Below, one piece after another: positions 1 through 38,666 of a stretch of 38,666 bases of DNA. The position numbers were made by a program, and so were the translations under genes. The notes beneath the pieces are model-generated. The model saw only the letters and a program-made list of their open reading frames with translations. It ran no database searches and was not told the DNA's origin. This DNA comes from a virus (lineage: Duplodnaviria > Caudoviricetes). Location of the stretch: positions 1 to 38,666 of the IMG/VR virus record IMGVR_UViG_3300028588_000048; one strand, written 5' to 3'. Every line of letters begins with the position of its first letter. Position 1 is the stretch's first letter.

Positions 1-156
1 CGTGTAATTGCCAGTGTTATCGGTCACAATGCCCGCACCGAAGGCAGGCGCAAAAACATCTGCGTACGAGCCATCAGCTAGACGCACCATGTTTCGCTTG
101 GAGTTTGACCCGATGCCAAAGCTAATCTTGGCTGGGCCTTCAGTGGAATCCGCCAT
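1..156 (-). CDS. Hypothetical protein, truncated by the left edge (MADSTEGPAKISFGIGSNSKRNMVRLADGSYADVFAPAFGAGIVTDNTGNYT...)
   Basis: Hand-translated. ATG at 156 preceded by GAAGGAAACAAC; frame stays open to base 1. Not in the ORF track. Confidence 0.7.
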   Translation of the reverse strand, partial: MADSTEGPAKISFGIGSNSKRNMVRLADGSYADVFAPAFGAGIVTDNTGNYT

Positions 157-223
157 GTTGTTTCCTTCAGTTGCGTTAGCGGGAGGGTATTGATAGTTTA
201 ACGAATTCCACTAGAGCACGATA

Positions 224-550
224 CTAATTTTCAATCGGCCAGCCGTCAGGGCCAATAGTTGGCTTTGGCGGGCGCTTGGTCTTGCCTTGCTCTTCTTCAG
301 TCTTGGTTTTGTGACATGATACGCAGAGCAGCCAGAGCTGATTCGGATGATCCTGCTGCGCTCGGGTCCATCCTAGCCGCTTAGTCTCTGCCTTCGGTAT
401 CTTGTGGTCAACGTCGCGCCCTGGTGTAATGAGGCCCTCTTTGAGGCACATTTGGCACAGCCCTTTGTCGCGCTCTATGACTACCTTGCGAACCCTGCTC
501 CAGGCTGCATCATATCCACGCGACTGCCTGCTAGATGTCCCCCATGGCAT
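224..550 (-). CDS. HNH endonuclease, packaging-associated (HK97 gp74-like)
   Basis: RGY..AW..VR...IERDKGLCQMC...VDHKIP...LCVSCH..KT and C-terminal IGPDGWP are typical of cos-phage HNH proteins. Start reassigned to ATG 550 behind GGAG. Confidence 0.85.
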   Translation of the reverse strand: MPWGTSSRQSRGYDAAWSRVRKVVIERDKGLCQMCLKEGLITPGRDVDHKIPKAETKRLGWTRAQQDHPNQLWLLCVSCHKTKTEEEQGKTKRPPKPTIGPDGWPIEN

Positions 551-561
551 ACGCTCACTCC

Positions 562-589
562 AAAAAAAATAGCCCGACAAGCGCCGGGC
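562..589 (-). terminator. Intrinsic terminator directly upstream of the late HNH gene
   Basis: Minus strand GCCCGGC-GCTT-GTCGGGC followed by TA and T8. Confidence 0.75.
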
Positions 590-640
590 CAAATCCAAAC
601 TAGGGAGAAAGAGTGATGAGGCTCTTCTGCACCTAGTATA
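562..640 (-). ncRNA. Candidate ~65-nt small RNA / late leader with an anti-Shine-Dalgarno tract
   Basis: -10-like TATACT (635-640), then CTCTTTCTCCCTAGTTT, then the terminator. The -35 match is weak. Confidence 0.4.
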
Positions 641-660
641 GCCCATGAATCAGCATATTG

Positions 661-825
661 CTACTCGCAGCGGCACATCGGAACGATCTTACCTTTGCCG
701 CCCCATTCTTCAAGCTCACGTTCGGCATTATCGCGGGTGAAGTGCAGCGCGAATGGCTTGCCGCTTTCTAGCTGAACCATGAAGCATTCTGGCATTGTCT
801 GCTGATCCTTCTTTTCGTTACACAT
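661..825 (-). CDS. Hypothetical protein
   Basis: ATG 825 behind GGAGAG; overlaps the stop of the upstream gene. Confidence 0.65.
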   Translation of the reverse strand: MCNEKKDQQTMPECFMVQLESGKPFALHFTRDNAERELEEWGGKGKIVPMCRCE

Positions 826-1087
826 TACTCTCTCCTTCCTGAGCGGCACGGATAGCTGCGCGCTCGGCGTTTTTGTTCACTGCCTCTACTGCCTTGTCCA
901 TAAGTTTCAACTGGCGCTGTTGCTCCTTATGGCAAATTGCAATGATGCGCTGGGGAGCGTTGCCGCTATATTTCGAAAGGGTTCCACCCTCCAGGATCGC
1001 AATGAGAGTGCCAAACACATGCAGATTCGTCTTTGCGCACATCGCTTCTTCGATGCGCTTTGTTGGAACTGGGTAATCGGCCATCAT
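818..1087 (-). CDS. Hypothetical protein
   Basis: Coupled (ATGA overlap) to the upstream gene; AGGAG SD. Confidence 0.7.
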   Translation of the reverse strand: MMADYPVPTKRIEEAMCAKTNLHVFGTLIAILEGGTLSKYSGNAPQRIIAICHKEQQRQLKLMDKAVEAVNKNAERAAIRAAQEGESNV

Positions 1088-1995
1088 GCGTCTCCTTTCA
1101 TCGCTTCCTGCTTGCCAGGGGCGCTCTCTTCACTCTGTGCACGCACAACCGGAGAGGCGGCGGCACGGCGCGCCCGCTCCATCCAGGCATCGCATGCGGC
1201 GACGCGCGCAGCTTCGACCAGTTCGGCCGGCTCGCTGTCGTCGCACGAAAGCGTCATGCAGAAGTAGTTCTCGAACTGCTTGAGCTCGTCGCCGGCTTCG
1301 TGCTGCGCCGCCTGAGAGGGAACGGCACCGGCGTACAGCGGGATGGTCTGGTCGTCGCGCCATTGCGAGCCGCGCACCGGCACGCCACCGACGCCCGACT
1401 GGATGTCGCGCAGCTCGGCCGCGCTGACCCGCGCCACCGGCTCGGCCTGCTCCTGCGCTGGTTGATGCGCTTCACGGGCAAACTCCAATGCCGCCTTCCA
1501 ACCTTGCCGCGCAGCGTTCGTACGCTCGTTCAAGAACAGCCAGTGCAGCGGGTGCGTCTGCATTTCGTACCTCTGCGCAGCGGCCCACCTCTCGAACGCC
1601 GCGATCTCTTGGGGTGAGCAGGCCGCCAGTGAATCCGCTGGCACTGTCGGCGCTGGCTGGTTGGCTTCGTGCTCGGCCTTGATAGCAGCAAACACGCCGA
1701 CGACGCCCTTGTGCATGGACTCGACTCGTTCCGCTGCGCGCACTTCCGCCGCCGATGCGCCGCGCTTGGCGAGTTTTTTGCTGTACGGCTCATCACCCGA
1801 AGCGAGCGGCGCTGGCTGGTTGGCGAGGGCGGAGGCAGCATCCTTGATCGAAATTTTGCCTTCAACTACAGCATCGATCAGTGTCTTATCACCACTCTCA
1901 GCAATGCGGCGGAGTTTTTCGGAAGTGGTTTCCAGGTGGTCGAGATTCAGTTCGCCGCTCTCGCTGGCGGATGGGGTGCTGGTGGTGTTCGTCAT
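1084..1995 (-). CDS. Mosaic multi-module hypothetical phage protein (Ea22/Ead-like style)
   Basis: 303 aa; short modules joined by A/P/Q linkers (ANQPAP twice, EPVA..., IPLYA); coupled to both neighbours. Confidence 0.7.
   Translation of the reverse strand: MTNTTSTPSASESGELNLDHLETTSEKLRRIAESGDKTLIDAVVEGKISIKDAASALANQPAPLASGDEPYSKKLAKRGASAAEVRAAERVESMHKGVVGVFAAIKAEHEANQPAPTVPADSLAACSPQEIAAFERWAAAQRYEMQTHPLHWLFLNERTNAARQGWKAALEFAREAHQPAQEQAEPVARVSAAELRDIQSGVGGVPVRGSQWRDDQTIPLYAGAVPSQAAQHEAGDELKQFENYFCMTLSCDDSEPAELVEAARVAACDAWMERARRAAASPVVRAQSEESAPGKQEAMKGDA
1648..1824. repeat. Exact 18-bp direct repeat CGGCGCTGGCTGGTTGGC (1648-1665 and 1807-1824)
   Basis: Read directly; encodes ANQPAP twice, 159 nt apart and in frame. 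Confidence 0.9.
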
Positions 1996-2402
1996 GCTGC
2001 TTTGTCCTCTGCGCCGCAGCGCTCGAAATAGAAGGTCACTGGCGCGCCGGTTTCGGTGATCAGTCCGTAGGCTTTGGCAAGCCGATAAATGGGGTGGTAC
2101 TGGTTTAGGGAGTTGACGTGGCCGGCGAGCCAGCCCCTCCAGGCCTCCAGCGGCATACTGTGCTTACTCAGGTTGCACGGCGCGCACGACGGCATGAAGT
2201 TGTCGACACGGTCGTTCTCCGGCTTCCAAGCCTCGCCGGTCTGGACGAGGCCCTTACCGCTCACGTAGGCGAGTTTCCGCTCGATGGCATCGAAGTGATC
2301 AGCGTGGAATCGCTCGCCTAACCCGCACCCGCAATAGGCGCACCGACCACCGAACTTCTCGCGCAGAGCCAAGCGCTGGGCCTTATTCAGTCGGAGCGCC
2401 AT
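1992..2402 (-). CDS. HNH endonuclease
   Basis: GRCAYCG...HADH...NFMPSCAPCNLSK: zinc-binding HNH signature. Confidence 0.85.
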   Translation of the reverse strand: MALRLNKAQRLALREKFGGRCAYCGCGLGERFHADHFDAIERKLAYVSGKGLVQTGEAWKPENDRVDNFMPSCAPCNLSKHSMPLEAWRGWLAGHVNSLNQYHPIYRLAKAYGLITETGAPVTFYFERCGAEDKAA

Positions 2403-3498
2403 CCGTCGCCCCTTTCTCGGTTCCCGCTGCTTCTTGTGGGGAGTGCAGGGATTCGCTGGCTGGCGATGGGGCGGTGCGATCTAGCCATTTCCATTCGACT
2501 CGGTAGTCATCGCCGCCCTTGTCTACCACTGAAATGTTCATGGTGCGCTTACTGGCTCGGATCGCACAGTCAACGTCCACAACCGCTTCTTCTCCGGGAT
2601 GCAAGCAATCAGCTGCATAGTCACTGGCGAATTCATCCGCGCCGTGCGCGAACCTTTCCGAGTCGTCGGTCTGCCAAAGCATGTCAGGTTCGTCCGGCAC
2701 CGCTACCTGACCGGCTTGTGCCGCGACTTCATCGGCTATGGCGCGAGCAAACTGCACGTCGAAATCAGCAGGCCGCTTGCCGTTGTGGTCGATGGTCTGG
2801 GCCAGCGTCTTTGCGTGAACCTGCTTGATCCGCTCATCCGTCAGCGCCACAGGCCCGGCCAGTGCCGCCCCTTCTCCGCTGGGGGAGATAGAGGGGGTGA
2901 ACTTGAGGGCGCGGATGGCATCGGCGCAGTAGTTCGCGCGCTCAGGACATTCAGGCAAGGACGCCTGCTCGTCACAAACCTTGGCCGCAGCTTCAAATGC
3001 CGCCTGCACCTGGCTTGCAACGTGCTGGTCGATGTGGGCGATGATGGCTTCTTTGACCCGAGCCGCGCTGACCCTGGTGCCAGCACCGCGATAATCGATC
3101 AGCAAGCCATTCAGCGCCGGCGTATCAATGCTTGGCACTGCCCCTACAGGTACAGAAGGGGCGGCGTCAAACAACGGGAAAAACTCATTGCAGCCATGCC
3201 CCGCGCGGCGCTCTGCCTCTTCCTTGGTAAAAGCAACGTCACCGCGTCCGTCAAGGTCAGTCGCCAGCCAAGCGGTGGGCTTCGGTTCGACTTCCGCCTT
3301 ATTGGCAACAGGACGAGCTGCGCGGTCGTATAGTTCTTTGATGTTCCGAACGCCGCTTTGTGGCTTGACAGGCTTACGGCTGAAGAATTCACTCCAGCCC
3401 TTGCCATCGGTTCCAGGCTGGACGCATTCGTAGACGTAGCCATATGGCAGCTCGCCTTCTTCTGCCGCCTTATTGACAGCGTATTTTTCTTTACTCAT
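2383..3498 (-). CDS. Mosaic hypothetical phage protein
   Basis: 371 aa; strong SD (AAGGGAGAAA); contains EAAAKVCD...CADAIRALK and PVALTDERI...FARAI modules common in phage early proteins. Confidence 0.7.
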   Translation of the reverse strand: MSKEKYAVNKAAEEGELPYGYVYECVQPGTDGKGWSEFFSRKPVKPQSGVRNIKELYDRAARPVANKAEVEPKPTAWLATDLDGRGDVAFTKEEAERRAGHGCNEFFPLFDAAPSVPVGAVPSIDTPALNGLLIDYRGAGTRVSAARVKEAIIAHIDQHVASQVQAAFEAAAKVCDEQASLPECPERANYCADAIRALKFTPSISPSGEGAALAGPVALTDERIKQVHAKTLAQTIDHNGKRPADFDVQFARAIADEVAAQAGQVAVPDEPDMLWQTDDSERFAHGADEFASDYAADCLHPGEEAVVDVDCAIRASKRTMNISVVDKGGDDYRVEWKWLDRTAPSPASESLHSPQEAAGTEKGATDGAPTE

Positions 3499-3518
3499 AA
3501 TTTCTCCCTTTAGCTTGA

Positions 3519-3770
3519 TTATTTAGCTGCTACTTTTTGCTTATTAATATGGTAGTACAGCGCAGAAAGCGAGATCCCCGCCTCACGCGCTGCTTCCGCC
3601 TTGGTATACGGGTTCCCCGAGGGGCTGCGTGGATGCGGAGTGGTCAAAAGCCGCTCTGCCTTCAACGTCCTTTGGTCAACTGGTCTAACCATTTCTGCCT
3701 CTCTTGTAATTGGAGACTTTAGTGTAGCACTGTTATTGGAAAGATCAAGCGTTATTTGAACTATGCCCAT
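3519..3770 (-). CDS. Small HTH DNA-binding protein
   Basis: C-terminal TKAEAAREAGISLSALYYHI helix-turn-helix. Confidence 0.7.
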   Translation of the reverse strand: MGIVQITLDLSNNSATLKSPITREAEMVRPVDQRTLKAERLLTTPHPRSPSGNPYTKAEAAREAGISLSALYYHINKQKVAAK

Positions 3771-3967
3771 GCACTCCGCATCATCTTCGTTACAACCTTG
3801 TCGATCAGCTGCCAGTCAGACTTATACGGGTAAAGCTGGCGGTAGGTCGGCCCGAAGCTAACCTCGTACTCCAGGCGTAGCTTCTCGTCCACTTGCGCGA
3901 ACAGGCTGCGGTACTCTTCTTCCTCGCGCTCTTGCGCAGCCAGGCGGCGGATGCTGGTGTCACACAT
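3761..3967 (-). CDS. Hypothetical protein
   Basis: Overlaps both neighbours; GGAG SD. Confidence 0.6.
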   Translation of the reverse strand: MCDTSIRRLAAQEREEEEYRSLFAQVDEKLRLEYEVSFGPTYRQLYPYKSDWQLIDKVVTKMMRSAWA

Positions 3968-4265
3968 GGGCCACTCCTTTCATAGCGCACTCTGCCATCA
4001 GTGCTGAGTAGGCAATCGCGTCTTCCAGACTGTCTTGGTGCGGCGCGGCTGTGTTGCTGAAAAAGCGGACCTGCTTAAGAATCAGCATGAACGCCCAGCC
4101 CTGTTCCTCTGTCATATCCTGCCCCGTGATCGCGTTGAAAGCCGCCACAGTCTTGCCCATCGAGCGCTCGCCGCCTGGCTTGTCGTACTGCTTGCCGCGC
4201 TCTTCCATAATAGTAGCGGCGCGGTGAAGGAATTCGGGTGCTGTGGTCATTGCTGTCTCTTTCAT
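3960..4265 (-). CDS. DUF6378-like phage protein
   Basis: AA.IM.ERGKQYD...ERSM...V.AFNAITG...GW.FM..LK.VR......H.DSLEDAIAY pattern. Confidence 0.7.
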   Translation of the reverse strand: MKETAMTTAPEFLHRAATIMEERGKQYDKPGGERSMGKTVAAFNAITGQDMTEEQGWAFMLILKQVRFFSNTAAPHQDSLEDAIAYSALMAECAMKGVAHV

Positions 4266-5209
4266 TGTTGGGAGGGAGTAAACAGGCGAACAGCTTGGTC
4301 GTAACCTTTCTTGCCGCCCTTGTCATTGATGCCGTAAGCAGCCGGCAGCTCATTTAAAGACTCTACGTACTGTTGCGAATCAAAGTCGAACCAGAACCCC
4401 AACTGACCCTCAAACTCCCCGTTACGCTGCTTCTCGCAAGCCAGGATGCACGTTGGGTCCGCGCTCTTCTCTTCCAGCGCCTTTTTGTTCTTCCAGACGA
4501 TGAAAACGTTGTCAACTTGGTCGGTAATCGCGCCGGCACCCTTGATATCGAACTTGCCTGGGGCCTTGTGTTCACTATCACCTTTCCGAACATGGTGCAC
4601 CAGATGCACATGAACGTTGTTGGCCTGAGCGAAGGCGCACAGCTCGTTCACAAAGTCCTTCTGAGTGTTGTAGTCGTCCTCGCCTTTCACGCACTTCATA
4701 AGACTGTCCAGAACGAACTGCGTGATACCGAAGTTCTTGACCGCATAACGCATGACCGCAATTAGCTTGCGCCACTCGACCGAGCCAACATGGTCATAAA
4801 TCCACAGGCGCTCATCAGTCCACTGGCTGAATAGCTCCAGCCATTCACGCGACGGAAGGCGGCTACCGCTGCCTTGGCGCGTCATGCGGTTCATTTGGCG
4901 TTCAGGCTTCATCTCGAACGAGGCAACCATGATCCGCTCTGCTTGGTAGCACAGGTCTAACGTCACCTGAGACAAGAACATAGACTTGCCGTGACCGTTG
5001 ACGCCAGCCCAAAGCGAAACTTCACCCGGACGAAATCCGATGCGATCCTTTGTCTTATCCCAAAGGGGGGTCGGGCAACGTGGTCCATGATTGGTGGCAT
5101 AGAACGAGTTGATCGTGTCAGCCAACCAATCAGAGGCAGGCTTAACCGCGTGATGTTCCTCGTCCTGCATATAGTCCGAGAAGTTGATGTTGTCAGGCAC
5201 TAATTGCAT
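4262..5209 (-). CDS. SF4 (DnaB/T7 gp4/Twinkle-like) replicative helicase, helicase domain only
   Basis: FRPGEVSLWAGVNGHGKS (Walker A), SFEM, FVLDSL (Walker B), HLVHHVRK, DIKGAGAITDQVDNV, EKQRNG. Confidence 0.9.
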   Translation of the reverse strand: MQLVPDNINFSDYMQDEEHHAVKPASDWLADTINSFYATNHGPRCPTPLWDKTKDRIGFRPGEVSLWAGVNGHGKSMFLSQVTLDLCYQAERIMVASFEMKPERQMNRMTRQGSGSRLPSREWLELFSQWTDERLWIYDHVGSVEWRKLIAVMRYAVKNFGITQFVLDSLMKCVKGEDDYNTQKDFVNELCAFAQANNVHVHLVHHVRKGDSEHKAPGKFDIKGAGAITDQVDNVFIVWKNKKALEEKSADPTCILACEKQRNGEFEGQLGFWFDFDSQQYVESLNELPAAYGINDKGGKKGYDQAVRLFTPSQQ

Positions 5210-5639
5210 ATGGAACTCCGTTCTGGTCCCGCACGTATTGGCGGCAATTCAAGAAATCATCGTTCTGGAAGTCCATCCACGGAAGGAAATCCAGGTCATA
5301 CAACCATTGGCGCACAGGCTTATGAACATCGCTCGCAGTAGGCACAAGGTAGATCGTCGCCCCCCAGCTGCCGGCGTCATTCCAGATGCCGAGATATCCG
5401 GGGCGCTGCTTGGCTATGTCCTTTGCCATCACGCCCCAATCGTCTTCGTCGTTGACAACGAGGCACACATCGAGGCCGCGAACCCAGCGCCAGTCGTAAG
5501 CAATCCCTTGGTCAGCTACTGCTGCTGGATTCCCGGTTCCGCGGGAATGGTTCACATGGATCATTACCATGTCGGCAGGACGGTATCCCTTGATGCGCGC
5601 TGCAACGATCTTTTCAGCACCAGTAGCGATCAGACCCAT
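5193..5639 (-). CDS. Hypothetical protein between initiator and helicase
   Basis: 148 aa, overlaps both neighbours; YDWRWVRGLDV motif. Confidence 0.7.
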   Translation of the reverse strand: MGLIATGAEKIVAARIKGYRPADMVMIHVNHSRGTGNPAAVADQGIAYDWRWVRGLDVCLVVNDEDDWGVMAKDIAKQRPGYLGIWNDAGSWGATIYLVPTASDVHKPVRQWLYDLDFLPWMDFQNDDFLNCRQYVRDQNGVPYAISA

Positions 5640-6316
5640 TTTTGTGTCTCCTGCGTTGGCGGGGCATGTGGTTTGCTTTGCTTCTCATCACGCACCCAGT
5701 TTTGCCAAGTACGAGTCCAATTAAGCTTGCGTCCCTTTGCCCCTGGTACTGATGTCCAATAGTTGTAAAACCGTTCTGCAACTTCCGAAGGTCGGAGGTC
5801 AGGGCGTTCTGTCTTGCAGAACGCTGTTTCCTCTGCACTTGGATGCCAGTCTTCAGGAAGACGGCTTCCTCGAACATCACTACCCTCTTTTGGTTTCTGG
5901 TTCTTGGTTCTTGGTTCTTGGTTAGTTGGAGTGCCGTTCAACGTTTGTTCAACAGCCGTTGGATTTCCGTTGATGGCCTGCTCTCTTTTCGCTGCCCGGG
6001 CAGCAGCGGATGCTTTACCAGCGGTGGATTTTTGACTAGTAGATTTTCTATAAGTCTCAATCTCTGCTTCGCAGCGGTCGTGATACCAGCCATGAGGAGT
6101 CAGGTGGAAAAACTCATTTAAGACGTTGCGTACTGCATCTTGCTCTTCCTCGGTGCTCGCCAAGATCTTCCTGCAAAGCTGTTTCTCTTCGGCTACTAGT
6201 TGTTCTTCTGTGTCGTAGTAGACATCAAGCAAGTCACGATAGACGCTACGTTCTATTCTGGTGAGATGTCTTGTTGCTCGGTCAAAGTCACCGATGTGAT
6301 GTGGGTAGTAATTCAT
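5630..6316 (-). CDS. Phage replication initiator, YdaU/DUF1376 family
   Basis: N-terminal MNYYPHHIGDF...T.HL..IE...YR.LLD.YY; C-terminal GSRLPEDW.P...F..YW......K.NW..TW.NW domain. Confidence 0.85.
   Translation of the reverse strand: MNYYPHHIGDFDRATRHLTRIERSVYRDLLDVYYDTEEQLVAEEKQLCRKILASTEEEQDAVRNVLNEFFHLTPHGWYHDRCEAEIETYRKSTSQKSTAGKASAAARAAKREQAINGNPTAVEQTLNGTPTNQEPRTKNQKPKEGSDVRGSRLPEDWHPSAEETAFCKTERPDLRPSEVAERFYNYWTSVPGAKGRKLNWTRTWQNWVRDEKQSKPHAPPTQETQKWV
5891..5972. repeat. Heptamer tandem repeat (TGGTTCT x3 plus variants) and GTTCAAC/CCGTTG repeats inside the initiator gene; candidate origin
   Basis: Repeats read directly. Origin role is by analogy to iterons inside lambda O. Confidence 0.5.
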
Positions 6317-6325
6317 AGAACCAGC

Positions 6326-6478
6326 CTAGTGGATCGTGTTCGTGCTGTTCAAGCGAGCGGTGTACACGTAAGCCAATCCTTCGCTGTTGAACTCAGTGAT
6401 GACATAAAAAGTCTCGTCATCGACCCAGTAACCAACAAGAAATCGTTCTTCGATTTCCATTACGTCAGCTTCTAACAT
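6326..6478 (-). CDS. 50-aa acidic hypothetical protein (MLEADVMEIEERFLVGYWVDDETFYVITEFNSEGLAYVYTARLNSTNTIH)
   Basis: Hand-translated; GGAG 5 nt before the ATG; fills the gap between the leader RNA and the initiator. Confidence 0.55.
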   Translation of the reverse strand: MLEADVMEIEERFLVGYWVDDETFYVITEFNSEGLAYVYTARLNSTNTIH

Positions 6479-6489
6479 GGAGACTCCAT

Positions 6490-6594
6490 AAAAAAAGCTT
6501 CACCTACGCACTCCGGTTTCCCGGTTGGCCGAACGGTTTCAGTAACCGCCAGTGCGTATGTGAAGCTTTACTGATTATAGCCGGCCAAGGCTAC
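6490..6594 (-). ncRNA. Structured leader RNA (c4/CI-antisense-like cloverleaf ending in a U-run) upstream of the replication genes
   Basis: Stem AAAGCTTCACATACGCACT / AGTGCGTAGGTGAAGCTTT, inner hairpins including CCGG-GAAA-CCGG, and unpaired CGGCCAA complementary to the upstream loop TTGGCCG. Confidence 0.65.
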
Positions 6595-6617
6595 GTCTAC
6601 ACAATGTAGACAAAGCA

Positions 6618-6646
6618 AGTCTAAGCGAACTGTACTACAGTTGCAA
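6618..6646 (-). promoter_or_regulatory. Sigma70-type promoter for the replication operon with palindromic operator-like sites
   Basis: TTGCAA-17 bp-TAGACT. Palindromes AACTGTA-C-TACAGTT (6628-6642) and GTCTACA-CAA-TGTAGAC (6595-6611). Confidence 0.65.
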
Positions 6647-6691
6647 GCGGTATTTTTACTGTGCGCAATTTGTCGCAGGAAAGCAGCAGGC

Positions 6692-6716
6692 AAAGAAAAA
6701 GCCCACCGTAGTGGGC
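6692..6716 (-). terminator. Intrinsic terminator
   Basis: GCCCAC-TACG-GTGGGC followed by TTTTTCTTT; a second hairpin lies at 6723-6744. Confidence 0.8.
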
Positions 6717-6744
6717 AGCAACCGATGCCGGATAAGCGGCATCG

Positions 6745-7155
6745 CTATGCTGGTTGGCACATCGCCTTCTCAGCCACGCAGCAAGCCTCGTTCAGCGCCG
6801 AGACTTCGACCAGCGGGAGCGCTCGCACATACCAGCCGATGGCAAGGCGTAGCGTGGCGTATTCCTTCGTGGTCAGGTCGAGCAGGTCAGTAGGACGAGC
6901 AGCTGCTTTGGCTAGTGCTGCGTAGCCAGCTGTCACGATGTCGTGGAACTTCTTCGACTTCGTGCGAGCTGCCAGGTACGAGGCGATGATAAGGTGCGTC
7001 GTCAGATGATTGCAGCCGGTAGCCGTGCACAGACCGCGCTTGGCGGCGTCGAACCATGCTAGGACAGGCAATGCGATCAGATCGGCATCCTCGTCGCCTA
7101 CGCGCTGCTTAAATGCCACCAGTGCTAGTGGGTTGATATTCAATTGCTTCGTCAT
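6745..7155 (-). CDS. Hypothetical helical phage protein
   Basis: 136 aa; GGGAG SD; last gene before the terminator. Confidence 0.7.
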   Translation of the reverse strand: MTKQLNINPLALVAFKQRVGDEDADLIALPVLAWFDAAKRGLCTATGCNHLTTHLIIASYLAARTKSKKFHDIVTAGYAALAKAAARPTDLLDLTTKEYATLRLAIGWYVRALPLVEVSALNEACCVAEKAMCQPA

Positions 7156-7366
7156 TTGCTGCTCCCATGTAGATTGACCAGTAAGCTACTATCTGCTTGG
7201 TCGTATAGTTGCGCTTCGTGCGCTTGTTGATTTGTCCGGTCAGAGCTAGCCGGCGTAGAGCCATGTACACGCCCTTTGCATTGCCGCCGATTACCTCTGA
7301 GACATCTTCCGTTGTGGCTTCTTCTGTCCACTGTAGATAGGCTAGAACCTTGTTCTCTATGTTCAT
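7109..7366 (-). CDS. Winged-HTH protein
   Basis: KVLAYL....EATTEDVSEVIGGNAKGVYMALRRLALTGQI pattern. Confidence 0.65.
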   Translation of the reverse strand: MNIENKVLAYLQWTEEATTEDVSEVIGGNAKGVYMALRRLALTGQINKRTKRNYTTKQIVAYWSIYMGAANDEAIEYQPTSTGGI

Positions 7367-7812
7367 TGGAACAACGCCGAGAAAGCATGTTGCGGATTGA
7401 TCTTAGTGCTTGCTATTAAATCGTCTGCCAAAGCTAACGCAACGTGATTCTTGTAGGAGTCTTGATAAACTTTGCCAGAGCGAGCTTTTTCTATGGCTTT
7501 TCGGACTCTCTTCCTGTGATTCTTGCTATATTTCGCAGAGGAAAGCGGAGGCAAAGGTTCTGCATCGATGCCTGGGCCAGCCACCCACACAGCAGCCGGC
7601 ACGCCCTTAGTTCGATTCCAGCGCCCGATGTGGGCTAGACCTTCTTCTTTTAGGAGTCTCATGTAACGGCAGGCGGCTGCTTTAACGACTCCCATCTCAT
7701 CGACAATATTCTGGATGGTCCCAGCGCCTCCGAGCTTCCTCAACGTCCAGTGCTTTGCTTCTGGCGGAGGAAGTAGCGCCAATGCTTCCATTCGCCGGTT
7801 AGGTGGCGGCAT
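7363..7812 (-). CDS. Winged-HTH-containing hypothetical protein
   Basis: TIQNIVDEMGV.K.AA.RYMRLLKEEGLAHIGRW......PAAVW.AGPG.DA..P motif. Confidence 0.65.
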   Translation of the reverse strand: MPPPNRRMEALALLPPPEAKHWTLRKLGGAGTIQNIVDEMGVVKAAACRYMRLLKEEGLAHIGRWNRTKGVPAAVWVAGPGIDAEPLPPLSSAKYSKNHRKRVRKAIEKARSGKVYQDSYKNHVALALADDLIASTKINPQHAFSALFQ

Positions 7813-7815
7813 TTT

Positions 7816-8055
7816 TCATTCTCCCGTTATAGTCATCTGGCGAGGATCGACCTCGCGCAACACATATACGACATCTTCGTTGTCGCAGCTTGGCATGCCG
7901 GCGCGTTTTGCAATCCCCTCCACTTCGTCACATACCGATTGGCGCTGCCGGGCGAAGTAGCATGTTCTGCACTTCTTGCCAGGTTTAATAGTGAACTCAA
8001 CTATGTAAGGATCTATAGGCTCGTCGTACATGTCGGCCAAGGCGATCATGTTCAT
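7816..8055 (-). CDS. Small Cys-containing hypothetical protein
   Basis: CRTC...C...C; coupled to the upstream gene. Confidence 0.6.
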   Translation of the reverse strand: MNMIALADMYDEPIDPYIVEFTIKPGKKCRTCYFARQRQSVCDEVEGIAKRAGMPSCDNEDVVYVLREVDPRQMTITGE

Positions 8056-8399
8056 GGAGATACCTCCAACACCTTTAGCCCGTTCTCTAGACCTTGCTGG
8101 ACCATGTTTGCGGTTCCTCTGCCGCCAGGGAAGGCCAGCACGCCATCGGCCTTGCCTTCATGAATCATCTTTCCATTACGGATAGGGCCAGCCGCTTTGC
8201 CATGTGCTTTCCAGTCTGCATTGAAGGTTTGATATGGGATACCGTTAGCTATTGCCCATTCTCGTGCAAGACGGTCAGCACCGGCAGCGCCACCCTCGAT
8301 CAGCAGCGTAATCGGTCGCTTGGAATGTACTACGTAAAGAACATGGTTGATGCGGCTGATGTTCTTAAAGTCGCGTCCTCCGCATACGATCAGTCTCAT
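8052..8399 (-). CDS. YspA-related SLOG-family protein (DUF2493-like)
   Basis: MRLIVCGGRDF, EGGAAGAD.LA..WA, ADW..HGKAAGPIRN..M, AFPGGRGTANMV. Confidence 0.85.
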   Translation of the reverse strand: MRLIVCGGRDFKNISRINHVLYVVHSKRPITLLIEGGAAGADRLAREWAIANGIPYQTFNADWKAHGKAAGPIRNGKMIHEGKADGVLAFPGGRGTANMVQQGLENGLKVLEVSP

Positions 8400-9049
8400 G
8401 CTTGCCCCTTCTTCATCTCGCGTAGTTGACGCTGAAAGTCTTTCGTCATCTGACGCAGATCATCATGGCTCCAGTTGGCTGGAGTATTGTTTGATTCAAG
8501 GGCTTCGACGCGCTCTATGCCGATACGCTCGATAAGTCCACGACGATAGTCCAAAGCCCGACCTGCACCATTCCTGTTACAGTAGACAAGCTGCCGGTGC
8601 GCGTTATCAGGGTGAAACCTCAGATGCGGAGCCGAGCCAGTAGAGCGCCAGTGACCGCAATCCCAGCCATGCCCGCGAAGCACGTCAACTTTGGTGCTAG
8701 CTCGGCCACAGCAGATGCAAGGTTGATTCTTGTCGCGCTCCCGGATCATCGCGTTAAACGCTTTCTGGCACGCCGCGATCAGTTGCGGGTACGTCTTCAT
8801 ACTATCCAGCTTCGCCTTATCCTGCGCCCTCTCATGCCGCTTCTTTGCTGCCTTCATCTTCGCTAGACGCTCCGATGCAATCACTACTGCGCAGTCGTCG
8901 TCGCACCACCTCTTGAACGGCTGGCGTGGATCCACCTCATAAGCTCGACGGCAAGCGCGATTCTGGCACTTGCGCACCTTTGGCTTACCAGATGCAGGCT
9001 TTTCTTCCGAGGGCTTAAACGCTGTACGCATCAACTCAGTCCTGCGCAT
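8396..9049 (-). CDS. ninG: NinG/Rap-like recombination endonuclease
   Basis: Q.AFNA.IRERD...PCICCG...WDCGHWRS.GSAPHLRF...N.H.Q...CN......YR.GLIERIG.ERVEALE. Confidence 0.85.
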   Translation of the reverse strand: MRRTELMRTAFKPSEEKPASGKPKVRKCQNRACRRAYEVDPRQPFKRWCDDDCAVVIASERLAKMKAAKKRHERAQDKAKLDSMKTYPQLIAACQKAFNAMIRERDKNQPCICCGRASTKVDVLRGHGWDCGHWRSTGSAPHLRFHPDNAHRQLVYCNRNGAGRALDYRRGLIERIGIERVEALESNNTPANWSHDDLRQMTKDFQRQLREMKKGQA

Positions 9050-9690
9050 TACAGTTCACCCCACTGGCTTGCAAAAGCTTCCGCAATAGCCGGGTCTGTA
9101 CGACTACGCTCACGCTCCCGATTTGGACCAGGTGACATGTGATGACAAGCTGCCACGATCTCGCCTTGCGCATAGTCTGACTTCTTGTGGCTTGCTTTCA
9201 ATAGCGGCAGACCTTTGACCCATAGTGCGGCTGCTTTCGTGAAAGGCGATCCGAAGTGCCACGGCTGCACGATCTGATCGTAGTGCCCGATGTGCTGCAT
9301 CGCCAGGCCGTGAGGCATCGAGTTTTCTAAGGCAATCTTCTCGATACCGCAGTTCTTCAGCGCATTGAAGAACTCGACGCCCTTAAGGAAATCATCCATA
9401 CGATTTGGGTATGCAGGATGGCGGCGACGCTGATCAGCAGGAAGATGCGTATCTTCCGGGTGATACATCCAGCGGATTCCGGCGAGATTGTTATACGTGC
9501 AGTATGGATGTGCGATCATCATGTCCCAGCTCTCGGCGCCTGACTTGATTACCTCCAACAGATCGGCCTTGATATGCCAACCTGAAGGAACTTCAGTCTC
9601 GCGCAAATCGCATGACACGGCGGTGTGGCCCATCCTTGCAAATGCATCACGGACGCGGCCAGAATACTCGCAACCAATAAGCACCCTCAC
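9049..9690 (-). CDS. Short phage DNA cytosine-methyltransferase-like protein
   Basis: MRVLIGCEYSG.VRDAF, SCDL, WDMMIAHPYCT, ALEN, QIVQPWHFG, ERSRT...IAEA.A.QWG. GTG start. Confidence 0.7.
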   Translation of the reverse strand: MRVLIGCEYSGRVRDAFARMGHTAVSCDLRETEVPSGWHIKADLLEVIKSGAESWDMMIAHPYCTYNNLAGIRWMYHPEDTHLPADQRRRHPAYPNRMDDFLKGVEFFNALKNCGIEKIALENSMPHGLAMQHIGHYDQIVQPWHFGSPFTKAAALWVKGLPLLKASHKKSDYAQGEIVAACHHMSPGPNRERERSRTDPAIAEAFASQWGEL

Positions 9691-9767
9691 GCCGCACCTC
9701 CACCAATCAGCCAGCTACCCACAGCAACGAGCGCCAAGATAGCGATAGTCTCCAAGCGCCGGATCAT
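9687..9767 (-). CDS. 26-aa single-TM peptide (MIRRLETIAILALVAVGSWLIGGGAA)
   Basis: Hand-translated; 4-nt overlaps with both neighbours. Confidence 0.55.
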   Translation of the reverse strand: MIRRLETIAILALVAVGSWLIGGGAA

Positions 9768-10021
9768 GCCGTAACCCCTGCATAGATCATCAGCGAAATA
9801 GCAGCCAACGGGCAGGCCAGCATCACCAGCGTAAAGTGCAGCGGCATCTTTGGCGGATCAGCGAAGACTTCAGGCCATACCGCATGCTCCCCGAGCCAGT
9901 CAACGGTATCGCCTCCACCGCCGTATGGCAGGACAGCATGGCCGTGATCATCAGCTCCCAGATAGCGCGCAGAGTTGCCATCGGCGTCATAGACAGTTTG
10001 GCCGGTTTCGAATTTTGTCAT
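9764..10021 (-). CDS. Hypothetical protein with C-terminal TM segment
   Basis: Start reassigned to MTKFETGQTVY (ATG 10021, GAGAG SD). Confidence 0.65.
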   Translation of the reverse strand: MTKFETGQTVYDADGNSARYLGADDHGHAVLPYGGGGDTVDWLGEHAVWPEVFADPPKMPLHFTLVMLACPLAAISLMIYAGVTA

Positions 10022-10034
10022 TGTTCTCTCAGTT

Positions 10035-10208
10035 TTAGGAAGCGGTTCCGATGCGGGCGTCATACACGCAATCAAGAGGAATACAGGCTGCTTCTGCCAG
10101 CCCTTGAAGCGCCAGGATAGCGGCCAAGAACAGAGCAGCAACTACCCAGCGGTTAGATGCAATGCGCTTGATGAGCGGCTTGCGGGTGTAGATGCGGGAG
10201 TGGTTCAT
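10035..10208 (-). CDS. 57-aa membrane/secreted hypothetical protein (MNHSRIYTRKPLIKRIASNRWVVAALFLAAILALQGLAEAACIPLDCVYDARIGTAS)
   Basis: Hand-translated; ATGA coupling to the upstream gene. Confidence 0.55.
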   Translation of the reverse strand: MNHSRIYTRKPLIKRIASNRWVVAALFLAAILALQGLAEAACIPLDCVYDARIGTAS

Positions 10209-10366
10209 TTGAGCATATTGATTGTGGATGCTTCGATCATGGTAGGCTCCGAGCCGGCGATGATTTCCTTGAGGCGCTTCTGGCTGATTCCGCTCACTGC
10301 CGCTAGAACTGCAAGGCCACCACGCGCCTGCACATTTTTTAAGTCTTTACGGATTTGGTCGCTCAT
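10205..10366 (-). CDS. 53-aa Cro/XRE-like HTH protein (MSDQIRKDLKNVQARGGLAVLAAVSGISQKRLKEIIAGSEPTMIEASTINMLK)
   Basis: Hand-translated; AGGAGAG SD; LA..SGIS...L..I..G..PT HTH pattern. Confidence 0.6.
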   Translation of the reverse strand: MSDQIRKDLKNVQARGGLAVLAAVSGISQKRLKEIIAGSEPTMIEASTINMLK

Positions 10367-10381
10367 TCTTCTCTCCTAGTA

Positions 10382-10580
10382 GCGCCACACAGTGCAGCGC
10401 GGTTAGTCTTACTTCTTGTTGGCCGGGATCAGATTCCACCCCAGCATTTCCCGGATTTGCTCCGGTGTCGGAGGCGGCCCGCCTTCTGCTCGCCTGTTGA
10501 TCAAATACTGCTTCAACTGCACTTGCGTCGGGCGGGATGCGTTCATGTGATCCTCCGGTAGCGAGCTGCACAGTGCAGCG
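10382..10580. repeat. Two related palindromes sharing CACAGTGCAGCGC (10382-10400 and 10565-10580)
   Basis: GCTGCAC-A-GTGCAGC is perfect; GCGCCACAC-A-GTGCAGCGC has 2 mismatches. Each lies just upstream of an RBS. Confidence 0.7.
10409..10546 (-). CDS. 45-aa hypothetical protein, first gene of the leftward early operon
   Basis: GGAGG SD before MNASRPTQ...PPPTPEQIREMLGW. Confidence 0.65.
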   Translation of the reverse strand: MNASRPTQVQLKQYLINRRAEGGPPPTPEQIREMLGWNLIPANKK

Positions 10581-10591
10581 CCGATGACTGA

Positions 10592-10620
10592 ACTATGCCT
10601 GAACAAGAAACCTAAGTCAA
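10592..10620 (-). promoter_or_regulatory. Leftward early sigma70 promoter
   Basis: TTGACT-17 bp-CATAGT. Confidence 0.7.
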
Positions 10621-10655
10621 CATAAATCTTTAACGTCGCAGTTCATATATTTAGC

Positions 10656-10684
10656 TTGACATGGTTGTCGCTACAGGCGATGAT
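10656..10684 (+). promoter_or_regulatory. Rightward early sigma70 promoter
   Basis: TTGACA-17 bp-GATGAT, back-to-back with the leftward promoter across an AT-rich spacer. Confidence 0.6.
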
Positions 10685-10709
10685 ACGTTATCAAAACAAG
10701 GGAGTGGTT

Positions 10710-10928
10710 ATGAACAAAGAGGAAGTACAAGCTGAGCTTCGCGGCTACATCGGGCGAGTTCACAAGACTCAAACGGCAGCAGCCGCACACTGGGGCGTCA
10801 GCGTCGTTTGGGTCAACAAGGTACTCAACGGCCATCGCTCTCCAACGAAGCCGATGCTCGATGATATCGGCGTCGAGCGCGTTGAGCCACCATCGTTCTA
10901 CCGTCGCAAGAAGAGGGGCGCAGCATGA
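10710..10928 (+). CDS. Cro/XRE-like HTH transcriptional regulator
   Basis: TQTAAAAHWGVS..WVNKVLNGHRSPT HTH; AAGGGAG SD before ATG 10710. Confidence 0.75.
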   Translation: MNKEEVQAELRGYIGRVHKTQTAAAAHWGVSVVWVNKVLNGHRSPTKPMLDDIGVERVEPPSFYRRKKRGAA

Positions 10929-11074
10929 TCGACCTACTAGCCATCGCCATAATCGGCCTGACCATCTACCTCTGCTTAGATGGATTCGCAGCCCTGACCA
11001 AGCACGAAAAAGATGCACAGAGGTTACTTGAGCAACTGGAAGCGGGATATTTTGATAAGGAGGTGGGGAAATGA
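10925..11074 (+). CDS. 49-aa protein with N-terminal TM segment (MIDLLAIAIIGLTIYLCLDG...)
   Basis: Hand-translated; ATGA overlaps on both sides. Confidence 0.6.
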   Translation: MIDLLAIAIIGLTIYLCLDGFAALTKHEKDAQRLLEQLEAGYFDKEVGK

Positions 11075-11307
11075 GCAAATGGTACGAAGTCGAAGTCCAG
11101 ACGCTTGTCGTCTATGCCGTCGAAGTCGAAGATGACGAGAACGAAGGCCATGCGATCAATGAGGCTCTTGACCAAGCCCCGCTAACCGGCAGATCAAGCG
11201 GTAGCACTCTGCCTTTACCAGCTGCGCATCTGGCGATGATTAGGAAAAATGCCGATGTTGTACTGAGCTTGGATGGTGAGTGGTCAACCGAGGATGAGGA
11301 CGAATGA
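11071..11307 (+). CDS. Acidic hypothetical protein
   Basis: GGAGG SD; coupled; KWYEVEV...VEVE.......A..EA pattern. Confidence 0.7.
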   Translation: MSKWYEVEVQTLVVYAVEVEDDENEGHAINEALDQAPLTGRSSGSTLPLPAAHLAMIRKNADVVLSLDGEWSTEDEDE

Positions 11308-11468
11308 AAACCTACCGCGTGACCATCCAGTTCAAGCGCATCAAGCACGACTTCTCAACCGAAGTCCAGGCAACAGACGAGCAGTCAGCTAAGTGGGCTG
11401 CGCTGAAGTGGGCGCAGAGTAATGGGTATGATGCAGAGGTGAAATCTTACAAAGTGAGGTTGGTATGA
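11304..11468 (+). CDS. 54-aa hypothetical protein (MKTYRVTIQFKRIKHDFSTEVQATDEQSAKWAALKWAQSNGYDAEVKSYKVRLV)
   Basis: Hand-translated; ATGA overlaps on both sides. Confidence 0.65.
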   Translation: MKTYRVTIQFKRIKHDFSTEVQATDEQSAKWAALKWAQSNGYDAEVKSYKVRLV

Positions 11469-12055
11469 GCAAATGGAATAATGGCCCAGAGGAAAGCAAG
11501 TGCGTTGCAAATGCAGAATTCATGGTGCCGGTGGCTAAGTTACTGCGCTGGGGCGCGCCTGGTACCAGTGCCGAGAGCGTTAGTCTTGCAGCTATTGCCG
11601 CTTTGCCGCCAGATGGAACGATTCTGTATGCCTGCGGCATTGCCGCATGCCCAACTTGCGGAGGCTCGCGCGTTGACCCAGGCGGGCTTCTGTCTTGCCG
11701 CACTTGCATGGCTGGTGTCGCCTCGATCGATGCCGTAGAGCAAGCGGTCAATGCGATCCGCACCGAGGCTGCAAACAAGCTGATAGACGAGCGGGACCGT
11801 CTACTGGAAGAGAACGACGACCTTCGCGCAGCACTCGTTAGCCGTGCTGGTGAAATCGCTCCTGCTGCTACGAGCGACGATGCCGTAAAAGCTATGTGCT
11901 TGGCACTTGACGCGCTGGAAGTGGCTACGACGCCATTGGCAGAAGATCGCCAGAAGGTACTGAAGGCACAAGCCGTCTTGCGTGCCACGCTCGCAGTAAG
12001 CGAAGTTCTACTCTGCCACGGGTGCAGCGGCACCGGCAAGATAACTAAGGAGTGA
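11465..12055 (+). CDS. Mosaic hypothetical protein with CxxC zinc-finger motifs and a coiled coil
   Basis: CPTCGG...CRTC and C-terminal CHGCSGTG. Confidence 0.65.
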   Translation: MSKWNNGPEESKCVANAEFMVPVAKLLRWGAPGTSAESVSLAAIAALPPDGTILYACGIAACPTCGGSRVDPGGLLSCRTCMAGVASIDAVEQAVNAIRTEAANKLIDERDRLLEENDDLRAALVSRAGEIAPAATSDDAVKAMCLALDALEVATTPLAEDRQKVLKAQAVLRATLAVSEVLLCHGCSGTGKITKE

Positions 12056-12358
12056 GTGATGAGTCCACTAAAGATTAGCCTTCTTCTCAGGTTCTACAGT
12101 ATGCCTAGGCCTAATCGTGACTTGCCAGAAGGGCACGCGTTCTCCCAAGCGATGAATGATGCTGTAGTCGAGTTCAGAGATCTAGGCTTAGTGAAAGAGT
12201 TCGTAACGGTTTACGTGGCCCGCAATGGTCTAACCGTATCGGACCTAACATACCTGATGTTAATTACTGAGAAGGGTAAAGAACTTGCAGAGCAGATGAT
12301 TGATTCTTGCGATAACCTGTATCACAAAGTATCGCTTGACGCAGATCAGTCTGCTTGA
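12056..12358 (+). CDS. Hypothetical protein
   Basis: AAGGAG SD; start at GTG 12056 or ATG 12059. Confidence 0.6.
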   Translation: MMSPLKISLLLRFYSMPRPNRDLPEGHAFSQAMNDAVVEFRDLGLVKEFVTVYVARNGLTVSDLTYLMLITEKGKELAEQMIDSCDNLYHKVSLDADQSA

Positions 12359-12360
12359 TG

Positions 12361-12535
12361 TAGAATGTGCGTAACGGTGTGGTAGCCGGAGTTTAGGGAA
12401 TGATGCGAAACAGGCCGTTAAAGCTTGGAATCTGTTGAGCATGAGGGACAAAGCATCTTCCCGACCTCTTGCTCTCTACCTCCAGATTCCAGACTTTAGC
12501 GGCTTTTTTTCGTTTGGCTTCTGCACCGTTCGCAC
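12361..12535 (+). ncRNA. Structured RNA (c4/CI-antisense-like architecture) in a ~440-nt intergenic region
   Basis: -10 TAGAAT at 12361. ~29-bp stem 12406-12434/12483-12512 containing a U-run; inner stem 12437-12446/12465-12474; outer stem 12367-12379/12524-12535; bulge CTACC complementary to upstream GGTAG. Confidence 0.65.
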
Positions 12536-12801
12536 CCCGAGCGTTATTAAGCGGCCACATTGATGCCGGCGCGGGAGGAAAGTCGAGCGCTTACTAGCAA
12601 GCCAGCGCGTGGAGCTTGGTCAAGGCATCCCAGGAACAGAGCAAACAGTTGATATAGCGTTTAGCCCACGAGACGGGTGCTCTGGAAATAGAATTGACCG
12701 CTTATGGCAGCAGCAGTATTTGATCTGTTTTATTGATTGGGTATGGCTGGGGAGGGTATCAACTCCTTGGCTTGCTCTATGTCTAAACTAAGGAGAGAGA
12801 A

Positions 12802-12924
12802 ATGAAGAATCAAAAAGGTTACACCCTGATGGAGCTGGTCATTGTTCTGGGCGGGATTGCAACTCTGATCGGCGCTTGCTTCTTGGTCTACGTGCTGTGG
12901 CATTTCGTGGCGAAGTTCTGGTAA
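12802..12924 (+). CDS. 40-aa mini type IV prepilin-like peptide (MKNQKG|YTLMELVIVLGGIATLIGACFLVYVLWHFVAKFW)
   Basis: Hand-translated; AAGGAGAG SD; class III signal peptide (basic leader, G-1, aromatic +1, E+5, hydrophobic helix). Confidence 0.75.
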   Translation: MKNQKGYTLMELVIVLGGIATLIGACFLVYVLWHFVAKFW

Positions 12925-12950
12925 GCAGTACCTATAACAAGGAGAGAAAG

Positions 12951-13721
12951 ATGAGCAACATCGTCGCATTCAATGAAATGGAAAGCATGGCTTCCTACAT
13001 CGTCCGGTCCAAGCTGTTCGGGGCCAAGGATGAATCGCAGGCCATGAGCTTGATGCTGCTGGCGCAGGCGGAAGGTTTGCACCCGATGACCGCGATCCAA
13101 GATTTCGACATCGTGCAAGGCCGCCCAGCACGAAAGACACATTCGATTCTGGCTCGTTTTCAGGCTGCTGGCGGTTCGGTATCGTGGGAAGAAATCAACT
13201 CGTTGCGCGCTTGCGGCACGTTCAGCCATAAGCAAGGCGGATCGCTTCGTGTGGAATGGACATTTGAGCAGGCGAAGAAAGCGAACCTGACCAACAAGGA
13301 TAACTGGAAGAACTACCCGCAGGCTATGCTTCGTGCGCGCTGCATCGCTGAAGGCGTCCGTGCCGTGTTTCCTGGCGCTATCGGGGGGATGCTGACGGTT
13401 GAGGAAGCGCAGGACGTTGAGCCTATCCATACGCCGATGAAGGATATCAACTCGACGCCAGCCACTGAGCAAGTCATCTCTCAGGACTGGATGGCGGCGG
13501 TAGCAGCTTGCAAGACGACAGAAGAAGTTACGGCGGTATGGCAGGCAGGTATCAAGGAAATCCAGGCGGCTAATGACAAGGGTCTGTACGCGAGCTTTAA
13601 AGCAGCTGTAGCGGCTCGCGGCAAGGAATTGAAGGAGTCGGCCATGACGATTGACATGGAAGCGCCAGCGCCCGAATTGACGCCCGAGGAACTGGATGCA
13701 CAGCGCGGGGTGGCCGAATGA
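12951..13721 (+). CDS. Single-strand annealing protein (RecT/Red-beta-like)
   Basis: GL.PM.A......VQGRP, W..EQAKKANL..KDNWKNYPQAMLRAR.....R..FP....G..T.EE; adjacent to an exonuclease. Start reassigned to ATG 12951. Confidence 0.8.
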   Translation: MSNIVAFNEMESMASYIVRSKLFGAKDESQAMSLMLLAQAEGLHPMTAIQDFDIVQGRPARKTHSILARFQAAGGSVSWEEINSLRACGTFSHKQGGSLRVEWTFEQAKKANLTNKDNWKNYPQAMLRARCIAEGVRAVFPGAIGGMLTVEEAQDVEPIHTPMKDINSTPATEQVISQDWMAAVAACKTTEEVTAVWQAGIKEIQAANDKGLYASFKAAVAARGKELKESAMTIDMEAPAPELTPEELDAQRGVAE

Positions 13722-14359
13722 TCTACTACGATCATCCGCAAGGTTCGCAGGAATGGCTTGACGCCCGCAAGGGTGTTATCACCGCAAGCCGCTTCAAGGA
13801 TGCACGCTCACGGCTCAAGGGCGGCGCACCTGACAAGAAATGCATCGGCTATGCGCAAGACGTTGCACGCGAGCGAGTAGGCGGAAAGGCTGGCGAGGTC
13901 TACGTGAATGCGGCCATGCGTTTCGGATCCGAGCAGGAAGCGTTTGCGCGGATTGCTTATGAAGCGGAGACCGGATATCTAGTTAACGAGGTCGGATTTT
14001 ACACCACCGATGACCGACTCTTCGGCGTGTCTGTTGACGGCCTGATTGATGATGACGGCATCCTTGAGGTCAAGACTATGGTTTCGTCTGATACTCTGTT
14101 CACGGCATTCAGTGGAGATATCAGCGCCTATACGGATCAGATTCTTGGTGCGATGTGGCTGACGGGTCGCAAGTGGTGCGACCTTGTTCTGTGGGCACCT
14201 GACCTTGAGCGAATCGGGCGGCACCTAACCATAGTTCGCATCACACGGGGCGAAGAGAAGATACAAGCGCTAGAAGATGACCTGCTTCTGTTTGCTGCAA
14301 TGGTCTCTGCAAATGAAACGATATTGCGTGGGCCTGACCCTAGAATTGGATGCATCTGA
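13718..14359 (+). CDS. YqaJ/lambda-exonuclease family protein
   Basis: QGSQEWL.ARKG.ITAS, AM..G.EQE..AR..YE, GVSVDGL.....ILEVK, Q....MW.TGRKWCD. Confidence 0.9.
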   Translation: MIYYDHPQGSQEWLDARKGVITASRFKDARSRLKGGAPDKKCIGYAQDVARERVGGKAGEVYVNAAMRFGSEQEAFARIAYEAETGYLVNEVGFYTTDDRLFGVSVDGLIDDDGILEVKTMVSSDTLFTAFSGDISAYTDQILGAMWLTGRKWCDLVLWAPDLERIGRHLTIVRITRGEEKIQALEDDLLLFAAMVSANETILRGPDPRIGCI

Positions 14360-14724
14360 TGTACCGCCTAGTCCATCAACAGGCTAGGCAGCGTGCCGTA
14401 CAGGGCGTCCTAGACGCTCCTGAAGGTTACGTAGTGACGATCAAGCCGCCGACTAGGAGCTTAGAGCAGAATGCGCTTTTGTGGAGCGCCCTTACCGATG
14501 TGGCCGACCAAGTCGTATGGCATGGCCGTAAGCTGGATACGGCCTCATGGAAACACATTTTCAGCTCGTCGCTGCGCAAACAAGACGTGGTGCCTAACCT
14601 AGACGGGACGGGCTTTGTCGTGATGGGCGTATCGACTAGTCAGATGAGTAAGGCGGAAATGAATGAGTTGATCGAGCTTATCTTCGCCTTCGGCGCACAG
14701 CACAACGTTAAGTGGTCAGACTGA
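14359..14724 (+). CDS. ninB: NinB/Orf-family recombination protein
   Basis: TRSLEQNALLW..L.DVA.QV.WHG.KL....WK.IF.......VVP.LDG.GFV.MG.STS.MSK.EM.ELIE.I.AFGA. Confidence 0.9.
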   Translation: MYRLVHQQARQRAVQGVLDAPEGYVVTIKPPTRSLEQNALLWSALTDVADQVVWHGRKLDTASWKHIFSSSLRKQDVVPNLDGTGFVVMGVSTSQMSKAEMNELIELIFAFGAQHNVKWSD

Positions 14725-14749
14725 AGTATAGCCTTGGAGGGTTAGACTC

Positions 14750-14857
14750 ATGTATATATTGCTATATATCGCTATAGGCTTCGTAGTTGGGCATCTGTTC
14801 GGTAGCACTGTGAACAGTATGGACAAGGGCGAGCGTCGTATTTCTGCTAGAGATTGA
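14750..14857 (+). CDS. 35-aa single-TM peptide (MYILLYIAIGFVVGHLFGSTVNSMDKGERRISARD)
   Basis: Hand-translated; GGAGG SD. Confidence 0.5.
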   Translation: MYILLYIAIGFVVGHLFGSTVNSMDKGERRISARD

Positions 14858-14865
14858 GAAATCCC

Positions 14866-14902
14866 TTGCGCTGTGAACTCTGCTAGTTCATAGTAGAGTT
14901 CA
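14866..14902 (+). promoter_or_regulatory. Promoter overlapped by an inverted repeat
   Basis: TTGCGC-17 bp-CATAGT; arms TGAACTCTGCTA / TAGTAGAGTTCA. Confidence 0.5.
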
Positions 14903-14922
14903 TCAACAGCACAGGAGTCAGG

Positions 14923-15099
14923 ATGACCGAACCGAAACAAAAGAAACCACGCGGCTTTGCCGCAATGACCGCAGAGCGCCGCAAGGAAGTAGCCGCTAAA
15001 GGTGGACACAGCGCCAGCGCAAAAGGGGTGGCACATCGCTTCACTAGCGAGGAAGCTAGGGCAGCGGGGAGTAAGCCTAGGCGCAAGAAGACCGACTAA
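14923..15099 (+). CDS. KGG-repeat general-stress-type protein (YciG/GsiB-like), 58 aa
   Basis: Hand-translated: RGFAAMTAERRKEVAAKGG...AHRFTSEEARAAG; AGGAG SD. Confidence 0.8.
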   Translation: MTEPKQKKPRGFAAMTAERRKEVAAKGGHSASAKGVAHRFTSEEARAAGSKPRRKKTD

Positions 15100-15120
15100 T
15101 AAAACAAGGGAGAAAGAGAA

Positions 15121-15477
15121 ATGAAACTAATCGTCATCATCGCAGCATTGGCACTCACCGGCTGCGCTAACCACACCCCGCGCCAGATCGTTGACATGCG
15201 CGGCGTGGATACTACGAAGTATTATCAGGACGTAGCTGAGTGCAATCAGTACGCCGAGCAGGTCGATACTGGTGGTAGTGCGGTCAACGGCGCAATCGGC
15301 GGGGCATTGCTCGGTGCGCTCATCGGCGCAGCTATCGGCGGCTCAGATGGCGCTAAGTTCGGCGCTAAAGTGTTCGGCGTGGCTGGCGCTGCTGAAGGCG
15401 CAGGATCGGCTGTGCAGGATAAGAAGACTATCGCCTTCCGCTGCATGGCTGGGCGTGGGTATAACGTGCTGCTGTGA
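15121..15477 (+). CDS. Glycine-zipper lipoprotein
   Basis: Lipobox LTGC; GAIGGALLGALIGAAIGG zipper; C-terminal CM.GRGY.VL. Confidence 0.85.
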   Translation: MKLIVIIAALALTGCANHTPRQIVDMRGVDTTKYYQDVAECNQYAEQVDTGGSAVNGAIGGALLGALIGAAIGGSDGAKFGAKVFGVAGAAEGAGSAVQDKKTIAFRCMAGRGYNVLL

Positions 15478-15484
15478 GGTGGGT

Positions 15485-15718
15485 ATGCGACTAATGCCGA
15501 CCATAATGCGCTGTATATTGTTCGCTTGCTTAGGGATAGCCCTAGCTCTCGCAGGCATCCAATTCTTTAGCCTGAAAGGCGCTGCGGTATGGGGGATTCT
15601 TCTGCTTCTAGCTCTTCTTGATGGCTATGATGGCATCCTGATTTATCGCAAAGGCCGATTGGATGGGGTAAAGTTTGCCGTCTATTTTATGTGGCTTGAC
15701 GGCTGGCGAAAATCCTAG
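15485..15718 (+). CDS. Small membrane protein
   Basis: GAGG SD, ATG 15485, two hydrophobic segments; converges on the spanin gene. Confidence 0.55.
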   Translation: MRLMPTIMRCILFACLGIALALAGIQFFSLKGAAVWGILLLLALLDGYDGILIYRKGRLDGVKFAVYFMWLDGWRKS

Positions 15719-16185
15719 CGCAGCGAATCATAAGCCTGATAGCACGCCCCCAGCGCTGCCCTCATTTCGTCGGCACGCTGGGCGAGGGCCACAAGATCGA
15801 CTCCAACTGAAGTAGATACGACTGACCCAGCGGAGTCTTGGCAATTGGAGGTGGAACCGGGCATTGCACTTCGACTGGTGGGCTTGCTGGCGGCTTGGTT
15901 GCGCAAGCGGGCAAGCAAAGCAGCGGCATCAGCATTAGCATTCGCGATAGCATTAGTTTTCTCCTGCTCGATTACGCCGACCTGTGCGGCTAGTTGTTGT
16001 TCACGGCTACGGGCTGTGCGTTCATCCTCGGATCGCTTGACCTCGCGCAGCCTGAGTTCTTCGGCGTGAGCAATGGCGATCTTGTCGAGCCTACCTTGCA
16101 TGATCTTGTGATCGACGTATGCGCCGCCAGCAAGGCCGATGACTAGTGCGCCGGCAGCAATCGGCCAAGTAGGTAGGATGCTCAT
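15715..16185 (-). CDS. i-spanin (Rz-like)
   Basis: N-terminal TM plus coiled coil, C-terminal A.RADE.R.AL..C..AY; follows the endolysin. Confidence 0.85.
   Translation of the reverse strand: MSILPTWPIAAGALVIGLAGGAYVDHKIMQGRLDKIAIAHAEELRLREVKRSEDERTARSREQQLAAQVGVIEQEKTNAIANANADAAALLARLRNQAASKPTSRSAMPGSTSNCQDSAGSVVSTSVGVDLVALAQRADEMRAALGACYQAYDSLR
15762..15953 (-). CDS. o-spanin (Rz1-like lipoprotein) embedded in the i-spanin gene
   Basis: Alternate frame; lipobox LPAC followed by a Pro-rich mature region. Confidence 0.8.
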   Translation of the reverse strand: MLSRMLMLMPLLCLPACATKPPASPPVEVQCPVPPPIAKTPLGQSYLLQLESILWPSPSVPTK

Positions 16186-16682
16186 AGCTTAAGCCCCACA
16201 GCAAGAGTAGCAGCGCCCCAATTAGCATTCCATTTCGAAGGATGGGGGAGCCCAGGTCGCCATGCATCAATGTACTGTTTCCATCCTTCTTCTGCAGTCT
16301 TAGGAAGCCCCTTAGGCAGCGTGAAGATCAACAGACGTGCAGCAGCAGCGGCAACGACATCGTTGTAACGTATCGCCTCCCAAATGCCTTGAGGCGTTGG
16401 CGTGACGTTATAGTCAACGCACAGCTTGCGCATACGTTCCGATGTGCTGCGATGGCTCAGGACGCCTTTGCAGCCGCCTCCCTGCTCGAACTGCCAGAAT
16501 GATGCAGCCGGCCCGTTCTCCGTTCCGCTGGCAGTAATCTGGCGGCGAGCCATCATCGCCGACTCTTGCAAAGCGATTGCCATCAGAAAGCGGCGCGCGT
16601 CTACGGTGTCAGCAATGCCTTGCAGCTCAAGTTCAGCGAGAGCGGGGGCGATGCCCGTTTTAATCAGCCGTTGTGGTGTCAT
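16182..16682 (-). CDS. Putative endolysin, lysozyme-like fold
   Basis: Between holin and spanins; AIALQES (candidate catalytic Glu) and AASFWQFE motifs. Confidence 0.7.
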   Translation of the reverse strand: MTPQRLIKTGIAPALAELELQGIADTVDARRFLMAIALQESAMMARRQITASGTENGPAASFWQFEQGGGCKGVLSHRSTSERMRKLCVDYNVTPTPQGIWEAIRYNDVVAAAAARLLIFTLPKGLPKTAEEGWKQYIDAWRPGLPHPSKWNANWGAATLAVGLKL

Positions 16683-16684
16683 AG

Positions 16685-17131
16685 TTACTCCGGTGTGCGG
16701 TTAGGTGGAGCATCAACATTACGCCCGAATGCCCGTTGTAGCCACGGCAGGAAGCCATCTGCAAGCGCCAGATCGAGAACCTTCGAACCACCGTAGCCAG
16801 CCATCGTAACGAGCGCAGCTTGGAGCCAGAAGTTGACACCATCCCACCAGCTCGTGAAGAAGAATACTAGCAGTCCAGCAGCAACAGATGCGACGATATC
16901 CTTACTGATCTCCAACACAAGATTGCGAACCACGATATCTGGCCGCGCCAGCTTGGTCAGTGTTCCAGCCGCTCCGCCCACGATAGACAGAGCGAATACA
17001 TAAAGAACTGCTGTTAGCGGAATAGACTCAATGCCCGCGACAAGTGGATGTTCAGCAGCGTACGCGACGGCGCTCCATTGAACAAGCAAGTAGGCCCAGA
17101 TGGCATATTTTAGCTGATAGCTCTTTGCCAC
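16685..17131 (-). CDS. Putative holin (LydA-like)
   Basis: Multiple TM helices, ALSIVGGAAG, ASVAAGLLVF, MAGYGGSKVLD; immediately upstream of the endolysin. Confidence 0.7.
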   Translation of the reverse strand: MAKSYQLKYAIWAYLLVQWSAVAYAAEHPLVAGIESIPLTAVLYVFALSIVGGAAGTLTKLARPDIVVRNLVLEISKDIVASVAAGLLVFFFTSWWDGVNFWLQAALVTMAGYGGSKVLDLALADGFLPWLQRAFGRNVDAPPNRTPE

Positions 17132-17562
17132 CCGAGGCTCCTTGATCTTTGTTTAGCGTCTAGAAATGCGATTACGATCGTCTGCGCGCTATTCCAGTAA
17201 AACCAGACCAGCAATGAAATCGTATGTCCACCACGCTCAGCTACATATGGTTGCGCGGCATAACAGAAGGCTAACGCAACGAAAAGGAAGTGTCTATACT
17301 GAAACGCTTTATTCCATGCAAGCTGAATAGAATGCTTGCCTAATTTTATTCTTTGTGGCGTCCAGTCGTTTATAAACACATCGAGGACAATAGCAATACC
17401 AACTATTGCCATAATCCAAATAAGTACGCCACCGTCCTGAGTTTGCGCGATCCTAGCCAATCTAGCGTATGGATCGCTGAATGAGTTGTACCAGGAGATG
17501 ATCGCGTCACCTCCTGCATACAGCCTCAGAAGAGGCATAGCGTGGTCATGTAGGCGCTGCAT
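17110..17562 (-). CDS. Multi-pass membrane protein, holin-associated
   Basis: 150 aa, 3-4 hydrophobic segments, overlaps both neighbours. Confidence 0.7.
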   Translation of the reverse strand: MQRLHDHAMPLLRLYAGGDAIISWYNSFSDPYARLARIAQTQDGGVLIWIMAIVGIAIVLDVFINDWTPQRIKLGKHSIQLAWNKAFQYRHFLFVALAFCYAAQPYVAERGGHTISLLVWFYWNSAQTIVIAFLDAKQRSRSLGWQRAIS

Positions 17563-17944
17563 CGCGGTTCCTTAAGTGCGGCATCAATACAGTAGATAGT
17601 GCCAGACATGCTGCGATGTGGGCGCATTCCAGTATCTTTACGATTACGCGATAAGGAGAAAGGGGAGGACTTCCGTCGAGAGACATGCCCATCACATGCG
17701 CAATGATGAGGGCAGCACAGATGTGCAGAGTCAGGCAAGAAGCGCGGGAGGGATAGAAGACAGCAACAACGGCAACCATAATCTCTAGCATGATGCAGTA
17801 GACATAGAAGCCGTAATAGCTATCCATCGGGATCGGATAGAAGATGTTGATACTAACGATCCCGATGAGCGCCAGCATGCGGCGATCCTTCAGGTTGAGG
17901 ACCGTAGCAACGGCCAGAAAGAAGCCGCATGCAAGCAGGTACAT
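17546..17944 (-). CDS. Highly hydrophobic multi-pass membrane protein
   Basis: 132 aa, ~5 hydrophobic segments; ATG overlaps the TAA of the upstream peptide (TAATG). Confidence 0.75.
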   Translation of the reverse strand: MYLLACGFFLAVATVLNLKDRRMLALIGIVSINIFYPIPMDSYYGFYVYCIMLEIMVAVVAVFYPSRASCLTLHICAALIIAHVMGMSLDGSPPLSPYRVIVKILECAHIAACLALSTVLMPHLRNRDAAPT

Positions 17945-18084
17945 TACGGCTTGTCCGGTGGCGGAGGATTGCCGTTGCCTGCGTCCGAAGGCGTGTTCTC
18001 TTGATCGTCCAGCGGCACTTCCGGCTGGCGCATTGGCTTGTCTTTCGGAGGCGGATTGCCGTTACCGGCGAAGAGTTTGCGCAT
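17944..18084 (-). CDS. 46-aa repeat peptide MRKLFAGNGNPPPKDKPMRQPEVPLDDQENTPSDAGNGNPPPPDKP
   Basis: Hand-translated; AAAGGA SD 6 nt upstream; duplicated motif with synonymous codon differences; coupled to the next gene. Confidence 0.75.
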   Translation of the reverse strand: MRKLFAGNGNPPPKDKPMRQPEVPLDDQENTPSDAGNGNPPPPDKP

Positions 18085-18120
18085 GGTGATTCCTTTGCGT
18101 ATTGGTTGGACTAGCACATG

Positions 18121-18390
18121 CTAGTTGCCGGATTGTACGGGTTGTTCAGGCTCAGGGTCAACTGGCGGGTCTTCTGGCTCAGTTGGAGGTTCGTACCCAG
18201 GCTGATAGCGCGGATCGAGAACAAAGCCTGTCATATCTTCGTTCAGCATATACATCGGCCACGATAACCGCATTTCATCGGAAACTTCTATCCGGCTTTC
18301 ATGACCAGCCGGAGGTATTTGCAAATATCCTCCAAGTAGCTCTCTGGTTTCCGGGTCAAAAAGTATATAAGAAATGTTTTGCATAATCAT
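18121..18390 (-). CDS. Small tail-fibre-associated protein with Pro/Glu-rich tail
   Basis: Coupled to the tail fibre gene; function inferred from position only. Confidence 0.6.
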   Translation of the reverse strand: MIMQNISYILFDPETRELLGGYLQIPPAGHESRIEVSDEMRLSWPMYMLNEDMTGFVLDPRYQPGYEPPTEPEDPPVDPEPEQPVQSGN

Positions 18391-19409
18391 CCGATCTTTC
18401 TAAAGATAACCTCACTGTACACTTCCATTTCCCCTGTAACACTTACTGGGTAGCCTAGGGCCACATTTAATGGAGTTCCTGTCTCGGCAAAGGCAGTGTA
18501 ATGTTCTAATCTAAAGGTCTTTGGAGATGTTATAGTGAATTTCCCGGTTAAAGAAGCTTCTGTTTGGAACTTATTACTACTAGCAAGTTGAGAGAATGAG
18601 TTGCTACCTCTTAACTGGATAGATGCATCGGTAACGTTGAATAATTGCAGTCTATGTGCACCAATTGAAGATGCTGGAGACCTTGCCAAAACCTCGTAAC
18701 TTCCTGTTGGTATTAGGAATGTGTTATTTGACATACTTAGATTAGGAATGTCATTAAAGTCAATAGTATTGAAAGTCCTAGCATTTAATCCAGCAACGTT
18801 ACTACCTCCCCCAATATTGAATGGTTTTCTATCTGAAAATTTTGATGATGCAGATACACTTGAATTATCTCCACGGTCTCCGTTTCGCTCTGTAAAGACA
18901 AGGATATTATCGTTCCCAGAGAAAGGGCTAGGGCTACTCGACGCACGCAGTGACAAGGTCAGATTGTAGAAACCTGTCGCCGCCGTAAAGCCAGTGATAT
19001 CGAACAACATCCAAGCAGTAGGATCGCCCACCTTCTGTAAGCGAACCGATCCTTTGATCGAACTGGTCGAGGCTGTGATCTGGTTAAGCACCGCAGAGAT
19101 ATCCACTGAGTTGCGATCTAGTGGGTCGATGATTAAGCGAGAAGCTGCATTCTGTGTCGCGGAGTTAAGTCGTAGGAAGCCCGGCCCCGGATCGGCAACC
19201 GAAGTGTCCGTACTGAAGCGATAACTGAACGAGTTCGCGCCGCCTGCGGCCAACGTACTGAGAGTAGCTAAGAAGTCGGCCACGAACCCTTGCAGCCAAG
19301 GAATGATCGCAGCAACCCAAGTTAGAAATGCGTCAACACGAGCCGAGAAGGTTTCACGGTCACCCCTCTGGGGTACTGGCGGTGTAGTTGGTGGGTCTGG
19401 ATAGGCCAT
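18387..19409 (-). CDS. Putative tail fibre / receptor-binding protein
   Basis: N-terminal P.P.P.R.D..TF..R.DAFL, middle ADPG.G.LRLN.ATQ module, beta-rich AT-rich C-terminal domain. Confidence 0.7.
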   Translation of the reverse strand: MAYPDPPTTPPVPQRGDRETFSARVDAFLTWVAAIIPWLQGFVADFLATLSTLAAGGANSFSYRFSTDTSVADPGPGFLRLNSATQNAASRLIIDPLDRNSVDISAVLNQITASTSSIKGSVRLQKVGDPTAWMLFDITGFTAATGFYNLTLSLRASSSPSPFSGNDNILVFTERNGDRGDNSSVSASSKFSDRKPFNIGGGSNVAGLNARTFNTIDFNDIPNLSMSNNTFLIPTGSYEVLARSPASSIGAHRLQLFNVTDASIQLRGSNSFSQLASSNKFQTEASLTGKFTITSPKTFRLEHYTAFAETGTPLNVALGYPVSVTGEMEVYSEVIFRKIG

Positions 19410-20383
19410 TAGATAAATCCTGTAACGTCTAGTTTAACTGTCGTATATGGGAATGGATTCGGACTCAAGCTGGCTCGGACAAGTCCAAAGGTCGTCATCC
19501 ATTCATACATTGGCTTGGTGCTACCGACCACAACGCACGGAGTGCCAGCAACCGAATCAATGTTAGCCTTGATTGTATTCGCATTGAAGGTATCTGTAAC
19601 GCAAGAAATACTCATACCGGTTGCGCTTGGTCGTTTCTTGACTGTCGCGTTGCCGTAAGCATCCTGCTTAAAGTAGGTAAAGCTGTTCGGGTTGACGCTG
19701 GCGTCACGCTGAGGAATACCAATTGGCTTCATGTCGCCAATTGCGAACATGCCGAGTTTTACAGGACCAGTTGCCTTGTTGAGCGTAACTGTTATTTCAG
19801 AAGAGCCGTACGGATCAATGTCGTTACGAATAAACTGTGTCAACGGCTTGAAACGGTCGAAGAAGTATTCGTAGTAGTCGCCCGGCATAGAGCCTTCTAA
19901 TACCGTCGTAGGCTCTTGATAGATCACGTTACCGCCCGGAGCGTCTTTGACCGTCACCGAATACGAATCCGCGTCAATTCCGAATAGCGCAAATCCGTTG
20001 AATGCCCCTGGGGTCAAGGTGAAAACCAGTGGAGAAGCTGAGGAAGTCTGGCTGTTGATTAGGCCATCGAACATTGCCGTTCGATTAGTAGGGCCAACGT
20101 CGATCCAGAAGTTAGGCTCGCCCGAGGCAGTGAACTGGTTAATCGCTAGAGCCGGGTCTTTGTTCGTGTTGCTCGCCTTTCCTGTCGCAGCATAGACACG
20201 ATTGCCCTTATACACCATCTGATCGGCAGTGTAGGTAGTTGCAGACGCCCAAGCCGGATTAGGATCTTCGGCAAGAGCTACGCCAGCAGCAGTAATCGAC
20301 TGGATGACGCCAGCCGTATTGATGATATCAACCGGCACGAGGATGCTACAGGTATCGTCGTCATCATCGAAGTCAGCCGCCAT
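19409..20383 (-). CDS. Tail tip/baseplate-type protein with a small carbohydrate-binding-like insert
   Basis: Follows the tape measure; PAWASATTY..DQMVY...RVY module, W.DVGPTNR.AMFD, D.YGN...KR. Confidence 0.65.
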   Translation of the reverse strand: MAADFDDDDDTCSILVPVDIINTAGVIQSITAAGVALAEDPNPAWASATTYTADQMVYKGNRVYAATGKASNTNKDPALAINQFTASGEPNFWIDVGPTNRTAMFDGLINSQTSSASPLVFTLTPGAFNGFALFGIDADSYSVTVKDAPGGNVIYQEPTTVLEGSMPGDYYEYFFDRFKPLTQFIRNDIDPYGSSEITVTLNKATGPVKLGMFAIGDMKPIGIPQRDASVNPNSFTYFKQDAYGNATVKKRPSATGMSISCVTDTFNANTIKANIDSVAGTPCVVVGSTKPMYEWMTTFGLVRASLSPNPFPYTTVKLDVTGFI

Positions 20384-23300
20384 CAGGCAACCTCCGTCAG
20401 GAGCGAGTTACCGCCGCCCGATACTTGGTTGAACTGATTGGCAAGTTGCTCAACTGCCGCCGCCGTGCGCGCCATGCTCGATTTCATATCGGCCATTTCT
20501 CCAGTGTTATTGCTTGCTGAACTGGAAGACATTGTACCGGACATATTCGCCGCTGCGGCTTGCCTATTTTGGCGGTCCAACATATCAAGCTCAGGCTGCG
20601 CGCCCTTGATGAAGTCTGCGTAACCTTTTGCATCAACAGGACCGTTGCCAAATACGCTCTGCCAGTATTTCAGACCAGCGGCATCGGCATCACGACCCAG
20701 CACGGTCTTGTAAAGCTGGTCGATGGTCAGGCCACTGCCGTTAGGCGTGGAAGGCTTAGCGCCTTGTTGATATGCCTGCGTAGCCACTTTGAGTCCTGCA
20801 ATAGCAGCGGCAACAGTTTGGACGCTACGGTCAACACCGTTGATCGCATCTACCTCTGCTTGCGCCCATGCGGCCATTTTATCCAACTGATCAATTTCAG
20901 CGTCATATTGCTGCTGTGCGATAGTTTTCTGATCCTCAAGCAAGAGAATTTGGCGCTGAGCGTCAGTTAGTTGTTTCTCAGTCATTCCGCCGAGCGCATC
21001 GAGTTCTGCATTGGTACGGGCAACTTCTCGCTGATAGTCAGCCAGGCTAGAGAACTGGTCGGATGCATCAAGCTTGATGGTTGCCAATGCATCCTTAAGG
21101 CTATCGACAGAGGGTAATACGCCGCTAGCTTTTGCAATTGCTATCGCGGCCTGAACCTGCGCGCGTGCTGCGCTACGAGACGCAATCTGCTGCTCTTCGC
21201 TAACGACGCTAGTGCGTGCACCACGGATGGCATCAGACAGGCTCGTAAGATCGTTGATCTTATCTTTGAGGCCATCGATGCGAGTTCCGATTCTATCCAT
21301 CACTTCGTCGTAGGCTCGCGTTACCTCGTTCTTCTGAGCATCCACCGAACTCTTGACCATTTCAAGAGCAAAATCTACTGCATCACGCATGCCTTTTTCG
21401 CTGTCAATCAACTGCTGCTCTTTAAGCTTTGCAGCAGCTTCGGCTAATTCTTTAGCTGTATCAGCAGCAGTATCACTCAGTTCCTTGAGGTAGTCAGCAA
21501 CCGTCTTGAACTGAGGTGCGATAGCCAAAAGTTGGGCATAACGTTTGGCACCCTCCTCGGTAGCTAATGCCCCTGACTGCACTAGCTGCTGGACAGCCGA
21601 CTTGAATTGGTCGGTAGTAGTCAACCCCGCAAGCCCGAGTTCTTCCATCTGCTTATTCAGCGGGCCTTGGATCATCGCAATTCGCTCGGCCTCACTCAGG
21701 AAGTTGTCGTTAAAGAATACAGTCTGAGATGCCAAAGATTCAAGACCACCAGCAAAGGCCACCAGCCTTTCTCGGGCTTCAATGGACGCCAGACCAACAG
21801 CGCGGAATGCAGTCTGAGAATCCGTACCCATTGCGGCAAGTACAAGCTCAACGCCAGCGAAGTTATTTGCGACACGCTCCAAAGTTGTTGCCGCCGTCTC
21901 ACCTTCACGGATGAACTGACTGATATTTGGAATTACTCGTGTCGCTAACTCGTCACCCATGTCAGCAAACAACTGCGTCAGCATTTCCTGATCTTTGGCC
22001 TCGTCGCCAGTGAGCGCAAGACGGATAGTTTTGCTGTAGGAAAAAACCACATCAGCAGGTACACCAAGGGCCGCAGCGAATGATGCCGTACTGTCCTTGA
22101 TCGCCTTATAGGCCGAGTTCAAAGCCTGTGCTTGCTCAGGGTTGAGCGCCGAAGTATCAGTGCCTGTCTTGTCGCTGCGGAACCAGCCGCCTTTCTTGAT
22201 CCAGTCGCGGAAACTGTTCCCCATGAATTCTTCAGCGCCGAAAGTACCAGCAATACCACTTGCGGTAGTCTGCTTGCCACTGCGGCCAAATGCCTTACTA
22301 ATCAGAGTAACCGCACCAGCAATACCGAGTGCGATAGGCCCGAGCGTTCCGGCAAGCGAAGAAAGGCCAGCAGAAACGCCTGCCGCCGTACCAGATGCAA
22401 GCGCAGAGACACCAGCGCTGATCGTGCTTCCAAGGCCGATATGACCCGCCAGAACCGCACCAGCAGTCTGCAACGCACCCGCACCAATCGCGCCAGCCGA
22501 GCCAAGCAGGCCAGCAATACCGGCAGCAGAGCCAATGCTGCCTGAGATACCGCCAGAAGACGATCCGCCTACAGCAGCTGCCGCACCTCCAACCAAGCCA
22601 GTAGTACCGGTAACGGAAGTGCCGATGTTGATGATCCACTTCTTCAGAGTTTGTTGATACAGCCAGTCAAAGAACGTGTTCTTGGCTGTATCCTTCAGGC
22701 GCTGGAATGCGTTCTTGCCGCCGTCAGCAATCGAAACGAAAGTATCCCGCGCCGTCTTCTCGATGTCTGTCCAGAACTGCTTGGTCTGCTCAAGCTCGGC
22801 ACGGTTCGCCACTGCCTTAGCGCTGCGCTCTTTGAGTTCGATGACACGCTCTAGGTCTTCAATTTCTTCTTTGGTGAGATCGCGCCCTAAACGCTGGGCC
22901 TCTTGCTCAAGCAAACGGCTAGCTTGGAGACGGATAACCGCAGACTCGGTCATGCCGAAAGTTTCGGCCAAGAATTCGTTTTGCTCTGCTTCAGCACGCG
23001 CCGAATCGATCATCGAATAACGCTCGCGTGCGAGGTCTTCGTAGTTCTTGACTAACTGCTGCTGCAAGTCATCCAAGTCCTTGTTCGACTTCTCAAGGAT
23101 TTTGTTGACGGTATCTAAAGCCTCTTTCTGCTTCTTCGCATCTTTTTCAACCGCATCTGCTGTAGCCGCACTGCTGCTGGTGATCGTGGCAAATGCAGAG
23201 ATGGCTAAGTCGCCCTGACCAGACCAAACGTCAGAGATCGCCTTGCCGGCAGAGGATAGACCTTCCGTGATGTCATCGAAGGCATAGCTTACGATTGCTC

Positions 23301-24408
23301 CAGACTTAACAGCATTAGTCTGCATCAACCCCCATACATCCTGGAAGGTCGAATTGATATCGCTACCTACCTGTTTGCCTGCCTCGCCAATCGCATTCCA
23401 TGCGCCTTTGATGTCGCCAGATGCCAGATTGCGAAGAACGCTCATTGCTCCATCTGCGCCACTAGAGATAGCGGATAGCGAGCCACGGATTACGCGTGAG
23501 ATGACTTCAAATGAATTGACCGCGTTAGTCGTTACCAAGGCAAGCGATCCTGCAATTACCTTGCCGAGCGTAGTGAACAAAGTTACTACACTCACGCCTA
23601 CCGTATAAATGATCTTGAAGCCAGCAGCGATGGTCTGCGCGGCAGTCTGGACGCCATTCCCGCTAGTCACGAAATTGAGCAGGGAACCGACTAGGGAATT
23701 CAATGTCGGAAGAAGCTCGGCAGCTACCTTGCGGCCTACGCCTTGAGCTGCAAGGCCCAGGAAGTCGAGTGTGTCATTGAAGTCACCAGCAGCATCAACG
23801 GTCTTCTGATCGAAGGTCAGGCCGAGTTTATCAGCCATCTCCTGCATCTCACGGAGACCTTCAGATCCTTCGTTTAGCAATGGAATAAGCTGTGCACCAG
23901 ACTTGCCAAAGGCGTCGATAGCCAAGGCTGTCTTCATCGTGCCGTCTTCTAGCTTGGCGAATGCATCGGCAGAATCTAGCAGGACATCCACGTTGCTGCG
24001 GAGATTGCCGTTAGCATCACGAGTACGAACACCGATTGACTCAAGCGCGGAATTGCCTTCCGCAATACTGCGAGAAAGCTTAATCATTGCGCCTTCGAAT
24101 ACTCCGGCCTCGTTACCGCCCTTCTGGAACCATAGCTGAAGCGCGGCAATGTCCTTGATTGCCACACCCGTTCTCTGTGAGATATCGCTTACCGCGTCTG
24201 TTGCGTCGATAGCCTGCTTAACGAAGTTGGCAAGCGCTCCTACAGCTACGCCAGCCCCAATGGCAGCAAGGGCTGCTCCTGCGCCTTTGGCGAGCTGTGT
24301 GATTCTGGACATCGCGCTGCCGACTTGCTGGCGAGCGCGGTCCATGTCTTGCTGGAGCCTGGCAATGTCAGCCCTAAGACGAATTTCGATGTCGCTTACG
24401 AGTGCCAT
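20383..24408 (-). CDS. Tail tape measure protein
   Basis: 1341 aa, Ala-rich helical; follows the chaperones; KKGGWFRSDK motif; C-terminal DUF4214-like LYKTVLGRDADAAGLKYW. Confidence 0.95.
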   Translation of the reverse strand: MALVSDIEIRLRADIARLQQDMDRARQQVGSAMSRITQLAKGAGAALAAIGAGVAVGALANFVKQAIDATDAVSDISQRTGVAIKDIAALQLWFQKGGNEAGVFEGAMIKLSRSIAEGNSALESIGVRTRDANGNLRSNVDVLLDSADAFAKLEDGTMKTALAIDAFGKSGAQLIPLLNEGSEGLREMQEMADKLGLTFDQKTVDAAGDFNDTLDFLGLAAQGVGRKVAAELLPTLNSLVGSLLNFVTSGNGVQTAAQTIAAGFKIIYTVGVSVVTLFTTLGKVIAGSLALVTTNAVNSFEVISRVIRGSLSAISSGADGAMSVLRNLASGDIKGAWNAIGEAGKQVGSDINSTFQDVWGLMQTNAVKSGAIVSYAFDDITEGLSSAGKAISDVWSGQGDLAISAFATITSSSAATADAVEKDAKKQKEALDTVNKILEKSNKDLDDLQQQLVKNYEDLARERYSMIDSARAEAEQNEFLAETFGMTESAVIRLQASRLLEQEAQRLGRDLTKEEIEDLERVIELKERSAKAVANRAELEQTKQFWTDIEKTARDTFVSIADGGKNAFQRLKDTAKNTFFDWLYQQTLKKWIINIGTSVTGTTGLVGGAAAAVGGSSSGGISGSIGSAAGIAGLLGSAGAIGAGALQTAGAVLAGHIGLGSTISAGVSALASGTAAGVSAGLSSLAGTLGPIALGIAGAVTLISKAFGRSGKQTTASGIAGTFGAEEFMGNSFRDWIKKGGWFRSDKTGTDTSALNPEQAQALNSAYKAIKDSTASFAAALGVPADVVFSYSKTIRLALTGDEAKDQEMLTQLFADMGDELATRVIPNISQFIREGETAATTLERVANNFAGVELVLAAMGTDSQTAFRAVGLASIEARERLVAFAGGLESLASQTVFFNDNFLSEAERIAMIQGPLNKQMEELGLAGLTTTDQFKSAVQQLVQSGALATEEGAKRYAQLLAIAPQFKTVADYLKELSDTAADTAKELAEAAAKLKEQQLIDSEKGMRDAVDFALEMVKSSVDAQKNEVTRAYDEVMDRIGTRIDGLKDKINDLTSLSDAIRGARTSVVSEEQQIASRSAARAQVQAAIAIAKASGVLPSVDSLKDALATIKLDASDQFSSLADYQREVARTNAELDALGGMTEKQLTDAQRQILLLEDQKTIAQQQYDAEIDQLDKMAAWAQAEVDAINGVDRSVQTVAAAIAGLKVATQAYQQGAKPSTPNGSGLTIDQLYKTVLGRDADAAGLKYWQSVFGNGPVDAKGYADFIKGAQPELDMLDRQNRQAAAANMSGTMSSSSASNNTGEMADMKSSMARTAAAVEQLANQFNQVSGGGNSLLTEVA

Positions 24409-24856
24409 TAGGTTCCTTTTCCTTTTGCTGGGCTTGCTGCTCGTGCTTCTTGGCTGTTACATGCATCCACATCTTCTGAGCGTAAGGCCATGGAGACAAT
24501 GCGCTCATCTCTCGGCCTAGGTGGATATGCTTCAGATACTCCTGAGACATATCTAGCACCAAATCAGCCTGCCAGGGAGCTAGCTCGGTCCCTCGCCTAC
24601 GCTCCCATGGCTCTAAGTCAGCTTCTACTAACGGCATTTCACCGCGTATCGGGCCAACTTTAAATAGCAGGTCGATCAGATGCATTCCTGCCTCTACCTC
24701 GGGCATTGGCACTCGCCCTAGGATTTCTTGTACATCAAGACGGCGAGCGCGTTGTTTTGGCGCTTTGCTGTCCTTACTCTCAGGCGTTGCGTTTAGCCAG
24801 GCTGCGTGGCCGACGTATTCGAGACAGTCGGATCGGATGCCTGCGAGAAGTTTCCC
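24374..24856 (-). CDS. Tail assembly chaperone GT C-terminal part, reached by -1 frameshift
   Basis: The -1 frame is open from the slippery site to 24374 (..LEYVGHAAWLNATPE...VPMPEVEAG..). Confidence 0.75.
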   Translation of the reverse strand, partial: GKLLAGIRSDCLEYVGHAAWLNATPESKDSKAPKQRARRLDVQEILGRVPMPEVEAGMHLIDLLFKVGPIRGEMPLVEADLEPWERRRGTELAPWQADLVLDMSQEYLKHIHLGREMSALSPWPYAQKMWMHVTAKKHEQQAQQKEKEPNGTRKRHRNSS

Positions 24857-25224
24857 CGGTCGTTGTAGAACTTTTCTACACCATCAGCGATGTGACCAAG
24901 TGGGCGATCCATGTACAGAGCGCGTGCGCCGCCTTCGTAGTCGAAATCCATCGCCTCGGTGATGTCAGCCAGGAATTCGGCCCGCTCGCGCAGCTCGTCA
25001 TCCTCAGTACGCTTCGAGGTCTTGCCGCCCATCTGGCCGATGACGCGCAGGCTACGTGCATCATCGCGTTTGAACTGTGCGCGGGCTGCTTTCTTGGTGC
25101 CGGGGCCAGCAACGGTGATGGTGATCGCATTGCCTTTGTCGTCGTACTGCGGATCGCCACCAGCGTCGGTAACGTGGTACTTAGCCGAATCGGCAATTGC
25201 GAGCTTCTTGATATTGAATTTCAT
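24793..25224 (-). CDS. Tail assembly chaperone G
   Basis: Between tail tube and tape measure; ITI.V.GPGT motif. Confidence 0.85.
   Translation of the reverse strand: MKFNIKKLAIADSAKYHVTDAGGDPQYDDKGNAITITVAGPGTKKAARAQFKRDDARSLRVIGQMGGKTSKRTEDDELRERAEFLADITEAMDFDYEGGARALYMDRPLGHIADGVEKFYNDRGNFSQASDPTVSNTSATQPG
24850..24856 (-). other. Programmed -1 ribosomal frameshift site G GGA AAC
   Basis: XXXYYYZ heptamer in the correct phase near the end of chaperone G (R-G-N-F). Confidence 0.8.
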
Positions 25225-25257
25225 TTCATTTCCTTTAGGAGGGAGTTAATGCCCGTG

Positions 25258-25305
25258 CTGCGTGTGCGCTGCCTCCCTCCCAAGGATAGGCAGACACACA
25301 CGCAG
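25258..25305 (-). other. Long intergenic hairpin between tail tube and chaperone genes
   Basis: Nested pairing CTGCGTGTG/CACACGCAG and CTGCCT/AGGCAG; no U-tract. Confidence 0.6.
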
Positions 25306-25338
25306 TCGGTGCCAGGGCTGGCCTAATGGCCGAAAGTA

Positions 25339-25839
25339 TTACGGAGTGTCGTCTTCTTCTGGCGGCACAGGGGTGACTGCTGGGATGGTATCCGACTGGC
25401 GCAGCAGCGACATAGTGCCAGTGCGCGCATCGTTGTTGCCGCCGCCCGCTTCTTGGAAGGTCGAAACCTGAGCCGAGAAGTATTCAACGTCACCAAGCTG
25501 GCTCACGACAGCAAAGCCGTAAGTGTCATAGTTCTCGCTGCCTTCGCGTGCGGTGATCTGGCCTGGCTGATCTGGGAGCCACAGCACAGGGAATTCAGCG
25601 GTGCCGTAAGTGAACTCGCCTTTTTTGACCCGGTTACGACCCGAGCTGACCACCGAAACAGAAGCCTCGCTGTATTCGCGGCCACTGTAGACGCCGACGC
25701 TGGTGATCGTGATTTCTTCCGCGCCAGTGCCGAAGAAGGTTTCCCATGCAGCTTCGTCGTTGGTTGCGGGCCGACCAGCTTTGATATAAAGCTTAGTGCC
25801 GGCGTAAGTCTCGAAGTCCTCTTCAAATGGAAGTGCCAT
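25339..25839 (-). CDS. Major tail (tube) protein
   Basis: T.AGTKLYI.A..PAT.D, K.KG...YG, D.PGQ motifs; position; AGGAG SD. Confidence 0.85.
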   Translation of the reverse strand: MALPFEEDFETYAGTKLYIKAGRPATNDEAAWETFFGTGAEEITITSVGVYSGREYSEASVSVVSSGRNRVKKGEFTYGTAEFPVLWLPDQPGQITAREGSENYDTYGFAVVSQLGDVEYFSAQVSTFQEAGGGNNDARTGTMSLLRQSDTIPAVTPVPPEEDDTP

Positions 25840-25904
25840 TTCTTTCTCCTAAATAAAGCCCGCGCGCGGGATGCGGTACGGGCGGGCTGAAGCATTCCGC
25901 TATT

Positions 25905-26312
25905 CTAGTTTGCTTCGATGAAAGTTACCATAAAATCTCGTGATTGTTCGTGGATATTGTCGTCTGTAGCTTCAATATACGGACCGACTGCTTCACGGAT
26001 AATCGAGCGAACCTTAAACGTTGCAACAGTGCCGGTATAAACGCCACGCCCAAGAGCGCACGCTTTCAAAATGCGCTCCATCTCAACAAATGTCCTGCCG
26101 TAGACAGTGACTTGAATACGTTCCCTGACCATCTTCACACTCAGATTATTTGCGGTAGTCCACTGCTCATTAGCGCTGACTGAGCGGACGCTAATAGCTG
26201 GCAATACGGTGCCTTGAGCAACGGTGCCAGCGATGATCTTATTGACAGGGACAAGCCCTGTAACAGGCGTGTGCGCCGCAAGCAATGAACGAATGATTGC
26301 GGTGCCGCTCAT
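25905..26312 (-). CDS. Tail completion/terminator protein (DUF3168-like)
   Basis: IRSLL.A...V..LV...I......Q....PAI, R.QV.VY; position. Confidence 0.8.
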   Translation of the reverse strand: MSGTAIIRSLLAAHTPVTGLVPVNKIIAGTVAQGTVLPAISVRSVSANEQWTTANNLSVKMVRERIQVTVYGRTFVEMERILKACALGRGVYTGTVATFKVRSIIREAVGPYIEATDDNIHEQSRDFMVTFIEAN

Positions 26313-26809
26313 TCTGTTTGGTCCGAAGGTAACGGCGCAGAAGTATTCAAACCCTGTTTATTAAGCAGCTCTCGTATTTTTTTCTCCACAGCTTTCACAG
26401 CCTCCGGGAATTTTGCATCAACAGCGGGACGAACAAATGGCTTTCCTGGCGATCCAGGGTGATCAACTTCGCGGCGCACTGTGCCATTGATATCCAAGCC
26501 ACTGCGGGGCTTAGCTATTATCTTGTGCGGACGAGTGCCAAACTCCACTAGGTGCGCGTACCACGCCTTTGCATTGCCAATCTTCACACTGGCCGATACT
26601 TGCCCACCACGAGCCCGAGTACTAATTCGCACGCTCTTTTTTAAAGCGCCACTGGACACAGGAACATTCTGGCGCACTTCCTCACGGAACACGACAGCAC
26701 CCGCACGAAGGCCGGCCTGGTTGATGTTCTTATGCATCTTGGGTGCGAGTGTCTGCAAGAGATCGTCTAGCTCACGACCACCAGAAATTATCTCGTCACG
26801 CGCCGCCAT
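26309..26809 (-). CDS. HK97 gp10-family tail morphogenesis protein
   Basis: PV.SGALKKS, WYAHLVEFGT, HPG...KPFVRPA. Start reassigned to ATG 26809. Confidence 0.9.
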   Translation of the reverse strand: MAARDEIISGGRELDDLLQTLAPKMHKNINQAGLRAGAVVFREEVRQNVPVSSGALKKSVRISTRARGGQVSASVKIGNAKAWYAHLVEFGTRPHKIIAKPRSGLDINGTVRREVDHPGSPGKPFVRPAVDAKFPEAVKAVEKKIRELLNKQGLNTSAPLPSDQTE

Positions 26810-27155
26810 TTGACGAATACTCCCTAATGGTGAATTCTGTCCACTCGCGCCGGCCAATCTCAGCAGGCCCGCCGCTAATCTGGTAAATCTCGTCTACCTC
26901 GTTATGCACAATGATGCGCATGTCGGATGACAGGTCGCGGCGATAACGGATGCGAACACGGCCAGGACGGTCAGCCATACGCAAACCGTTCTGCACAGAC
27001 TCAGAGCGGCTAGGGAGGTCATCCTTTACCTCGGCGGGAATACGCACGGCGCGCTCGACGTTCTCCCAACCTCCAGGTTGCGGCCCATAGATCGGATCGC
27101 CAATATCAACAGGGCGTTGGATGGTGATGCGCCGATCCATTTGCCCCGCTCTCAT
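26796..27155 (-). CDS. Head closure / head-tail adaptor (SPP1 gp16-like)
   Basis: MRAGQMDRRITIQ, RIRYR.D....MRI. Confidence 0.9.
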   Translation of the reverse strand: MRAGQMDRRITIQRPVDIGDPIYGPQPGGWENVERAVRIPAEVKDDLPSRSESVQNGLRMADRPGRVRIRYRRDLSSDMRIIVHNEVDEIYQISGGPAEIGRREWTEFTIREYSSNGGA

Positions 27156-27769
27156 TCGTACACCATGTAAGGCTGGAGGAACATCTTTTCGTACATCTCA
27201 GGCAGAGGCGCAACTGACACTCCTGCAATTACGCTTTCACGATGCGCGTACATGGATCCGATTTGCAGTAGCATCCACATGATGATTTGCTCTGGCACTT
27301 CGCCAACTGGATAGCCCGCGAGGTATCGCACGGTGATCACTGAGCGCCGCGCATAGAGAACTGGCATTGGTGCGCCGCCAGCAAATCCAAGCTGCGTTAC
27401 TCCATCTTGGAATGTATAGTAGGAGTCACTTGGAAGTGATTGCAGGTTTCCATCGGCGTCTAGGTAATCAACGCCAAGCAATTCCACGAATGGCGGTTTG
27501 AGCAGAGGCATCTTGCAGCCCCATCCGTCGAAGGATGCAACCAATTCTCGCTGCGTAATCGTGCGGTTAATCCTGCCCTCTGCCATCTGGCGAGCAGCGA
27601 CGATCAGCGCCTGAATATAGGCGTCGTCATCATCAAGCACGCCTTCTAAGCGAAGATGAGTCTTTGCACGCTCAAGGCTAATCGGTTCCTCAGCAGGATC
27701 CACAGAGGCCACAGACGCCATACGCGACATAATCGGAGCTTGCTCAACCAGTTTGGTAGCGTCGATCAT
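27152..27769 (-). CDS. Head-tail connector (gp6-like, long form)
   Basis: EPISLERAK.HLR, DD.YI..LI.AAR..AE, Y.AGY...VP, IG..YAHRE. Confidence 0.9.
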   Translation of the reverse strand: MIDATKLVEQAPIMSRMASVASVDPAEEPISLERAKTHLRLEGVLDDDDAYIQALIVAARQMAEGRINRTITQRELVASFDGWGCKMPLLKPPFVELLGVDYLDADGNLQSLPSDSYYTFQDGVTQLGFAGGAPMPVLYARRSVITVRYLAGYPVGEVPEQIIMWMLLQIGSMYAHRESVIAGVSVAPLPEMYEKMFLQPYMVYE

Positions 27770-28083
27770 CAGTTTTCTACCTCTTTGAACCAGATGGTCT
27801 TGTCGAACTGCTGATTGTCAGTAGTGTCAACGCGGAATGTGCAATGCGCGTCGGCTTCGCTGAAGTCCACCTTCAGCTTCACAGGTAGCAAAGAACCTTG
27901 AGCGCCTTGCGGAACGTCTTTCAGCAGGACGGTGCAGCCCACTGGAATGCACTCAAACGAAGACGCGTCAGTGTTATTGTCCGTGAGCCACTTGAGGACG
28001 TTGGCGACGTAATTAACCTCATCGTCGGGGTCAACGTCGAGGAAATGCTTATCGCCTTCTTTGTATGGCTCGTATCGGGTCAT
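27769..28083 (-). CDS. Small virion protein, possible fibre adaptor
   Basis: DPDDEVNY...W..W motif, beta-rich; coupled to neighbours. Confidence 0.6.
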   Translation of the reverse strand: MTRYEPYKEGDKHFLDVDPDDEVNYVANVLKWLTDNNTDASSFECIPVGCTVLLKDVPQGAQGSLLPVKLKVDFSEADAHCTFRVDTTDNQQFDKTIWFKEVEN

Positions 28084-29156
28084 TGGAATTCCACTAGTCG
28101 CTTACTTCCCTCGAATGATACCACTCGTTTGCTACCTTCAAAAGAAACAACTCTCCGCGAACCTTCAAAGACTACTGTTTGGCGCGGCGGGACTAGGAGA
28201 GCATCGATAAAGTCCTGCCCTTGTCCCTGAACTGAGATAGAAAGTGCGCTTACTTCAGATTTCTCCAACCACCCAATATTGATAGTAACAGGAGTGGCTA
28301 ATGAAATTGCAATCGCAGTGCCTTCAGCTTGCTCCGTCCATGAAGCTGACAAATTAACTCTAACGGCTATCGAAGCACTGCTAATTTCATCTTGCTCTAC
28401 CCAGTTTATAGAGCCGATGATTTGCTGAACGGGCGATGCTGCCGAAATAGCAATAGCGTTTGATTCGTTCTGCTCAGTCCACGATACCGATAAATTTACT
28501 ATTACCGTTGCAGCAACGGAGTTAGTCTCGCGCTGCTCGGTCCATGCTGAAGTAATTGAGACAGGCTGTGAAATTTCGATTGGCGCAGATCGTAAGTTAT
28601 CGATGCGAATCTGAGACGTATTGGCACTCGCCATACGCAAGCCGGTATAGCCGGCAGCGGTAATCGAGGTATCAGTGACCGGCCCTAAAACTAAAACGTC
28701 GTCTAGTAGTGCGCTGATCTGATCTGCCTGCATCCTAAGCGTGATCTTAGGATTTGCCCCCGCAGGATAATTCAACGGCATTGAGAGCAGTGTAGCGGTC
28801 GCGCCGTTGACGAACCGGGCCAGAACCAAGCCCGTGCTGTTGTTAACCAGGCGAACTTGGTAGAACGTTACTTGTGCTGCTCCAGTTCCAGCCATTCGTC
28901 CGCAAATGCCCACTGATGGCGTGCCGCCACCACTGACAACAACAAGTGTTGCGCTTACATCATAGTCAGGGCTTGGAGCCAGGGAATTAGCGTTTGCGTA
29001 GACACTGGTATTGGTCGTTTGCTGTCGTGCAGCACTTCCAAATACATCAACTGCGCCAGCAGGTGTAGACGTAGATCTTACCCATGCCGCAGAATAGGTT
29101 TCAAGCAGAGCCCCATCGGTGGCATTGAAGTCATCGGAGAAGAACGGAGTAGCCAT
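28080..29156 (-). CDS. Putative head/neck fibre: beta-sandwich (lectin-like) N-domain plus five WxEQxE repeats
   Basis: FSDDFN...GYTGLR......DN pattern; repeats WTEQRE/WTEQNE/WVEQDE/WTEQAE/WLEKSE; terminal (VVxFEGSxR) x3. Confidence 0.6.
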   Translation of the reverse strand: MATPFFSDDFNATDGALLETYSAAWVRSTSTPAGAVDVFGSAARQQTTNTSVYANANSLAPSPDYDVSATLVVVSGGGTPSVGICGRMAGTGAAQVTFYQVRLVNNSTGLVLARFVNGATATLLSMPLNYPAGANPKITLRMQADQISALLDDVLVLGPVTDTSITAAGYTGLRMASANTSQIRIDNLRSAPIEISQPVSITSAWTEQRETNSVAATVIVNLSVSWTEQNESNAIAISAASPVQQIIGSINWVEQDEISSASIAVRVNLSASWTEQAEGTAIAISLATPVTINIGWLEKSEVSALSISVQGQGQDFIDALLVPPRQTVVFEGSRRVVSFEGSKRVVSFEGSKRLVEFQ

Positions 29157-29158
29157 CT

Positions 29159-29530
29159 CTATTGGGCAAGGGCGCTAACACGCAGATTTTCAAGCAAATC
29201 GCCAAACGTATCCGCTTGATCCAGCGCGTACAACGGGATATTACGCCTGACTAGTGCGGCGCTTACTACGTCACGGTCTTGCTGCGAAAGCATTGCACTT
29301 CGCTCAAGGAAAGGAAGTACATCAAGCCGAATGTCATTCGACATCGCCTCCAATCCCTCTGGCGTGGCGATCATTACTCTCGCCACTGCCCAGTTTCCAG
29401 GGGTAGGTATCTCTGCAACCATGTGCGCCCACCCCCAACCAGTTCCAGGGAAGTCAGCAACAGCCAAGCGCCACTCGTCAACGTCAGGCTCGCCCGTGCC
29501 GATGATATCCGCGATGAAGTATCGGTCCAT
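29159..29530 (-). CDS. Hypothetical protein
   Basis: Coupled within the accessory virion block. Confidence 0.7.
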   Translation of the reverse strand: MDRYFIADIIGTGEPDVDEWRLAVADFPGTGWGWAHMVAEIPTPGNWAVARVMIATPEGLEAMSNDIRLDVLPFLERSAMLSQQDRDVVSAALVRRNIPLYALDQADTFGDLLENLRVSALAQ

Positions 29531-29916
29531 TATGCGTTGCCGCCGTTGATGGCCCAGCTCGTAACCGATACCTGTGCCCCGGTGCTAACACTTGCAGCGC
29601 TCAAGATAACCTCAGTTCCAGAAGTTCCAGCGGTCAGGTCCATAACGTAAGTTCCATCAGATTTCGTTACTCGCGCCCAAGTCGCAGTACCGTCAGCAAC
29701 CGCATTGACTGCTGCCGGCAGATTCGGCGACTGTACCCGGTTCGATGGAACTGGCGCGAAAGGACTACCAAGCGTGAACTGTGCAAGTAGAGTACCCGCG
29801 GCGCCGCCTGCTGCTGGTTTGGTGCCAGCATAGATATTCAACTTACCTGCATTACCGATGATGGTCGAGTTGGCGGCAAGCTTTGCGTTGACAAGCTCGG
29901 TGCTGTAATTTGCCAT
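29530..29916 (-). CDS. Small beta-rich virion (fibre/decoration-type) protein
   Basis: GKL.IY.GT.PA...LLA.FTL..P...GTATWAR......V.D...G.SG motif common in phage structural regions. Confidence 0.65.
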   Translation of the reverse strand: MANYSTELVNAKLAANSTIIGNAGKLNIYAGTKPAAGGAAGTLLAQFTLGSPFAPVPSNRVQSPNLPAAVNAVADGTATWARVTKSDGTYVMDLTAGTSGTEVILSAASVSTGAQVSVTSWAINGGNA

Positions 29917-29930
29917 TTTCTTCTTTCAGT

Positions 29931-32090
29931 TTACTGTTCAATAATTACAACGGTATAAAGGTAGCCTTCTTCCATCTGGCTATCAATAAGCTTCCCTGCA
30001 TCGCTCTTGGTCAAATCTCGGTTGACCGTTTCAACCATCACATGCGGCTCATCTAAAGACTCTTTAGGACGAGGAACGATAGCAAACTGCGGACCAGTCC
30101 TGTAATCGGGCTTTGCAGCACGCGATTCGAAGCGCGCCCATGCTTCGTCCGCCTTAGTAACGCCAAGCGTAGCCGCCACGGCAAGAGCTGGCTGCATGTT
30201 GGAGGGGTAGCCCATATTCGAATCGGAGAAGCCGCCCATCCGGCCTACAGCCCATGTAAAGCCATTCGTTGCGGTCATCCAGTCAGCCTGCTCCTTGCTT
30301 CCGCATGGCTGATCGATGAACTTCAGGCCCTTCGGATGTTTGAGCGCCTTGCTCTCAAATGAAATCTTGTCGCCGCCGAAGTTAAACTGGTACATATCAG
30401 CTAGATTCGAGAACAGAGGCTCTTTAGGGCCAGGCCGGAACTCCATGTAGTACGCAGCAGCGGCAATCTGGCAGAATCCAGGCGTTGTCATACGACCAAC
30501 CGGATACTTTGCCTTCCATTCAAGGATCGGACGCGCTTTATCGAAGCCAAGTTCGACCAGATAGCCAAAGCTCCAAGTCAGGAAGTCATCCTGCCACGGT
30601 GCCGAAGCGGTGATTTGGAAAGAGTTCTTGCCTGAACCATCATAGACGCCCAACTGGTTAGGATTACCCTCAACGTAGGTAGCGTGATAAACGTCCAGAT
30701 TGTGACCGAGCTGCGCAATGAAATAGTCCTTCAGGGGATGGCTATCAGGCGTGATGTACGCCGCATGACCCAGCGTGCGCAGGGACCATGCCTGACCGCG
30801 AACTTGCTGCCAGTTCACCAGACCTTTTTCGTATCCACGATTGCCGGGATCAGTCTCAAGCGTGTTGCTGGTTGCCCAAAACTGAAGCTCTTCGAGGAAA
30901 TAGTAATCGCCTGTCAGAAGGTAAGGCAGATATGCAAAGGATGGTTGGTGCGCTGTGTCATTCGACAGAGGCGTGGACAGAGTACCCTTGCCGGTGGCGA
31001 AACGAGGGACAGGTAGTGGCCCTTTGTTAGACAAGTTCATGTGCGTAGAGATGTTCTTGTTCTTCTCATTATCGGTACGCACAGGATAGCCAGTGTTCTC
31101 GTCGCGGTAGTGGATAGACCAGCTACCTGAACCCTCAGCAGCCGCCATCATGACATCACGCGGGCGCTTATCAGCCGACAGCAGATACATCACGTACCAA
31201 CTTGGCAGCGGGCCGATATCGGGGCGTCCGCCAGTCGTACCCATGGCCTTATTAATCGGCCCAACTTCCATGATCTCAGTGTTCTTATCGGTCACACGCT
31301 TAGTCACAGATTCCAAATTCTTCTCAAGCGGTGTTGCGGATCGGTCGTAGTTAGAAACCGCCTTTGTGCCAATGACGTATTCTGGATCGTGCTGAACATG
31401 GATCAACGGTTCGCCGCCAGTCCAGAACACCTTACGCCAGCGCGCATGATGATAGTGCATCAGCCCTTGTCGCTCGAATGCAACCTTGCCTGCAAGCTTG
31501 ATCGAAACGTCATACTTGAAGTTATTAGCGCCTGGTGCAAACGTCTTCGTGTTCTCGATGATGACTTCGATTCGGGCATGCTTCGAGACATAGCCACGGA
31601 TGCCAGCACGGACAGTCAAGTGAGGGTGCGGATTGCCCTTAGCGTCGACAAGAGGCGCATCGACAATCGATTCTGCGACCACATGACCGCTCAGCCACTC
31701 GATAGCCTTGCCAGACAGCGCGCCGGCAGTGTATTTGACGCCATCAATGGTGATTTCGACGGAGCCAGCAAGGCCAGCGAGGTCAGGTACGAACTTACCC
31801 TTTACCTGATCCGACTTCGCTAGTTGTAACGTCTCTGTGACACCCTTATCGATCTTAGGAAGCACTCCAGACAATACAGCATGACGTACCGAGCCATCTG
31901 GGTGAGTAGCCTTCTGATCGAATTGCAGCGCGATCTTGGAACCGTCCTCTAGCACAGCAGACAGCCCCTCTCCAGGCTTCACATGACCAACCGCAAACAC
32001 CTGACCAAAGGTAAAAGGTACATTTGACTGTGCCGCACCAAGATTCTCGATGCGGATAGTTGGCAGTTTATCCTGGGAGGGATTAGCCAT
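29931..32090 (-). CDS. 719-aa putative carbohydrate-active protein (beta domains plus alpha/alpha toroid; YetA/PcRGLX-like architecture)
   Basis: N-terminal VPFTFGQVF..G......Q....A.H.DGSVRHA; aromatic-rich DTAHQP...YL.YLLTGD.Y.LEE and QVRGQAWSLRTL motifs. Confidence 0.55.
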   Translation of the reverse strand: MANPSQDKLPTIRIENLGAAQSNVPFTFGQVFAVGHVKPGEGLSAVLEDGSKIALQFDQKATHPDGSVRHAVLSGVLPKIDKGVTETLQLAKSDQVKGKFVPDLAGLAGSVEITIDGVKYTAGALSGKAIEWLSGHVVAESIVDAPLVDAKGNPHPHLTVRAGIRGYVSKHARIEVIIENTKTFAPGANNFKYDVSIKLAGKVAFERQGLMHYHHARWRKVFWTGGEPLIHVQHDPEYVIGTKAVSNYDRSATPLEKNLESVTKRVTDKNTEIMEVGPINKAMGTTGGRPDIGPLPSWYVMYLLSADKRPRDVMMAAAEGSGSWSIHYRDENTGYPVRTDNEKNKNISTHMNLSNKGPLPVPRFATGKGTLSTPLSNDTAHQPSFAYLPYLLTGDYYFLEELQFWATSNTLETDPGNRGYEKGLVNWQQVRGQAWSLRTLGHAAYITPDSHPLKDYFIAQLGHNLDVYHATYVEGNPNQLGVYDGSGKNSFQITASAPWQDDFLTWSFGYLVELGFDKARPILEWKAKYPVGRMTTPGFCQIAAAAYYMEFRPGPKEPLFSNLADMYQFNFGGDKISFESKALKHPKGLKFIDQPCGSKEQADWMTATNGFTWAVGRMGGFSDSNMGYPSNMQPALAVAATLGVTKADEAWARFESRAAKPDYRTGPQFAIVPRPKESLDEPHVMVETVNRDLTKSDAGKLIDSQMEEGYLYTVVIIEQ

Positions 32091-32092
32091 GA

Positions 32093-32326
32093 TTAGTCGG
32101 CTTTCTTGATGCGCTTGTTGGCAGGAGCGTCGGCCATCTTGTTCTCTGGCGCTTCGGCCATCTTGGCTTGGGTTTCTGATTCGACATCGCTGCCGACTTC
32201 AATCAGACCCGACTTCTCCAGATCGTGAGCTTCAGCCTTGGTAAATTGCCCTTGCTCATTCTCTGCATATGGCTTGTTGCCGTGATAGAACGGCACTTTG
32301 ACAGTTGCATTAACTTTCATAGCCAT
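32093..32326 (-). CDS. Small capsid-adjacent protein
   Basis: AAGGAG SD; repeated KMA.AP.NK tail typical of the gene after HK97-type capsids. Confidence 0.75.
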   Translation of the reverse strand: MAMKVNATVKVPFYHGNKPYAENEQGQFTKAEAHDLEKSGLIEVGSDVESETQAKMAEAPENKMADAPANKRIKKAD

Positions 32327-32338
32327 CTCCTTAAATTC

Positions 32339-32364
32339 AAAAAAGGGGCGACCTAAGCCGCCCC
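32339..32364 (-). terminator. Intrinsic terminator after the capsid gene
   Basis: GGGGCGGC-TTAG-GTCGCCCC followed by T6. Confidence 0.85.
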
Positions 32365-32370
32365 GGTTAC

Positions 32371-33570
32371 TTAGGCTGCTGGAGCCAGCGAACCCTTGAT
32401 ACGGGCTTCAGGGCGGTAATCTGCCAGTGCCAGACGTTCCTCGGCCATGATCGTGACCATGTTGTTTACGAAGTTATTCCCGTCTTCAGTCGAAACCACA
32501 ATATTCGCGTCTTCGCGGTCAAAGATCTGAGCCGATTGACGGAAGTTACCTGCCAAGAACTGCTGGTCCGGCATTGCCAGAGTGGTGACGATGCGGCGGC
32601 CCCACAGGGTAGGTTGCAGGTTGCCTTGCGGATTCCCGATCAAGTAGCGACCTTGGGTATCCTTGGTCAGCTCGATACGCGCCCATGCGCTTGGGTGCAT
32701 GACGGCAGCATCCGCTGGCAGCAGAGCCAGTTCGCCTTGCAGGAAAGCCAAGCGCAAGATGTCGATAGCCGTCGCGCCGGTGACTGCGAACGGAGCGGCA
32801 TATGCTTGCGCGGTGGTGTAAATGCCAGCCAGGTTGTTGCCCGTACCCGAACCCATCAGCAGTTGCAGATCTTCGACATATTCCAGGCCATAGCGCAGGC
32901 GTTGGTCGATGGTCGATTGCAGAGCTGGAGCATCGTCCAGAATCTCGGTGGTAGCCTTGATCCAGTGAGCCAGCTTGATAACCTTGGCGTCGCGCTGCTC
33001 GAAGGTCAGATTCGACTCAGGCTTCAGCGTGCCTTCAGCAACAGGAGCAGCATTGTTGGTAAAGAGCAGTTCGCGGAAATACTGAATCAGGTTGGACGAA
33101 GTACGGCCAGGGGCAAGCAGGTCGCGCACACGCAGGGGACGCTGTGGGATTTCGATGATGCCTTCGCGACGATCAGGCGCGATGAGCGTACCGCCGCTTG
33201 CAGCCAAGCTAGTGATTTGCTTAACATCGACGCGGATCGACTGGCCACGCTGCAGACGGTCGCCGCGATCTTGGAACGACTTGAATTGTTCGCTCTCGAT
33301 GAAGCTATAGCCAGCGGTGTCAGGAGTTTCTTTCGCAGCGCTGCCACCGCGACGGGCCATCTTCTGCTCGAAGTCGTCCATGCGTGCCAGGGCTTCGCCT
33401 TGTTTCAGCATCAGTTCATCGGTGACTTCTTTCAGCTGAGCCGACATATCCTTGCCGGTCTTCGCCAGAGCGATAGCTTCCTCAGCTTTTTCGCGCACGC
33501 GGTCCGTTGCAGTGTGGGCTTCCGACTTGATGCGGGTCAGTTCTTGCAGAATTTCGTTGTCAGTGCTCAT
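32371..33570 (-). CDS. Major capsid protein, HK97 family
   Basis: Coiled-coil delta domain, V.EG.LKPES, EILDDAP.L, G.GTG.NL.GI, LWG..IV, AEERLAL..YRP.A. Confidence 0.97.
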   Translation of the reverse strand: MSTDNEILQELTRIKSEAHTATDRVREKAEEAIALAKTGKDMSAQLKEVTDELMLKQGEALARMDDFEQKMARRGGSAAKETPDTAGYSFIESEQFKSFQDRGDRLQRGQSIRVDVKQITSLAASGGTLIAPDRREGIIEIPQRPLRVRDLLAPGRTSSNLIQYFRELLFTNNAAPVAEGTLKPESNLTFEQRDAKVIKLAHWIKATTEILDDAPALQSTIDQRLRYGLEYVEDLQLLMGSGTGNNLAGIYTTAQAYAAPFAVTGATAIDILRLAFLQGELALLPADAAVMHPSAWARIELTKDTQGRYLIGNPQGNLQPTLWGRRIVTTLAMPDQQFLAGNFRQSAQIFDREDANIVVSTEDGNNFVNNMVTIMAEERLALADYRPEARIKGSLAPAA

Positions 33571-33579
33571 GGTGATTCC

Positions 33580-34236
33580 TTATTGAGAGATAGTGAAACC
33601 GCGAAGTGCGGCAAGTAGTTCGCCTTTTTCGCCGCCAGGATCACCCCGGAGCAGTTGTTTCAGGCCGTTACTGGCGATCTTCTCGGCCTGAGCTTTAGAA
33701 AAGCCACCTGCATCCCGCAGGAACTCTTCGAATTCGCGCAATGTCGGCAGGCGGCCTGCTTCAATCATTGCTTTGACGCTTTCAATACGCGCGTCGTCGT
33801 GCATTGGATTGGTGACGACGCTAATTTCGACAAGATCCAGTTCAATCAGCCGATTAGCGCCGGCTTTCTTGTCGTATTCCTCGCGTTTGATACGATAGCC
33901 AATCGAAAGACCCGTAATAGTCTTAGTCTTCATGCCCTTGTGAGCGATTCGCGCATATGGCGCGTCGTCGGTCCACAATTCAGCGTTACCGAGCAAGCCG
34001 TGATCGTCTTCCTTAAGATCAGGCCACGAACCAATCGGTTCATCCGTCTTGTGCTGCCACAAGACAGGCACCTGCCGACCGTTCGACTTCCACTTAGTCA
34101 GGCTTTTCTCGAAAGCGCCAGGCATAACAATGTCACCGCCTTGGTCAATCGTGCTGAATACCGAGCCGTAGCCAGTGAAACCCTTCTCACTGAACTCTTT
34201 AATCTCAAGCTCGACCGACTTAGTTAGCAGGTTCAT
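33580..34236 (-). CDS. HK97-family prohead protease
   Basis: F.GYGSVF..ID..GD...PGAF, LWQH, GLSIGY, L.EISVVT.P. Start reassigned to ATG 34236. Confidence 0.95.
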   Translation of the reverse strand: MNLLTKSVELEIKEFSEKGFTGYGSVFSTIDQGGDIVMPGAFEKSLTKWKSNGRQVPVLWQHKTDEPIGSWPDLKEDDHGLLGNAELWTDDAPYARIAHKGMKTKTITGLSIGYRIKREEYDKKAGANRLIELDLVEISVVTNPMHDDARIESVKAMIEAGRLPTLREFEEFLRDAGGFSKAQAEKIASNGLKQLLRGDPGGEKGELLAALRGFTISQ

Positions 34237-35536
34237 CTTCGTTTCCTTCATTATCTTGCGCGATTGTATCAGTTTGCGTAGTCGATGTAATCTGTCCGAC
34301 CATTTCAAGCGGAATCATGTTGCTTTGCATGTAAAGGCGATCACCGCCTGGAAGCGGAGGCTCGTTTTCAAGAGAGCGGCAGAAGTTAGGAGTATATATA
34401 CCGCCCTTAATCATCTTGTCGTAGAAGTTGGCCCGCCCAGAGCTATCAGCACGAAGCAAACTTTCTAGGTTGAACTCAGCGTAGTATTTCTTCCGTTCTG
34501 CCGGGGTCAGAAGATTTTTAGCAATACTTTGCTCGATGCGGGTAAGGTAAGGATCAAGTACGTATTGCTTGAAACCAAGGTTGATTTGTTCACGACCTGT
34601 TCCCCAATTAGATACCGCCGTACCATGGCCGATCATTGATGGTGGAACCTGATACCAGCGGCATAAATCCTCGACACTACGTGCCAAAGTCTCGGCCATC
34701 TGAGCGTCAACAGGGTTAATGCCGATCTGCTGATACTTCGCGCCGCCCTCCAAGAGGTGAAGCTTGCCGATTTCCATATTCCCAAACACGCCATCGACAA
34801 TGGCCTCTTGCATCTGCTTGCGCTGGTCTGCCTTGAGAATCTCCGTGATAGAAACCACACCCGATGGGCGCATATCCTTGCCAAACGTCTTAGCAGAGGC
34901 ATTTTCCACATTGGAAGCGCTCAAAACAGAGCGCCATCCCATACCAATAGGCGAATAACCGATCAAGCCGTCCGATCCGAAGCCCTTAATGTGCCAAATC
35001 TCGCGTTCTGTGTACTCTTTTTGGCCTCGTGGGTCGGCGTAAATGTACGTCACATCGCCATCCAGCGTGCGTCTAACGCTCATCAAAGCAGGGTTCAGCG
35101 GATCCAAAGCGACCAGCCTGGATCTAGAATAGGACTTCAGAACGTAGGAATTGCCCCACGTAAGCAGGCCAACGACCACGCATTCCCAGAATTCCACAGC
35201 CGTCATATCCGCATTTGGCGAATCGTGAAGCAGATAGTACAGAGAATGCTCGCGTGCGATACGTCGAGTATCCCTACCGTCAGTTTCGGTGCGCTCGTAG
35301 AGAAATAACGGCTGGGTCGAAATCGTGCCGGAGATTAGACGGACGCAGGACCAGATGGTGGAGAGTTGAAGCGCTCGATCAATGCGCGGAGTAGCATCGG
35401 ATGCCGAATGGTAGTCTCCGCGAGTCACATCACGGTTGCCTGGATCGAGGTCTAGCTGGCGATATGCAAGCGCATCACGCAAATTGAAATAGGTCTGCTT
35501 GACCTTAGCGACAAAGCCCACCTTATTTTCACTCAT
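34220..35536 (-). CDS. Portal protein, HK97 family
   Basis: V.LIS.TI...P, PN..MTA.EFW, G.SPI, VPP.MIG, LLRAD...RA, TPN..R.LEN.PP..GGD. Confidence 0.97.
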   Translation of the reverse strand: MSENKVGFVAKVKQTYFNLRDALAYRQLDLDPGNRDVTRGDYHSASDATPRIDRALQLSTIWSCVRLISGTISTQPLFLYERTETDGRDTRRIAREHSLYYLLHDSPNADMTAVEFWECVVVGLLTWGNSYVLKSYSRSRLVALDPLNPALMSVRRTLDGDVTYIYADPRGQKEYTEREIWHIKGFGSDGLIGYSPIGMGWRSVLSASNVENASAKTFGKDMRPSGVVSITEILKADQRKQMQEAIVDGVFGNMEIGKLHLLEGGAKYQQIGINPVDAQMAETLARSVEDLCRWYQVPPSMIGHGTAVSNWGTGREQINLGFKQYVLDPYLTRIEQSIAKNLLTPAERKKYYAEFNLESLLRADSSGRANFYDKMIKGGIYTPNFCRSLENEPPLPGGDRLYMQSNMIPLEMVGQITSTTQTDTIAQDNEGNEDEPAN

Positions 35537-37056
35537 GCGCCCGCCATGTCAGCCAAATAGTCATCCCAGGTCCGTTTGCTTTCCGTTGTTTCTTGTGGCA
35601 TTACGCCAACAGCCATAGCTAAGGCCACCATTCCGTCCATGCGACCGCGTGAGCGTGCCTTCTTGAATACCCTTGCGCCGTTCGTTCCTTCGACTACTGC
35701 ATTCGCGGCGCACATATTCATAACAGGGTGTTTTCCGTGTTTCAGTTGGCCGTTAAGCAATTTTACTTCAAGTTCACGGATTGCGGGTGTCATTGATGCC
35801 GTACCCTGCCCGAATTCCTTGATCTTGTCCAGCTCTGATTCGCTAAAGCCTTCCTCAATCAGCCAAGGAATAAGAAACCGAATGTTGTATCGGTCAAAGG
35901 CGAGACTTTGAACATCGAATGTATCGAAGATAACTCGCATTGTTTTGGCGACGTAGCGATATTCAACCGCTTTACCCGGAGTGGTCTGCAAAAAGCCCTG
36001 CTTTTCCCATAGGTCGTAAGGCACACGATCCTTCTGTGATTTTTCCCGCAATCCGAATGCTGGAAGCCAGAATGTAGGGTGGACTCCACCATCTTCATCC
36101 ACCAAAACAAGCGCGGTAAGGTCATTTACCTCGGCCAAGTCCAGCCCGCCCCAGACTTTTTTCCCCTTTCCATTGCCTGGGTCATCGCTATTCGCTTCCC
36201 ATGTTGTTTTTGACACGAACACAGAAGTCATTTCCGTTCGCTGGTTCAGTATCAAATTCCTGAACGCAGGCTCAAAAGATGGAATTGCCTTGGCTTTTTC
36301 GCACTGTTTCCGCACATCATCAATCGACCGAAACAAGCCAAGCGCAGGATTAGCCGCATACCAAGCGCTTTCGTCGTCCAGTTCGCAACCTTCTGGCGCT
36401 ACGTAGATGTGTTTTACGATATGCGGATCATCAGGCGCATCAATCAGGATTGAAAGAAGGTCGGCGTCAGTGGCAGCTTGCGTGCTAATGATGATCTTCA
36501 GTGGATTCTCATAAGCACCCTGCGAAGTCTCGATTGCCTCAACGAATGGATCGGAAGGCCCGCGAATCTGTCCAGTTTCATCAAGCACAGCAAGAACCAA
36601 ACTTCGACCGTGAGCGGTTTTACTCTCAGCCGACAGCGCTTGGTACTCCACGTTCTTGGAAACGCCTAGCAACTTCTTGGCAGATGGGAAAATCTTCACT
36701 CGCGCGGAAAGCTCCGGGGACATCTGGATAGCTTTTACTGCAAGCGTAAAGAGAACTGCGGCTTGTTCACGCGACATAGCGCCACTAGCTATCTGGCTAT
36801 TCTCAATCGCTTCAGGGCCAGCCAAGTGAGCCAGCAAGATAACCATAATCGTCGCGGTCTTGGCGTTTTTGCGCGCCATTGAGAGAATCGCAGTGTGAAC
36901 CGGAACCTCCGAGTCGTAAATTGCCTTGATGAAATCGACTTGAAATGGCTCCAGGCGCAACGGTTTTCCTACGAATTTCCCTTCTGGAATTCTGATATAC
37001 CGGTGCGCAAATTCGATAACTTTCTCGCCACGCGTTAAAGTCTTACGTGCAGCCAT
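35533..37056 (-). CDS. terL: Terminase large subunit
   Basis: LEPFQ, Walker A MARKNAKT, Walker B AVLDE, ISTQ, ANPALG, GLDLA...DLTA, RMDGMVAL.MA. Confidence 0.97.
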   Translation of the reverse strand: MAARKTLTRGEKVIEFAHRYIRIPEGKFVGKPLRLEPFQVDFIKAIYDSEVPVHTAILSMARKNAKTATIMVILLAHLAGPEAIENSQIASGAMSREQAAVLFTLAVKAIQMSPELSARVKIFPSAKKLLGVSKNVEYQALSAESKTAHGRSLVLAVLDETGQIRGPSDPFVEAIETSQGAYENPLKIIISTQAATDADLLSILIDAPDDPHIVKHIYVAPEGCELDDESAWYAANPALGLFRSIDDVRKQCEKAKAIPSFEPAFRNLILNQRTEMTSVFVSKTTWEANSDDPGNGKGKKVWGGLDLAEVNDLTALVLVDEDGGVHPTFWLPAFGLREKSQKDRVPYDLWEKQGFLQTTPGKAVEYRYVAKTMRVIFDTFDVQSLAFDRYNIRFLIPWLIEEGFSESELDKIKEFGQGTASMTPAIRELEVKLLNGQLKHGKHPVMNMCAANAVVEGTNGARVFKKARSRGRMDGMVALAMAVGVMPQETTESKRTWDDYLADMAGA

Positions 37057-38014
37057 TGGATGCCTCTATCATCGCCTTCGTTATAGTCATATAGGGTACG
37101 CCGTAATCCTCTGCATACTTCTTCTTGGCCGCATGAAATGCGATTAGTCTATCCCTAGCCGATATATCCCAATCTCTATCCCTGTTACGCTCAGCCATGT
37201 CGCCTCTTGCTTTGTGCGCAGCAGATATCTTGGCTTTTGTCTGCTCAGAAACACCTCTAGTTCTGTTCGACTGCCTTACTTTCTCTCGGCGCTCTTCCGT
37301 CCAGATTTGCGCCCGACAAACCTCGGCCTTGTATGCTCTTTGTTCAGGCGTAAGCTCTCTCGATTTATGAGATGCAGACATTTTTGCTCTAGATTCAGTA
37401 GACATCTTCTTACCAAGATTTCCAACTGCAATCTTATGCCTTGTTTCCTCAGAGACTACGCGACCAGTCATTCTTTCTGCTGTTTTCTTCCTAGCCTCGG
37501 CACTTTGGCTTGGTCCAGTACCCGCCGCGATCCTCGCGTTCGTTATGGCCCTCATCTCTGCTTTTCCTTCAAGGGTCTGACTTTTGATTAAGCCAGCAGC
37601 TGCCTTAGCCTTTAACTCGATTGACTTATTTGCTCTCCACTCTGGGGTTTGAGTATGATGCAAACCCGCCGCAGCTACTTCTTTCATTGCCTTAGAGTGG
37701 CCGGCGCGAGCGATAGCATAAGACTTTCTACGACGATTCAAGTAACCAGCATCTTTGCTTCTATTACCCTTCCAATCTACGCACATTGCCATTAAGGCAT
37801 ACCACATCTTGCCGCCGTAAATCTTAGCAAGCAGGAGATGAGCGAAGAAGTGATCTTCAGGAGTTAGACGAATTAGATTACTTGGGGTATTATCGCCCGC
37901 GTGCGCGCGCGGGAGGATGTGGTGCTTCTCAGAGTATGCGCCACTTGCAATGAGGGCGGCTTCTTTGATACGGCGATCGGCAATGAAGGCCGCGTAGATA
38001 TGCGAGTAGTTCAT
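37043..38014 (-). CDS. Free-standing HNH homing endonuclease with NUMOD3-like repeats
   Basis: MNY..IY..FI, YSEKHHILPR...GDN..SNLIRLT.EDHF.AH.LL; repeated SEETR.KI / STESRAKMSASHK. Confidence 0.9.
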   Translation of the reverse strand: MNYSHIYAAFIADRRIKEAALIASGAYSEKHHILPRAHAGDNTPSNLIRLTPEDHFFAHLLLAKIYGGKMWYALMAMCVDWKGNRSKDAGYLNRRRKSYAIARAGHSKAMKEVAAAGLHHTQTPEWRANKSIELKAKAAAGLIKSQTLEGKAEMRAITNARIAAGTGPSQSAEARKKTAERMTGRVVSEETRHKIAVGNLGKKMSTESRAKMSASHKSRELTPEQRAYKAEVCRAQIWTEERREKVRQSNRTRGVSEQTKAKISAAHKARGDMAERNRDRDWDISARDRLIAFHAAKKKYAEDYGVPYMTITKAMIEASNGCT

Positions 38015-38024
38015 GATTCCCTTG

Positions 38025-38122
38025 GCAAGAGGCGGCTATGAAAGATGTCGGAAACTAGTAGCCATACTAGCTTTTCGGGTGCCCCCTATCCGACTCTTTC
38101 ATTTTATCACCGCCGAGCTTGC
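38025..38122 (-). ncRNA. Structured leader filling the terS-HNH intergenic region
   Basis: Stem 38089-38102/38038-38052, inner hairpins CTAGTA-TGGC-TACTAG and GGG-GGCA-CCC, outer arms GCAAG..GGCGG / CCGCC..CTTGC. Confidence 0.55.
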
Positions 38123-38595
38123 TAGGCGAGAAGATCATCCTCTTCTTCGATTTCTTTAGCTAGTGCCCGAGCCGTCTGTTCGCTCTTCCGCTTATTGAGC
38201 GGCTGACGCGGGTCACCGACAGTACGGCCTCCCATTTGCAAAGTTCGCATTAAAGCCATTTGGCGTCGAGCCATCTGCTCCAGGATTGAAACACGAGGGT
38301 TGGCGACCATAGTACCTCTGTCGTTCTTCAGTACCCGACCTTCCTTCGCCATCTCTGCACGTTCCTCGTCCTGCTCAACAAAGCATTCCGCAAGCTGTGC
38401 GGCCACGGTCAATTGGAGATCGTTCCATTCATCCCGAGCGCGTGCCCGGACGATATGCAGATAGTGAGGAAGTGCCGCCGGTGAAATACTGACATGCTCA
38501 GGCGGCATCGGGTCACCCTTAGCCACGTTTAGAGCTGCCTGGACGGCAGCAGTTGCGCTGTCTGAGCGCTGTTGTCGCTTACGGGTCGTAGCCAT
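38122..38595 (-). CDS. terS: Terminase small subunit
   Basis: R.RSDS..AA, P.H.......P.....RAR.EW, EG.V..N.RG....NP......L.R.L; position upstream of terL. Confidence 0.9.
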   Translation of the reverse strand: MATTRKRQQRSDSATAAVQAALNVAKGDPMPPEHVSISPAALPHYLHIVRARARDEWNDLQLTVAAQLAECFVEQDEERAEMAKEGRVLKNDRGTMVANPRVSILEQMARRQMALMRTLQMGGRTVGDPRQPLNKRKSEQTARALAKEIEEEDDLLA

Positions 38596-38666
38596 GGCGC
38601 AATGTTTCTACTGAGAGTTGTGAGTTAGCGTTGAAAGGAAGGCTAGGCGCGGTCCTTAGCGGGACG

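Follow-up and report, generated by a model that had tools for sequence, protein, structure and literature searches.

In a 38.7-kb tailed-phage record (the window, 38,666 nucleotides, about 90% complete) a small gene for a Pro/Gly-rich peptide directly precedes a gene for a membrane protein at the head of the lysis block, and the first-pass annotation had read this pair as a candidate peptide signalling or lysis-control system. This raises the questions whether the two genes constitute a genuine unit and, if so, what the peptide might do. On its minus strand the window carries terminase, portal, capsid, tape measure and tail fibre genes followed by the lysis block, and its recombination and replication genes are lambdoid-like. 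The tail fibre gene is followed by the genes for an 89-aa protein, the 46-aa peptide, the 132-aa and 150-aa membrane proteins, a LydA-like holin, a probable endolysin and an Rz protein with a nested Rz1-like ORF (Table 1). Spanins imply a Gram-negative host. The gene between holin and spanins, whose product gave no lysin family match, is taken to be the probable endolysin by its position only. Inspection of the sequence confirmed the 46-aa ORF, its Shine-Dalgarno sequence, both cores and all coordinates and motifs of the first-pass annotation. The overlaps it described are also there: the peptide stop with the ATG of the 132-aa gene, the 132-aa gene with the 150-aa gene, and the latter with the holin-like gene. 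When all six frames were searched, GNGNPP occurred in the window only in these two cores, starting at 18066 and 17979, and the two copies differ at synonymous positions as had been claimed.

Table 1. Positions of the peptide-membrane protein gene pair and neighbouring features in the window
Feature	Coordinates	Strand	Basis or remark
89-aa gene, after tail fibre gene	18121..18390	-	Outside the module; unrelated genes at this place in most homologous loci
Sigma-70-like promoter, TTGACC-18-TACAAT	18132..18161	-	In 3' end of 89-aa gene; best site within 15-19.5 kb
5'-leader hairpin (inverted repeat)	18110..18125	-	6 bp and 4-nt loop; spans stop codon of 89-aa gene
Shine-Dalgarno sequence of peptide gene, AAAGGA	18091..18096	-	Sequence
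46-aa Pro/Gly-rich peptide gene, likely precursor	17944..18084	-	Core conserved; stop overlaps next start
Core 1, GNGNPPP after Ala	18046..18066	-	
Core 2, GNGNPPP after Asp-Ala	17959..17979	-	
132-aa five-helix membrane protein, candidate peptide sensor	17546..17944	-	Predicted N-out/C-in; AlphaFold2, pLDDT 85.8
150-aa four-helix membrane protein	17110..17562	-	Third gene in subfamily A only; phrog_20672 (function unknown), E 2.6e-10
LydA-like holin	16685..17131	-	PF16083, 36.1 bits (cut-off 28.4); phrog_6384 (holin)
Probable endolysin	16182..16682	-	phrog_3108 (function unknown), E 1.2e-29; between holin and spanins
Rz-like spanin	15715..16185	-	phrog_2466, E 2.9e-6
Putative Rz1-like lipoprotein ORF, nested in Rz	15762..15953	-	Lipobox-like Cys; inferred

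Homologues of the 132-aa protein were collected in protein-first scans, without reference to the peptide, which gave 17 distinct loci with upstream DNA; a further locus, L014, contains no upstream DNA and is not counted among them. In all 17 a peptide ORF of 16–46 aa with a G-x-G-x-P-P core is located directly upstream of the membrane gene, in agreement with the earlier prediction that short G-x-G/Pro peptides would accompany these homologues. Another 13 loci, at which the core is followed by a membrane gene homologue, came from peptide-first DNA scans. With the window the total is 31 loci, whose membrane proteins form 28 clusters at 90% identity. The distance between the peptide stop and the start of the membrane gene was -4 to +5 nt at every locus. 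The strict core pattern, which was widened after variants had been seen, was absent from 1306 background windows of 250 nt taken from the same loci, and the loose pattern G.G.{1,2}PP was present in 11 of these, so that the occurrence of the core exceeds chance expectation. The peptide-first pattern matched 66 times, with the membrane gene next in 20 cases (known loci included); the other 46 matches mostly fell within long ORFs or unlikely frames, and the few short ORFs among them (for instance at L021 and L040) may be orphan peptides lacking a membrane gene. Purine-rich, Shine-Dalgarno-like stretches precede most of the homologous peptide ORFs, and at one locus (L046) the core is found at the end either of a 145-aa ORF or of a 16-aa ORF with a weak Shine-Dalgarno sequence. 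The peptide and the membrane protein are a fixed and conserved unit.

A single-protein scan of viral contigs and a search of genome contigs with the subfamily-A pattern (subfamilies are defined below) gave no match. The subfamily-B pattern matched one 39-kb genome contig, from a Ramlibacter MAG, with a module the same as that of L045, and also gave one weak 24-residue match (L097); the membrane gene was found in none of 400 further genomes sampled from the order of the Ramlibacter MAG. Neither the 150-aa protein nor any of five 132-aa family members used as tblastn queries had a match in 50,697 GenBank phages, a scan for a subfamily with a GPQPG loop yielded no loci, and matches in the ESM Atlas (at most 0.89) were to unnamed viral clusters only. 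Neither a description of the pair nor the GNGNPP string was present in the searched literature (subscription papers and bioRxiv supplements lay outside its scope). The pair is real, conserved and undescribed, and its linkage to lysis genes is strong.

Which part of the peptide is conserved could be deduced from the 34 cores of the 31 loci. Most read GNGNPP, the variants being GNGDPP (L087, L091), GNGEPP (L086), GHGDPP (L008), GGGTPP (L094) and GGGKSPP (L095). All cores contain PP or PPP, and proline makes up 23%. Because codons vary synonymously at every core position among the homologues, selection acts on the amino acids, which extends to the whole family the selection on the peptide that had been proposed from the two copies of the window. 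The core starts at residue offsets 3-37, near the N-terminus, in the middle or near the C-terminus, and the flanks are unrelated, which indicates that only the core is under selection. The residue in front of it is Ala in 22, Thr in 8, Val in 3 and Ser in 1 of the cores, as expected of a cleavage site. From this pattern of conservation the peptide is likely a precursor from which a short unit starting with Gly would be cut; the mass of GNGNPP is 554 Da, and the core peptides range from 554 to 651 Da. Two generalizations from the window did not hold. Two cores are present at 3 of the 31 loci only (the window, L001 and L023), and the acidic spacer, although present in the window, is not a general feature since the tails are either acidic or, in many homologues, Lys-rich. 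The absence of a Sec signal was borne out for the family: hydropathy over 7 residues did not exceed 1.64 in any of the 31 peptides, and no hydrophobic segment resembled a signal sequence. In L002 and L013 the leader consists of runs of X-Pro dipeptides ending in Asp-Ala. Processing in a dipeptide register was considered as a general rule and rejected, leader lengths being both odd and even, and is noted for these two loci only.

The 132-aa protein has 30 close homologues and belongs to a family that forms 90 clusters at 50% identity, with lengths of 93-160 aa throughout, and no longer fusion exists among the 90 cluster representatives. None of the 81 members searched gave a match at useful levels to Pfam or PHROG. 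Among PDB structures, Foldseek returned generic bundles (best E 0.38) and the best match with VIA-align was a designed helical bundle (Z 10.8, rmsd 3.1, 101 aligned). Across 111 sequences Y98 is invariant, N17, P37, C50, E54, H83, E106, C113 and S117 are kept in at least 90%, and Y47 in 88%. Lys and Arg are enriched in loops 1-2 and 3-4 and at the C-terminus in 110 of the 111, which by the positive-inside rule predicts an N-out/C-in orientation. In this predicted topology, based on the charge bias and the structural model, loops 2-3 and 4-5, P37, Y47, H83, the G-x-P-P-x-S-P-Y loop and Y98 would be located at the periplasmic side, and of the conserved residues only N17 and S117 are predicted inside. 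E54 and E106 would be located close to the middle of the membrane and might have a catalytic role. A reading in which the peptide is a ligand and the membrane protein its receptor fits the polar residues predicted to face outward.

According to the genes downstream of the pair the loci fall into two subfamilies. At the 15 loci of subfamily A (L011 and L013, whose contigs end early, were placed by similarity) the next genes encode the 150-aa protein and then a LydA-like holin. The 150-aa protein has 79 homologues, and the fold match of its model is an uncharacterised protein of Achromobacter phage phiAxp-2. At the 16 loci of subfamily B the next gene encodes a protein of 94-134 aa that has a charged tail and, at its N-terminus, a single hydrophobic helix; in L096 a separate holin (phrog_1356) comes next. 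Another gene thus takes the place of the 150-aa gene at 16 of the 31 loci, so that the 150-aa protein is no obligate part of the system. On the tree the downstream layouts are clustered (2 changes versus 10.6 when shuffled), and the upstream tail genes and the endolysin sequences vary among loci. A tyrosine integrase was detected neither in the record of the window nor in any of 21 related records (17 of them near-complete, some of the others incomplete), an S24 repressor in none of 22 records, some incomplete, and a resolvase domain in 2 of 22. The carriers look mostly like non-integrating phages, and a switch between lysis and lysogeny is therefore unlikely as the output of the pair.

A putative, near-consensus sigma-70-like promoter at 18161-18132 had been missed in the first pass. 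A 10/12 promoter match, whose distance from the peptide ATG is 26-47 nt and which falls in coding or intergenic DNA, is present at 14 of the 15 subfamily-A loci with unrelated upstream genes; the background frequency in those loci is 0-2%. At subfamily-B loci such matches were found at 0 of 16 (10/12) and 2 of 16 (9/12). L008 has no match either. The minus strand of the window contains no terminator-like site between the promoter and the spanins. The inverted repeat reported at 18111-18124 was confirmed and is slightly longer (18110-18125), but it is not a shared element: among 12 folded leaders only L001 has it too, with one changed pair, and the other 10 do not, by which its candidacy as a shared operator was rejected. 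No conserved RNA structure was seen (z -1.4), and Rfam gave no match.

A search of viral structure models with Foldseek led to a family in cultured phages. An uncharacterised 143-aa protein of Edwardsiella phage PEi21 ranked fourth (TM 0.68, probability 1.0, E 0.087). Its gene, identified by length and context as ORF-50, is located beside the endolysin and spanin genes. A gene for an 89-aa holin-like protein comes after it, and a 41-aa ORF lies 2 nt in front of it; this ORF contains the core GGRGKTR three times, always following Asp-Ala. Relatives of this look-alike were found by tblastn in 77 and 91 phage records. At 8 of 9 loci examined a small upstream ORF contains Gly-Gly after Ala (PEi21, KpV52, Vibrio 367.14 and 97.13, Erwinia AnSW2-5-P-A, which has three cores, PEAT2, phiPLPE and VP16T); the ninth, Vibrio phage CP-T1, contains the membrane gene and no small upstream ORF. 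Since the look-alike family was reached via the membrane fold alone, the presence there of a peptide with Gly after Ala bears out a genuine prediction. The units of PEi21 (ORF-49/50/51), Klebsiella Jedunavirus, Vibrio VP16T and Iodobacter phiPLPE, annotated as hypothetical proteins only, resemble the pair studied here in gene order, Gly-after-Ala cores, repeats, predicted fold and charge pattern. They differ in having basic G-G-x-G/K/R cores without Pro-Pro, so that the core type differs with the membrane family, and in having Asp and Asn instead of E54 and H83: at the aligned positions Tyr, an acidic residue and Tyr are kept at 47, 54 and 98, but H83 and E106 are not. In phages of the Jedunavirus type, the unit and the endolysin gene are transcribed in opposite directions. 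Comparison of the two families with HHalign was not significant (probability 1-1.7%). Four of six look-alike proteins outscored 198 or more of 200 shuffled sequences and two did not, the PEi21 protein being matched by 57 of 200, and in the reverse search 41 of 111 family members scored above the shuffled 95th percentile. The look-alike family is probably a distant relative, with weak support for homology from the sequences.

We consider a signalling role of the pair likely. As to its form, our tentative main reading, to which we assign a probability of about 45%, is that the peptide becomes free at lysis, is trimmed so that it begins with Gly, and in infected cells nearby binds the membrane protein and adjusts the timing of the holin. 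A host-type promoter would drive both genes during infection, and the precursor, having no signal sequence, would accumulate in the cytoplasm and leave only when the cell bursts. Cleavage after A/T/V/S and shortening of the tail by host proteases would then yield a short, Pro-protected peptide starting with Gly; extra cores would give more signal per precursor. This core peptide would be small enough for porins, and in the periplasm of neighbouring infected cells it would meet an outward pocket formed by Y47, E54, H83, Y98 and E106, in which E54 or E106 would bind the free N-terminal Gly. The scheme draws on the porin limit of 600 Da and on general protease preferences. The sensor would act on the holin directly or via the product of the next membrane gene, and lysis would most likely be delayed when many nearby cells burst. 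By the predicted Lys/Arg topology and the lack of a signal stretch, the sensor face and the peptide would initially be in different compartments. With a cytoplasmic precursor, an outward pocket and the inner membrane between them, release at lysis, the export route of every such phage, is favoured. Against this reading counts that many divergent phages share an identical core, so that a signal would hardly be kin-specific in this family. Passage across the outer membrane depends on the assumed trimming, which also counts against it, as do the missing promoter match in subfamily B and at L008, the weak homology to the look-alike family, the lack of a small ORF in CP-T1, the two possible ORFs of L046 and the predicted mid-membrane position of E54 and E106.

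Uptake across the outer membrane would not be required if the pair acted within one cell, the peptide either counteracting a toxic or antiholin-like membrane protein from the cytoplasm, or serving as a reporter that arrives at the outer face when the inner membrane begins to leak. The lack of an export signal, the common promoter, the stop/start overlap and an order like that of antitoxin-toxin pairs would agree with this. However, apart from N17 and S117 the conserved residues are predicted outside, and the strict small residue before Gly and the repeated cores suit diffusible units better than a 1:1 antagonist, so that we regard same-cell regulation as unlikely. The uniform -1 residue would also be expected if the membrane protein were an AgrB-like processing enzyme or exporter that cuts A|G, with a host protein or the product of the next gene as the receptor, and C50, E54, H83, Y98 and E106 in the membrane helices could make up an active site. 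We rate this lower still: the 81 members gave no peptidase or transporter match in Pfam, PDB searches gave no clear fold match, the His and the second Glu are absent from the look-alike family, the substrate would be cytoplasmic while the pocket is predicted to face outward, and the next gene differs between subfamilies whereas the core does not.

The invariant tight coupling of the two genes and the proline content of the peptides, with PP or PPP in every core, could alternatively mean that the small ORF is a leader whose translation, through polyproline pausing and coupling, sets downstream expression, the peptide being no ligand. This is very unlikely given that the distance from core to stop varies widely, that cores are duplicated and lack PP in the look-alike family, that the residues before the prolines and at -1 are fixed, and that neither a conserved RNA structure nor an Rfam match was found. 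Control through coupling of the two genes may still operate. There is a similarly slim chance that the pair is an early-expressed cassette for superinfection exclusion or membrane protection whose neighbourhood to lysis genes is incidental. Its own host-type promoter and the opposite orientation in Jedunavirus-type phages would suit such a cassette, but cargo cassettes usually move, and in both families the unit stays at the head of, or next to, the lysis genes across differing tail, holin and endolysin genes.

Lysis-released signalling, our preferred reading, was compared with known systems. The small precursor beside a dedicated membrane protein recalls the Agr system of Firmicutes (AgrD/AgrB/AgrC), to which the first-pass annotation had likened the pair. 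Membership of Agr is contradicted by the lack of any AgrB/AgrC family match (in Pfam, neither the 132-aa family nor the 150-aa protein matched an AgrB-family processing protein) and of a histidine kinase or response regulator in the loci, where small membrane and lysis genes follow the pair. Nor does the core have a conserved Cys or Ser that could form a ring, mature Agr-type peptides being cyclic (thio)lactones. Yeast alpha-factor and apidaecin are eukaryotic, Sec-secreted peptides made from multi-core precursors with X-Ala/X-Pro spacers; the repeated cores after Asp-Ala and the X-Pro leaders of L002 and L013 are a resemblance only. Arbitrium (AimP-AimR-AimX) shares with the pair a phage-encoded short precursor adjoining its partner gene, and a mature peptide of about six residues may be deduced here. 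As described, AimP is secreted and AimR is a cytoplasmic TPR/HTH regulator of lysis versus lysogeny in temperate Bacillales phages (PMC13389391). The pair, unlike arbitrium, has no signal sequence and a membrane partner, and is carried by spanin-bearing phages mostly without integration genes. No cytoplasmic RRNPP (TPR and HTH) receptor is adjacent, the neighbour being the five-helix membrane protein without a Pfam match in 81 members.

The likely output of the pair, holin control responding to phage density, would be the same as that of LIN in T4, N4, ICP1 and BSPM4. Published reports describe control of holin T by RI/RIII in T4 with sensing at the periplasmic side (PMC11413866, PMC8385771), LIN in N4 (bioRxiv 10.1101/2025.11.12.688109) and LIN in BSPM4 involving ORF52 (PMC11657625). 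In T4 the signal is superinfection and is called "not peptide-based" (PMC13389391). Whereas RI of T4 is a soluble periplasmic protein, at the loci described here the peptide has a gene of its own and the membrane protein, with five helices, belongs to no known family, and the 81 members gave no PHROG or Pfam match that would point to homology with RI, RIII or T. By analogy, the pair would resemble LIN in its output and arbitrium in its short peptide, and it appears to differ from arbitrium, Agr and the T4 antiholin families.

Even if one of the other explanations applies, the pair is an undescribed, conserved, lysis-linked module that annotation has overlooked. It is open to direct testing since dozens of cultured phages carry the look-alike and a peptide of six or seven residues would be the ligand. 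It is possible, though doubtful, that communication by lysis-released Gly-peptides is widespread among virulent Gram-negative phages, in which case the GNGNPP and GGxGKxR families would be dialects read by one receptor superfamily. To our knowledge, peptide signalling by phages has been described only for temperate phages of Gram-positive hosts, where it steers lysogeny, and we know of no lysis inhibition that uses a dedicated peptide rather than superinfection. If our main reading is true, the pair would give viruses a new means of counting their neighbours, in largely non-integrating phages of Gram-negative bacteria.

The predicted five-helix membrane protein of 132 aa encoded next to the two-core peptide carries, in the loop between its fourth and fifth helices, the residues D-G-S-P-P, which are similar to the N-G-N-P-P of the peptide. 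This loop may constitute a tethered mimic of the peptide, although the most divergent members of the 132-aa family do not conserve it. The Foldseek list of viral models that resemble the modelled 132-aa protein also includes two uncharacterised proteins, K4JPZ4 of Caulobacter phage phiCbK (TM 0.72) and A0A7G9VS16 of Rheinheimera barba phage.

In small proteins of loci L040, L059 and L079 (core match at ~2501) that are without a membrane partner, the GNGNPP motif is preceded by T and lies, in frame, immediately N-terminal to a coiled-coil-like stretch; this is possibly a fused or an unrelated use of the motif. At another locus, a 145-aa ORF (L093:2211-2648) without family match has the peptide core as its C-terminal end, and might be a signal fused to another protein. 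In Iodobacter phage phiPLPE (L105, EU876853), whose annotated gp66/gp67 differ from the peptide and membrane ORFs as read in that entry, the peptide ORF (~740-856) is accompanied by a second A|GGQGK core, in a different frame and 3′ of a run of seven A, which would reflect a sequencing indel or slippage.

Features of the window discussed here and their coordinates
Feature	Window	Strand	Remark
Divergent region	10205-10928		small HTH-like ORFs
58-aa ORF	14923-15099	+	KGG stress-repeat match, weak
Glycine-zipper lipoprotein-like gene	15121-15477	+	convergent on lysis block; Pfam/PHROG matches weak only
LydA-like holin	16685-17131		N-terminal extension of ~26 residues, ends in A-Y-A
Loop 4-5 of 132-aa protein	17653-17676	-	D-G-S-P-P
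Tail of 89-aa gene	18121-18170	-	C-terminal, Pro/Glu-rich

The divergent region contains neither an S24 repressor nor an integrase, which is atypical given the lambdoid recombination genes of this phage. Upstream of the peptide gene, the tail of the 89-aa gene also encodes the promoter hexamers, and this dual coding is likewise found in L001 and L011, two further loci from the scans. The extension of the holin is conserved across the subfamily-A loci and, with its A-Y-A motif, resembles a cleavable signal peptide.
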